A stretch of DNA of 64,000 bases from Auanema rhodensis (lineage: Eukaryota; Animalia; Nematoda), in contig OZ059899.1 of the NCBI GenBank assembly GCA_964057225.1, positions 9,548,001-9,612,000 on the forward strand. The letters are read 5' to 3'. A model generated the notes under the pieces. That model did not search any database. It was given only the letters and a program-made list of their open reading frames with translations, and had not been told where the DNA came from. A program made the translations under genes and the position numbers. This document shows positions 1 to 64,000 of this stretch, one piece after another; position 1 is the first letter of the stretch, and each line of letters begins with the position of its first letter.

Positions 1-3000
1 GGCATTAACGTAAGAAGTTAATGCTTCTTCCAGCGTTCTATGTAGTCGTTCCACTTGACCATTTGCGTTTTTGTAGTATGGCATAGTTGTGTGATGTTCC
101 GATCCAAGGTTATCGCACATGCTTTTGAATTCGTGTGAGACAAAGTTTGATCCATTGTCTGTGATGATTTTCTTTGAGGGTCCGAAGACATAGAATAAGT
201 GTGTCATAATAGCTGATACTATTTCTTCTGATGTCTGACGAATTAATGGTATCGCTATAATCCATTTGGAAAATGCGTCCTGTATAGATAAAATGTATCT
301 ATTATCCTTTGCAGTTCTAGGTAATGGTCCTAGTATGTCCATGTGAACTCGTACCCATGGATGTGTCACTGTTGGGAAGTTTCTCATTGGTTCAACTGTG
401 GCTTCATGTGGGTTATTTTTCCTCTTTGCACAGTCGAGACATCTGTTCACATATCTTGTGATATCATCCTGTATTCCTGTCCAAGTGTACCGTCGCAAAA
501 TGGAGTCTTGAGTCTTATTGATTCCAAGATGTGCTCCGAGAATGGGGTCTTTGTGGAATTTCTCGATAATTGGTGTGGTAATTGATGAGTCACTTGGCAG
601 AATAGCTCGTGGAGTTTGTAGAGCTGATTTGGGTTTAGCGTATAGAACATCATTCAAAACAATGTATCTATCCGTTAGTTGTGTCCCAGCGTTGTTATTT
701 GACAGCTTCTCTTTAGTTTCTTTGATCCATTCTGTGTCGTTTTGAATGGTCCTTAGGTCTGTTACTGTTGAGATTGTCGAAACTTGATGGGATGTTGTCT
801 TTATTGTCGGCTTCTTTTTCCTTTCTTTTGTTTCGTTAATTTCGTCCTCAAAGTACTTTGATAAAGCGTCGCAAACGCTATTAAGGCGTCCTGGGCGATA
901 GATAATTTCAATGTCATATTCTTGGAGTACTATTTGAAATTTGGCTAATCTTCCAATAAGATCTTTCCTCGTCATAAGACTGGTTAAAGGTCTATGATCG
1001 GTAATAATTTTGATCGGTGCCCCTAGGATGTAGGTACGAAATTGGTGAACCGCAAAGGTTAGAGCTAAGGCTTCAATCTCAATGGGGGGATAGTTCCTTT
1101 CTGCTCTGTTCAGTTTACGGCTAGCGAAAGCTATTGGGTGCAGTGGTTCTCGATCGTCCGCGGATTGCAATAAAACTGCTCCTACTGCAATAATGCTTCC
1201 GTCGCTTTCGACTACATATGGCCGTTTTGCTCTAGGCGCTTGGAGGACTGGTGCTTCGCAAAGTGCTTTCTTTAGGTGTTGAAAAGATTTTTCTTCTTTG
1301 TCTCCCCATGTGAAGGTTTTATCCTTTTTTGTGAGGTCATAAAGCGGTGATGCAATGCCTGCGGCATTCCTAATGAATCTCCGGAAGTAGTTTACAACTC
1401 CCATGAATGCTCGAACTCCTGTGATTGATTTTGGTCTTGGATAATCTTGAATTGCTTTTACTTTCTGAGGGTCTGGTTTTATTCCTTCGTGTCCAACAAT
1501 GAATCCTAGGAATTTGACTTCTTGTTGTCCAAAGGTACATTTCTTAAGCTTGATTTTCAATCCTAGCTCTGCTGATGCGTTCAGTACTTCGGCGATATCT
1601 TGTAAATGTTTTGTCGTTGATTCCGATATGAGAAGTAGATCGTCGAGATAGACGAAGAGCTTGCATCGTACGTGTTGTTGTAAATATCGTACTGCATTTT
1701 GGAATGTGTGTGGAGCTCCGCAGAGTCCCATCGGCATTCTGCAGTATTGATAAGTTCCGCTCGTAGTAGTGAATGCGGTGAGGTGTCTATCTTCTGATCT
1801 AAGAGGGATTTGAAAGAATCCAGATACTAGATCAAAGTTACTGAAGATACGTGCTCCGGCTGCTAGGTCCAAGATATCTTGAATGTTAGATATAACGTAG
1901 ATTTGTTTTTGCGTTATTGCGTTAAGTGCTCGAAAATCAGTCACAAATCTATACGTTTTATCCTTTTTCTTGACCAATATTACGGGACTGGTAGTCATAG
2001 AAAAAGATGGCTCAATTATTCCTTGTTCTAACATTTCCTCCACTTGTTTTTCTACTTCTTCTTGTTGTGATAGAGGTATTCTGTACGTGATCTTGAAAGA
2101 TGGAACTTTTCCTTCGATGATCGGGATGCTATGTTCCACTGGTCCTTTGAAAAGTCCGATATTTCGATCCTCGTTCAAGAAAGCTTCCTTATTTCTAAGT
2201 ACTATTTTCTTTAATTGTTGTCTTTCTAATTGAGTGAAGATGGAATTTGAGACATCTAGATCTTTTATGAAATCATCTGGGAAGAATGGTAGTTGATCTT
2301 CCCATCTTGCTTCTGGTGGTACATATTGTCCTTTTTGCTCCTCCGTGTTTTTGGGGATAGCATAAGCTGTTCCAATGCCTTGGTTTGTCTGGACTTCGAT
2401 TGTATCCGAAGAGATATTTGTAGCAAATATCTGGACTCCATATCCTGTTGGGGTGAAAGTTGTAGGCGCAAAACTCATTTTTCCTGCTCGTTGTGAGCTT
2501 CTAATGAAAGCTTGTTCGAATGAGGCGGGATCATTTACTTCCAAAGTTAGAGATCTTGTTTCTCCGGGGTAAAATTGTTTAGTTTCCAGACTAACAACGT
2601 GTGTAATTGTGTGTTTTTCTGTCCATGCATTGTAGTTTTGCGCTAGAGGTACCGTGGTATCTCCAATCAGCAATGAATTTTGCAGAGGGCGTAAGGATGT
2701 GAGGATTCCTTCTCTGTTGAGTGCTTCAATAAAATCTATTCCAAGCAATATTGGTGCTGGGCAATGATTGTCGGAAGATATCAATATTTTGTGGTCAATT
2801 TCGGTCTTTCCAATTATTATTGGCAGTCTTGTATATCCTAGGAAGGAAAATCGAGACTTGTTTGCTACAACAGCTGTAGTTTTCTCAGCGACCATTTTTG
2901 CTGCCGGTAATTGATTGAAAGTGCTCTCTTTCATATATGAAATTGATGCACCTGTATCCCATAGTGCAGTAAAAACTTGGTTGTAAATTGATATGGGTAC

Positions 3001-3040
3001 GAATGGTAATCGGGATCCCCCAATGTAGTTTATCTTTGAT
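1..3040 (-). CDS. pol: pol region: aspartic protease, reverse transcriptase, RNase H, integrase (open off the left edge)
   Basis: Manual translation gives LWDTGASISY (~2950), RFVTDFRALN, FSNFDLVSGFFQIPL, MPMGLCGAPHTFQ, YLDDLL (~1650), RNaseH ESDGS..VGAVLLQ / EIEALA / TDHRPL, and IN FHKDPILGAHLG..CLDC, VHMDILGP, TDNGSNF, NGQVER. Same frame as 4956 downward; absent from the ORF track, consistent with no stop before the edge. Confidence 0.95.
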
Positions 3041-6000
3041 TCTTTAATAGCGTACCTGGGCAGATAGGTTAGCAGATCGCTATCTGTTAATGGTGCATCG
3101 GGATCATAGCGTGAAAGTGGAGCATGGTAGTTGTCTTGTGTCGCTCTTCTTAACGGCTGAAGTTCGGTCTCTTGGGCTGGATGTTCTCTTCTTTCTTCAT
3201 CATCTTCTTCGATATAATTGATGGGAATTCTTGTGACACGTGCGTATATTTTGATTCCGTAAAACAGCGCGGTGATGAGTCCTATTATCACGATGATTGC
3301 GCCGATTGTGGCAAGTGTTCTTAATAGCCAGGCCTTGAAAGTTTCTCCAATAAAAGTGAAGAAGCTGGAAATTCCTTCTTTTGCCGTGTTTCCGACGATG
3401 TCTCCCACTACGATAGGAATTGTTATGGCATTTTCAAGGATGTTGAGTGGATTCAGACTGATTCCTTTCTTGTTGTTAAATATAGGTTTCAATCTTCCTG
3501 GCAAAGTGGCTTGTAGAGAGGCTAGACTGGATCCGTATGAAATAGCGAGTTCAAACGGGAATGAAGATTCCGTGAGGTTGGCATATATGTTGGAGTTGTT
3601 GAATTTTATGTGATCGATTTTGATCGACGTGAGTTCGTCCGCAAATGATAGGTTCGTCACATTTAATGTTGTGTTTTCCTTCATCCATTGGTCGTTTAAT
3701 TTATATGGATCCGTTGTAGCCATCATGCAGTCGATTCGTCTGCCCATTGGTGAAATATCACGTGTTCCAGGTATTAAAAACAGTTCTCCATGATGTTCTG
3801 TATCTACTGGTGTTTCCATGTAACATGTTCCGTTTCTTTTGTGATCCGAGTAGATTTTTGTTACGTGGATAGGTGTGCAAGGCATTACGTAGATAAGGTG
3901 TTCAGCAACGAATTTAGCTGATATATCCTGACGTCTAAGCATTGTGCGGATACCAATAGTTGGGTTGATTTGTAGAATGGCCCACCACGTAAGGAGTTGT
4001 TTGTTTTGCATCCTACAGATGTCCTTTTTCGTTTTTTGAAACGCCTTCAAAATTTCTTCTTCTAGTTGCGAGGTTGAATATTGTAGATGCGATTGTGTAT
4101 CCAGTTGACGTAATTGTTCATCATATTTCTGGATGATATCATGTCTTGTACGAAGAAAATTAACGTGTGCTTGCTGTCCTATGTGAGATTGAACTTCTCT
4201 TGCTTGTTGAGGTGTTGTGGCGGCTCGTTTGGTTGTTGTCCTTGGCTCTATCACTGTTGAAGAGATTTGCGGAATTTCTGTTCGCGTTACAAGCTGTGTT
4301 GGTAATGAGAATGGCGTTGTCGTAGCTTGATAGTAGTGATATCTTCTTGGAGTAGTTGTAGAGCCTGGTGATAATGTTCTGGGAGTGTGAAAAGGTTTGG
4401 GAGTAGTTCGAAAAGTTGTTGTTGTAGTCGCGTGCGTAGTAGAGCTTGTAGTGCTTGCGGAAGTCGTGGTAGTCGTAGTCGTTGTTGTTGAATACGTGAG
4501 GGAGTCGATTAATTCAAGATATGTTCGTTGAAATCTCTCGCTTTCTTCCTGTGAAATAGTTTTAGTCGTTGGTGTACCACGTGGCAGTCCAAAGTTCTGA
4601 GCTAGTCCTTTAAAGATGATTGCGTAATTAGGAAAAATAATCCTTGGACTAGTTGATTCCTCTTCCAATTTATTCCACTTTCTGCTCTCTTTTTCGCGTT
4701 CTTCTGTTGATATATGTAGCAGACGATTATGTGATGCTATATAGTCAATAAAGTTTAATACTTCGTCGATTTGTGTGTAAAACGAAGTGTCCATTCTAGG
4801 AGTTGTTCTTCTCGACATCCTAGGTGGGTATAGTTGAAATAAATATTCTTCTAATGAAGGAATCGTTTCTCCTGTTGCTAATACTGCGGGAGTTTGTGCG
4901 ATTTCAAATGCAATGTCTCTCGCTCGCTCTAAGTAGTCTCCTGTGCGTTTTCCAACTTATCGGCGAACTCCTTAATCGTGATTTGTTTACTCAGTTTTTC
5001 TGTGAGCTCAGATGGTAGGAGATGCGCGATAGCAATTTCTGTTGCTAGGAGAATTTCTGCTTTTGCCAGCGCATGTAGAATGGCGATATTAGTGTCGTTG
5101 TAGTTGTACCATAATAGTGTTTCCTTGATCGCGATTGCGTCTAACTTGAGGAATTTTGTAAGTCCTACGTGAATACTGGAAGTTTTCAGATAGTCTATAA
5201 GACTGTAAGAATTATCCAATCTTTTCCGGTTGCGATACTTCTGATACATTGGAATAATTCCTGTAGAGCTGTCCGTAAGACGTAACGATGGATATATGGT
5301 GATATTGAAAAAGCGTGTAGGGTATTCTTGTGGCGCTTTCCTTTTCTGTCGTCTTGGAGTCTCTTTAGGTGGTATATGAATGTATGTACCACTATTCGTT
5401 GTATTCATGTATATCCTTTCCTAAACATCGAGTTGCTATGTTATCCGGTTTCTGGTCTTGGAGGATTAATGCGCTCTGTATCTCCGAGATTAGGACAGTG
5501 TCGTTGTTGACAAGTGCTGAGAAGTTTCCTAAGGAGCTGAAGTCACATTCGTGATGGTCGTGAGGTGGTGTCCAAACGATTATGGCATTGTGCGTTGTAC
5601 AAGTTCCTGCTTTCTTTGCACATCCTTCCGTGTTGAGAAAAAGGTCTGATATGATGATATCGTCATGTAGACAAGTCATCATTCCTCTTTCTAACGTTAA
5701 TCTTGGAGTTGTGGTGCAAGATGTAGACCAAAATGAGTAAGACTGATTGTTTAAAGGTAAAGGTGCCTTAAATAGTCCTGGAGCTGTACGTACAAGATTT
5801 GTATCCATATGTCTTCTTTCTTGTATAGCTTCCTTACATTCCTTGAGAGTCGCGGCTTCGACGTAAAGTAGAGTGATATTGTTTTCTCTAATGAACAGTC
5901 TATCGTGAGCACATGTTCTGTAGATTTCTTTGGAGCATTTCCAAGCCTCCCATTCCTTGTAATGCATGTTTTCTGCGAATAATTCGACGTTAGTAATTTG

Positions 6001-6153
6001 AACTCCATCCTTGTGTATGTTTTCTGAGCATAAAGTAGGGGGTTCGAGAAAGATGCCTCCTCGTGTTCCGGTGCATAGATGGTAGGTGTTGTCTGCGTGA
6101 CAAGGAAGTATTGTCAGTGCCATGATGGAAAGGAAGAGAGGTGTGAATGGAAG
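3041..6153 (-). CDS. env: envelope glycoprotein, class III fusogen (herpes gB / chuvirus G-like); two frameshifts (~5400 and ~4950)
   Basis: Internal signal peptide LPFTPLFLSIMALTILPCHA (6153-6094), Cys-rich ectodomain with N-x-S/T sites, RRQKR furin-like site (~5345), Thr-rich tract (4500-4210). gB-like DICRMQNKQLLTWWAILQINPTIGIRTMLRRQDISAKFVAEHLIYVMPC..CYMETPV..C (4030-3730). TM LATIGAIIVIIGLITALFYGI (~3320-3252). Confidence 0.85.
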
Positions 6154-7779
6154 TTTCTTGTTGCTCGTGCGGGGTGTTTCCTTGTTAACTTGGTTAACAT
6201 GGAATCGTACTGATGGGCTTCTTGTGCGATTTCTGTAGCGCGAATTAGGTCCATATGATTCATGGTGATCTCTGTTCTGGTATCTTCGATCGTACTGGTT
6301 TCCGCGATGATAGTTGTTGTTGTATCTGTTATCATAACGGTCGTTATACCTATTATTTCTGTGTGGGCTACGGTAGTTGTTTGGTCCTCTTGAGCGTGGT
6401 CTGTTATTCCTGTTCCTGTCGTTGTATTGATGGTATCTTCCTGTTCTTCTTTCATCGTTATGACGGTATCCTCCTCGTCTTTGGTGCCATGGTTCTTGAG
6501 GTCTTTGTGGATGTGAGGAATTGTCGTGTGGCCTGGATGATAGATGTGGTGCCGGTCCTCTATGAATTTTATCACGCTGTGGAGCTCTCATGTGATTGAT
6601 GTGCTCGTTATTGATATTCAAATCATCTAGTCCATCGGTTAAGTTGTTGATGAAGGAAGAGGGGTCCTCATCTGCTTCAACGGTTTCAGCGATTGTGACG
6701 GCTGATTCAAAGGTGGTTGGGCTTCGATTATTGACGTGCGTACGTAGTTGTTTCCGTAATCCACCGAGGAAAGCTACACGTTATATACGTTCATCAGCAT
6801 CGGTGTTCATATCGCTTGCTTCATAAGCCAGATTTCGACAGCGTTGTGCAAAATGGTTGACAGTTTCACTCTCTCCTTGCTTCATGTGAGTGAGTCTGGT
6901 GAACGCGGCATCTCGTTTCTCTTGAGGTTGAAGTTTGAGAGACAAAATGCGCTTTACGTTATTCCATCCTTGACGTATTTCGTCCGGAGTTATGCAACGT
7001 AAAGCATCGGCTGCTTTGTCCGTCCCCAACAATAGATAGAGGTGCGACAGACGCTCAGCCATAGGTACTTGCAACGCGTCAAAATAACCTTCCAATCTCC
7101 TCATGTAGAGGTTAAAAGGTACTGCTCCATCATACAAGGTGGGTTTATGGTGGCGAATAGAAACAGTGTTCGTGGGTAGCATGCGGAAATTAGAGTTGTT
7201 TTGGGTTTGATCATTGGAGTTTGGGTGGTCATCCATCCGGTCAGTCATCTGAGCGATTTTTCTCTTCTCTGCAACATTCAAATTGAAATTGGTGGTTACT
7301 TCCGACGGAGAAGATACAGGAGAAGAAGATTGCCCATGTAATGATTGATCGGATGAAGAGGGAGAATTTCGAGGAAGAGGAGAAGAAAGAATAGCAGTAT
7401 TTGGGTATGAAGATAAAATTTGAGAATAATCTTTACGAGGGGAAGTATTTGTGCTAACATTACTAGAGCTTTTGATAACATTAGAAGTGCGTTTTGGAGT
7501 TTGTTTGCTAATAGACGCTTTAATTTTACTTAGAGTAATAGCGTGGCGAGAAGTTTTAATAGCTGTTGTGCCTATTTTCTTCGCGGGGGTACCCGGTATA
7601 GCGGGTGGTTTCTTTGCAGCAGTAGGTCGGCGCTTCGTGTCCGGCTCATAAACATTTGGAGGTCCTCTTTTTCTTTGATTCCGCTCGAGTACTGGCTCGA
7701 CGTGCGTATCATTACCGGGGGCTGCGCTCTGTGGATTTGTTTTATCCTGCGGAGGATTTTTACTCTTCGAGTCCGTCAT
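6154..7779 (-). CDS. gag: gag (capsid plus R/N/Y-rich basic tail); one in-frame TAA at 6781-6783
   Basis: PTLYDGAVPFNLYMRRLEGYF and MKQGESETVNHFAQR retrotransposon gag motifs. The frame continues after the TAA as RVAFLGGLRKQL..PTTFESAVTIA into ORF 5392..6621. Confidence 0.88.
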
Positions 7780-8561
7780 CTTGTTGGTTTTCCTGGAAAG
7801 GAAATTATTATACCAACGATGCGAATCTTATAAAAATATATATACAACGTTAGAGGCAATATGGGGTTGTATGCGTGACGCTTGCTAGGGGGCCAGCCTG
7901 CAGCGAATCTTCTAACGGAGAATTGCTCAATCGGGTACATACACGGGCCTGTGACCGGTGCGCCCTTTCTAGGATCAAGTTCCCATCTCTCGAATAGGCG
8001 TGAAATATACGACGGTGATCTAAGCAGTATTCCCTTTCAGTCTTTCGACAAGATTAGGTGCTCAGGCCTCGTACATTCACTTTCCCAGACTTCTCTTGCC
8101 TATGAAAAATCACAGAAATCGCTCCCTTAACGAAATTCTGCTCCCCTGATTTTTCATGGTGAGACCACTCTAACACTTTCATTCTCGACTAATTCTGTCG
8201 TAATTTTCAAATTTGCAAAAATAGGACCAAAAAGGGATCTTCAAAATCAGGAATGCGTACGTCTTATATCAAAAATAGTGGTTGCCTCCGCTCAGTTCTC
8301 GAGACAGTCTGGTATTGCTTCTCACGGGCTACTTTTAGGATCAAAAAATGCAAAATTGTAAATCTTAGGTTCGGGATTCAGATAAAAAATTTCAAAATTA
8401 TTTGGCTGTTTTCTGGGTTATATTAGGAAGAAGAGAAAAAATAATAGTAATAAGAGAGGGAAAAAGATAAAATTTAAAAGAAGATAAAAGAAAAATAAAA
8501 TAGGAATATAGTAGGAATATAGTAGGAATATAGTACTAGTATAGAATAGTTTTGTACATAA

Positions 8562-8569
<8 letters not shown>

Positions 8570-8610
<41 letters not shown>
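8570..8610. repeat. (TA)n microsatellite in the retrotransposon 5' leader
   Basis: About 20 consecutive TA units. Confidence 0.95.
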
Positions 8611-8613
<3 letters not shown>

Positions 8614-9211
8614 GAGTAATACATTTTAAAGGATAGAATAGAAATTAATGAATTTTAATATATATAAAACAATGAATTTTGTGATGATTCATGAAAGAAA
8701 TTAATTCATTTTTTTGATTCAAAAATTGTTTGAAACTTTATAACAAAAATTTATGAGAGATAGAATAGATTTTGATTAAAAAAAACAGAAAAAGAAAAGA
8801 TTGACAGAAAAAAAAATATCGAAATACCTTTCTTTAAATGAATAAATATAAAAGAATTTCAAATTAATTTATGATAGTTATAAACAAAGTTTTTCCTCAA
8901 AAATGAATGAAAGATCTTAGAATATGGATAAAAATCGAAATGTTTCTTTTAAATGAATGAATATAAAATTTCAGAATTAAGTTGTTTCAAAATATATTTC
9001 TTTAAATAAATGTATGTAAGATTTCAGTATTAGTTTATGAATCAAAATCAAAATAAAGTTCTTTGAATGAATGAAATAAAGAAGAGAAAGATTTTAAATT
9101 AAATTCATATAGTATAATCGAAATATAATTCTTTAATTAGATGTATGAAAGACAACAAAATTAAATTTATGTAGCGAAATATGGTTCTTAGAGATTCGTC
9201 GGTTATAGACG

Positions 9212-9230
9212 AATCTCGGCGGAACCTCCA
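9212..9230 (-). promoter_or_regulatory. primer binding site complementary to the tRNA-Gln 3' end
   Basis: Minus strand TGGAGGTTCCGCCGAGATT directly abuts the LTR. It complements the metazoan tRNA-Gln 3' end AAUCUCGGUGGAACCUCCA (recalled sequence) with one G:U pair. Confidence 0.88.
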
Positions 9231-9643
9231 CGTTCCATGGTGGTTCCCCAGGGTTCCGGCTGGGTAACCACATGGAATTATTTTCTTTTCTTCCAAATAT
9301 AAATGATAAAGAGTATAGAGAGAAAGGTTTATTTATGATAAAGTATACAAATTACAATAATAAAAGTTACATAATGATTCCTAGTCGCAGCCCAAAGGAC
9401 TCGTAAGGAAACCTTATATAGTATTCCTTACGAGCATAAAAAGTGGTTATATCAGGTCCGTGGAACTTGGTTCCGCTTGAATTGGGCTTTCTTTGATTAA
9501 ACTTAATATGAAAAAGTGTTCGTTCATTGTTGCATTGAATTCCTGTTTCTCAAATGTAGCGTCAGCTATTTGTTTTTATAATGTTCCGTTTTATAAGCAA
9601 TTGACGTTGTCAATCGCTCTACTTATAGGACACGTATGGAACA
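9231..9643 (-). repeat. LTR, 413 bp
   Basis: Minus-strand termini TGTTCCAT...ATGGAACG, TATATAA at 9414-9420, AATAAA at 9328-9333. Repeated at 12739-13151 and partially at 10165-10505 and 13673-14013. Confidence 0.92.
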
Positions 9644-9849
9644 TGCCTAATATCGAAAAAGTAGCTGACCTCAGCTACATCGAGAAAGTGAAATTCCATG
9701 CAAATGTGAAAGTTGTATGAAATGTTTCAAAAAAAAAATAAAAGAATACTGATAATACAGAACAATTTTATGAGAAAAAATAAAGGAAAACAATGTAATT
9801 ACAAAATAATATATCATATATCATACTGGGAATCTTTCAAAAGTTCTTT

Positions 9850-10164
9850 TTAGTCTTCTTCATAATACTGGTGTATCTCTGGTAATGGTGATGATCCTAG
9901 GTCGTGGAGAAGATCCATAGTCTTGTTGCATAAATCCGTTTTTCTTTCCATTTCTTCCTTAGTGGTTGCTGGTGATGCCAGGAATATTTGTAGAGCATTT
10001 ATAATGCTTTTTCTTGCCTCTGTGGATGGCAGTTCGCTGCAATGTTGCAGGCTCCATTCTTGATAGGCCGAATGGGTCTCGGCAATAATCCAGTTTGGTG
10101 TCTGCTGTTCTGGTGAATCGCAACTAGGTGAATAACCTAGTTGGTCCCTTAGTTCAGCAATGGC
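9850..10164 (-). pseudogene. C-terminal 104 codons of an ORF, probably the 3' end of the element's coding region (second copy 13358-13672)
   Basis: Open frame AIAELRDQLGYSPSC...EIHQYYEED*, cut at its 5' side by the LTR junction. Confidence 0.7.
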
Positions 10165-10566
10165 ATGATAAAGAGTATAGAGAGAAAGGTTTATTTATGA
10201 TAAAGTATACAAATTACAATAATAAAAGTTACATAATGATTCCTAATCGCAGCCCAAAGGACTCGTAAGGAAACCTTATATAGTATTCCTTACGAGCATA
10301 AAAAGTGGTTATATCAGGTCCGTGGAACTTGGTTCCGCTTGAATTGGGCTTTCTTTGATTAAACTTAATATGAAAAAGTGTTCGTTCATTGTTGCATTGA
10401 ATTCCTGTTTCTCAAATGTAGCGTCAGCTATTTGTTTTTATAATGTTCCGTTTTATAAGCGATTGACGTTGTCAATCGCTCTACTTATAGGACACGTATG
10501 GAACACTCATCACAATTGTCTTAGTTTTTTTTTCTCATAAGAGTTTCTGAAATCTTTGTTGAACAA

Positions 10567-10639
10567 GGCCGCGTGGCGCAATGGATAACGCGTCTGCCTA
10601 CGGAGCAGAAGACTGTATGTTCGAATCCTGCCGTGGTCA
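10567..10639 (+). pseudogene. degenerate tRNA-Arg(ACG)
   Basis: GACTGTATGTTCG (T-stem mismatch); the last base and oligo-T terminator are deleted. Confidence 0.8.
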
Positions 10640-11574
10640 TTTCACTTGTCATTCATAAAAATCGAATTTATTTTTTTCAATGATTTTTTTTTGCAATGTG
10701 TCATAAGAATTACACAGTTGAACAAAACGTTTTTTAAGAATTTTCTTTGTTGTCAACATATATATTTTCCTGGAATTCGAAAGCATTTGGGATGGAAATT
10801 AGAAAGAAAAGAACCAGTTTTTCCTACTTTAAAACAAACAATAAGAAATAAAATGAAAAAGATTGTTAGATATCCAATTTAAACTTATACATTTACTTCG
10901 ATAAAGAGCCTATTAGATTGAAATTTTATGTCTTACAGTTCTCCAACAGAACAGACTGATCCTGATTTCTCTATGATTACATAAAACTCCCGTTTGATAT
11001 AAAAAAAGGAGAGGAATAACGTTTCCAGGATGTCAAGGATATCGAATCTAGTGATATTGTAGAGAAATGTAATGTCAGCTCCATAGGTTTTCTCTTAATT
11101 TCTCTCATCACAATTGTCTTAGTTTTTTTTCTCATAAGAGTTTCTGAAATCTTAGGTGAACAAGGCCGTATATAATTTCCTGGAATTCGAAAGCATTCGG
11201 GATGGAATTTAGAAAGAAAAGAACTAGTTTTTCCTACTTTAAAACAAACAATAAGAAATAAAATGAAAAAGATTGTTAGATATCCAATTTAAACTTATAC
11301 ATTTACTTCGATAAAGAGCCTGTTAGTTTGAAATTTTATGTCTTACAGTTCTCCAACAGAACAGACTGATCCTGATTTTTCTACGATTACATAAAACTCT
11401 CGTTTGATATAAAAAAAGGAGAGGAATAACGTTTCCAGGATGTCAATGATATCGAATCTAGTGATATTGTAGAAAAATGTAATGTCAGCTCCATAGGTTT
11501 TCTCCTAATTTCTCTCATCACAATTGTCTTAGTTTTTTTTTCTCATAAGAGTTTCTGAAATCTTTGTTGAACAA

Positions 11575-11647
11575 GGCGGCGTGGAGCAATGGATAACGCG
11601 TCTGCCTACGGAGCAGAAGATTGTAGGTTCGAATCCTGCCGTGGTCG
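11575..11647 (+). pseudogene. variant tRNA-Arg(ACG), acceptor and D-stem mismatches
   Basis: GGCGGCGTGGAGCAATGG (C4G, C11A). Confidence 0.7.
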
Positions 11648-12185
11648 TAAATTTTTTTCATTTCACTTGTCATTCATAAAAATCGAATTTATTTTTTTCA
11701 ATGATTTTTTTTTGCAATGTGTCATAAGAATTACACAGTTGAACAAAACGTTTTTTAAGAATTTTCTTTGTTGTCAACATATATATTTTCCTGGAATTCG
11801 AAAGCATTTGGGATGGAAATTAGAAAGAAAAGAACTAGTTTTTCCTACTTTAAAACAAACAATAAGAAATAAAATGAAAAAGATTGTTAGATATCCAATT
11901 TAAACTTATACATTTACTTCGATAAAGAGCCTATTAGATTGAAATTTTATGTCTTACAGTTCTCCAACAGAACAGACTGATCCTGATTTTTCTACGATTA
12001 CATAAAACTCTCGTTTGATATAAAAAAAGGAGAGGAATAACGTTTCCAGGATGTCAAGGATATCGAATCTAGTGATATTGTAGAAAAATGTAATGTCAGC
12101 TCCATAGGTTTTCTCCTAATTTCTCTCATCACAATTGTCTTAGTTTTTTTTTCTCATAAGAGTTTCTGAAATCTTTGTTGAACAA

Positions 12186-12258
12186 GGCCGCGTGGCGCAA
12201 TGGATAACGCGTCTGCCTACGGAGCAGAAGATTGTAGGTTCGAATCCTGCCGTGGTCG
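12186..12258 (+). tRNA. tRNA-Arg(ACG)
   Basis: 73-nt cloverleaf GGCCGCG..TCTGC CTACGGA GCAGA..GGTTCGAATCC..CGTGGTCG followed by T7. Confidence 0.95.
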
Positions 12259-12738
12259 TAAATTTTTTTCATTTCACTTGTCATTCATAAAAATCGAATT
12301 TTTTTTTTTCAATGATTTTTTTTTGCAATGTGTCATAAGAATTACACAGTTGAACAAAACGTTTTTTAAGAATTTTCTTTGTTGTCAACATATATATTTT
12401 CCTGGAATTCGAAAGCATTTGGGATGGAAATTAGAAAGAAAAGAACTAGTTTTTCCTACTTTAAAACAAACAATAAGAAATAAAATGAAAAAGATGTTAG
12501 ATATCCAATTTAAACTTATACATTTACTTCGATAAAGAGCCTATTAGATTGAAATTTTATGTCTTACAGTTCTCCAACAGAACAGACTGATCCTGATTTT
12601 TCTACGATTACATAAAACTCTCGTTTGATATAAAAAAAGGAGAGGAATAACGTTTCCAGGATGTCAAGGATATCGAATCTAGTGATATTGTAGAAAAATG
12701 TAATGTCAGCTCCATAGGTTTTCTCCTAATTTCTCTCA

Positions 12739-14013
12739 CGTTCCATGGTGGTTCCCCAGGGTTCCGGCTGGGTAACCACATGGAATTATTTTCTTTTCTT
12801 CCAAATATAAATGATAAAGAGTATAGAGAGAAAGGTTTATTTATGATAAAGTATACAAATTACAATAATAAAAGTTACATAATGATTCCTAGTCGCAGCC
12901 CAAAGGACTCGTAAGGAAACCTTATATAGTATTCCTTACGAGCATAAAAAGTGGTTATATCAGGTCCGTGGAACTTGGTTCCGCTTGAATTGGGCTTTCT
13001 TTGATTAAACTTAATATGAAAAAGTGTTCGTTCATTGTTGCATTGAATTCCTGTTTCTCAAATGTAGCGTCAGCTATTTGTTTTTATAATGTTCCGTTTT
13101 ATAAGCGATTGACGTTGTCAATCGCTCTACTTATAGGACACGTATGGAACATGCCTAATATCGAAAAAGTAGCTGACCTCAGCTACATCGAGAAAGTGAA
13201 ATTCCATGCAAATGTGAAAGTTGTATGAAATGTTTCAAAAAAAAAATAAAAGAATACTGATAATACAGAACAATTTTATGAGAAAAAATAAAGGAAAACA
13301 ATGTAATTACAAAATAATATATCATATATCATACTGGGAATCTTTCAAAAGTTCTTTTTAGTCTTCTTCATAATACTGGTGTATCTCTGGTAATGGTGAT
13401 GATCCTAGGTCGTGGAGAAGATCCATAGTCTTGTTGCATAAATCCGTTTTTCTTTCCATTTCTTCCTTAGTGGTTGCTGGTGATGCCAGGAATATTTGTA
13501 GAGCATTTATAATGCTTTTTCTTGCCTCTGTGGATGGCAGTTCGCTGCAATGTTGCAGGCTCCATTCTTGATAGGCCGAATGGGTCTCGGCAATAATCCA
13601 GTTTGGTGTCTGCTGTTCTGGTGAATCGCAACTAGGTGAATAACCTAGTTGGTCCCTTAGTTCAGCAATGGCATGATAAAGAGTATAGAGAGAAAGGTTT
13701 ATTTATGATAAAGTATACAAATTACAATAATAAAAGTTACATAATGATTCCTAATCGCAGCCCAAAGGACTCGTAAGGAAACCTTATATAGTATTCCTTA
13801 CGAGCATAAAAAGTGGTTATATCAGGTCCGTGGAACTTGGTTCCGCTTGAATTGGGCTTTCTTTGATTAAACTTAATATGAAAAAGTGTTCGTTCATTGT
13901 TGCATTGAATTCCTGTTTCTCAAATGTAGCGTCAGCTATTTGTTTTTATAATGTTCCGTTTTATAAGCGATTGACGTTGTCAATCGCTCTACTTATAGGA
14001 CACGTATGGAACA
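12739..14013 (-). mobile_element. second copy of the 1275-bp deleted LTR element with 4-bp TSD CTCA
   Basis: TTCTCTCA|CGTTCCATGG...TATGGAACA|CTCATCAC. The empty array unit reads TTCTCTCATCAC. Confidence 0.9.
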
Positions 14014-14074
14014 CTCATCACAATTGTCTTAGTTTTTTTTTCTCATAAGAGTTTCTGAAATCTTTGTTGAACAA

Positions 14075-14147
14075 GGCCGCGTGGCGCAATGGATAACGCG
14101 TCTGCCTACGGAGCAGAAGACTGTATGTTCGAATCCTGCCGTGGTCA
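14075..14147 (+). pseudogene. degenerate tRNA-Arg(ACG), duplicate of 10567
   Basis: Same lesions, offset 3508. Confidence 0.8.
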
Positions 14148-15082
14148 TTTCACTTGTCATTCATAAAAATCGAATTTATTTTTTTCAATGATTTTTTTTT
14201 GCAATGTGTCATAAGAATTACACAGTTGAACAAAACGTTTTTTAAGAATTTTCTTTGTTGTCAACATATATATTTTCCTGGAATTCGAAAGCATTTGGGA
14301 TGGAAATTAGAAAGAAAAGAACCAGTTTTTCCTACTTTAAAACAAACAATAAGAAATAAAATGAAAAAGATTGTTAGATATCCAATTTAAACTTATACAT
14401 TTACTTCGATAAAGAGCCTATTAGATTGAAATTTTATGTCTTACAGTTCTCCAACAGAACAGACTGATCCTGATTTCTCTATGATTACATAAAACTCCCG
14501 TTTGATATAAAAAAAGGAGAGGAATAACGTTTCCAGGATGTCAAGGATATCGAATCTAGTGATATTGTAGAGAAATGTAATGTCAGCTCCATAGGTTTTC
14601 TCTTAATTTCTCTCATCACAATTGTCTTAGTTTTTTTTCTCATAAGAGTTTCTGAAATCTTAGGTGAACAAGGCCGTATATAATTTCCTGGAATTCGAAA
14701 GCATTCGGGATGGAATTTAGAAAGAAAAGAACTAGTTTTTCCTACTTTAAAACAAACAATAAGAAATAAAATGAAAAAGATTGTTAGATATCCAATTTAA
14801 ACTTATACATTTACTTCGATAAAGAGCCTGTTAGTTTGAAATTTTATGTCTTACAGTTCTCCAACAGAACAGACTGATCCTGATTTTTCTACGATTACAT
14901 AAAACTCTCGTTTGATATAAAAAAAGGAGAGGAATAACGTTTCCAGGATGTCAATGATATCGAATCTAGTGATATTGTAGAAAAATGTAATGTCAGCTCC
15001 ATAGGTTTTCTCCTAATTTCTCTCATCACAATTGTCTTAGTTTTTTTTTCTCATAAGAGTTTCTGAAATCTTTGTTGAACAA

Positions 15083-15155
15083 GGCGGCGTGGAGCAATGG
15101 ATAACGCGTCTGCCTACGGAGCAGAAGATTGTAGGTTCGAATCCTGCCGTGGTCG
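15083..15155 (+). pseudogene. variant tRNA-Arg(ACG), duplicate of 11575
   Basis: C4G, C11A. Confidence 0.7.
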
Positions 15156-15693
15156 TAAATTTTTTTCATTTCACTTGTCATTCATAAAAATCGAATTTAT
15201 TTTTTTCAATGATTTTTTTTTGCAATGTGTCATAAGAATTACACAGTTGAACAAAACGTTTTTTAAGAATTTTCTTTGTTGTCAACATATATATTTTCCT
15301 GGAATTCGAAAGCATTTGGGATGGAAATTAGAAAGAAAAGAACTAGTTTTTCCTACTTTAAAACAAACAATAAGAAATAAAATGAAAAAGATTGTTAGAT
15401 ATCCAATTTAAACTTATACATTTACTTCGATAAAGAGCCTATTAGATTGAAATTTTATGTCTTACAGTTCTCCAACAGAACAGACTGATCCTGATTTTTC
15501 TACGATTACATAAAACTCTCGTTTGATATAAAAAAAGGAGAGGAATAACGTTTCCAGGATGTCAAGGATATCGAATCTAGTGATATTGTAGAAAAATGTA
15601 ATGTCAGCTCCATAGGTTTTCTCCTAATTTCTCTCATCACAATTGTCTTAGTTTTTTTTTCTCATAAGAGTTTCTGAAATCTTTGTTGAACAA

Positions 15694-15766
15694 GGCCGCG
15701 TGGCGCAATGGATAACGCGTCTGCCTACGGAGCAGAAGATTGTAGGTTCGAATCCTGCCGTGGTCG
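15694..15766 (+). tRNA. tRNA-Arg(ACG)
   Basis: Consensus copy. Confidence 0.95.
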
Positions 15767-18700
15767 TAAATTTTTTTCATTTCACTTGTCATTCATAAAA
15801 ATCGAATTTTTTTTTTTCAATGATTTTTTTTTGCAATGTGTCATAAGAATTACACAGTTGAACGAAACGTTTTTTAAGAATTTTCTTTGTTGTCAACATA
15901 TATATTTTCCTGGAATTCGAAAGCATTTGGGATGGAAATTAGAAAGAAAAGAACTAGTTTTTCCTACTTTAAAACAAACAATAAGAAATAAAATGAAAAA
16001 GATTGTTAGATATCCAATTTAAACTTATACATTTACTTCGATAAAGAGCCTATTAGATTGAAATTTTATGTCTTACAGTTCTCCAACAGAACAGACTGAT
16101 CCTGATTTCTCTATGATTACATAAAACTCCCGTTTGATATAAAAAAAGGAGAAGAATAACGTTTCCAGGATGTCAAGGATATCGAATCTAGTGATATTGT
16201 AGAGAAATGTAATGTCAGCTCCATAGGTTTTCTCTTAATTTCTCTCATCACAATTGTCTTAGTTTTTTTTCTCATAAGAGTTTCTGAAATCTTAGGTGAA
16301 CAAGGCCGTATATAATTTCCTGGAATTCGAAAGCATTCGGGATGGAATTTAGAAAGAAAAGAACTAGTTTTTCCTACTTTAAAACAAACAATAAGAAATA
16401 AAATGAAAAAGATTGTTAGATATCCAATTTAAACTTATACATTTACTTCGATAAAGAGCCTGTTAGTTTGAAATTTTATGTCTTACAGTTCTCCAACAGA
16501 ACAGACTGATCCTGATTTTTCTACGATTACATAAAACTCTCGTTTGATATAAAAAAAGAAGAGGAATAACGTTTCCAGGATGTCAAGGATATCGAATCTA
16601 GTGATATTGTAGAAACATGTAATGTCAGCTCCATAGGTTTTCTCCTAATTTCTCTCATCACAATTGTCTTAGTTTTTTTTCTCCTAAGAGTTTCTGAAAT
16701 CTTAGGTGAACAAGGCCGTATATAATTTCCTGGAATTCGAAAGCATTTGGGATGGAATTTAGAAAGAAAAGAACTAGTTTTTCCTACTTTAAAACAAACA
16801 ATAAGAAATAAAATGAAAAAGATTGTTAGATATCCAATTTAAACTTATACATTTACTTCGATAAAGAGCCTATTAGATTGAAATTTTATGTCTTACAGTT
16901 CTCCAACAGAACAGACTGATCCTGATTTCTCTATGATTACATAAAACTCCCGTTTGATATTAAAAAAGGAGAGGAATAACGTTTCCAGGATGTCAAGGAT
17001 ATCGAATCTAGTGATATTGTAGAGAAATGTAATGTCAGCTCCATAGGTTTTCTCTTAATTTCTCTCATCACAATTGTCTTAGTTTTTTTTCTCATAAGAG
17101 TTTCTGAAATCTTAGGTGAACAAGGCCGTATATAATTTCCTGTAATTCGAAAGCATTTGGGATGGAATTTAGAAAGAAAAGAACTAGTTTTTCCTACTTT
17201 AAAACAAACAATAAGAAATAAAATGAAAAAGATTGTTAGATATCCAATTTAAACTTATACATTTACTTCGATGAAGAGCCTGTTAGTTTGAAATTTTATG
17301 TCTTACAGTTCTCCAACAGAACAGACTGATCCTGATTTCTCTATGATTACATAAAACTCCCGTTTGATATAAAAAAAGGAGAGGAATAACGTTTCCAGGA
17401 TGTCAAGGATATCGAATCTAGTGATATTGTAGAGAAATGTAATGTCAGCTCCATAGGTTTTCTCTTAATTTCTCTCATCACAATTGTCTTAGTTTTTTTT
17501 CTCATAAGAGTTTCTGAAATCTTAGGTGAACAAGGCCGTATATAATTTCCTGTAATTCGAAAGCATTTGGGATGGAATTTAGAAAGAAAAGAACTAGTTT
17601 TTCCTACTTTAAAACAAACAATAAGAAATAAAATGAAAAAGATTGTTAGATATCCAATTTAAACTTATACATTTACTTCGATGAAGAGCCTGTTAGTTTG
17701 AAATTTTATGTCTTACAGTTCTCCAACAGAACAGACTGATCCTGATTTTTCTACGATTACATGAAACTCTCCTTTGATGAAAAAAAAAGAGAGGAATAAC
17801 GTTTCCAGGATGTCAAGGATATCGAATCTAGTGATATTGTAGAAACATGTAATGTCAGCTCCATAGGTTTTCTCCTAATTTCTCTCATCACAATTGTCTT
17901 AGTTTTTTTTCTCCTAAGAGTTTCTGAAATCTTAGGTGAACAAGGCCGTATATAATTTCCTGGAATTCGAAAGCATTTGGGATGGAATTTAGAAAGAAAA
18001 GAACTAGTTTTTCCTACTTTAAAACAAACAATAAGAAATAAAATGAAAAAGATTGTTAGATATCCAATTTAAACTTATACATTTACTTCGATAAAGAGCC
18101 TATTAGATTGAAATTTTATGTCTTACAGTTCTCCAACAGAACAGACTGATCCTGATTTCTCTATGATTACATAAAACTCCCGTTTGATATTAAAAAAGGA
18201 GAGGAATAACGTTTCCAGGATGTCAAGGATATCGAATCTAGTGATATTGTAGAGAAATGTAATGTCAGCTCCATAGGTTTTCTCTTAATTTCTCTCATCA
18301 CAATTGTCTTAGTTTTTTTTCTCATAAGAGTTTCTGAAATCTTAGGTGAACAAGGCCGTATATAATTTCCTGTAATTCGAAAGCATTTGGGATGGAATTT
18401 AGAAAGAAAAGAACTAGTTTTTCCTACTTTAAAACAAACAATAAGAAATAAAATGAAAAAGATTGTTAGATATCCAATTTAAACTTATACATTTACTTCG
18501 ATGAAGAGCCTGTTAGTTTGAAATTTTATGTCTTACAGTTCTCCAACAGAACAGACTGATCCTGATTTCTCTATGATTACATAAAACTCCCGTTTGATAT
18601 AAAAAAAGGAGAGGAATAACGTTTCCAGGATGTCAAGGATATCGAATCTAGTGATATTGTAGAGAAAAGTAATGTCAGCTCCATAGGTTTTCTCTTAATT

Positions 18701-19174
18701 TCTCTCATCACAATTGTCTTAGTTTTTTTTCTCATAAGAGTTTCTGAAATCTTAGGTGAACAAGGCCGTATATAATTTCCTGTAATTCGAAAGCATTTGG
18801 GATGGAATTTAGAAAGAAAAGAACTAGTTTTTCCTACTTTAAAACAAACAATAAGAAATAAAATGAAAAAGATTGTTAGATATCCAATTTAAACTTATAC
18901 ATTTACTTCGATGAAGAGCCTGTTAGTTTGAAATTTTATGTCTTACAGTTCTCCAACAGAACAGACTGATCCTGATTTTTCTACGATTACATAAAACTCT
19001 CGTTTGATATAAAAAAAAGAGAGGAATAACGTTTCCAGGATGTCAAGGATATCGAATCTAGTGATATTGTAGAAAAATGTAATGTCAGCTCCATAGGTTT
19101 TCTCCTAATTTCTCTCATCACAATTGTCTTAGTTTTTTTTTCTCATAAGAGTTTCTGAAATCTTAGTTGAACAA

Positions 19175-19247
19175 GGCCGCGTGGCGCAATGGATAACGCG
19201 TCTGCCTACGGAGCAGAAGATTGTAGGTTCGAATCCTGCCGTGGTCG
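19175..19247 (+). tRNA. tRNA-Arg(ACG)
   Basis: Consensus copy. Confidence 0.95.
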
Positions 19248-21014
19248 TAAATTTTTTTCATTTCACTTGTCATTCATAAAAATCGAAATTATTTTTTTCA
19301 ATGATTTTTTTTTGCAATGTGTCATAAGAATTACACAGTTGAACAAAACGTTTTTTAAAAATTTTCTTTGTTGTCAACATATATATTTTGCTGGAATTCG
19401 AAAGCATTTGGGATGGAAATTAGAAAGAAAAGAACTAGTTTTTCCTACTTCAAAACAAACAATAAGAAATAAAATGAAAAAGATTGTTAGATATCCAATT
19501 TAAACTTATACATTTACTTCGATAAAGAGCCTATTAGATTGAAATTTTATGTCTTACAGTTCTCCAACAGAACAGACTGATCCTGATTTCTCTATGATTA
19601 CATAAAACTCCCGTTTGATATAAAAAAAGGAGAGGAATAACGTTTCCAGGATGTCAAGGATATCGAATCTAGTGATATTGTAGAGAAATGTAATGTCAGC
19701 TCCATAGGTTTTCTCTTGATTTCTCTCATCACAATTGTCTTAGTTTTTTTTCTCATAAGAGTTTCTGAAATCTTAGGTGAACAAGGCCGTATATATTTTG
19801 CTGGAATTCGAAAGCATTTGGGATGGAAATTAGGACGAAAAGAACTAGTTTTTCCTACTTTAAAACAAACAATAAGAAATAAAATGAAAAAGATTGTTAG
19901 ATATCCAATTTAAACTTATACATTTACTTCGATAAAGAGCCTATTAGATTGAAATTTTATGTCTTACAGTTCTCCAACAGAACAGACTGATCCTGATTTC
20001 TCTATGATTACATAAAACTCCCGTTTGATATAAAAAAAGGAGAGGAATAACGTTTCCAGGATGTCAAGGATATCGAATCTAGTGATATTGTAGAGAAATG
20101 TAATGTCAGCTCCATAGGTTTTCTCTTAATTTCTCTTATCACAATTGTCTTAGTTTTTTTTCTCATAAGAGTTTCTGAAATCTTAGGTGAACAAGGCCGT
20201 ATATATTTTGCTGGAATTCGAAAGCATTTGGGATGGAAATTAGAAAGAAAAGAACTAGTTTTTCCTACTTTAAAACAAACAATAAGAAATAAAATGAAAA
20301 AGATTGTTGATATCCAATTTAAACTTATACATTTATTTCGATAAAGAGCCTATTAGATTGAAATTTTATGTCTTACAGTTCTCCAACAGAACAGACTGAT
20401 CCTGATTTTTCTACGATTACATAAAACTCTCGTTTGATATAAAAAAAGAAGAGGAACAACGTTTCCGGGATGTCAAGGATATCGACTCTAGTGATATTGT
20501 AGAAAAATGTAATGTCAGCTCCATAGGTTTTCTCCTAATTTCTCTCATCACAATTGTCTTAGTTTTTTTTCTCATAAGAGTTTCTGAAATCTTAGGTGAA
20601 CAAGGCCGTATATAATTTCCTGGAATTCGAAAGCATTTGGGATGGAATTTAGAAAGAAAAAAACTAGTTTTTCCTACTTTAAAACAAACAATAAGAAATA
20701 AAATGAAAAGGATTGTTAGATATCCAATTTAAACTTATACATTTACTTCGATAAAGAGCCTGTTAGTTTGAAATTTTATGTCTTACAGTTCTCCAACAGA
20801 ACAGACTGATCCTGATTTTTCTACGATTACATAAAACTCTCGTTTGATATAAAAAAAGGAGAGGAATAACGTTTCCAGGATGTCAAGGATATCGAATCTA
20901 GTGATATTGTAGAAAAATGTAATGTCAGCTCCATAGGTTTTCTCCTAATTTCTCTCATCACAATTGTCTTAGTTTTTTTTTCTCATAAGAGTTTCTGAAA
21001 TCTTTGTTGAACAA

Positions 21015-21087
21015 GGCCGCGTGGCGCAATGGATAACGCGTCTGCCTACGGAGCAGAAGATTGTAGGTTCGAATCCTGCCGTGGTCG
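21015..21087 (+). tRNA. tRNA-Arg(ACG)
   Basis: Consensus copy. Confidence 0.95.
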
Positions 21088-22853
21088 TAAATTTTTTTCA
21101 TTTCACTTGTCATTCATAAAAAGCGAATTTTTTTTTTCAATGATTTTTTTTTGCAATGTGTCATAAGAATTACACAGTTGAACAAAACGTTTTTTAAGAA
21201 TTTTTTTTGTTGTCAACATATATATTTTCCTGGAATTCGAAAGCATTTGGGATGGAAATTAGAAAGAAAAGAACTAGTTTTTCCTACTTTAAAACAAACA
21301 ATAAGAAATAAAATGAAAAAGATTGTTAGATATCCAATTTAAACTTATACATTTACTTCGATAAAGAGCCTATTAGATTGAAATTTTATGTCTTACAGTT
21401 CTCCAACAGAACAGACTGATCCTGATTTCTCTATGATTACATAAAACTCCCGTTTGATATAAAAAAAGGAGAGGAATAACGTTTCCAGGATGTCAAGGAT
21501 ATCGAATCTAGTGATATTGTAGAGAAATGTAATGTCAGCTCCATAGGTTTTCTCTTAATTTCTCTTATCACAATTGTCTTAGTTTTTTTTCTCATAAGAG
21601 TTTCTGAAATCTTAGGTGAACAAGGCCGTATATATTTTGCTGGAATTCGAAAGCATTTGGGATGGAAATTAGAAAGAAAAGAACTAGTTTTTCCTACTTT
21701 AAAACAAACAATAAGAAATAAAATGAAAAAGATTGTTAGATATCCAATTTAAACTTATACATTTACTTCGATAAAGAGCCTATTAGATTGAAATTTTATG
21801 TCTTACAGTTCTCCAACAGAACAGACTGATCCTGATTTCTCTATGATTACATAAAACTCCCGTTTGATATAAAAAAAGGAGAGGAATAACGTTTCCAGGA
21901 TGTCAAGGATATCGAATCTAGTGATATTGTAGAGAAATGTAATGTCAGCTCCATAGGTTTTCTCTTAATTTCTCTCATCACAATTGTCTTAGTTTTTTTT
22001 CTCATAAGAGTTTCTGAAATCTTAGGTGAACAAGGCCGTATATATTTTGCTGGAATTCGAAAGCATTTGGGATGGAAATTAGAAAGAAAAGAACTAGTTT
22101 TTCCTACTTTAAAACAAACAATAAGAAATAAAATGAAAAAGGTTGTTGATATCCAATTTAAACTTATACATTTATTTCGATAAAGAGCCTATTAGATTGA
22201 AATTTTATGTCTTACAGTTCTCCAACAGAACAGACTGATCCTGATTTTTCTACGATTACATAAAACTCTCGTTTGATATAAAAAAAGAAGAGGAACAACG
22301 TTTCCAGGATGTCAAGGATATCGACTCTAGTGATATTGTAGAAAAATGTAATGTCAGCTCCATAGGTTTTCTCCTAATTTCTCTCATCACAATTGTCTTA
22401 GTTTTTTTTCTCATAAGAGTTTCTGAAATCTTAGGTGAACAAGGCCGTATATAATTTCCTGGAATTCGAAAGCATTTGGGATGGAATTTAGAAAGAAAAA
22501 AACTAGTTTTTCCTACTTTAAAACAAACAATAAGAAATAAAATGAAAAGGATTGTTAGATATCCAATTTAAACTTATACATTTACTTCGATAAAGAGCCT
22601 GTTAGTTTGAAATTTTATGTCTTACAGTTCTCCAACAGAACAGACTGATCCTGATTTTTCTACGATTACATAAAACTCTCGTTTGATATAAAAAAAGGAG
22701 AGGAATAACGTTTCCAGGATGTCAAGGATATCGAATCTAGTGATATTGTAGAAAAATGTAATGTCAGCTCCATAGGTTTTCTCCTAATTTCTCTCATCAC
22801 AATTGTCTTAGTTTTTTTTTCTCATAAGAGTTTCTGAAATCTTTGTTGAACAA

Positions 22854-22926
22854 GGCCGCGTGGCGCAATGGATAACGCGTCTGCCTACGGAGCAGAAGAT
22901 TGTAGGTTCGAATCCTGCCGTGGTCG
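22854..22926 (+). tRNA. tRNA-Arg(ACG)
   Basis: Consensus copy. Confidence 0.95.
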
Positions 22927-25103
22927 TAAATTTTTTTCATTTCACTTGTCATTCATAAAAATCGAATTTTTTTTTTTCAATGATTTTTTTTTGCAATGTG
23001 TCATAAGAATTACACAGTTGAACAAAACGTTTTTTAAGAATTTTTTTTGTTGTCAACATATATATTTTCCTGGAATTCGAAAGCATTTGGGATGGAAATT
23101 AGAAAGAAAAGAACTAGTTTTTCCTACTTTAAAACAAACAATAAGAAATAAAATGAAAAAGATTGTTAGATATCCAATTTAAACTTATACATTTACTTCG
23201 ATAAAGAGCCTATTAGATTGAAATTTTATGTCTTACAGTTCTCCAACAGAACAGACTGATCCTGATTTCTCTATGATTACATAAAACTCCCGTTTGATAT
23301 AAAAAAAGGAGAGGAATAACGTTTCCAGGATGTCAAGGATATCGAATCTAGTGATATTGTAGAGAAATGTAATGTCAGCTCCATAGGTTTTCTCTTAATT
23401 TCTCTTATCACAATTGTCTTAGTTTTTTTTCTCATAAGAGTTTCTGAAATCTTAGGTGAACAAGGCCGTATATATTTTGCTGGAATTCGAAAGCATTTGG
23501 GATGGAAATTAGAAAGAAAAGAACTAGTTTTTCCTACTTTAAAAGAAACAATAAGAAATAAAATGAAAAAGATTGTTAGATATCCAATTTAAACTTATAC
23601 ATTTACTTCGATAAAGAGCCTATTAGATTGAAATTTTATGTCTTACAGTTCTCCAACAGAACAGACTGATCCTGATTTTTCTACGATTACATAAAACTCT
23701 CGTTTGATATAAAAAAAGGAGAGGAACAACGTTTCCAGGATGTCAAGGATATCGAATCTAGTGATATTGTAGAAAAATGTAATGTCAGCTCCATAGGTTT
23801 TCTCCTAATTTCTCTCATCACAATTGTCTTAGTTTTTTTTCTCATAAGAGTTTCTGAAATCTTAGGTGAACAAGGCCGTATATAATTTCCTGGAATTCGA
23901 AAGCATGTGGGATGAAATTTAGAAAGAAAAGAACTAGTTTTTCCTACTTTAAAACAAACAATAAGAAATAAAATGAAAAAGATTGTTAGATATCCAATTT
24001 AAACTTATACATTTACTTCGATAAAGAGCCTATTAGATTGAAATTTTATGTCTTACAGTTCTCCAACAGAACAGACTGATCCTGATTTCTCTATGATTAC
24101 ATAAAACTCCCGTTTGATATAAAAAAAGGAGAGGAATAACGTTTCCAGGATGTCAAGGATATCGAATCTAGTGATATTGTAGAGAAATGTAATGTCAGCT
24201 CCATAGGTTTTCTCTTAATTTCTCTCATCACAATTGTCTTAGTTTTTTTTCTCATAAGAGTTTCTGAAATCTTAGGTGAACAAGGCCGTATATATTTTGC
24301 TGGAATTCGAAAGCATTTGGGATGGAAATTAGAAAGAAAAGAACTAGTTTTTCCTACTTTAAAACAAACAATAAGAAATAAAATGAAAAAGATTGTTGAT
24401 ATCCAATTTAAACTTATACATTTATTTCGATAAAGAGCCTATTAGATTGAAATTTTATGTCTTACAGTTCTCCAACAGAACAGACTGATCCTGATTTTTC
24501 TACGATTACATAAAACTCTCGTTTGATATAAAAAAAGAAGAGGAACAACGTTTCCAGGATGTCAAGGATATCGACTCTAGTGATATTGTAGAAAAATGTA
24601 ATGTCAGCTCCATAGGTTTTCTCCAAATTTCTCTCATCACAATTGTCTTAGTTTTTTTTCTCATAAGAGTTTCTGAAATCTTAGGTGAACAAGGCCGTAT
24701 ATAATTTCCTGGAATTCGAAAGCATTTGGGATGGAATTTAGAAAGAAAAAAACTAATTTTTCCTACTTTAAAACAAACAATAAGAAATAAAATGAAAAGG
24801 ATTGTTAGATATCCAATTTAAACTTATACATTTACTTCGATAAAGAGCCTGTTAGTTTGAAATTTTATGTCTTACAGTTCTCCAACAGAACAGACTGATC
24901 CTGATTTTTCTACGATTACATAAAACTCTCGTTTGATATAAAAAAAGGAGAGGAATAACGTTTCCAGGATGTCAAGGATATCGAATCTAGTGATATTGTA
25001 GAAAAATGTAATGTCAGCTCCATAGGTTTTCTCCTAATTTCTCTCATCACAATTGTCTTAGTTTTTTTTTCTCATAAGAGTTTCTGAAATCTTTGTTGAA
25101 CAA

Positions 25104-25176
25104 GGCCGCGTGGCGCAATGGATAACGCGTCTGCCTACGGAGCAGAAGATTGTAGGTTCGAATCCTGCCGTGGTCG
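25104..25176 (+). tRNA. tRNA-Arg(ACG)
   Basis: Consensus copy. Confidence 0.95.
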
Positions 25177-26534
25177 TAAATTTTTTTCATTTCACTTGTC
25201 ATTCATAAAAATCGAATTTTTTTTTTTCAATGATTTTTTTTTGCAATGTGTCATAAGAATTACACAGTTGAACAAAACGTTTTTTAAGAATTTTTTTTGT
25301 TGTCAACATATATATTTTCCTGGAATTCGAAAGCATTTGGGATGGAAATTAGAAAGAAAAGAACTAGTTTTTCCTACTTTAAAACAAACAATAAGAAATA
25401 AAATGAAAAAGATTGTTAGATATCCAATTTAAACTTATACATTTACTTCGATAAAGAGCCTATTAGATTGAAATTTTATGTCTTACAGTTCTCCAACAGA
25501 ACAGACTGATCCTGATTTCTCTATGATTACATAAAACTCCCGTTTGATATAAAAAAAGGAGAGGAATAACGTTTCCAGGATGTCAAGGATATCGAATCTA
25601 GTGATATTGTAGAGAAATGTAATGTCAGCTCCATAGGTTTTCTCTTAATTTCTCTCATCACAATTGTCTTAGTTTTTTTTCTCATAAGAGTTTCTGAAAT
25701 CTTAGGTGAACAAGGCCGTATATATTTTGCTGGAATTCGAAAGCATTTGGGATGGAAATTAGAAAGAAAAGAACTAGTTTTTCCTACTTTAAAACAAACA
25801 ATAAGAAATAAAATGAAAAAGATTGTTAGATATCCAATTTAAACTTATACATTTACTTCGATAAAGAGCCTATTAGATTGAAATTTTATGTCTTACAGTT
25901 CTCCAACAGAACAGACTGATCCTGATTTTTCTACGATTACATAAAACTCTCGTTTGATATAAAAAAAGGAGAGGAACAACGTTTCCAGGATGTCAAGGAT
26001 ATCGAATCTAGTGATATTGTAGAAAAATGTAATGTCAGCTCCATAGGTTTTCTCCTAATTTCTCTCATCACAATTGTCTTAGTTTTTTTTCTCATAAGAG
26101 TTTCTGAAATCTTAGGTGAACAAGGCCGTATATAATTTCCTGGAATTCGAAAGCATTTGGGATGGAATTTAGAAAGAAAAGAACTAGTTTTTCCTACTTT
26201 AAAACAAACAATAAGAAATAAAATGAAAAAGATTGTTAGATATCCAATTTAAACTTATACATTTACTTCGATAAAGAGCCTGTTAGTTTGAAATTTTATG
26301 TCTTACAGTTCTCCAACAGAACAGACTGATCCTGATTTTTCTACGATTACATAAAACTCTCGTTTGATATAAAAAAAGGAGAGGAATAACGTTTCCAGGA
26401 TGTCAAGGATATCGAATCTAGTGATATTGTAGAAAAATGTAATGTCAGCTCCATAGGTTTTCTCCTAATTTCTCTCATCACAATTGTCTTAGTTTTTTTT
26501 TCTCATAAGAGTTTCTGAAATCTTAGTTGAACAA

Positions 26535-26607
26535 GGCCGCGTGGCGCAATGGATAACGCGTCTGCCTACGGAGCAGAAGATTGTAGGTTCAAATCCTGCC
26601 GTGGTCG
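26535..26607 (+). tRNA. tRNA-Arg(ACG), T-loop TTCAAAT variant
   Basis: Intact cloverleaf. Confidence 0.93.
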
Positions 26608-28776
26608 TAAATTTTTTTCATTTCACTTGTCATACATAAAAATCGAATTTATTTTTTTCAATGATTTTTTTTTGCAATGTGTCATAAGAATTACACAGTT
26701 GAACAAAACGTTTTTTAAGAATTTTCTTTGTTGTCAACATATATATTTTCCTGGAATTCGAAAGCATTTGGGATGGAAATCAGAAAGAAAAGAACTAGTT
26801 TTTCCTACTTTAAAACAAACAATAAAAAATAAAATGAAAAAGATTGTTAGATATCCAATTTAAACTTTTACATTTACTTCGATAAAAAGCCTATTAGATT
26901 GAAATTTTATGTCTTACAGTTCTCCAACAGAACAGACTGATCCTGATTTCTCTATGATTACATAAAATTCTCGTTTAATATAAAAAAAGGAGAGGAATAA
27001 CGTTTCCAGGATGTCAAGGATATCGAATCTAGTGATATTGTAGAAAAATGTAATGTCAGGTTTTCTCCTAATTTCTCTCATCACAATTGTCTTAGTTTTT
27101 TTTCTCATGAGAGTTTCTGAAATCTTAGGTGAACAAGGCCGTATATAATTTCTTGTAATTCGAAAGCATTTGGGATGGAATTTAGAAAGAAAAGAACTAG
27201 TTTTTCCTACTTTAAAACAAACAATAAAAAATAAAATGAAAAAGATTGTTAGATATCCAATTTAAACTTTTACATTTACTTTGATAAAGAGCCTATTAGA
27301 TTGAAATTTTATGTCTTACAGTTCTCCAACAGAACAGACTGATCCTGATTTTTCTACGATTACATAAAACTCTCGTTTGATATAAAAAAAGAAGAGGAAC
27401 AACGTTTCCAGGATGTCAAGGATATCGACTCTAGTGATATTGTAGAAAAATGTAATGTCAGCTCCATAGGTTTTCTCCTAATTTCTCTCATCACAATTGT
27501 CTTAGTTTTTTTTCTCATAAGAGTTTCTGAAATCTTAGGTGAACAAGGCCGTATATAATTTCCTGGAATTCGAAAGCATTTGGGATGAAATTTAGAAAGA
27601 AAAGAACTAGTTTTTCCTACTTTAAAACAAACAATAAGAAATAAAATGAAAAAGATTGTTAGATATCCAATTTAAACTTATACATTTACTTCGATAAAGA
27701 GCCTATTAGATTGAAATTTTATGTCTTACAGTTCTCCAACAGAACAGACTGATCCTGATTTCTCTATGATTACATAAAACTCCCGTTTGATATAAAAAAA
27801 GGAGAGGAATAACGTTTCCAGGATGTCAAGGATATCGAATCTAGTGATATTGTAGAGAAATGTAATGTCAGCTCCATAGGTTTTCTCTTAATTTCTCTCA
27901 TCACAATTGTCTTAGTTTTTTTTCTCATAAGAGTTTCTGAAATCTTAGGTGAACAAGGCCGTATATATTTTGCTGGAATTCGAAAGCATTTGGGATGGAA
28001 ATTAGAAAGAAAAGAACTAGTTTTTCCTACTTTAAAACAAACAATAAGAAATAAAATGAAAAAGATTGTTGATATCCAATTTAAACTTATACATTTATTT
28101 CGATAAAGAGCCTATTAGATTGAAATTTTATGTCTTACAGTTCTCCAACAGAACAGACTGATCCTGATTTTTCTACGATTACATAAAACTCTCGTTTGAT
28201 ATAAAAAAAGAAGAGGAACAACGTTTCCAGGATGTCAAGGATATCGACTCTAGTGATATTGTAGAAAAATGTAATGTCAGCTCCATAGGTTTTCTCCTAA
28301 TTTCTCTCATCACAATTGTCTTAGTTTTTTTTCTCATAAGAGTTTCTGAAATCTTAGGTGAACAAGGCCGTATATAATTTCTTGTAATTCGAAAGCATTT
28401 GGGATGGAATTTAGAAAGAAAAGAACTAGTTTTTCCTACTTTAAAACAAACAATAAAAAATAAAATGAAAAAGATTGTTAGATATCCAATTTAAACTTTT
28501 ACATTTACTTCGATAAAGAGCCTATTAGTTTGAAATTTTATGTCTTACAGTTCTCCAACAGAACAGACTGATCCTGATTTTTCTACGATTACATAAAACT
28601 CTCGTTTGATATAAAAAAAGAAGAGGAACAACGTTTCCAGGATGTCAAGGATATCGACTCTAGTGATATTGTAGAAAAATGTAATGTCAGCTCCATAGGT
28701 TTTCTCCTAATTTCTCTCATCACAATTGTCTTAGTTTTTTTTTCTCATAAGAGTTTCTGAAATCTTTGTTGAACAA

Positions 28777-28849
28777 GGCCGCGTGGCGCAATGGATAACG
28801 CGTCTGCCTACGGAGCAGAAGATTGTAGGTTCGAATCCTGCCGTGGTCG
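28777..28849 (+). tRNA. tRNA-Arg(ACG)
   Basis: Consensus copy. Confidence 0.95.
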
Positions 28850-30205
28850 TAAATTTTTTTCATTTCACTTGTCATTCATAAAAATCGAATTTTTTTTTTT
28901 CAATGATTTTTTTTTGCAATGTGTCATAAGAATTACACAGTTGAACAAAACGTTTTTTAAGAATTTTTTTTGTTGTCAACATATATATTTTCCTGGAATT
29001 CGAAAGCATTTGGGATGGAAATTAGAAAGAAAAGAACTAGTTTTTCCTACTTTAAAACAAACAATAAGAAATAAAATGAAAAAGATTGTTAGATATCCAA
29101 TTTAAACTTATACATTTACTTCGATAAAGAGCCTATTAGATTGAAATTTTATGTCTTACAGTTCTCCAACAGAACAGACTGATCCTGATTTCTCTATGAT
29201 TACATAAAACTCCCGTTTGATATAAAAAAAGGAGAGGAATAACGTTTCCAGGATGTCAAGGATATCGAATCTAGTGATATTGTAGAGAAATGTAATGTCA
29301 GCTCCATAGGTTTTCTCTTAATTTCTCTCATCACAATTGTCTTAGTTTTTTTTCTCATAAGAGTTTCTGAAATCTTAGGTGAACAAGGCCGTATATATTT
29401 TGCTGGAATTCGAAAGCATTTGGGATGGAAATTAGAAAGAAAAGAACTAGTTTTTCCTACTTTAAAACAAACAATAAGAAATAAAATGAAAAAGATTGTT
29501 AGATATCCAATTTAAACTTATACATTTACTTCGATAAAGAGCCTATTAGATTGAAATTTTATGTCTTACAGTTCTCAAACAGAACAGACTGATCCTGATT
29601 TTTCTACGATTACATAAAACTCTCGTTTGATATAAAAAAAGGAGAGGAATAACGTTTCCAGGATGTCAAGGATATCGAATCTAGTGATATTGTAGAGAAA
29701 TGTAATGTCAGCTCCATAGGTTTTCTCTTAATTTCTCTCATCACAATTGTCTTAGTTTTTTTTCTCATAAGAGTTTCTGAAATCTTAGGTGAACAAGGCC
29801 GTATATAATTTCCTGGAATTCGAAAGCATTTGGGATGGAATTTAGAAAGAAAAGAACTAGTTTTTCCTACTTTAAAACAAACAATAAGAAATAAAATGAA
29901 AAAGATTGTTGATATCCAATTTAAACTTATACATTTATTTCGATAAAGAGCCTATTAGATTGAAATTTTATGTCTTACAGTTCTCCAACAGAACAGACTG
30001 ATCCTGATTTTTCTACGATTACATAAAACTCTCGTTTGATATAAAAAAAGAAGAGGAACAACGTTTCCAGGATGTCAAGGATATCGACTCTAGTGATATT
30101 GTAGAAAAATGTAATGTCAGCTCCATAGGTTTTCTCCTAATTTCTCTCATCACAATTGTCTTAGTTTTTTTTCTCATAAGAGTTTCTGAAATCTTTGTTG
30201 AACAA

Positions 30206-30278
30206 GGTCGCGTGGCGCAATGGATAACGCGTCTGCCTACGGAGCAGAAGATTGTAGGTTCGAATCCTGCCGTGGTCG
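30206..30278 (+). tRNA. tRNA-Arg(ACG), C3T variant
   Basis: GGTCGCG start; U:G pair in the acceptor stem. Confidence 0.88.
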
Positions 30279-32454
30279 TAAATTTTTTTCATTTCACTTG
30301 TCATTCATAAAAATCGAATTTTTTTTTTCAATGATTTTTTTTTGCAATGTGTCATAAGAATTACACAGTTGAACAAAACGTTTTTTAAGAATTTTTTTTG
30401 TTGTCAACATATATATTTTCCTGGAATTCGAAAGCATTTGGGATGGAAATTAGAAAGAAAAGAACTAGTTTTTCCTACTTTAAAACAAACAATAAGAAAT
30501 AAAATGAAAAAGATTGTTAGATATCCAATTTAAACTTATACATTTACTTCGATAAAGAGCCTATTAGATTGAAATTTTATGTCTTACAGTTCTCCAACAG
30601 AACAGACTGATCCTGATTTCTCTATGATTACATAAAACTCCCGTTTGATATAAAAAAAGGAGAGGAATAACGTTTCCAGGATGTCAAGGATATCGAATCT
30701 AGTGATATTGTAGAGAAATGTAATGTCAGCTCCATAGGTTTTCTCTTAATTTCTCTTATCACAATTCTCTTAGTTTTTTTTCTCATAAGAGTTTCTGAAA
30801 TCTTAGGTGAACAAGGCCGTATATATTTTGCTGGAATTCGAAAGCATTTGGGATGGAAATTAGAAAGAAAAGAACTAGTTTTTCCTACTTTAAAAGAAAC
30901 AATAAGAAATAAAATGAAAAAGATTGTTAGATATCCAATTTAAACTTATACATTTACTTCGATAAAGAGCCTATTAGATTGAAATTTTATGTCTTACAGT
31001 TCTCCAACAGAACAGACTGATCCTGATTTTTCTACGATTACATAAAACTCTCGTTTGATATAAAAAAAGGAGAGGAACAACGTTTCCAGGATGTCAAGGA
31101 TATCGAATCTAGTGATATTGTAGAAAAATGTAATGTCAGCTCCATAGGTTTTCTCCTAATTTCTCTCATCACAATTGTCTTAGTTTTTTTTCTCATAAGA
31201 GTTTCTGAAATCTTAGGTGAACAAGGCCGTATATAATTTCCTGGAATTCGAATACATTTGGGATGAAATTTAGAAAGAAAAGAACTAGTTTTTCCTACTT
31301 TAAAACAAACAATAAGAAATAAAATGAAAAAGATTGTTAGATATCCAATTTAAACTTATACATTTACTTCGATAAAGAGCCTATTAGATTGAAATTTTAT
31401 GTCTTACAGTTCTCCAACAGAACAGACTGATCCTGATTTCTCTATGATTACATAAAACTCCCGTTTGATATAAAAAAAGGAGAGGAATAACGTTTCCAGG
31501 ATGTCAAGGATATCGAATCTAGTGATATTGTAGAGAAATGTAATGTCAGCTCCATAGGTTTTCTCTTAATTTCTCTCATCACAATTGTCTTAGTTTTTTT
31601 TCTCATAAGAGTTTCTGAAATCTTAGGTGAACAAGGCCGTATATATTTTGCTGGAATTCGAAAGCATTTGGGATGGAAATTAGAAAGAAAAGAACTAGTT
31701 TTTCCTACTTTAAAACAAACAATAAGAAATAAAATGAAAAAGATTGTTGATATCCAATTTAAACTTATACATTTATTTCGATAAAGAGCCTATTAGATTG
31801 AAATTTTATGTCTTACAGTTCTCCAACAGAACAGACTGATCCTGATTTTTCTACGATTACATAAAACTCTCGTTTGATATAGAAAAAGAAGAGGAACAAC
31901 GTTTCCAGGATGTCAAGGATATCGACTCTAGTGATATTGTAGAAAAATGTAATGTCAGCTCCATAGGTTTTCTCCTAATTTCTCTCATCACAATTGTCTT
32001 AGTTTTTTTTCTCATAAGAGTTTCTGAAATCTTAGGTGAACAAGGCCGTATATAATTTCCTGGAATTCGAAAGCATTTGGGATGGAATTTAGAAAGAAAA
32101 AAACTAGTTTTTCCTACTTTAAAACAAACAATAAGAAATAAAATGAAAAGGATTGTTAGATATCCAATTTAAACTTATACATTTACTTCGATAAAGAGCC
32201 TGTTAGTTTGAAATTTTATGTCTTACAGTTCTCCAACAGAACAGACTGATCCTGATTTTTCTACGATTACATAAAACTCTCGTTTGATATAAAAAAAGGA
32301 GAGGAATAACGTTTCCAGGATGTCAAGGATATCGAATCTAGTGATATTGTAGAAAAATGTAATGTCAGCTCCATAGGTTTTCTCCTAATTTCTCTCATCA
32401 CAATTGTCTTAGTTTTTTTTTCTCATAAGAGTTTCTGAAATCTTTGTTGAACAA

Positions 32455-32527
32455 GGCCGCGTGGCGCAATGGATAACGCGTCTGCCTACGGAGCAGAAGA
32501 TTGTAGGTTCGAATCCTGCCGTGGTCG
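32455..32527 (+). tRNA. tRNA-Arg(ACG)
   Basis: Consensus copy. Confidence 0.95.
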
Positions 32528-33474
32528 TAAATTTTTTTCATTTCACTTGTCATTCATAAAAATCGAATTTTTTTTTTCAATGATTTTTTTTTGCAATGTG
32601 TCATAAGAATTACACAGTTGAACAAAACGTTTTTTAAGAATTTTTTTTGTTGTCAACATATATATTTTCCTGGAATTCGAAAGCATTTGGGATGGAAATT
32701 AGAAAGAAAAGAACTAGTTTTTCCTACTTTAAAACAAACAATAAGAAATAAAATGAAAAAGATTGTTAGATATCCAATTTAAACATATACATTTACTTCG
32801 ATAAAGAGCCTATTAGATTGAAATTTTATGTCTTACAGTTCTCCAACAGAACAGACTGATCCTGATTTCTCTATGATTACATAAAACTCCCGTTTGATAT
32901 AAAAAAAGGAGAGGAATAACGTTTCCAGGATGTCAAGGATATCGAATCTAGTGATATTGTAGAGAAATGTAATGTCAGCTCCATAGGTTTTCTCTTAATT
33001 TCTCTCATCACAATTGTCTTAGTTTTTTTTCTCATAAGAGTTTCTGAAATCTTAGGTGAACAAGGCCGTATATATTTTGCTGGAATTCGAAAGCATTTGG
33101 GATGGAAATTAGAAAGAAAAGAACTAGTTTTTCCTACTTTAAAACAAACAATAAGAAATAAAATGAAAAAGATTGTTAGATATCCAATTTAAACTTATAC
33201 ATTTACTTCGATAAAGAGCCTGTTAGTTTGAAATTTTATGTCTTACAGTTCTCCAACAGAACAGACTGATCCTGATTTTTCTACGATTACATAAAACTCT
33301 CGTTTGATATAAAAAAAGGAGAGGAATAACGTTTCCAGGATGTCAAGGATATCGAATCTAGGGATATTGTAGAAAAATGTAATGTCAGCTCCATAGGTTT
33401 TCTCCTAATTTCTCTCATCACAATTGTCTTAGTTTTTTTTTCTCATAAGAGTTTCTGAAATCTTTGTTGAACAA

Positions 33475-33547
33475 GGCCGCGTGGCGCAATGGATAACGCG
33501 TCTGCCTACGGAGCAGAAGATTGTAGGTTCAAATCCTGCCGTGGTCG
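33475..33547 (+). tRNA. tRNA-Arg(ACG), TTCAAAT variant
   Basis: Intact cloverleaf. Confidence 0.93.
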
Positions 33548-35270
33548 TAAATTTTTTTCATTTCACTTGTCATACATAAAAATCGAATTTATTTTTTTCA
33601 ATGATTTTTTTTTGCAATGTGTCATAAGAATTACACAGTTGAACAAAACGTTTTTTAAGAATTTTCTTTGTTGTCAACATATATATTTTCCTGGAATTCG
33701 AAAGCATTTGGGATGGAAATCAGAAAGAAAAGAACTAGTTTTTCCTACTTTAAAACAAACAATAAAAAATAAAATGAAAAAGATTGTTAGATATCCATAT
33801 TAAACTTTTACATTTACTTCGATAAAGAGCCTATTAGATTGAAATTTTATGTCTTACAGTTCTCCAACAGAACAGACTGATCCTGATTTCTCTATGATTA
33901 CATAAAATTCTCGTTTAATATAAAAAAAGGAGAGGAATAACGTTTCCAGGATGTCAAGGATATCGAATCTAGTGATATTGTAGAAAAATGTAATGTCAGG
34001 TTTTCTCCTAATTTCTCTCATCACAATTGTCTTAGTTTTTTTTCTCATGAGAGTTTCTGAAATCTTAGGTGAACAAGGCCGTATATAATTTCCTGGAATT
34101 CGAAAGCATTTGGGATGGAATTTAGAGAGAAAAGAACTAGTTTTTCCTACTTTAAAACAAACAATAAGAAATAAAATGAAAAGATTGTTAGATATCCAAT
34201 TTAAACTTATACATTTACTTCGATGAAGAGCCTGTTAGTTTGAAATTTTATGTCTTACAGTTCTCCAACAGAACAGACTGATCCTGATTTTTCTACGATT
34301 ACATAAAACTCTCGTTTGATATAAAAAAAGGAGAGGAACAACGTTTCCAGGATGTCAAGGATATCGAATCTAGTGATATTGTAGAAAAATGTAATGTCAG
34401 CTCCATAGGTTTTCTCCTAATTTCTCTCATCACAATTGTCTTAGTTTTTTTTCTCATAAGAGTTTCTGAAATCTTAGGTGAACAAGGCCGTATATAATTT
34501 CCTGGAATTCGAAAGCATTTGGGATGGAATTTAGAAAGAAAAGAACTAGTTTTTCCTACTTTAAAACAAACAATAAGAAATAAAATGAAAAAGATTGTTA
34601 GATATCCAATTTAAACTTATACATTTACTTCGATAAAGAGCCTATTAGATTGAAATTTTATGTCTTACAGTTCTCCAACAGAACAGACTGATCCTGATTT
34701 CTCTATGATTACATAAAACTCCCGTTTGATATAAAAAAAAGAGAGGAATAACGTTTCCAGGATGTCAAGGATATCGAATCTAGTGATATTGTAGAGAAAT
34801 GTAATGTCAGCTCCATAGGTTTTCTCTTAATTTCTCTCATCACAATTGTCTTAGTTTTTTTTCTCATAAGAGTTTCTGAAATCTTAGGTGAACAAGGCCG
34901 TATATAATTTCCTGTAATTCGAAAGCATTTGGGATGGAATTTAGAAAGAAAAGAACTAGTTTTTCCTACTTTAAAACAAACAATAAGAAATAAAATGAAA
35001 AAGATTGTTAGATATCCAATTTAAACTTATACATTTACTTCGATGAAGAGCCTGTTAGTTTGTGATCCTGATTTTTCTACGATTACATAAAACTCTCGTT
35101 TGATATAAAAAAAAGAGAGGAATAACGTTTCCAGGATGTCAAGGATATCGAATCTAGTGATATTGTAGAAAAATGTAATGTCAGCTCCATAGGTTTTCTC
35201 CTAATTTCTCTCATCACAATTGTCTTAGTTTTTTTTTCTCATAAGAGTTTTTGAAATCTTAGTTGAACAA

Positions 35271-35308
35271 GGCCGCGTGGCGCAATGGATAACGCGTCTG
35301 CCTACGGA
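35271..35308 (+). pseudogene. 5' half (nt 1-38) of tRNA-Arg split by the composite MULE; ends in TSD GCCTACGGA (35300-35308)
   Basis: tRNA sequence stops at the GGCAAACTGAC TIR. Confidence 0.93.
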
Positions 35309-35497
35309 GGCAAACTGACAAGTTTACCAAACTTTAGGTTTACCAAACTAGGTTTACCACGCAATAGACAAGTTTACCATAGTTATATGGTATACCAGGT
35401 TTACCAGGTTTACCAAATTATACCTAATATTAATTTGTGAACACTTTGCAAGGTTTACCAAGTTTACCAAATTCATCAAGTATACCAAGTTTACCAA
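35309..35497. repeat. TIR (outer, A) built of GT(T/A)TACCA sub-repeats
   Basis: Inverted match to 39320-39500 and 45782-45961. Confidence 0.9.
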
Positions 35498-35878
35498 AAA
35501 AATATCTTTATACTAAGTATACTAAAATACAAAAGTTGTAGTTTGAAATTTTATGTTTTTTTCAAATTAGAGATTATACTATCAGGAAAAAAATTTTTAC
35601 ATTAGTTGAACATGAAGTGTGAAAAGAATCGAAATTTAATTTTTATAAAACTTTCCGTTTCGCATGTTTTCTTTTTGTGGAGCAGTTGCATACATGAAAA
35701 GTGTTCATTAAAGATGTTAAGCAATCGTTCTAACTGACCTTTTAATAATGATTCTCAGTTTGGTGAGAGTGTGTGATGGATCAATATTGTAAATGAAATC
35801 AAATATATAGTTTGAAATATGTTAGTTCACTCACCTTATTCAAGTTTATTAGTATCCAATTTTTGTAGCTACGGCACT

Positions 35879-38769
35879 TTATGAAAGTGAGTAGTAGCGA
35901 TCCTGTTGTCCTGATGGGCCTGGAATCAAAATCTCTTCATCTGAATCGGCTGTCGTACTGTAATAAAAAATTATTTCGGGACAGTAGTGTTAAACTTACT
36001 CCATGTCATAGTAGTTTCTTTTACGGTTCGTTTTGGAGAATTGCGAACCAAATCGTCTCTGATCGAATTTAGACCCGTCAGCTGGTCTCAATTGCTCGGA
36101 TTGCACGTCTCTTGCTGTTCTCTCGTTCCTTTTCCGTTCCAGGTTTTCAACAATTGCATTTTTTTTATTTTCATTCTCCAATGATATGAAAACAGCTAGT
36201 CTGAAACAAAAATATACTTAATTGTACTATAAATTTAAGAAACCTGTGATGACATAGAGCGTGTTTCGGACAATTTCGCTGAGAACATCCTGGGCTTGAG
36301 CATACAAGCTCATTATTAACTTCATTGACGCATCCCAATCTGAAAAATTAATAATAAACTTTATTACGAATTTTCTCAGCTTACGCTCCAGTACTGTCTT
36401 TGGTAAAATATATACCCGCTTTTGCAGCAGGAAATACCTCCAAACGCTGAACAGTTTCGAAAAACACGTCAGCATTATTAGTTCCTACTGGCTCACTCAT
36501 CCATGAGGGATAGTTCGACAACGTATTTTCAAAAATGAAGTCATTCAAACCAAAAAGTTTGAGTTTGTTCATTTTCTCAATACGTGTCATTACTAACCAC
36601 TCGTGGTTCTCAACATGAAAGTGAGTGGCCAGTTTGTCCGATTTCTGATGAATGGCTCCAATTCGATCTTTTATTTCTTCTATAATGAAATTAATTTTTT
36701 CTTTTTTTTGAATAGTTTAGTTACCTTCATGTAATTGCAGCATTTTTTCTAAAACCTGGTGAGCAGGAATTGGATGAGGCATTCTTGCTTTTAACTGAGC
36801 GTTTCTCGACTCTAGCAAGTTAGTGGAAAAAAATTGCTGGCTTTGCCCAGCTCTTAATTTTTGAATCAAACTATTTGTTTGATACAAATCTTCTTTATTA
36901 GCAATGAGCCTGAATCCAAAAAACATTAGTTAAAATGTTGATAAAACAAACCATTGTCGAGTTTTCTCTCCACAATTCATAATAATATCCTGCATTTTCT
37001 TCTCATATTCGTCACGAGTTAGGGACGATTAAGCCCCTTTCCTCATGATTGTTCCATATTCAGTCTTAAAACATAAAAATAGTGTTCAAAAACAATATCA
37101 AGTATACCTCTTTTTTTCTCCCGAATATTTTATGCAGGATATGTTCCTTTCTCTCAGCATCATCGTCTTTGCCGAATGTGCTTTTTATATTCTCCATTCG
37201 GTGCACGGAACATCTTAGCGGCACAGCATCTTTTAAAAATGATCCCTAAAATAAAAAACAATTAAACCTTATGTAAAAAAATTTCTTACAGTGTTGTATG
37301 CTTTGAAAGCATCTTCACCATCATGGCACAAACCAGCTACTTTTTTGTTCCTTCCATATTGAGATAGCATCTTGTTCAAATATGCCGAGAATGCTTCATG
37401 ATTGCCAGCGTTTTTGGTACTATGTACCATACATGCAAGCAATATGCCAGCGTTTTTACCAGATTTTTTTGACCTAAATTAACATTATAAAAAAAGATGT
37501 AACTAATATAATCTATACTTACGTGAACATATCCGAAACTCCGAGGGCTAGAGTGACATATTCGCCACTACTGATTGAAAATGTAGTATCAATCATTATG
37601 ATACTTCCTATTGTTGGTAGAGCTCCGGAAGCATTCACTTGATTCAAAATTCGCACTGGAAGATTAAAAAAGTTTCAATGCCTCAATTACAAAATACTCA
37701 CCAAATGCTTCCTTTGCCTCCTGTTTAGGCATGTATTGGAGATTGTCCACAAAGCGAAGATGGTCGTTCATATCTTCAACCGTTGGCAAGCAAGCACAAA
37801 AATGCTTGAAAGCCGTCGGGTATCCGACAATCTGGCAGAAGGCAATACCACGATCTTAAAAATCATTACTATTAAATTGATAAAAACTTAATTTAACCTG
37901 TTCTTTCCACTTTGATTGGTTCCATGTGCTCCACTTTCATACTCGCATTCACGAATCTATCAACGAGTTTATTGACATCGCTTGGCGATCTTTTGCCAGT
38001 ACCCGACTTGATGTGGGTGCTGACACTTCGGGCAAGACTAGTCAGCTAAAATAAAAAAATGTAGAAAAATAGCAAGCAATTTGTGCTGATATGCAGAATT
38101 AAATGAGACCCATACCTGACTGGAGCTAATTTCCATATTTTTTAGCACTTCCTTAGCAGCAGCTGTTGTTCTGTTTTCCAGAACATTTTTAACTTCTATG
38201 CTGACAGAGGGCAGGATTCTCTGTTTAGCGGGCACAAAATTTTCCAAAGATTCCTAAATATAGTACATAGAGCAAAAAGCAAAATAAGAAAACTTACCTG
38301 CACGTCATAAATGATAAGCACCGGCTCAACAATTTTTTCCTTGCCTTGTACAATCATATGAATCTAAAACAAAAATTAATTATATATCTTAAATGAACAA
38401 AAAACCTCTTTAGTAAGATCCATATCTGGTTTCTTACAGCGGATAGTTCTGTAAGAGTATTCGGTGCATTCATCCTTCGAGCAAAGGATGTATTGCCCGT
38501 CAACCAGTTTACAACCTCTCGAAGAGGTCTTGTTATTGATAGCAGGCAGACCATTGCCTCCTGAAACAAATTATATATAGAAATTTGAAAATATAAAACT
38601 GACCTTTTCTGTTCCATGGAACAAAGATATCCCGAGTGATATCCTTGTAGACAATAAATTGTCTTTTTGAAATCCTGAAAAAATTTTTACCCTGATGCAT
38701 GCCCAATAAATCAGGCATGCAATCAAGAACAGCAATGCTGTTATCGAAAATAAGTTCAAAAGCATTCAT
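35879..38769 (-). pseudogene. spliced MULE DDE transposase, ~15 exons, premature TAA at 37029-37031
   Basis: IMIDTTF, CHDGEDAF, RCSVH (CxxH), STNLLESRNAQLK, C-terminal CSSPGCSQRNCPKH (SWIM-like). GCT TAA where copy B has GCT CTA. Confidence 0.85.
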
Positions 38770-39319
38770 GATTGAAAGATTGAGAAGGTTGCGTTAAACT
38801 TGAAGTTTAAAATTGGTTTGATAAAATCAAATTATTTTTCATGTTTTAGATGATGTTCACAATTTTTGCTTTTTTCATGAACTATATATGACGCTCAATT
38901 GTCATCCAATTGATGGTAGGTGTCATTAATATGGTATACCGGAGGGTTCAACACGCGTTATAATCAACTCATGTTATATTTTTCTTAAATATGAACAATA
39001 TTTTTAACACTTATAAGACAATCTTGTCAAAAATTAATATTTATTTTTATTTAATTGTTCTATATTAGTCTACTTGAAACATTTTAGAAATTTCATATGA
39101 ATTAAGGTTCTTTGATAATAGATTCTATTTCAGATTACAAGAATTTTGAGATTAGGATGATTTAGATTTTGATTTTTCTTACTGTATCTTTTTAAAACTT
39201 ATATTTTTAAAATTACTCATCAATCATTTCAAAAAAAGCTTACATTTTCATATCTTTATCGTATTTGTTTGTTATACCTGGAAACTTCTTCAAAATACTC
39301 AAAACTCTTTTTAATCTAT

Positions 39320-39500
39320 TTTGGTATACTTGATAAATTTGGTAAACTTGGTAAACCTTGCAAAGTGTTCACAAATTAATATTAGGTATGCTTTGGTAAA
39401 CCTGGTAAACCTGGTATACCATATAACTATGGTAAACTTGTCTATTGCATGGTAAACCTAGTTTGGTAAACCTAAAGTTTGGTAAACTTGTCAGTTTACC
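39320..39500. repeat. TIR (inner, A)
   Basis: TGGTAAAC sub-repeats. Confidence 0.9.
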
Positions 39501-39550
39501 ACAATCTTCTGCTCCGTAGGCAGACGCGTTATCCATTGCGCCACGCGGCC
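39501..39550 (-). pseudogene. tRNA-Arg nt 1-50, cut by the MULE-A inner end
   Basis: Reverse complement GGCCGCG...AGAAGATTGT abuts the TIR. Confidence 0.92.
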
Positions 39551-41725
39551 TTGTTCAACAAAGATTTCAGAAACTCTTATGAAAAAAAAACTAAGACTAT
39601 TGTGATGAGAGAAATTAAGAGAAAAACTATGGAGCTGACATTACATTTTTCTACAATATCACTAGATTCGATATCATTGATATCCTGGAAACGTTATTCC
39701 TTTCCTTTTTTTATATCAAACGAGAGTTTTATGTAATCATAGAGAAATCAGTATCAGTCTGTTCTGTTGGAGAACTGTAAGACATAAAATTTCAATCTAA
39801 TAGGCTCTTTATCGAAGTAAATGTATAAGTTTAAATTGGATATCTAACAATCTTTTTCATTTTATTTCTTATTGTTTGTTTTAAAGTAGGAAAAACTAGT
39901 TCTTTTCTTTCTAATTTCCATCCCAAATGCTTTCGAATTCCAGGAAAATATATACGGCCTTGTTCACCTAAGATTTCAGAAACTCTTATGAGAAAAAAAA
40001 CTAAGACAATTGTGATGAGAGAAATTAAGAGAAAACCTATGGAGCTGACATTACATTTTTCTACAATATCACTAGATTCGATATCATTGACATCCTGGAA
40101 ACGTTATTCCTCTCCTTTTTTCATATCAAACAAGAGTTTTATGTAATCATAGAGAAATCAGGATCAGTCTGTTCTGTTGGAGAACTGTAAGACATAAAAT
40201 TTCAATCTAATAGGCTCTTTATCGAAGTAAATGTATAAGTTAAAATTGGATATCTAACAATCTTTTTCATTTTATTTCTTATTGTTTGTTTTAAAGTAGG
40301 AAAAACTAGTTCTTTTCTTTCTAATTTCCATCCCAAATGCTTTCGAATTCCAAGAAAATATATACGGCCTTGTTCACCTAAGATTTCAGAAACTCTTATG
40401 AGAAAAAAAACTAAGACAATTGTGATGAGAGAAATTAAGAGAAAACCTATGGAGCTGACATTACATTTTTCTACAATATCACTAGATTCGATATCATTGA
40501 CATCCTGGAAACGTTATTCCTCTCCTTTTTTCATATCAAACAAGAGTTTTATGTAATCATAGAGAAATCAGGATCAGTCTGTTCTGTTGGAGAACTGTAA
40601 GACATAAAATTTCAATCTAATAGGCTCTTTATCGAAGTAAATGTATAAGTTAAAATTGGATATCTAACAATCTTTTTCATTTTATTTCTTATTGTTTGTT
40701 TTAAAGTAGGAAAAACTAGTTCTTTTCTTTCTAATTTCCATCCCAAATGCTTTCGAATTCCAGGAAAATATATACGGCCTTGTTCACCTAAGATTTCAGA
40801 AACTCTTATGAGAAAAAAAACTAAGACAATTGTGATGAGAGAAATTAAGAGAAAACCTATGGAGCTGACATTACATTTTTCTACAATATCACTAGATTCG
40901 ATATCATTGACATCCTGGAAACGTTATTCCTCTCCTTTTTTCATATCAAACAAGAGTTTTATGTAATCATAGAGAAATCAGGATCAGTCTGTTCTGTTGG
41001 AGAACTGTAAGACATAAAATTTCAATCTAATAGGCTCTTTATCGAAGTAAATGTATAAGTTAAAATTGGATATCTAACAATCTTTTTCATTTTATTTCTT
41101 ATTGTTTGTTTTAAAGTAGGAAAAACTAGTTCTTTTCTTTCTAATTTCCATCCCAAATGCTTTCGAATTCCAGGAAAATATATACGGCCTTGTTCACCTA
41201 AGATTTCAGAAACTCTTATGAGAAAAAAAACTAAGACAATTGTGATGAGAGAAATTAAGAGAAAACCTATGGAGCTGACATTACATTTTTCTACAATATC
41301 ACTAGATTCGATATCATTGACATCCTGGAAACGTTATTCCTCTCCTTTTTTCATATCAAATAAGAGTTTTATGTAATCATAGAGAAATCAGGATCAGTCT
41401 GTTCTGTTGGAGAACTGTAAGACATAAAATTTCAATCTAATAGGCTCTTTATCGAAGTAAATGTATAAGTTAAAATTGGATATCTAACAATCTTTTTCAT
41501 TTTATTTCTTATTGTTTGTTTTAAAGTAGGAAAAACTAGTTCTTTTCTTTTTAATTTCCATCCCAAATGCTTTCGAATTCCAGCAAAATATATATGTTGA
41601 CAACAAAAAAACTTCTTAAAAAACGTTTTGTTCAACTGTGAATTTCTTATGACACATTGCAAAAATAATCGTTGAAAAAGATAAATTCGATTTTTATGAA
41701 TGACAAGTGAAATGAAAAAAATTTA

Positions 41726-41795
41726 CGACCACGGCTGGATTCGAACCTACAATCTTCTGCTCCGTAGGCAGACGCGTTATCCATTGCGCCACGCG
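41726..41795 (-). pseudogene. tRNA-Arg nt 4-73, cut by the MULE-B inner end
   Basis: First 3 nt replaced by the TIR; also a T63A change. Confidence 0.9.
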
Positions 41796-41960
41796 GGTAA
41801 ACTGACAAGTTTACCAAACTTTAGGTTTACCAAACTAGGTTTACCAAGAAATAGACAAGTTTACCATAGTTATATGGTATACCAGGTTTACCAGGTTTAC
41901 CAAAGTATACCCAATATCAATTTGTGAACACTTTGCAAGGTTTACCAAGTATACCAAATT
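41796..41960. repeat. TIR (inner, B)
   Basis: GTTTACCA sub-repeats. Confidence 0.9.
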
Positions 41961-42526
41961 AAACAAAATAGATTAGAAAGAGTTTTGAGTATTTTGAAGA
42001 AATTTTCAGGTATAACAAACAAATATGATAAAGATGTGAAAATGTAAATTTTTTTTCAAATTATTGATGAGTAAATTTGAAAGTATAAGTTTTAAAAAGA
42101 TATAGTAAGAAAAGTCAAAATCTAAATCATCCTAATCTCAAAATTCTTGTAAACTGAAATAGAATCTATTATCAAAGAACCTTAATTCATATGAAATTTC
42201 TAAAATGTTTTATCTAGACTGATATAGAACTTATTAATAAAATAAATATTAATATTTGACAAGATTGTCTTATAAGTGTTAAAAATATTGTTCATATTTG
42301 AGAAAAATAAGTTCATAAGTTAAACATAAGTTCATTATTACGCGTGTTAAACCCTTCGGTATACTATATTAATGACACCTACCATCAATTGGATGACAAT
42401 TGAGCGTCATATATAGTTCATAAAAAAAACAAAAATTGTGAACATCATCATGAACATAAAAAATAATTTGATTTAATCAAACCAATTTTAAACTTCACGT
42501 TTAACGCTTACCTAAATCTTTCAACT

Positions 42527-45388
42527 ATGAATGCTTTTGAACTCCTTTTCGATAACAGCATTGCTGTTCTTGATTGCATGCCTGATTTATTGGGCATGCA
42601 TCAGGGTAAAAATTTTTTTAGAATTTCAAAAAGACAATTCATTGTCTAGAAGGATATTACTCGGGATATCTTCACTCCATGGAACAGAAAAGGTTAGTTT
42701 TATATTTTCAAGTTTCTATATATAGTTTGTTTCAGGAGGCAATGGTCTGCCTGCTATTAACAACAAGACCTCTTCCAGAGGTTGTAAACTGGTTGACGGG
42801 CAATACATCCTTTGCTCCAAGGATGATTGTGCCGAATTTACTTACAGAACCATCCTCTGTAAGAAACCCGATATGGATCTCACCAAAGAGGTGTTTTGTT
42901 TATTTAAGATTTACAATTAATTTTTGTTTTAGATTCATATGATCGTACAAGGCAAGGAAAAAATTATTGAACCCGTTTTAATAATTTACAACGTGCAGGC
43001 AAGTTCTCTTATTTTGCTTTTTACTCTATGTACTATATTTAGGAATCTCTGCAAAACTTCGTGCCCGCGAAGCAGAGAATATTGCCTTCCGTTAGCCAAG
43101 ATGTCAAAAATGTTCTGGAAAACAGAACAACAGCTGCTGCTAAGGAAATGCTCAAGGATTCTGAGATCAGCTCTAGTCAGGCAAGTGTGAAAGTTTCATG
43201 TTTTTTCTACATTTTCATTTTTAGCTGACCAGTCTTGCTCGCAGTGTTAGCACCCACATAAAGTCGGGCACTGGCAAGCGATCACCCAGCGATATCAACA
43301 AGCTTGTTGATAGATTCGCAAATGGCAGCATGAAGGTAGAGCATATGGAGCCAATTAAAGTAGAAAGAACAGGTTAAATTTTATTTTTATTTGTTTTAAT
43401 AGTAATAATTTACATTCTAGATCGTGGTGTAGCGTTCTGTCAGATTGTTGGATACCCAGCAGCTTTCAAACATTTTTGTGCGTCATTGCCAACGGTTGAA
43501 GACATGGATGACCACCTCCGCTTTGTTGAAAGCATTCAATATTTGCCAAAACAAGAGGCAAAGGAAGCTTTTGGTGAGTATTTTATCATTGAAACTTAAT
43601 TTTTTTTCATATTTCAGTGAGGATTTTAAACCAAGTAAATGCTTCTGGAGCCCTTCCAACAATAGGCAGCATTATAATGACTGATACGACGTTCTCAATC
43701 AGTAGTGGTGAGTACATCACGTTAGCTCTTGGTGTATCCGACATGTTTACGTAAGTTTTCATTAATCATATCTTTTTTTAAAATTTTGTATATTCAGGTC
43801 GAAAAAATCTGGAAAAAATGCAGGCATAATGCTTGCATGTATGGTACATAGTACCAAACATGCTTCCAACCATGAAGCTTTCTCAGCATTTTTAAATAAG
43901 ATGCTCTCACAATATGGAAAACACAAAAGAATCGCTGGTTTGTGTCATGATGGAGAAGATGCTTTTAAAGCATACAATACTGTAAGAAATTTTTTTACAT
44001 AAGGTTTAATTGTTCTTTATTTTAGGGATCATTTTTAAAAGATGCTGTGCCGCTAAGATGTTCCGTGCACCGAATGGAGAATATCAAAAGCACATTCGGC
44101 AAGGACGATGATGCTGAGAGAAAGGAACACATCCTCCATAAAATATTTGGGAGAAAAAAAGAGGTATACTTGATATTGTTTTTAAACACTATTTTTATGT
44201 TTTAAGACTGAATATGGAACGATCATGAGGAAAGGGGCTCTATCATCACTAAACCGTGATGAATATGAAAGGAAAATCCAAGATATTGTAAGGAATTGTG
44301 GAGAAAGAACTCGACAATGGTTGGTTTTTTTTTTAATTCTTTTATTTTTTTTTAATTTAGGCTTCTTACCAACAAGGACGATTTATATCAAACCAATAGT
44401 TTGATTCAAAAATTGAGAGCTGGGCAAAGCCAACAATTTTTTTCAACAAACTTGTTGGAGTCGAAGAATTCTCAATTGAAAGCTAGAATACCTCACCCTA
44501 TTCCGGCTCATCAAGTTTTAGAGAAAATGCTGCAACTACATGAAGGTAATCAAAACATATTGAAAATAACTAGTAATTTTGTTATAGAAGAAATTAAAGA
44601 ACGAATTGGAGCCGTTCATCAGAAATCCGACAAACTGGCCACTCATTTTCATGTTGAAAACCATGAGTGGTTAGTAATGACACGCATTGAAAAAATGAAT
44701 AAGCTCAAACTTTTCGGTTTGAGTGATTTCATTTTTGAAAATTCGTTGTCAAGCTATCCATCATGGATGAGTGAGCCAGTCGGGACCAGCAATGCGGACA
44801 TGTTTTTTGAAACTGTTCAGCGTTTGGAGGTATTTCCTGCTGCAAAGGCAGGCATATATTTCACCAAGGACAGTACGGGAGCTTAAGCTAAGATTTTTTA
44901 ATTTGAGTTTATCATTGTTATTCCAGATTGGGATGTGTCAATGAGACCAATAATGAGCTTGTATGCTCCAGTCCGGGATGCACGCAACGAAATTGCCCTA
45001 AGCATGCTCTATGCCAACACAGGTTTCTTAAGTTTGAGAAACAAAATATTATATTTTTGTTCCAGGCTAGCTGTCTTCATATCGTTAGAAAACGAAACAA
45101 AGAAAAGAGCGATCGTGGAAAATCTGGAACGAAAAAGAAATGAGAGAACAGTTCGAGATGTACAAGCTGAGCAATTGAGACCAGCTGACGGATCAAAGTT
45201 TGATCACAGAAGATTTGGTTCTCAATTTTCGAAAACGAACCGTAAGAGAAACTACTACGACATGGAGTAGGTTTCAAATACCTCGATTTGTAATCAATTT
45301 TCATTATAGCTCAACAGCCGATTCAGATGACGAGATTCTGATACCAGGGCCAGGGGGACAACAGGAACGCTACTACTCACTTTCATAA
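42527..45388 (+). pseudogene. spliced MULE DDE transposase, ~15 exons; TAG at 42647-42649 and GT>TT donor at 44883
   Basis: IMTDTTF, CHDGEDAF, RCSVH, STNLLESKNSQLK, CSSPGCTQRNCPKH. Exon frame is supported by mostly synonymous differences from copy A. Confidence 0.85.
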
Positions 45389-45781
45389 AGTGCCGTAGCT
45401 ACAAACAAAAACAAAACAAAAACAACAAGAGCATTAATAAGGTCAGTAAACTAGCATATTTAAAATTTAATATTTCATTTCATTTACAATATTGATCCAT
45501 CACACACTCTCAGCAATTTGAAAATCATTATCAAAAGGTCAGTTAGAACGATTACTTAACATCTTTAATGAACACTTTTCATGTATGCAACAGCTCCACA
45601 AAAAGAAAACATGCGAAACAGAAGGTTTTTTAAGAATTAAAATTTCATTTTTTTAACACATCATGTTCAATTAATATAAAATTCTTTTTCCTGATATTAT
45701 TATCACTACCTTGAAAAAAAAACATACAATTTCAAACTACAACTTTTTGTATTTTGGTATACTTAGTATAAGGATATTTTT

Positions 45782-45961
45782 TTGGTAAACTTGGTAAATT
45801 TGGTATACTTGGTAAACCTTGCGAAGTGTTCACAAATTAATATTGGGTATACTTTGGTAAACCTGGTAAACCTGGTATACCATATAACTATGGTAAACTT
45901 GTCTATTTCTTGGTAAACCTAGTTTGGTAAACCTAAAGTTTGGTAAACTTGTCAGTTTGCC
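45782..45961. repeat. TIR (outer, B)
   Basis: TGGTAAAC sub-repeats ending GTCAGTTTGCC. Confidence 0.9.
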
Positions 45962-46005
45962 GCCTACGGAGCAGAAGATTGTAGGTTCGAATCCTGCCGT
46001 GGTCG
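45962..46005 (+). pseudogene. 3' half (nt 30-73) of the split tRNA-Arg, starting with TSD GCCTACGGA
   Basis: Continues the tRNA begun at 35271. Confidence 0.93.
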
Positions 46006-49000
46006 TAAATTTTTTTCATTTCACTTGTCATTCATAAAAATCGAATTTATTTTTTTCAATGATTTTTTTTTGCAATGTGTCATAAGAATTACACAGTTGA
46101 ACAAAACGTTTTTTAAAAATTTTCTTTGTTGTCAACATATATATTTTCCTGGAATTCGAAAGCATTTGGGATGGAAATTAGAAAGAAAAGAACTAGTTTT
46201 TCCTACTTTAAAACAAACAATAAGAAATAAAATGAAAAAGATTGTTAGATATCCAATTTAAACTTATACATTTACTTCGATAAAGAGCCTATTAGATTGA
46301 AATTTTATGTCTTACAGTTCTCCAACAGAACAGACTGATCCTGATTTCTCTATGATTACATAAAACTCCCGTTTGATATAAAAAAAGGAGAGGAATAACG
46401 TTTCCAGGATGTCAAGGATATCGAATCTAGTGATATTGTAGAGAAATGTAATGTCAGCTCCATAGGTTTTCTCTTAATTTCTCTCATCACAATTGTCTTA
46501 GTTTTTTTTCTCATAAGAGTTTCTGAAATCTTAGGTGAACAAGGCCGTATATATTTTGCTGGAATTCGAAAGCATTTGGGATGGAAATTAGGAAGAAAAG
46601 AACTAGTTTTTCTACTTTAAAACAAACAATAAGAAATAAAATGAAAAAGATTGTTAGATATCCAATTTAAACTTATACATTTACTTCGATAAAGAGCCTA
46701 TTAGATTGAAATTTTATGTCTTACAGTTCTCCAACAGAACAGACTGATCCTGATTTCTCTATGATTACATAAAACTCCCGTTTGATATAAAAAAAGGAGA
46801 GGAATAACGTTTCCAGGATGTCAAGGATATCGAATCTAGTGATATTGTAGAGAAATGTAATGTCAGCTCCATAGGTTTTCTCTTAATTTCTCTCATCACA
46901 ATTGTCTTAGTTTTTTTTCTCATAAGAGTTTCTGAAATCTTAGGTGAACAAGGCCGTATATATTTTGCTGGAATTCGAAAGCATTTGGGATGGAAATTAG
47001 AAAGAAAAGAACTAGTTTTTCCTACTTTAAAAGAAACAATAAGAAATAAAATGAAAAAGATTGTTAGATATCCAATTTAAACTTATACATTTACTTCGAT
47101 AAAGAGCCTATTAGTTTGAAATTTTATGTCTTACAGTTCTCCAACAGAACAGACTGATCCTGATTTTTCTACGATTACATGAAACTCTCGTTTGATATAA
47201 AAAAAGGAGAGGAACAACGTTTCCAGGATGTCAAGGATATCGAATCTAGTGATATTGTAGAAAAATGTAATGTCAGCTCCATAGGTTTTCTCCTAATTTC
47301 TCTCATCACAATTGTCTTAGTTTTTTTTCTCATAAGAGTTTCTGAAATCTTAGGTGAACAAGGCCGTATATAATTTCCTGGAATTCGAAAGCATTTGGGA
47401 TGGAATTTAGAAAGAAAAAAACTAGTTTTTCCTACTTTAAAACAAACAATAAGAAATAAAATGAAAAAGATTGTTAGATATCCAATTTAAACTTATACAT
47501 TTATTTCGATAAAGAGCCTATTAGATTGAAATTTTATGTCTTACAGTTCTCCAACAGAACAGACTGATCCTGATTTCTCTATGATTACATAAAACTCCCG
47601 TTTGATATAAAAAAAGGAGAGGAATAACGTTTCCAGGATGTCAAGGATATCGAATCTAGTGATATTGTAGAGAAATGTAATGTCAGCTCCATAGGTTTTC
47701 TCTTAATTTCTCTCATCACAATTGTCTTAGTTTTTTTTCTCATAAGAGTTTCTGAAATCTTAGGTGAACAAGGCCGTATATATTTTGCTGGAATTCGAAA
47801 GCATTTGGGATGGAAATTAGAAAGAAAAGAACTAGTTTTTCCTACTTTAAAACAAACAATAAGAAATAAAATGAAAAAGATTGTTAGATATCCAATTTAA
47901 ACTTATACATTTATTTCGATAAAGAGCCTATTAGATTGAAATTTTATGTCTTACAGTTCTCCAACAGAACAGACTGATCCTGATTTTTCTACGATTACAT
48001 AAAACTCTCGTTTGATATAAAAAAAGAAGAGGAACAACGTTTCCAGGATGTCAAGGATATCGAATCTAGTGATATTGTAGAAAAATGTAATGTCAGCTCC
48101 ATAGGTTTTCTCCTAATTTCTCTCATCACAATTGTCTTAGTTTTTTTTCTCATAAGAGTTTCTGAAATCTTAGGTGAACAAGGCCGTATATAATTTCCTG
48201 GAATTCGAAAGCATTTGGGATGGAATTTAGAAAGAAAAAAACTAGTTTTTCCTACTTTAAAACAAACAATAAGAAATAAAATGAAAAGGATTGTTAGATA
48301 TCCAATTTAAACTTATACATTTACTTCGATAAAGAGCCTGTTAGTTTGAAATTTTATGTCTTACAGTTCTCCAACAGAACAGACTGATCCTGATTTTTCT
48401 ACGATTACATGAAACTCTCGTTTGATATAAAAAAAGGAGAGGAATAACGTTTCCAGGATGTCAAGGATATCGAATCTAGTGATATTGTAGAAAAATGTAA
48501 TGTCAGCTCCATAGGTTTTCTCCTAATTTCTCTCATCACAATTGTCTTAGTTTTTTTTCTCATAAGAGTTTCTGAAATCTTAGTTGAACAAGGCCGTATA
48601 TAATTTCCTGGAATTCGAAAGCATTTGGGATGGAATTTAGAAAGAAAAGAACTAGTTTTTCCTACTTTAAAACAAACAATAAGAAATAAAATGAAAAAGA
48701 TTGTTAGATATCCAATTTAAACTTATACATTTACTTCGATAAAGAGCCTGTTAGTTTGAAATTTTATGTCTTACAGTTCTCCAACAGAACAGACTGATCC
48801 TGATTTTTCTACGATTACATAAAACTCTCGTTTGATATAAAAAAAGGAGAGGAACAACGTTTCCAGGATGTCAAGGGTATCGAATCTAGTGATATTGTAG
48901 AAAAATGTAATGTCAGCTCCATAGGTTTTCTCCTAATTTCTCTCATCACAATTGTCTTAGTTTTTTTTCTCATAAGAGTTTCTGAAATCTTAGGTGAACA

Positions 49001-50232
49001 AGGCCGTATATAATTTCCTGGAATTCGAAAGCATTTGGGATGGAATTTAGAAAGAAAAAAACTAGTTTTTCTTACTTTAAAACAAACAATAAGAAATAAA
49101 ATGAAAAGGATTGTTAGATATCCAAGTTAAACTTATACATTTACTTCGATAAAGAGCCTGTTAGTTTGAAATTTTATGTCTTACAGTTCTCCAACAGAAC
49201 AGACTGATCCTGATTTTTCTACGATTACATAAAACTCTCGTTTGATATAAAAAAAGAAGAGGAACAACGTTTCCAGGATGTCAAGGATATCGAATCTAGT
49301 GATATTGTAGAAAAATGTAATGTCAGCTCCATAGGTTTTCTCCTAATTTCTCTCATCACAATTGTCTTAGTTTTTTTTCTCATAAGAGTTTCTGAAATCT
49401 TAGGTGAACAAGGCCGTATATAATTTCCTGGAATTCGAAAGCATTTGGGATGGAATTTAGAAAGAAAAAAACTAGTTTTTCCTACTTTAAAACAAACAAT
49501 AAGAAATAAAATGAAAAGGATTGTTAGATATCCAATTTAAACTTATACATTTACTTCGATAAAGAGCCTGTTAGTTTGAAATTTTATGTCTTACAGTTCT
49601 CCAACAGAACAGACTGATCCTGATTTTTCTACGATTACATAAAACTCTCGTTTGATATAAAAAAAGGAGAGGAATAACGTTTCCAGGATGTCAAGGATAT
49701 CGAATCTAGTGATATTGTAGAGAAATGTAATGTCAGCTCCATAGGTTTTCTCTTAATTTCTCTCATCACAATTGTCTTAGTTTTTTTTCTCATAAGAGTT
49801 TCTGAAATCTTAGGTGAACAAGGCCGTATATATTTTGCTGGAATTCGAAAGCATTTGGGATGGAAATTAGAAAGAAAAGAACTAGTTTTTCCTACTTTAA
49901 AACAAACAATAAGAAAAAAAATGAAAAAGATTGTTAGATATCCAATTTAAACTTATACATTTATTTCGATAAAGAGCCTATTAGATTGAAATTTTATGTC
50001 TTACAGTTCTCCAACAGAACAGACTGATCCTGATTTTTCTACGATTACATAAAACTCTCGTTTGATATAAAAAAAAGAGAGGAATAACGTTTCCAGGTAG
50101 TCAAGGATATCGAATCTAGTGATATTGTAGAAAAATGTACTGTCAGCTCCATAGGTTTTCTCCTAATTTCTCTCATCACAATTGTCTTAGTTTTTTTTTC
50201 TCATAAGAGTTTCTGAAATCTTAGTTGAACAA

Positions 50233-50305
50233 GGCCGCGTGGCGCAATGGATAACGCGTCTGCCTACGGAGCAGAAGATTGTAGGTTCGAATCCTGCCGT
50301 GGTCG
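50233..50305 (+). tRNA. tRNA-Arg(ACG)
   Basis: Consensus copy. Confidence 0.95.
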
Positions 50306-51660
50306 TAAATTTTTTCATTTCACTTGTCATTTACAAAAATCGAATTTATCTTCTTCAACGATTATTTTTGCAATGTGTCATAAGAATTTCACAGTTGAAC
50401 AAAACGTTTTTTAAGAAGTTTTTTTGTTGTCAACATATATATTTTGCTGGAATTCGAAAGCATTTGGGATGGAAATTAGAAAGAAAAGAACTTGTTTTTC
50501 CTACTTTAAAACAAACAATAAGAAATAAAATGAAAAAGATTGTTAGATATCCATTTTAAACTTATACATTTACTTCGATAAAGAGCCTATTAGATTGAAA
50601 TTTTATGTCTTACAGTTCTCCAACAGAACAGACTGATCCTGATTTTTCTACGATTACATAAAACTCTCGTTTGATATAGAAAAAGGAGAGGAACAACGTT
50701 TCCAGGATGTCATGGATATCGAATCTAGTGATATTGTAGAAAAATGTAATGTCAGCTCTATAGGTTTTCTCCTAATTTCTCTCATCACAATTGTCTTAGT
50801 TTTTTTCTCATAAGAGTTTCTGAAATCTTAGGTGAACAAGGCCGTATATAATTTCCTGTATTTCGAAAGCATTTGGGATGGAAATTAGAAAGAAAAGAAC
50901 TAGTTTTTCCTACTTTAAAACAAACAATAAGAAATAAAATGAAAAAGATTGTTAGATATCCAATTTAAACTTATACATTTATTTCGATAAAGAGCCTATT
51001 AGATTGAAATTTTATGTCTTACAGTTCTACAACAGAACAGACTGATCCTGATTTCTCTATGATTACATAAAACTCTCGTTTGATATAAAAAAAGGAGAGG
51101 AATAACGTTTCCAGGATATCAATGATATCGAATCTAGTGATATTGTAGAAAAATGTAATGTCAGCTCCATAGGTTTTCTCCTAATTTCTCTCATCACAAT
51201 TGTCTTAGTTTTTTTCTCATAAGAGTTTCTGAAATCTTAGGTGAACAAGGCCGTAGATAATTTCCTGTATTTCGAAAGCATTTGGGATGGAAATTAGAAA
51301 GAAAAGAACTAGTTTTTCCTACTTTAAAACAAACAATAAGAAATAAAATGAAAAAGATTGTTAGATATCCAATTTAAACTTATACATTTACTTCGATAAA
51401 GAGCCTATTAGATTGAAATTTTATGTCTTACAGTTCTACAACAGAACAGACTGATCCTGATTTCTCTATGATTACATAAAACTCTCGTTTGATATAAAAA
51501 AAGGAGAGGAATAACGTTTCCAGGATATCAATGATATCGAATCTAGTGATATTGTAGAAAAATGTAATGTCAGCTCCATAGGTTTTCTCTTAATTTCTCT
51601 CATCACAATTGTCTTAGTTTTTTTTTTCTCATAAGAGTTTCTGAAATCTTAGTTGAACAA

Positions 51661-51733
51661 GGCCGCGTGGCGCAATGGATAACGCGTCTGCCTACGGAGC
51701 AGAAGATTGTAGGTTCAAATCCTGCCGTGGTCG
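51661..51733 (+). tRNA. tRNA-Arg(ACG), TTCAAAT variant
   Basis: Intact cloverleaf. Confidence 0.93.
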
Positions 51734-53482
51734 TAAATTTTTTTCATTTCACTTGTCATACATAAAAATCGAATTTATTTTTTTCAATGATTTTTTTTTG
51801 CAATGTGTCATAAGAATTACACAGTTGAACAAAACGTTTTTTAAGAATTTTCTTTGTTGTCAACATATATATTTTCCTGGAATTCGAAAGCATTTGGGTT
51901 GGAAATCAGAAAGAAAAGAACTAGTTTTTCCTACTTTAAAACAAACAATAAAAAATAAAATGAAAAAGATTGTTAGATATCCAATTTAAACTTTTACATT
52001 TACTTCGATAAAGAGCCTATTAGATTGAAATTTTATGTCTTACAGTTCTCCAACAGAACAGACTGATCCTGATTTCTCTATGATTACATAAAATTCTCGT
52101 TTAATATAAAAAAAGGAGAGGAATAACGTTTCCAGGATGTCAAGGATATCGAATCTAGTGATATTGTAGAAAAATGTAATGTCAGGTTTTCTCCTAATTT
52201 CTCTCATCACAATTGTCTTAGTTTTTTTTCTCATGAGAGTTTCTGAAATCTTAGGTGAACAAGGCCGTATATAATTTCCTGGAATTCGAAAGCATTTGGG
52301 ATGGAATTTAGAGAGAAAAGAACTAGTTTTTCCTACTTTAAAACAAACAATAAGAAATAAAATGAAAAGATTGTTAGATATCCAATTTAAACTTATACAT
52401 TTACTTCGATAAAGAGCCTATTAGATTGAAATTTTATGTCTTACAGTTCTCCAACAGAACAGACTGATCCTGATTTCTCTATGATTACATAAAACTCTCG
52501 TTTGATATAAAAAAAGGAGAGGAATAACGTTTCCAGGATATCAATGATATCGAATCTAGTGATATTGTAGAAAAATGTAATGTCAGCTCCATAGGTTTTC
52601 TCCTAATTTCTCTCATCACAATTGTCTTAGTTTTTTTCTCATAAGAGTTTCTGAAATCTTAGGTGAACAAGGCCGTATATAATTTCCTGTATTTCGAAAG
52701 CATTTGGGATGGAAATTAGAGAGAAAAGAACTAGTTTTTCCTACTTTAAAACAAACAATAAGAAATAAAATGAAAAAGATTGTTAGATATCCAATTTAAA
52801 CTTATACATTTACTTCGATAAAGAGCCTATTAGATTGAAATTTTATGTCTTACAGTTCTCCAACAGAACAGACTGATCCTGATTTTTCTACGATTACATA
52901 AAACTCTCGTTTGATATAAAAAAAGGAGAGGAATAACGTTTCCAGGATGTCAAGGATATCGAATCTAGTGATATTGTAGAAAAATGTAATGTCAGGTTTT
53001 CTCCTAATTTCTCTCATCACAATTGTCTTAGTTTTTTTTCTCATGAGAGTTTCTGAAATCTTAGGTGAACAAGGCCGTATATAATTTCCTGGAATTCGAA
53101 AGCATTTGGGATGGAATTTAGAGAGAAAAGAACTAGTTTTTCCTACTTTAAAACAAACAATAAGAAATAAAATGAAAAGATTGTTAGATATCCAATTTAA
53201 ACTTATACATTTACTTCGATAAAGAGCCTATTAGATTGAAATTTTATGTCTTACAGTTCTCCAACAGAACAGACTGATCCTGATTTTTCTACGATTACAT
53301 AAAACTCTCGTTTGATATAAAAAAAGGAGAGGAATAACGTTTCCAGGATATCAATGATATCGAATCTAGTGATATTGTAGAAAAATGTAATGTCAGCTCC
53401 ATAGGTTTTCTCTTAATTTCTCTCATCACAATTGTCTTAGTTTTTTTTTCTCATAAGAGTTTCTGAAATCTTAGTTGAACAA

Positions 53483-53555
53483 GGCCGCGTGGCGCAATGG
53501 ATAACGCGTCTGCCTACGGAGCAGAAGATTGTAGGTTCGAATCCTGCCGTGGTCG
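53483..53555 (+). tRNA. tRNA-Arg(ACG)
   Basis: Consensus copy. Confidence 0.95.
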
Positions 53556-54094
53556 TAAATTTTTTTCATTTCACTTGTCATTCATAAAAATCGAATTTAT
53601 CTTCTTCAACGATTTTTTTTGCAAAATGTGTCATAAAAATTTCACAGTTGAACAAAACGTTTTTTAAGAAGTTTTTTTGTTGTCAACATATATATTTTGC
53701 TGGAATTCGAAAGCATTTGGGATGGAAATTAGAAAGAAAAGAACTAGTTTTTCCTACTTTAAAACAAACAATAAGAAATAAAATGAAAAAGATTGTTAGA
53801 TATCCAATTAAAACTTATACATTTACTTCGATGAAGAGCCTGTTAGTTTGAAATTTTATGTCTTACAGTTCTCCAACAGAACAGACTGATCCTGATTTTT
53901 CTACGATTACATAAAACTCTCGTTTGATATAAAAAAAAGAGAGGAATAACGTTTCCAGGATGTCAAGGATATCGAATCTAGTGATATTGTAGAAAAATGT
54001 ACTGTCAGCTCCATAGGTTTTCTCCTAATTTCTCTCATCACAATTGTCTTAGTTTTTTTTTCTCATAAGAGTTTCTGAAATCTTAGTTGAACAA

Positions 54095-54167
54095 GGCCGC
54101 GTGGCGCAATGGATAACGCGTCTGCCTACGGAGCAGAAGATTGTAGGTTCGAATCCTGCCGTGGTCG
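54095..54167 (+). tRNA. tRNA-Arg(ACG)
   Basis: Consensus copy. Confidence 0.95.
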
Positions 54168-54702
54168 TAAATTTTTTTCATTTCACTTGTCATTTACAAA
54201 AATCGAATTTATCTTCTTCAACGATTATTTTTGCAATGTGTCATAAAAATTTCTCAGTTGAACAAAACGTTTTTTAAGAAGTTTTTTTGTTGTCAACATA
54301 TATATTTTGCTGGAATTCGAAAGCATTTGGGATGGAATTTAGAGAGAAAAGAACTAGTTTTTCCTACTTTAAAACAAACAATAAGAAATAAAATGAAAAG
54401 ATTGTTAGATATCCAATTTAAACTTATACATTTACTTCGATAAAGAGCCTATTAGATTGAAAATTTATGTCTTACAGTTCTCCAACAGAACAGACTGATC
54501 CTGATTTCTCTATGATTACATAAAACTCTCGTTTGATATAAAAAAAGAGAGGAATAACGTTTCCAGGATATCAATGATATCGAATCTAGTGATATTGTAG
54601 AAAAATGTACTGTCAGCTCCATAGGTTTTCTCCTAATTTCTCTCATCACAATTGTCTTAGTTTTTTTTTCTCATAAGAGTTTCTGAAATCTTAGTTGAAC
54701 AA

Positions 54703-54775
54703 GGCCGCGTGGCGCAATGGATAACGCGTCTGCCTACGGAGCAGAAGATTGTAGGTTCGAATCCTGCCGTGGTCG
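54703..54775 (+). tRNA. tRNA-Arg(ACG)
   Basis: Consensus copy. Confidence 0.95.
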
Positions 54776-55314
54776 TAAATTTTTTTCATTTCACTTGTCA
54801 TTTACAAAAATCGAATTTATCTTCTTCAACGATTTTTTTTGCAAAATGTGTCATAAAAATTTCACAGTTGAACAAAACGTTTTTTAAGAAGTTTTTTTGT
54901 TGTCAACATATATATTTTGCTGGAATTCGAAAGCATTTGGGATGGAAATTAGAAAGAAAAGAACTAGTTTTTCCTACTTTAAAACAAACAATAAGAAATA
55001 AAATGAAAAAGATTGTTAGATATCCAATTTAAACTTATACATTTACTTCGATGAAGAGCCTGTTAGTTTGAAATTTTATGTCTTACAGTTCTCCAACAGA
55101 ACAGACTGATCCTGATTTTTCTACGATTACATAAAACTCTCGTTTGATATAAAAAAAAGAGAGGAATAACGTTTCCAGGATGTCAAGGATATCGAATCTA
55201 GTGATATTGTAGAAAAATGTACTGTCAGCTCCATAGGTTTTCTCCTAATTTCTCTCATCACAATTGTCTTAGTTTTTTTTTCTCATAAGAGTTTCTGAAA
55301 TCTTAGTTGAACAA

Positions 55315-55387
55315 GGCCGCGTGGCGCAATGGATAACGCGTCTGCCTACGGAGCAGAAGATTGTAGGTTCGAATCCTGCCGTGGTCG
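55315..55387 (+). tRNA. tRNA-Arg(ACG)
   Basis: Consensus copy. Confidence 0.95.
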
Positions 55388-56335
55388 TGAATTTTTTTCA
55401 TTTCACTTGTCATTTACAAAAATCGAATTTATCTTCTTCAACGATTATTTTTGCAAAATGTGTCATAAAAATTTCTCAGTTGAACAAAACGTTTTTTAAG
55501 AAGTTTTTTTGTTGTCAACATATATATTTTGCTGGAATTCGAAAGCATTTGGGATGGAAATTAGAAAGAAAAGAACTAGTTTTTCCTACTTTAAAACAAA
55601 CAATAAGAAATAAAATGAAAAAGATTGTTAGATATCCATTTTAAACTTATACATTTACTTCGATAAAGAGCCTATTAGATTGAAATTTTATGTCTTACAG
55701 TTCTCCAACAGAACAGACTGATCCTGATTTTTCTACGATTACATAAAACTCTCGTTTGATATAGAAAAAGGAGAGGAACAACGTTTCCAGGATGTCAAGG
55801 ATATCGAATCTAGTGATATTGTAGAAAAATGTAATGTCAGCTCTATAGGTTTTCTCCTAATTTCTCTCATCACAATTGTCTTAGTTTTTTTCTCATAAGA
55901 GTTTCTGAAATCTTAGGTGAACAAGGCCGTATATAATTTCCTGTATTTCGAAAGCATTTGGGATGGAAATTAGAAAGAAAAGAACTAGTTTTTCCTACTT
56001 TAAAACAAACAATAAGAAATAAAATGAAAAAGATTGTTAGATATCCATTTTAAACTTTTACATTTACTTCGATAAAGAGCCTATTAGATTGAAATTTTAT
56101 GTCTTACAGTTCTCCAACAGAACAGACTGATCCTGATTTTTCTACGATTACATAAAACTCTCATTTGATATAGAAAAAGGAGAGGAACAACGTTTCCAGG
56201 ATGTCAAGGATATCGAATCTAGTGATATTGTAGAAAAATGTAATGTCAGCTCCATAGGTTTTCTCTTAATTTCTCTCATCACAATTGTCTTAGTTTTTTT
56301 TTCTCATAAGAGTTTCTGAAATCTTACTTGAACAA

Positions 56336-56408
56336 GGCCGCGTGGCGCAATGGATAACGCGTCTGCCTACGGAGCAGAAGATTGTAGGTTCAAATCCTGC
56401 CGTGGTCG
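56336..56408 (+). tRNA. tRNA-Arg(ACG), TTCAAAT variant
   Basis: Intact cloverleaf. Confidence 0.93.
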
Positions 56409-57757
56409 TAAATTTTTTTCATTTCACTTGTCATACATAAAAATCGAATTTATTTTTTTCAATGATTTTTTTTTGCAATGTGTCATAAGAATTACACAGT
56501 TGAACAAAACGTTTTTTAAGAATTTTCTTTGTTGTCAACATATATATTTTCCTGGAATTCGAAAGCATTTGGGATGGAAATCAGAAAGAAAAGAACTAGT
56601 TTTTCCTACTTTAAAACAAACAATAAAAAATAAAATGAAAAAGATTGTTAGATATCCAATTTAAACTTTTACATTTACTTCGATAAAGAGCCTATTAGAT
56701 TGAAATTTTATGTCTTACAGTTCTCCAACAGAACAGACTGATCCTGATTTCTCTATGATTACATAAAATTCTCGTTTAATATAAAAAAAGGAGAGGAATA
56801 ACGTTTCCAGGATGTCAAGGATATCGAATATAGTGATATTGTAGAAAAATGTAATGTCAGGTTTTCTCCTAATTTCTCTCATCACAATTGTCTTAGTTTT
56901 TTTCTCATAAGAGTTTCTGAAATCTTAGGTGAACAAGGCCGTATATAATTTCCTGTATTTCGAAAGCATTTGGGATGGAAATTAGAAAGAAAAGAACTAG
57001 TTTTTCCCACTTTAAAACAAACAATAAGAAATAAAATGAAAAAGATTGTTAGATATCCATTTTAAACTTATACATTTACTTCGATAAAGAGCCTATTAGA
57101 TTGAAATTTTATGTCTTACAGTTCTCCAACAGAACAGACTGATCCTGATTTTTCTACGATTACATAAAACTCTCGTTTAATATAGAAAAAGGAGAGGAAC
57201 AACGTTTCCAGGATGTCAAGGATATCGAATCTAGTGATATTGTAGAAAAATGTAATGTCAGCTCTATAGGTTTTCTCCTAATTTCTCTCATCACAATTGT
57301 CTTAGTTTTTTTCTCATAAGAGTTTCTGAAATCTTAGGTGAACAAGGCCGTATATAATTTCCTGTATTTCGAAAGCATTTGGGATGGAAATTAGAAAGAA
57401 AAGAACTAGTTTTTCCTACTTTAAAACAAACAATAAGAAATAAAATGAAAAAGATTGTTAGATATCCATTTTAAACTTATACATTTACTTCGATAAAGAG
57501 CCTATTAGATTGAAATTTTATGTCTTACAGTTCTCCAACAGAACAGACTGATCCTGATTTTTCTACGATTACATAAAACTCTCGTTTGATATAGAAAAAG
57601 GAGAGGAACAACGTTTCCAGGATGTCAAGGATATCGAATCTAGTGATATTGTAGAAAAATGTAATGTCAGCTCCATAGGTTTTCTCTTAATTTCTCTCAT
57701 CACAATTGTCTTAGTTTTTTTTTTCTCATAAGAGTTTCTGAAATCTTACTTGAACAA

Positions 57758-57830
57758 GGCCGCGTGGCGCAATGGATAACGCGTCTGCCTACGGAGCAGA
57801 AGATTGTAGGTTCAAATCCTGCCGTGGTCG
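57758..57830 (+). tRNA. tRNA-Arg(ACG), TTCAAAT variant
   Basis: Intact cloverleaf. Confidence 0.93.
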
Positions 57831-58365
57831 TAAATTTTTTTCATTTCACTTGTCATACATAAAAATCGAATTTATCTTCTTCAACGATTATTTTTGCAAT
57901 GTGTCATAAAAATTTCTCAGTTGAACGAAACGTTTTTTAAGAAGTTTTTTTGTTGTCAACATATATATTTTGCTGGAATTCGAAAGCATTTGGGATGGAA
58001 ATTAGAAAGAAAAGAACTAGTTTTTCCTACTTTAAAACAAACAATAAGAAATAAAATGAAAAAGATTGTTAGATATCCATTTTAAACTTATACATTTACT
58101 TCGATAAAGAGCCTATTAGATTGAAATTTTATGTCTTACAGTTCTCCAACAGAACAGACTGATCCTGATTTTTCTACGATTACATAAAACTCTCGTTTGA
58201 TATAGAAAAAGGAGAGGAACAACGTTTCCAGGATGTCAAGGATATCGAATCTAGTGATATTGTAGAAAAATGTAATGTCAGCTCTATAGGTTTTCTCCTA
58301 ATTTCTCTCATCACAATTGTCTTAGTTTTTTTCTCATAAGAGTTTCTGAAATCTTAGTTGAACAA

Positions 58366-58438
58366 GGCCGCGTGGCGCAATGGATAACGCGTCTGCCTAC
58401 GGAGCAGAAAATTGTAGGTTCGAATCCTGCCGTGGTCG
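58366..58438 (+). tRNA. tRNA-Arg(ACG), variable-loop G>A variant
   Basis: GCAGAAAATTGTAGG. Confidence 0.88.
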
Positions 58439-61013
58439 TAAATTTTTTTCATTTCACTTGTCATTTACAAAAATCGAATTTATCTTCTTCAACGAATATT
58501 TTTGCAATGTGTCATAAAAATTTCTCAGTTGAACAAAACGTTTTTTAAGAAGTTTTTTTGTTGTCAACATATATATTTTGCTGGAATTCGAAAGCATTTG
58601 GGATGGAAATTAGAAAGAAAAGAACTAGTTTTTCCTACTTTAAAACAAACAATAAGAAATAAAATGAAAAAGATTGTTAGATATCCATTTTAAACTTATA
58701 CATTTACTTCGATAAAGAGCCTATTAGATTGAAATTTTATGTCTTACAGTTCTCCAACAGAACAGACTGATCCTGATTTTTCTACGATTACATAAAACTC
58801 TCGTTTGATATAGAAAAAGGAGAGGAACAACGTTTCCAGGATGTCAAGGATATCGAATCTAGTGATATTGTAGAAAAATGTAATGTCAGCTCTATAGGTT
58901 TTCTCCTAATTTCTCTCATCACAATTGTCTTAGTTTTTTTCTCATAAGAGTTTCTGAAATCTTAGGTGAACAAGGCCGTATATAATTTCCTGTATTTCGA
59001 AAGCATTTGGGATGGAAATTAGAAAGAAAAGAACTAGTTTTTCCCACTTTAAAACAAACAATAAGAAATAAAATGAAAAAGATTGTTAGATATCCATTTT
59101 AAACTTATACATTTACTTCGATAAAGAGCCTATTAGATTGAAATTTTATGTCTTACAGTTCTCCAACAGAACAGACTGATCCTGATTTTTCTACGATTAC
59201 ATAAAACTCTCGTTTGATATAGAAAAAGGAGAGGAACAACGTTTCCAGGATGTCAAGGATATCGAATCTAGTGATATTGTAGAAAAATGTAATGTCAGCT
59301 CTATAGGTTTTCTCCTAATTTCTCTCATCACAATTGTCTTAGTTTTTTTCTCATAAGAGTTTCTGAAATCTTAGGTGAACAAGGCCGTATATAATTTCCT
59401 GTATTTCGAAAGCATTTGGGATGGAAATTAGAAAGAAAAGAACTAGTTTTTCCTACTTTAAAACAAACAATAAGAAATAAAATGAAAAAGATTGTTAGAT
59501 ATCCATTTTAAACTTATACATTTACTTCGATAAAGCGCCTATTAGATTGAAATTTTATGTCTTACAGTTCTCCAACAGAACAGACTGATCCTGATTTTTC
59601 TACGATTACATAAAACTCTCGTTTGATATAGAAAAAGGAGAGGAACAACGTTTCCAGGATGTCAAGGATATCGAATCTAGTGATATTGTAGAAAAATGTA
59701 ATGTCAGCTCTATAGGTTTTCTCCTAATTTCTCTCATCACAATTGTCTTAGTTTTTTTCTCATAAGAGTTTCTGAAATCTTAGGTGAACAAGGCCGTATA
59801 TAATTTCCTGTATTTCGAAAGCATTTGGGATGGAAATCAGAAAGAAAAGAACTAGTTTTTCCTACTTTAAAACAAACAATAAAAAATAAAATGAAAAAGA
59901 TTGTTAGATATCCAATTTAAACTTTTACATTTACTTCGATAAAGAGCCTATTAGATTGAAATTTTATGTCTTACAGTTCTCCAACAGAACAGACTGATCC
60001 TGATTTCTCTATGATTACATAAAATTCTCGTTTAATATAAAAAAAGGAGAGGAATAACGTTTCCAGGATGTCAAGGATATCGAATCTAGTGATATTGTAG
60101 AAAAATGTAATGTCAGGTTTTCTCCTAATTTCTCTCATCACAATTGTCTTAGTTTTTTTTCTCATAAGAGTTTCTGAAATCTTAGGTGAACAAGGCCGTA
60201 TATAATTTCCTGGAATTCGAAAGCATTTGGGATGGAATTTAGAGAGAAAAGAACTAGTTTTTCCTACTTTAAAACAAACAATAAGAAATAAAAAGAAAAG
60301 ATTGTTAGATATCCATTTTAAACTTATACATTTACTTCGATAAAGAGCCTATTAGATTGAAATTTTATGTCTTACAGTTCTCCAACAGAACAGACTGATC
60401 CTGATTTTTCTACGATTACATAAAACTCTCGTTTGATATACAAAAAGGAGAGGAATAACGTTTCCAGGATATCAATGATATCGAATCTAGTGATATTGTA
60501 GAGAAATGTAATGTCAGCTCCATAGGTTTTCTCTTAATTTCTCTCATCACAATTGTCTTAGTTTTTTTCTCATAAGAGTTTCTGAAATCTTAGGTGAACA
60601 AGGCCGTATATAATTTCCTGTATTTCGAAAGCATTTGGGATGGAAATTAGAAAGAAAAGAACTAGTTTTTCCTACTTTAAAACAAACAATAAGAAATAAA
60701 ATGAAAAAGATTGTTAGATATCCATTTTAAACTTATACATTTACTTCGATAAAGAGCCTATTAGATTGAAATTTTATGTCTTACAGTTCTCCAACAGAAC
60801 AGACTGATCCTGATTTTTCTACGATTACATAAAACTCTCGTTTGATATAGAAAAAGGAGAGGAACAACGTTTCCAGGATGTCAAGGATATCGAATCTAGT
60901 GATATTGTAGAAAAATGTAATGTCAGCTCCATAGGTTTTCTCTTAATTTCTCTCATCACAATTGTCTTAGTTTTTTTTTTCTCATAAGAGTTTCTGAAAT
61001 CTTACTTGAACAA

Positions 61014-61086
61014 GGCCGCGTGGCGCAATGGATAACGCGTCTGCCTACGGAGCAGAAGATTGTAGGTTCAAATCCTGCCGTGGTCG
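61014..61086 (+). tRNA. tRNA-Arg(ACG), TTCAAAT variant
   Basis: Intact cloverleaf. Confidence 0.93.
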
Positions 61087-61621
61087 TAAATTTTTTTCAT
61101 TTCACTTGTCATACATAAAAATCGAATTTATCTTCTTCAACGATTATTTTTGCAATGTGTCATAAAAATTTCTCAGTTGAACGAAACGTTTTTTAAGAAG
61201 TTTTTTTGTTGTCAACATATATATTTTGCTGGAATTCGAAAGCATTTGGGATGGAAATTAGAAAGAAAAGAACTAGTTTTTCCTACTTTAAAACAAACAA
61301 TAAGAAATAAAATGAAAAAGATTGTTAGATATCCATTTTAAACTTATACATTTACTTCGATAAAGAGCCTATTAGATTGAAATTTTATGTCTTACAGTTC
61401 TCCAACAGAACAGACTGATCCTGATTTTTCTACGATTACATAAAACTCTCGTTTGATATAGAAAAAGGAGAGGAACAACGTTTCCAGGATGTCAAGGATA
61501 TCGAATCTAGTGATATTGTAGAAAAATGTAATGTCAGCTCTATAGGTTTTCTCCTAATTTCTCTCATCACAATTGTCTTAGTTTTTTTCTCATAAGAGTT
61601 TCTGAAATCTTAGTTGAACAA

Positions 61622-61694
61622 GGCCGCGTGGCGCAATGGATAACGCGTCTGCCTACGGAGCAGAAAATTGTAGGTTCGAATCCTGCCGTGGTCG
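61622..61694 (+). tRNA. tRNA-Arg(ACG), variable-loop G>A variant
   Basis: GCAGAAAATTGTAGG. Confidence 0.88.
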
Positions 61695-63049
61695 TAAATT
61701 TTTTTCATTTCACTTGTCATTTACAAAAATCGAATTTATCTTCTTCAACGATTATTTTTGCAATGTGTCATAAAAATTTCTCAGTTGAACAAAACGTTTT
61801 TTAAGAAGTTTTTTTGTTGTCAACATATATATTTTGCTGGAATTCGAAAGCATTTGGGATGGAAATTAGAAAGAAAAGAACTAGTTTTTCCTACTTTAAA
61901 ACAAACAATAAGAAATAAAATGAAAAAGATTGTTAGATATCCATTTTAAACTTATACATTTACTTCGATAAAGAGCCTATTAGATTGAAATTTTATGTCT
62001 TACAGTTCTCCAACAGAACAGACTGATCCTGATTTTTCTACGATTACATAAAACTCTCGTTTGATATAGAAAAAGGAGAGGAACAACGTTTCCAGGATGT
62101 CAAGGATATCGAATCTAGTGATATTGTAGAAAAATGTAATGTCAGCTCTATAGGTTTTCTCCTAATTTCTCTCATCACAATTGTCTTAGTTTTTTTCTCA
62201 TAAGAGTTTCTGAAATCTTAGGTGAACAAGGCCGTATATAATTTCCTGTATTTCGAAAGCATTTGGGATGGAAATTAGAAAGAAAAGAACTAGTTTTTCC
62301 TACTTTAAAACAAACAATAAGAAATAAAATGAAAAAGATTGTTAGATATCCATTTTAAACTTATACATTTACTTCGATAAAGAGCCTATTAGATTGAAAT
62401 TTTATGTCTTACAGTTCTCCAACAGAACAGACTGATCCTGATTTTTCTACGATTACATAAAACTCTCGTTTGATATAGAAAAAGGAGAGGAACAACGTTT
62501 CCAGGATGTCAAGGATATCGAATCTAGTGATATTGTAGAAAAATGTAATGTCAGCTCTATAGGTTTTCTCCTAATTTCTCTCATCACAATTGTCTTAGTT
62601 TTTTTCTCATAAGAGTTTCTGAAATCTTAGGTGAACAAGGCCGTATATAATTTCCTGTATTTCGAAAGCATTTGGGATGGAAATTAGAAAGAAAAGAACT
62701 AGTTTTTCCTACTTTAAAACAAACAATAAGAAATAAAATGAAAAAGATTGTTAGATATCCATTTTAAACTTATACATTTACTTCGATAAAGAGCCTATTA
62801 GATTGAAATTTTATGTCTTACAGTTCTCCAACAGAACAGACTGATCCTGATTTTTCTACGATTACATAAAACTCTCATTTGATATAGAAAAAGGAGAGGA
62901 ACAACGTTTCCAGGATGTCAAGGATATCGAATCTAGTGATATTGTAGAAAAATGTAATGTCAGCTCCATAGGTTTTCTCTTAATTTCTCTCATCACAATT
63001 GTCTTAGTTTTTTTTTCTCATAAGAGTTTCTGAAATCTTACTTGAACAA

Positions 63050-63122
63050 GGCCGCGTGGCGCAATGGATAACGCGTCTGCCTACGGAGCAGAAGATTGTA
63101 GGTTCAAATCCTGCCGTGGTCG
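63050..63122 (+). tRNA. tRNA-Arg(ACG), TTCAAAT variant
   Basis: Intact cloverleaf. Confidence 0.93.
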
Positions 63123-64000
63123 TAAATTTTTTTCATTTCACTTGTCATACATAAAAATCGAATTTATTTTTTTCAATGATTTTTTTTTGCAATGTGTCAT
63201 AAGAATTACACAGTTGAACAAAACGTTTTTTAAGAATTTTCTTTGTTGTCAACATATATATTTTCCTGGAATTCGAAAGCATTTGGGATGGAAATCAGAA
63301 AGAAAAGAACTAGTTTTTCCTACTTTAAAACAAACAATAAAAAATAAAATGAAAAAGATTGTTAGATATCCAATTTAAACTTTTACATTTACTTCGATAA
63401 AGAGCCTATTAGATTGAAATTTTATGTCTTACAGTTCTCCAACAGAACAGACTGATCCTGATTTCTCTATGATTACATAAAATTCTCGTTTAATATAAAA
63501 AAAGGAGAGGAATAACGTTTCCAGGATGTCAAGGATATCGAATCTAGTGATATTGTAGAAAAATGTAATGTCAGCTCCATAGGTTTTCTCCTAATTTCTC
63601 TCATCACAATTGTCTTAGTTTTTTTTCTCATAAGAGTTTCTGAAATCTTAGGTGAACAAGGCCGTATATAATTTCCTGGAATTCGAAAGCATTTGGGATG
63701 GAATTTAGAGAGAAAAGAACTAGTTTTTCCTACTTTAAAACAAACAATAAGAAATAAAATGAAAAGATTGTTAGATATCCATTTTAAACTTATACATTTA
63801 CTTCGATAAAGAGCCTATTAGATTGAAATTTTATGTCTTACAGTTCTCCAACAGAACAGACTGATCCTGATTTTTCTACGATTACATAAAACTCTCGTTT
63901 GATATAGAAAAAGGAGAGGAACAACGTTTCCAGGATGTCAAGGATATCGAATCTAGTGATATTGTAGAAAAATGTAATGTCAGCTCTATAGGTTTTCTCC

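Follow-up and report, generated by a model that had tools for sequence, protein, structure and literature searches.

A probable composite transposon carrying an inverted unit of a tRNA-Arg/satellite array in the nematode Auanema rhodensis

In the 64-kb window of Auanema rhodensis DNA considered here (the whole stretch analyzed, to which all coordinates refer), a single tRNA-Arg(ACG) gene is interrupted by two inverted transposable elements and the piece of tRNA array between them, and we consider a composite transposon, or macrotransposon, to be the best reading of this 10.65-kb block and a likely one. This reading, already put forward in a first-pass annotation, fits all the junctions: one duplication at the outer ends, two complete elements, orphan inner flanks, and a cargo foreign to its present surroundings.

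The block and the tRNA gene that it interrupts

From left to right, the insert consists of element A (4192 bp), a 2295-bp array unit in inverted orientation, and element B (4166 bp), which is turned the opposite way to A. The locus sits in a tract of nearly identical tandem repeats at least 53 kb long. Its features are the following:

35271..35308, plus strand: 5' part of tRNA-Arg(ACG), positions 1-38, its final 9 nt (35300-35308, GCCTACGGA) forming the left-hand copy of the duplication
35309..39500, minus strand: element A, a complete, putatively Mutator-like element; outer tip GGC, inner tip GGT
35309..35488, plus strand: A outer inverted terminal repeat, ~180 bp, with ~9 copies of the subterminal motif GTTTACC
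39321..39500, minus strand: A inner inverted terminal repeat, 97% identical to the A outer repeat
39501..41795, minus strand: cargo, a single array unit in the opposite orientation to the array around it, starting at position 4 of a tRNA gene and ending at position 50 of the following one
39501..39550, minus strand: cargo tRNA-Arg fragment, positions 1-50, ending in GAAGATTGT and adjoining the A inner tip
39546..41594, minus strand: 410-bp satellite within the cargo, 5.0 copies, 99% alike, with cargo-private variants
41727..41795, minus strand: cargo tRNA-Arg fragment, positions 4 to ~72, beginning with CGCGTGGCG and adjoining the B inner tip
41796..45961, plus strand: element B, complete, of the same family as A; inner tip GGT, outer tip GGC
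41796..41960, plus strand: B inner inverted terminal repeat
45780..45961, minus strand: B outer inverted terminal repeat
45962..46005, plus strand: right-hand duplicate (45962-45970, GCCTACGGA), tRNA-Arg positions 39-73, then a T-run terminator

At the left junction, positions 1-38 of the tRNA-Arg are followed by the element tip GGCAAACTGACAAGTTTACC from 35309, and at the right junction the reverse complement of the same tip runs to 45961 and is followed by GCCTACGGA and tRNA positions 39-73, the insertion point of the block being the anticodon loop of the gene. Cutting out 35309-45970 restores a perfect tRNA-Arg(ACG), and the flanks joined with one GCCTACGGA reproduce the commonest tRNA-Arg copy of the array, with its usual upstream and T-run downstream flanks. 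GCCTACGGA occurs once in every uninterrupted tRNA copy (27 of 27) and twice solely at the interrupted one (at 35300 and 45962). The split tRNA-Arg and the 9-bp duplication at the outer ends of A and B, as reported in the first-pass annotation, were thus recovered here, and the size that it gave to the unit (10.65 kb) holds as well; the limits of this unit are corrected to 35309-45961 (10,653 bp) plus one 9-bp duplicate.

A 20-nt tip motif occurs exactly four times in the 64 kb, against 0.02 occurrences expected, and the window has no further tips; A and B can be aligned over their full length, and each of them has its own pair of termini (the inner boundary of B being uncertain by one G). The four ends, each of ~180 bp with 8-9 GTTTACC repeats, are 95-97% alike in the end alignment. 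The claim that the outer ends are both of the same 3' type is borne out, since both outer tips are GGC (the gene-downstream type) and both inner tips GGT (the gene-upstream type); in the four-end alignment, the gene-downstream type of the outer ends is marked by nucleotide 3 and by all the sequence past ~180 bp. In the same alignment, A-specific variants are common to the two ends of A and B-specific ones, a 9-bp indel among them, to the two ends of B, so that each element is a coherent unit rather than a recombinant.

Inner flanks, cargo, and alternative origins

The tRNA sequence continues right up to the inner tips. Beside A stands ACAATCTTC (39501), the reverse complement of tRNA positions 42-50, and beside B stands CGCCACGCG (41787), the reverse complement of tRNA positions 4-12, with no partner duplication in place for either inner flank. 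The presence of these two flanks and their want of a partner had been described previously; their identity as two different tRNA sites was absent from that description. The inner flanks appear to be the half-sites of two ordinary, older, and separate insertions into consecutive tRNA genes of the cargo, 2248 bp apart, GAAGATTGT beside the A inner tip being apparently the kept half of A's original duplication and CGCGTGGCG beside the B inner tip that of B's. Orphan half-sites at neighboring tRNA genes are what would be expected if two separate insertions were later moved jointly by their outer ends. Overall, three insertions are recorded, at three different sites of the same 73-bp tRNA gene, and all of them lie inside tRNA-Arg bodies.

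The cargo is indeed inverted and carries private variants, as had been claimed. Its gene-to-gene period is 2248 bp, which agrees with the 2242-2250 bp of local units. The remaining 43 kb of array in the window lacks about 20 of its variants, several of which recur in the cargo's own 410-bp subrepeats: TCATATCAAACAAG is present three times and GTTAAAATTGG four times, in the cargo only and at a spacing of 410 bp. In the T-arm of the fragment at 41727..41795, a private substitution of A for T (CCAGCC) is additionally present, and the cargo contains 20 blocks of 25-mers not found in the rest of the window, against 1-6 in seven local stretches. Because these variants are private and several are repeated in its own subrepeats, the cargo came from another locus, and their 410-bp spacing indicates that they had been homogenized in another part of the arrays prior to the move. 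The footprint expected at the donor (positions 1-12 of the tRNA fused to 42-73) was not found in the 64-kb window, where one copy of the composite is visible.

From this anatomy, we infer an order of events, a joint use of the two outer ends, and a transposase acting in trans. In a donor tRNA-Arg array, two cut-and-paste elements of one family, which has a DDE transposase and inverted ends of ~180 bp and makes 9-bp duplications, would have inserted independently into two consecutive tRNA-Arg genes, the site of B being tRNA positions 4-12 (CGCGTGGCG) and that of A 42-50 (GAAGATTGT), with the two elements facing opposite ways and their gene-downstream ends outward. The transposase, probably supplied in trans, would then have paired the two outer ends rather than both ends of one element, and the A-cargo-B block, either excised or copied, would have integrated in another tRNA-Arg anticodon loop with the new duplication GCCTACGGA, leaving the outer halves of both older duplications at the donor. 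Two like ends are plausible as a substrate pair because the ends are so similar, and they probably suffice for this family.

One alternative, which we regard as improbable, is that single elements inserted site-specifically at GCCTACGGA in both orientations, ectopic recombination then making the outer junctions and swapping the inner region; routine insertion at exactly this sequence had been named in the first-pass annotation among the findings that would overturn its reading. All the insertions seen are within tRNA-Arg bodies, which implies some targeting, and many of the zebrafish Dada copies found in tRNA genes have flanks from different genes (PMC3706591). However, three different sites in a 73-bp gene speak against exact site specificity and weaken this alternative, which is further at odds with the ends of each element, both A-lineage in A and both B-lineage in B, neither element being mosaic at its ends. 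Moreover, a single element cannot provide two gene-downstream ends, the cargo is foreign to the local array, and several coincident events would be required where the composite requires one.

Repair copying, to which we give very little credence, would start from an element resident at GCCTACGGA, a break being repaired from an ectopic A-cargo-B template by annealing in the inverted terminal repeat, in which case the duplication would be older than the block. Gap repair is usual after the excision of cut-and-paste elements, and the inverted ends are sufficiently alike (95-97%) for annealing. Yet this model predicts an upstream-type right tip (GGT), when the observed tip is GGC and the adjoining sequence is of the downstream type, and it still requires an A-cargo-B structure elsewhere, thereby adding a step and removing none. 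What argues against repair or conversion as the source of the right-hand end is largely one nucleotide (C at position 3), together with parsimony.

An assembly artefact, with reads of different repeat copies misjoined inside the array or the elements, seems to us scarcely probable: near-identical tandem repeats of this extent are hard to assemble, but the four junctions are base-precise at the tips, the outer pair rebuilds the tRNA with a 9-bp duplication, and the arms are just 85% alike, unlike those of palindromic read chimeras, A and B being effectively unique within the window. Also rejected were a local inversion by A/B recombination, which would leave GCCTACGGA at the inner ends and a local-type cargo; an intramolecular attack by the inner ends, which predicts inverted duplications at the other ends; a single element with very long arms, the arms being complete gene-bearing elements with their own inner ends; and a palindromic read artefact, for which the arms should be ~100% alike.

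Transposase genes and superfamily

The transposase gene of A lies on the minus strand, from ~38769 down to 35879, with a premature TAA at 37029-37031, and that of B on the plus strand, at ~42527-45388, with a premature TAG at 42647-42649; stops were counted solely in the twelve exon segments used for dN/dS (original exons 1-11), and both fall where B aligns with an Auanema homologue, P0001. Around exons 11/12, the automatic gene model is unreliable, a conserved Cys/His-rich stretch lying there in another frame. With a premature stop in both predicted transposases, the movement of the composite would have needed a helper, unless the stops arose afterwards. A, B, and P0001 all conserve the motifs MTDTTF, CHDGEDA, RCSVH, and TNLLESKN, the spacing in P0001 being ~72 and 129 residues. 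A and B are 85.5% identical, and over 620 codons dN is 0.043, dS 0.78, and dN/dS 0.055, with no near-identical tracts; they are neither in-place duplicates nor a palindromic read artefact, but separate, selectively constrained lineages.

The MULE label given in the first-pass annotation finds support in the 9-bp duplication, the long inverted ends, and the DDE/CxxH motifs rather than in a Pfam match. Mutator target-site duplications are of about 9 bp (range 8-11), and here the outer duplication is a perfect 9 bp and the terminal inverted repeats are long (~180 bp). A 9-bp duplication is likewise known for the nematode element Tm1 (PMC3169594). In the predicted transposase, a DDE triad is combined with a wide D-to-E interval and with a CxxH that follows the second D; this combination is not diagnostic alone because the DDE/CxxH motif is common to hAT, P, Kolobok, and Dada (PMC3706591). 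Pfam gave no MULE or Transposase_mut match for ten raw reading-frame pieces of B or for P0001 taken whole and in halves, the sole match being DUF7747 at the N-terminus, and the only match among 18,950 NCBIfam models was IS256 transposase (E 0.006, 15.5 bits, far under the cut-off). Nothing was retrieved from PDB chains by a sequence search and a small profile search, and AlphaFold2 run on P0001 without an alignment yielded a mean pLDDT of 32, unusable for fold search. An exhaustive protein search with the 176-residue exon returned four weak relatives (best 34% identity), when a word-based protein search with P0001 returned P0001 itself and no other match; the contigs of three relatives had no tRNA and no usable flanks. 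A search with the open reading frame of a neighboring retroelement retrieved no match. On the architecture, the catalytic motifs, and the one sub-threshold IS256 match, the family may be assigned to Mutator, albeit weakly.

Comparable systems and implications

Comparable events are already known from Tn5/Tn10, Ac macrotransposons, and Drosophila foldback-flanked elements. In Tn10 and Tn5, two inverted copies of IS10 or IS50 surround a cargo, and the nematode block resembles them in its two complete inverted elements around unrelated DNA, in the apparent joint use of like outside ends, and in its one 9-bp duplication around the block, with none common to the inner ends. It differs from them in its eukaryotic host, in an intron-containing transposase gene of a different family, in the 15% divergence of its flanking copies, and in its cargo, a tRNA/satellite array unit with no selectable gene. 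In maize Ac/Ds macrotransposons (Huang and Dooner 2008; Wang et al. 2022, as cited in PMC9910405), the outer termini of two nearby cut-and-paste elements mobilize the DNA between them, with a single duplication or footprint per unit and comparable sizes (10-28 kb). These belong, however, to the hAT superfamily, with 8-bp duplications, and the Ac structures described end in one 5' and one 3' terminus (PMC9910405), whereas the nematode outer ends are of the same type. The likeness to Tn5/Tn10 and Ac macrotransposons drawn in the first-pass annotation is upheld, with differences in host, superfamily, and end types.

A further parallel is found in the "transposing elements" of Ising in Drosophila, in which a pair of foldback-type elements mobilizes the stretch of chromosome lying between its members (PMC6431247), foldback-like elements having been tied to the Mutator superfamily and to 9-bp duplications (PMC3169594). 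Ising's elements are hundreds of kilobases long and cytogenetically defined, whereas the nematode unit, of 10.65 kb, is base-resolved, has two coding-length elements, and targets tRNA gene bodies. Pack-MULEs and Pack-TIRs also hold host DNA between Mutator-type ends (PMC8277862, PMC6431247), but are single elements with two ends and an interior replaced by captured fragments, when the nematode block consists of two whole elements with four ends in all, the inner ones bordered by insertion half-sites. Dada elements, finally, are DNA transposons found inside tRNA and snRNA genes, with a DDE transposase and C/DxxH after the second D; in contrast to the A/B family, with its 9-bp duplications, ~180-bp inverted ends, and three sites in one tRNA, they make 6-7-bp duplications, lack terminal inverted repeats, and use a single fixed site in each family (PMC3706591).

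Read as a composite, the block would provide a natural animal case at base resolution, with two older insertions, one joint move, and a cargo distinguishable from its new surroundings. Composite transposition is central to bacterial gene mobility and, to our knowledge, has been documented in few eukaryotic systems, mostly by genetic means (maize Ac, Drosophila foldback elements). The present case indicates that the targeting of tandem Pol III genes tends to put element pairs close together, and it offers a testable mechanism for moving and inverting units of tandem tRNA/satellite arrays, a route for the spreading and inversion of such arrays that this one event suggests. It is a more speculative idea, and one that we hold to be rather doubtful, that composite formation is systematic in this genome, with pairs shuttling array units between arrays or domains in either orientation. 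Such pairs would form often because the family targets the bodies of tRNA genes, which lie in tandem arrays at intervals of 0.6-4 kb, and, if this idea were true, composites would constitute a transposon-driven way of seeding, mixing, and inverting tRNA/satellite arrays.

Structure of the interrupted tRNA-Arg locus

Coordinates of the features discussed
1 to ~8 kb: retroelement-like stretch, 40% G+C
5392-6621 and 6781-7779, minus strand: two long reading frames in this stretch
~10.5 kb onward: tandem array of tRNA-Arg(ACG), 30% G+C
35300-35308: insertion site of the block (tRNA-Arg positions 30-38, anticodon loop)
35309-39500: element A, 4192 bp
36174-36347, minus strand: Cys/His-rich stretch of A, conserved with B
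37029-37031: premature stop in A (TAA)
39501-39509: insertion site of A (tRNA-Arg positions 42-50, just 5' of the B box)
39501-41795: cargo, 2295 bp
41787-41795: insertion site of B (tRNA-Arg positions 4-12, overlapping the A box)
41796-45961: element B, 4166 bp
42647-42649: premature stop in B (TAG)
44907-45140, plus strand: Cys/His-rich stretch of B (GCVNE..NNELVCSSPGC.QRNCPKHALC.H)

The retroelement-like stretch (1-7779) is strongly G- and T-skewed, and its 409-residue frame found no relatives in a word-based protein search. The array that follows holds 27 uninterrupted tRNA-Arg(ACG) genes, all on the plus strand and 0.6-4.3 kb apart, with spacers made up of varying numbers of copies of a 410-bp satellite. 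Two of the tRNA-Arg copies (10567-10639 and 14075-14147) are likely array pseudogenes: they have substitutions in the T-arm, and the segment with the T-run terminator is missing (flank ...GTCAtttcacttg).

A further tRNA-Arg gene is split by two related transposable elements, A and B, in opposite orientation, with a piece of tRNA-Arg array (the cargo) between them. At the left junction, tRNA positions 1-38 are followed by the tip GGCAAACTGACAAGTTTACC at 35309; at the right junction, the reverse complement of GGCAAACTGACAAGTTTACC ends at 45961 and is followed by GCCTACGGA and tRNA positions 39-73. Removal of 35309-45970 restores the commonest array version of the tRNA exactly, normal flanks included. 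Every uninterrupted tRNA contains GCCTACGGA a single time and only the interrupted copy has it twice, so the 27 uninterrupted genes can be used as paralogous empty sites. Four copies of the 20-nt tip are present in the 64 kb (0.02 expected); both outer ones begin GGC and both inner ones GGT, and the inner tips are abutted by CGCGTGGCG at B and GAAGATTGT at A. The first-pass annotation was right about the coordinates and the duplication, the tips, the inner flanks and also the private variants of the cargo, several of which repeat at 410-bp spacing within it.

Two transposase-bearing elements

Element A aligns with the reverse complement of B from first to last base at 85.5% identity. The inverted ends of each element span ~180 bp and are 95-97% alike, and all 34 occurrences of GTTTACC in the window lie within the four ends. 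When these ends are aligned, both ends of A have A-specific bases and a 9-bp segment missing from both ends of B, so each element is internally consistent as a unit. By contrast, the base at nucleotide 3 (C or T) and the whole sequence past about column 181 depend on end type. Both outer ends are of the gene-downstream type.

In A the transposase gene, recovered in six-frame pieces, is on the minus strand; in B it is on the plus strand. A single exon matches a 629-residue Auanema protein (P0001) at E 2e-9, with which B is collinear over ~590 residues. A minimum of 12 introns (40-54 nt, TTTCAG-like acceptors) is required by the gene model, and both A and B conserve them. The 620 codons aligned between A and B give dN 0.043, dS 0.78 and dN/dS 0.055 at 91% amino-acid identity, which indicates that the two diverged as functional lineages and did not arise as duplicates in situ. 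Each element has one premature stop, at differing sites, and is unlikely to be active by itself. The Cys/His-rich stretch probably represents a zinc-finger exon at the C-terminus, entered via a very short (~35 nt) intron; as its frame differs from that of the simplest exon 12 model, the C-terminal gene model is provisional.

The best protein relative comes from Auanema sp. JU1783, in which a 3.3-kb contig (CALQYR020003942.1, 1-3319) consists essentially of the element alone and carries the only full-length one. Its inverted ends exceed 100 bp; the gene-upstream one begins with GGT and the downstream one with GGC, which repeats the asymmetry of A and B. The contig's second called gene (2744-3142) may be a mis-split C-terminus. 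Together with the style of the introns, this relative indicates a nematode host.

With regard to superfamily, the first-pass annotation's MULE label agrees with the architecture. The conserved motifs MTDTTF, CHDGEDA followed by RCSVH, and TNLLESKN fit a DDE triad with CxxH (spacing in P0001, ~72 and 129 residues). The transposase queries matched no Pfam transposase family, their single NCBIfam match (IS256 transposase, E 0.006) fell far under the model's cut-off, PDB searches found nothing and single-sequence fold prediction was unusable. Since this profile evidence is weak, we name the family Mutator-like from its architecture, no profile test having been passed. Dada was considered and rejected, as it makes 6-7-bp duplications, lacks inverted ends and uses fixed sites (PMC3706591).

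Origin of the cargo and history of the block

Read in array orientation, the cargo starts at tRNA position 4 (CGCGTGGCG) beside B's inner tip. The downstream spacer and five repeats of 410 bp follow, and the last segment reaches position 50 of the next tRNA (GAAGATTGT) beside A's inner tip. The cargo's gene-to-gene period (2248 bp) agrees with that of local units (2242-2250 bp), hence the donor shared the architecture of the local array. The cargo is 96.4-97.0% identical to the local 2.25-kb units, two of which are 99.7% identical to each other, and 20 blocks of 25-mers in it occur on neither strand of the other 53 kb, versus 1-6 in seven control stretches. The cargo satellite is 99% homogeneous, and its private variants were fixed by array homogenisation elsewhere, not gained after arrival.

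The simplest history compatible with these junctions would involve three steps: B would have inserted into positions 4-12 of one tRNA-Arg, A into positions 42-50 of the next in the opposite orientation, and transposase would then have paired both outer ends and carried the entire block to positions 30-38 of another tRNA-Arg. This composite history, already proposed in outline in the first-pass annotation, accounts for three features: one duplication around the outer ends, inner half-sites without partners, and a cargo that is both foreign and inverted, since a block can insert in either orientation with equal probability. Because the two end types are nearly identical, a substrate with two like ends is plausible, as in Tn5 and Tn10.

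Routine insertion at exactly GCCTACGGA followed by recombination is disfavoured: three different sites are used in one 73-bp gene, A and B are both non-mosaic at their ends, a single element could not supply two downstream-type ends, and the cargo comes from elsewhere. Had repair copied the block into a resident element, the right-hand tip should read GGT, but GGC is observed. Intramolecular events at the inner ends are rejected because they predict inverted duplications at other ends. Misassembly is possible but unlikely, given base-precise junctions and arms just 85% alike with no near-identical tracts between them.

Target choice and known composites

All three insertion sites fall within tRNA-Arg bodies, which make up ~5% of the array (28 genes x 73 bp in ~42.8 kb), an outcome with a chance of order 1e-4 under uniform insertion. 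This suggests that the family targets tRNA genes without a fixed site; alternatively to Pol III-directed targeting, it may prefer G+C-rich DNA, found only in the tRNAs within the array. If tandem genes are targeted, close element pairs, and hence composites, would be likely.

Two other tRNA-Arg copies, in a 3.5-kb higher-order repeat (11575-11647 and 15083-15155), have substitutions at positions 4 and 11 (GGCGGCGTGGAGC), both inside the 9 bp used by B in the donor, which may be chance.

The A-cargo-B architecture is that of Tn5 and Tn10. Ac macrotransposons are described as 10-28-kb units mobilised via the termini of two elements (PMC9910405), and in Ising's Drosophila elements DNA between foldback transposons is mobilised (PMC6431247). 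Nematodes have foldback-like elements that make 9-bp duplications and use Mutator-type transposases (PMC3169594), and Pack-type captures are single elements (PMC8277862); none of the 14 papers searched that contain the term "macrotransposon" deals with a Mutator-type element. The composite is well supported and instructive without being a new principle: to comparable events already known from Tn5/Tn10, Ac and Drosophila foldback elements, it adds a Mutator-like instance.

Follow-up and report, generated by a model that had tools for sequence, protein, structure and literature searches.

In the nematode Auanema rhodensis, transposons of a clade that is probably Mutator-like integrate selectively into Pol III genes with internal promoters, those for tRNAs and 5S rRNA, and we regard this targeting as real with little reservation. 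The complete explanation that we put forward, in which a Mutator-like clade finds Pol III genes by way of their transcription complex and a composite of two of its elements has moved as a block, is given a probability of about 0.6. The composite lies in a 64-kb stretch of DNA (OZ059899.1:9548001-9612000), which was analysed as a whole and is referred to here as the window; all positions without a chromosome prefix are counted from its first letter.

Much of the window is occupied by a tandem array of tRNA-Arg(ACG) genes on the + strand (10567-63122), with units of 608-3,481 bp. The window contains 27 intact tRNA-Arg(ACG) genes on this strand, and within it tRNA sequence accounts for 4.4% of the bases of the array, close to the value of about 5% given in the initial annotation of this DNA. 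One tRNA-Arg(ACG) gene is interrupted, with its 5′ portion (nt 1-38) at 35271-35308 and its 3′ portion (nt 30-73) at 45962-46005, both on the + strand. The 10.65-kb block that separates these portions is flanked by perfect copies of a 9-bp TSD, GCCTACGGA (left copy, 35300-35308; right copy, 45962-45970), which corresponds to tRNA-Arg nt 30-38 and spans the anticodon at nt 34-36. Deletion of 35309-45970 in silico restores a 73-nt tRNA-Arg(ACG) that is called by ARAGORN.

Four element ends within the block are marked by the 20-mer GG(C/T)AAACTGACAAGTTTACC, found at 35309(+), 39500(-), 41796(+) and 45961(-) against a chance expectation of 0. Element A (35309-39500, - strand; 4,192 bp) has a GGC tip at 35309 and a GGT tip at 39500. 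Its outer TIR (35309-35488, + strand; 180 bp) carries about 11 subterminal G(G/T)(T/A)TACC repeats and is 97% identical to its inner TIR (39321-39500, - strand; 180 bp). Element B (41796-45961, + strand; 4,166 bp) begins with a GGT tip at 41796 and ends with a GGC tip at 45961. Enclosed between A and B is an inverted segment of 2,295 bp (39501-41795, - strand) that corresponds to exactly one collinear array unit of the 2,250 type and is 96.9% identical to local units, its order being tRNA nt 4-73, 3′ spacer, five sub-repeats of ~420 bp, upstream spacer and tRNA nt 1-50. The tRNA-Arg nt 1-50 portion (39501-39550, - strand) adjoins the inner GGT end of A, and the nt 4-73 portion (41726-41795, - strand) adjoins the inner GGT end of B. 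An ARAGORN call at 41725-41799 extends into the TIR of B. The initial annotation had located these four ends correctly, and the three insertion points that it described within the 73-nt tRNA-Arg are indeed present, at nt 30-38, after nt 50 and at nt 3/4.

Elements A and B, which are inverted relative to each other, are ~85.5% identical and represent two subfamilies, designated F1 (A) and F2 (B), rather than sister copies. The derivation of both from one copy, by replicative inversion or sister-chromatid duplication, was considered and rejected because their identity is only 85%. Copies at C7:9110911 and C7:9131354 match element A at 99.8% identity, and B is 98% identical to copies residing in a 5S gene (C3:13006120) and in a tRNA-Gln gene (C4:12554168). 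Copies of F1, which are 98.3-99.8% identical, have Arg, Gly and 5S genes as hosts, and those of F2, which are ~98% identical, have Arg, Gln and 5S genes. The junction of A after nt 50 occurs at the same nucleotide position as that of a TSD-flanked copy lying at a distance of 470 kb in another tRNA-Arg gene.

Each element contains a multi-exon transposase gene, at 35999-38570 on the - strand in A and at 42726-45267 on the + strand in B, where the exon set and motifs are as in A. The gene of A consists of about 11 open pieces separated by introns of 45-60 nt with GT..TTTCAG or TTTTAG boundaries, and its product would carry the motifs IMIDTTF (D), LCHDGED (D), RCSVH (CxxH) and TNLLESRN (E), followed by a Cys/His cluster (36174-36347). 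By inspection of the sequences, the words MIDTTF, HDGE, LRC[SD]VH and S(S/T)N(I/L)(I/L)E(S/A)(R/K)N are conserved in about 10 families and in P0001, an Auanema protein of ~630 aa that is the nearest relative of this transposase, which supports a predicted DDE core whose second D is followed by CxxH. The transposase is rare: a 176-aa piece of B gave only 4 matches among 1.84 billion representative proteins (phmmer), a homologue search with P0001 returned P0001 as the sole entry, and a PDB sequence search found no match. One Auanema contig (L036) consists of exactly one element from tip to tip and contains no flanking sequence, so that its target gene is not readable; the TIR of the Auanema element is 146 bp. 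The contigs of P0002 and P0004 contain neither tRNA nor element ends.

The TIR tip of the A/B family occurs 22 times in 181 Mb, and the reversed control occurs 0 times. Every genomic copy of the family with an intact end lies within a Pol III gene. Outside the window, TSDs were located in tRNA-Arg (nt 42-50), tRNA-Gly-TCC (39-47), tRNA-Gln (41-49) and tRNA-Leu (52-60), and 5S genes contain a TSD at 67-75 and a junction at 71/72. Matching ends in tRNA-Leu are separated by 86 kb (C7:15.99-16.08 Mb), a span that may be a giant composite. The preferred target, used at 4 of 6 distinct tRNA sites, is the 9-bp stretch immediately 5′ of the B box, and in four tRNA species F1 and F2 cut 0-3 nt 5′ of GGTTCGA or AGTTCAA. 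One locus initially considered as a copy (L032) was discarded as a chance 20-mer with 2 mismatches.

About 10 sister families were found in a context-blind manner, by protein homology search with P0001, and every copy of these that could be resolved also lies in a Pol III gene. Their tRNA sites are Gln 3-11, Asp 5-13, His -4..+5, Gly-GCC 2-10, Arg -6..+3, His 3/4, Arg 3/4 and, in an intron-containing tRNA, -5..+4; all 9 of the sister-family tRNA events fall within -6..+13, at the gene start. Their 5S sites are 7-15, -1..8, 9-17, 17-25, 78/79, after nt 28 and ~3/4. Copies of Family-5, with TIRs that are 99-100% identical, occupy Asp, His and intron-containing tRNA genes. For the A/B family and its sister families together, 24 of 24 resolved junction events are in Pol III genes (15 tRNA, 9 5S), the tRNA events covering eight amino-acid types and one intron-containing tRNA; the sole junction elsewhere belongs to an old remnant of an element end, which lies in another repeat. 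This tally covers copies with a readable end and the stronger protein matches, and leaves aside six truncated copies (L030, L033, L034, L042, L056 and L058) and weaker matches at C3:9.94 Mb, C5:11.136 Mb and C4:12.552 Mb. Four of the truncated copies (L030, L033, L034 and L042) adjoin tRNA arrays, and for L056 and L058 a tRNA or 5S gene was not found in the 4.5-5.5 kb of sequence examined for them. Of the 24 events, 16 are two-ended, each with a 9-bp TSD; the duplicated sequences exhibit no common motif and range in GC content from 33% to 89%. Near-identical copies enter different genes, with unrelated duplicated 9-mers at recurrent positions, and one of the targets is a solitary, decayed tRNA-Gln outside any array. 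A hand count from the junctions gave 11 elements in the same orientation as the host gene and 6 in the opposite one, with no clear bias.

The proposal in the initial annotation of a family that targets the bodies of tRNA genes, and does not reach them by chance, is upheld by this genome-wide examination of junctions. The class of targets was drawn too narrowly, as tRNA genes are joined by 5S rRNA genes. The differing insertion positions had been read as a sign that no fixed sequence is recognized, and the duplicated 9-mers are indeed unrelated and share no fixed word, but the positions themselves are recurrent, immediately 5′ of the B box or at the gene start. Uniform insertion within local flanks would yield a product of ~1e-12 for the 13 TSD-confirmed events. 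The genome contains ~28,000 tRNA candidates, and tRNA bodies therefore constitute at most ~1.1% of it.

It is nevertheless conceivable, if quite unlikely, that there is no true targeting, and that a preference for GC-rich or nucleosome-free DNA is combined with safe-harbour survivorship, in which purifying selection spares only those insertions that lie in redundant arrays of tRNA and 5S genes. The majority of copies do lie in arrays, and plant MULEs favour open, GC-rich 5′ regions (PMC7337890). Within the array of the window, 87% of the 31-bp windows with GC of at least 55% fall within tRNAs, and for this reason the GC preference entertained in the initial annotation is inseparable from tRNA targeting inside this AT-rich array. 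Genome-wide and positional data, however, argue against GC content alone. Insertions into spacers should be at least equally harmless, yet they account for 0 of 24 events, and the local null stands at 1e-12. Neutral GC-rich DNA, such as that of retroelements, is not hit, even though 36% of the GC-rich 31-mers of the window lie outside tRNAs. A GC preference acting across 73 nt does not predict the clustering of sister-family events at the gene start, nor is it favoured by the wide span of TSD GC contents or by the hit in the solitary tRNA-Gln. All insertions observed are survivors rather than fresh events, and selection has therefore contributed to the pattern.

From the insertion pattern alone, we infer that sites are chosen by protein tethering to the Pol III complex, the mechanism that we favour at even odds. 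A more specific version, which we rate slightly lower, holds that a DDE transposase of the Mutator lineage evolved to dock on TFIIIC/TFIIIB and to insert at a measured position within, or at the start of, any tRNA or 5S gene. Such a transposase would read the assembled complex (TFIIIC/TFIIIB, with TFIIIA on 5S genes) and not a DNA word. The equivalent positions concerned are, for F1/F2, 0-3 nt on the 5′ side of the B box and, for the sister families, the stretch from the transcription start to the A box. Tethering would explain the presence of near-identical elements in unrelated genes at equivalent positions, and it is in line with the many types of Pol III genes involved, with sites defined by position and with the use of both tRNA and 5S genes. 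Precedents exist among retrotransposons: Ty3 of S. cerevisiae and TRE5-A and DGLT-A of Dictyostelium pick many kinds of Pol III genes by position rather than by sequence, and Ty3 is directed to the Pol III transcription start via TFIIIB/TFIIIC. The sister families resemble Ty3 in inserting near the start (-6..+13). Ty3, TRE5-A and DGLT-A, unlike the elements described here, are retrotransposons with an integrase or endonuclease, and their sites lie upstream of or at the start so that the gene is not entered, whereas F1 and F2 interrupt the gene immediately ahead of the B box; the likeness is one of insertion pattern alone.

Direct recognition of DNA is a live alternative because the preferred sites adjoin the A and B boxes, the most conserved words of tRNA genes. 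In a mechanism of this kind, which we consider unlikely, the DNA-binding domain of the transposase would read the A box (..AGTGG) or B box (GGTTCGA) and cut at a set distance without Pol III factors, much as Dada families, which target the same two tRNA regions (nt 8-13 and the anticodon) and also 5S genes, are thought to act via primary sequence (PMC8869645). The spacing of F1/F2 cuts from the B-box words in four tRNA species would fit, as would several sister-family cuts 0-3 nt 5′ of A(G/A)TGG and a 5S site that is followed by GGATCGGA, resembling the B-box core. Near-identical elements also enter 5S genes, however, at sites where neither an A box nor a B box is present, and the neighbourhoods of Arg 30-38, Arg -6..+3, His -4..+5 and 5S -1..8 have no word in common. 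The absence of a consensus among the TSDs also speaks against direct reading.

The anatomy of the block strongly suggests that it is a composite and was transposed whole, and we hold this to be very probable. Two neighbouring tRNA-Arg genes of an array would have been entered, one by an F2 element (nt 3/4) and the other by an F1 element (nt 50), in a tail-to-tail arrangement. The transposase would then have acted on both outer GGC tips of the pair, so that the 10.65-kb block, together with the enclosed array unit, was inserted within a third tRNA-Arg, at its anticodon loop, with formation of the 9-bp TSD. The perfect TSD, the restorable tRNA and the identity of the inner segment as one collinear array unit all support this history. 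A donor-site footprint, in which tRNA nt 1-12 would be joined to nt 42-73, had 0 matches in the genome. The alternative, in which elements inserted separately were rearranged in place by inversion or ectopic recombination between them, or in which the structure is an assembly artefact among near-identical copies, appears very unlikely. Inverted elements could recombine with each other, and the 99.8% identity of A to copies 470 kb away with a common junction at tRNA nt 50 could be cited in its favour. Rearranged relatives of the elements are known, including one with inverted flanks (L053). The junctions are read from the assembly, the contigs available from public Logan data, at a few hundred bases, being too short to span any of them. 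Recombination between insertions at nt 30-38 and nt 42-50 would, however, give unlike outer flanks, and the flanks actually present are a perfect 9-bp TSD that restores one tRNA. A simple misjoin with the 9.11-Mb locus is excluded because, upstream of the inner tRNA, the sequence matches the array type found in the window and not that locus.

Composite movement of this kind is familiar from bacterial Tn5 and Tn10 and from the Ac macrotransposons of maize, in which two elements and the intervening DNA move via their outer ends and generate a single TSD. The composite in the window differs from these in that its partners belong to different subfamilies (85% identity) and its cargo is a tRNA-array unit, and it can further be set against them in that both of its outer ends have the same kind of tip (GGC). 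The suggestion in the initial annotation that redundant arrays act as safe harbours, and that targeting clusters elements and so generates composites, is a reasonable one that is consistent with this anatomy.

Assignment of the clade to Mutator, as put forward in the initial annotation, is probable without being proven. The clade is characterized by 9-bp TSDs, GG(C/T) tips, TIRs of 150-470 bp and a multi-exon transposase with DDE/CxxH motifs. Mutator elements have TSDs of 8-11 bp, typically 9, and long TIRs (~100-500 bp); the clade has 9 bp in 16 of 16 two-ended insertions and TIRs of 180 bp in A and 95-471 bp in sister families. Further features in common with Mutator/MuDR (MULEs; PF10551) are repeats in a subterminal position, a CxxH that follows the second D of the DDE core, and an (S/T)NxxE(S/A)xN motif at the E. 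Among ESM Atlas neighbours, MULE domains were present in 9 of 10 found by features and 10 of 10 found by structure, the best structural match having a TM of 0.83 over 269 residues; the Atlas model concerned has a pLDDT of only 0.59. The transposase does not match the Pfam MULE model. PF10551 and PF00872 gave no match in the exon pieces, in full-length P0001 (E up to 10) or, in a genome scan, at the clade loci, although the scan with PF10551 did detect another, canonical intronless MULE outside the clade. Ten exon pieces of A matched no Pfam family, and full-length P0001 yielded only a sub-threshold DUF7747. An hhalign comparison of the clade alignment with the canonical MULE of the same genome aligned the E motif only (P = 0.08; controls, 0.4-0.7), and an AF2 model of P0001 built without an alignment was unusable (pLDDT 32). 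Maize Mu targets the 5′ ends of Pol II genes, and tRNA and rRNA genes are not enriched among its sites (PMC7337890).

Among DNA transposons, only the Dada group has been reported to target such genes (Kojima and Jurka, 2013, PMC3706591; Kojima, 2022, PMC8869645). Like the present clade, it consists of DDE elements that move by cut and paste, contain introns and place their insertions inside tRNA and 5S genes; in both, sites concentrate around the A box and the anticodon, multicopy RNA genes serve as harmless targets, and insertions can be tandem or nested. Judged by sequence features, the clade is nonetheless distinct from Dada in TSD, motif and use of a fixed site. The TSD of Dada is 6-7 bp (PMC3706591), as opposed to 9 bp in all cases here, and its DxxH (VRLDVWH) stands in place of CxxH (LRC[SD]VH). 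Dada transposases of 1,000-1,400 aa carry N-terminal CCCC and C-terminal CCHC fingers, whereas the homologue P0001 has ~630 aa. The Dada motifs ILKMDSTKKV, YVDRDCC, LDVWH and GSTSLESFH (Dataset S1) differ from those of the clade, whose own catalytic words do not occur in the Dada alignment (Dataset S1). Each Dada family uses one fixed site in one type of small-RNA gene, set by primary sequence, in contrast to single subfamilies here (at least 98% identity) that use at least three gene types at several positions. Dada also hits U1 and U6 genes, none of which was seen among the events described here.

Two other DNA transposons share with this clade a narrow, repetitive target. Pokey is a piggyBac element that targets 28S rDNA. 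MuTAnT is a MULE that targets TA microsatellites (PMC4486113). For both, unlike the present clade, the target is a fixed sequence and not a gene class defined by its polymerase.

These elements appear to represent a second DNA-transposon lineage, unrelated to Dada, in the same niche, and they seem to choose by gene class and position. Elements confined to redundant Pol III genes are a textbook case of harmless parasitism, known from the retrotransposons Ty1, Ty3 and TRE5-A and from Dada, and it becomes testable how often this strategy evolves. If tethering is correct, it would provide the first known case of a DNA transposase that picks its targets via a host transcription complex rather than by sequence, with sister families tuned to different landmarks (start/A box versus B box) and with composites carrying host DNA as a by-product. 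Steering of a DDE transposase by a transcription complex could then be tested with a view to designing safe-harbour integration vectors. The mutual shaping of very large tRNA arrays and their resident transposons likewise becomes testable, and composites that carry array units would provide a ready route to the seeding of new arrays. With copies that are 99.8% identical, open exons and canonical introns, the A/B family looks young and is possibly active, which makes such experiments feasible. The element is also present in public sequencing runs under three organism labels, from three studies.

Beyond a leading segment of 40-45% GC (1-7779), which served as the GC-rich background, the window (contig C7, 9,548,001-9,612,000; 30% GC) contains tRNA-Arg(ACG) genes arrayed in tandem, 27 of them intact and on the + strand, whose bodies make up 4.4% of array bases, close to the 5% estimated in the initial annotation. 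The 20-mer tip named there occurs at four window sites, 35309(+), 39500(-), 41796(+) and 45961(-), as compared with a chance expectation of none. These sites delimit two inverted elements, A (35309-39500; 4,192 bp) and B (41796-45961; 4,166 bp), each of which has tips at both ends, one GGC and one GGT. Their 180-bp terminal inverted repeats (TIRs) bear approximately eleven subterminal G(G/T)(T/A)TACC repeats, with 97% identity between the two TIRs of A, whereas full-length identity between A and B is only 85.5%. The outer flanks of the 10.65-kb block formed by A, B and the DNA between them correspond to tRNA-Arg nt 1-38 and nt 30-73, and a perfect 9-bp target site duplication (TSD), GCCTACGGA, brackets the block across the anticodon. 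In silico excision of the block with one duplicate restores a tRNA that is called by ARAGORN. The inner GGT tips of A and B adjoin the reverse complements of tRNA nt 1-50 and nt 4-73, respectively, and the four junctions bear out in every detail the three insertion points previously placed inside tRNA-Arg. When flipped, the 2,295 bp separating A and B constitute a single complete, collinear array unit of the 2,250-bp type, with 96.9% identity to neighbouring units.

The simplest account of this arrangement would be a three-step history. An F2 element (the young subfamily containing B) would have inserted at nt 3/4 of one tRNA-Arg, and an F1 element (the subfamily containing A) at nt 50 of the next, with their GGT tips facing each other; transposase would then have paired the outer GGC tips and carried the whole intervening DNA to a third tRNA-Arg. 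Derivation of A and B from one duplication, as in replicative inversion or sister-chromatid models, is excluded by their 15% divergence, and recombination between separately inserted elements would leave no matching outer TSD. The donor site would be expected to carry a footprint joining tRNA nt 1-12 to nt 42-73; a search found no such join, an uninformative result because gap repair or unit loss would erase it. Contigs from public runs contain the element under three organism labels from three studies but are too short to span any junction, and the junction order is as assembled. In contigs of three public runs, an element variant carries AAC in place of the 58 bp at 36929-36986, and is an additional subfamily or allele. 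Array units, both at 39560-41600 and across the whole array, differ in length by multiples of ~410-420 bp; each such sub-repeat starts with GGCC followed by tRNA-upstream-like sequence, and resembles a unit lacking tRNA nt 5-73.

The TIR tip yields 22 matches in the 181-Mb genome and 0 in a reversed control, and the flanks of all 22 were read. The proposal that the family aims at tRNA gene bodies is upheld and broadened by these junctions, as all two-ended copies of the A/B family reside in tRNA or 5S genes, each with a 9-bp TSD. They occupy tRNA-Arg (nt 42-50, GAAGATTGT; C7:9.11 Mb, with a segmental duplicate at 9.13 Mb), tRNA-Gly(TCC) (nt 39-47, GCATTCGAC; duplicate present), tRNA-Gln(CTG) (nt 41-49, CTGCGACCC), tRNA-Leu (nt 52-60, GGAGGCGTG; ends 86 kb apart at C7:15994939-16081056) and 5S rRNA (nt 67-75, CCCGGTTAG). 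A truncated copy adjoins 5S at nt 71/72, and one tip match is nested in a degenerate copy that neighbours an array of tRNA-Met. In canonical numbering, the B-box core (GGTTCGA or AGTTCAA) follows the 3′ edge of the TSD by 0-3 nt at four of six distinct tRNA sites. The inner junction of A (after nt 50) matches the nucleotide position of the copy at 9.11 Mb, and the sequence upstream of the tRNA-Arg differs; the nt-50 site has therefore been used twice. F1 comprises A, the two C7 copies, the tRNA-Gly copies and the truncated 5S copy (98.3-99.8% identity), and F2 comprises B, the 5S copy and the tRNA-Gln copy (~98%). From these identities, essentially one transposase sequence (F1) has entered tRNA-Arg, tRNA-Gly and 5S genes, and another (F2) tRNA-Arg, tRNA-Gln and 5S genes.

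The tRNA-Leu pair (L018, L019) has one GGC and one GGT tip and encloses five partial copies (A coordinates 134/333-1916) in both orientations; the span represents either one element with massive interruptions or a composite of giant size. The only A/B-family ends found outside a Pol III gene belong to a short, decayed 40-bp tip relic occupying the same point of another repeat at two loci (L031:2475-2520 and L035:1750-1885), in the former adjoining coding sequence that resembles an IS1595/Merlin-type transposase. The tip match at L032 was dismissed as chance.

A long ORF is absent from A and B; open pieces lie in series on the minus strand of A and the plus strand of B, separated by gaps of 45-60 nt that start with GTAAG or GTTAA, end with TTTCAG or TTTTAG, and have the appearance of typical nematode introns. 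The pieces encode the motifs IMIDTTF, LCHDGEDAF, LRCSVH and FFSTNLLESRN, a set predicted to form a DDE core with a CxxH motif. Searches were run exon by exon or with a homologue, P0001, as query. The separate exon pieces had no match in Pfam. A phmmer search with a 176-aa piece of B against 1.84 billion representative proteins matched only four, the best (E = 2e-9) being P0001, a 629-aa protein of Auanema sp. JU1783 with the same motifs. The 3,319-bp contig of P0001 spans precisely one element from tip to tip, leaving no flank; its TIRs measure 146 bp and its tips read GG(T/C). Even with the E threshold relaxed to 10, P0001 did not match Pfam MULE, and a PDB sequence search found it no relative. 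MULE domains nevertheless occur in 9 of its 10 nearest feature clusters and all 10 nearest structure clusters in the ESM Atlas, where its best predicted structural match has a TM score of 0.83 over 269 residues; a single-sequence AF2 model was too poor for use. Alignment of the clade profile to a canonical MULE from the Auanema rhodensis genome was limited to the E motif (P = 0.08). On this evidence the clade, originally designated a Mutator family, is probably Mutator-like. Locus L049 (C6:11320000-11323300) holds a canonical intronless MULE with a 681-aa ORF, a 30-bit PF10551 match and at least 11 copies, which represents a separate Mutator lineage within the Auanema rhodensis genome.

With P0001 as query, the genome gave 99 matches at the exon level, spread over many additional loci and with amino-acid identities of 30-50%. 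Twenty sister-family loci were fetched, ranked by score with their genomic context unseen beforehand, and every copy with a readable end sits in a Pol III gene; all of their TIRs start with GG(C/T). Two ends and a 9-bp TSD were found in tRNA-Gln (L040, nt 3-11, a solitary gene that is now decayed), tRNA-Asp (L041, nt 5-13), tRNA-His (L051, -4..+5), an intron-containing tRNA (L052, -5..+4), tRNA-Gly(GCC) (L044, nt 2-10) and tRNA-Arg (L047, -6..+3), and in 5S genes at nt 7-15 (L039), -1..8 (L045), nt 9-17 (L054) and nt 17-25 (L057). Single readable ends lie in tRNA-His (L048, nt 3/4), tRNA-Arg (L055, nt 3/4, the position of the B inner end) and 5S (L046, nt 78/79; L043, after nt 28; L053, ~nt 3/4). 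Within family 5, TIRs are 99-100% identical across copies in tRNA-Asp, tRNA-His and the intron-containing tRNA. At several start-site insertions the downstream gene copy stays intact, because the TSD repeats the first bases of the gene. Three truncated loci lack a readable end; one (L042) adjoins a tRNA array, and the fetched flanks of the others (L056, L058) contain no tRNA or 5S gene.

The family-6 element at L053 (C3:12610400-12615300) has 5S sequence running outwards from ~nt 4 on both sides, and its TIR plus flank forms a 986-bp inverted repeat of 99.5% identity, which is not a simple TSD insertion. Transposase-containing units are tandemly repeated three times at L055 (C7:10177294-10186445; 4,006 bp, with tRNA-Arg nt 4-73 in each) and at L056 (C4:12846123-12850688; 1,944 bp); array amplification has evidently copied the inserted elements, to judge from these repeats.

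Together, the A/B family and sister families provide 24 junction events, 15 in tRNA genes (eight amino-acid types plus one intron-containing tRNA) and 9 in 5S genes, with none resolved elsewhere. A rough first-look count gives ~28,000 tRNA candidates in 181 Mb, and tRNA bodies therefore occupy at most ~1.1% of the genome. A null model was made generous on purpose by letting insertions fall uniformly across the local flanks that were fetched, which consist mostly of arrays; multiplying the Pol III fractions of 13 TSD-confirmed events under it gives 1e-12. These elements reside selectively in tRNA and 5S genes, at sites that are defined by position and diverse in sequence. The initial annotation had argued from the differing positions against fixed sequence recognition; the duplicated 9-mers indeed share no motif, but the sites cluster at two landmarks.

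We infer that the enzyme would read something common to tRNA and 5S genes. As these genes share TFIIIC, TFIIIB and Pol III and no DNA word, we favour, at a probability of roughly 0.5, a transposase that would be tethered to the Pol III transcription complex, for which Ty3 and TRE5-A provide the model. The main rival, in which the enzyme would read the A and B boxes directly, is suggested by the preferred cuts immediately beside these boxes and by Dada transposons, which appear to operate in this way; it seems unlikely. A preference for GC or open chromatin combined with selection is less likely still. In the window array, tRNAs hold 87% of the 31-bp windows with GC ≥55%, so this window alone cannot separate GC preference from tRNA targeting. 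GC alone is opposed by four observations: the duplicated 9-mers, which share no motif, span 33% to 89% GC, the retroelement at 1-8,000 exemplifies neutral GC-rich DNA that is not used, both 5S and tRNA genes are entered, and sites gather at the landmarks instead of spreading over the gene. Nor does survivorship alone predict the pattern, since an insertion into a spacer should do no more harm than one that splits a gene.

In the literature searched, Dada is the sole DNA-transposon group reported to aim at small-RNA genes (PMC3706591, PMC8869645). Assignment of the present clade to Dada is rejected, as Dada has TSDs of 6-7 bp (PMC3706591) in place of 9 bp, a DxxH motif in place of CxxH, different catalytic motifs, and proteins of 1,000-1,400 aa with CCCC and CCHC fingers, compared with 629 aa for P0001. 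Maize Mu does not favour tRNA or rRNA genes (PMC7337890), and in the literature searched no Mutator-like element was reported to target Pol III genes. The Pol III niche is already known; the novelty lies in the lineage, in its 9-bp chemistry and in a target choice made by gene class, not sequence.

Long tRNA arrays in this genome include Arg, Gly, Leu, Met, Asp, His/Asn and Gln, and both the arrays and the MULE clade lie around 9-16 Mb of 21-27-Mb contigs. The 5S arrays interleave with U4 snRNA genes (L029). At two loci (L043:1671-2016; L046, about 2985-3025), 5S is split near nt 65-69 by another insert of ~320 bp with the termini TGTCACGG... and ...GTCAAGCGACAG, possibly a further element that seeks 5S genes and has no kinship with the MULE clade.
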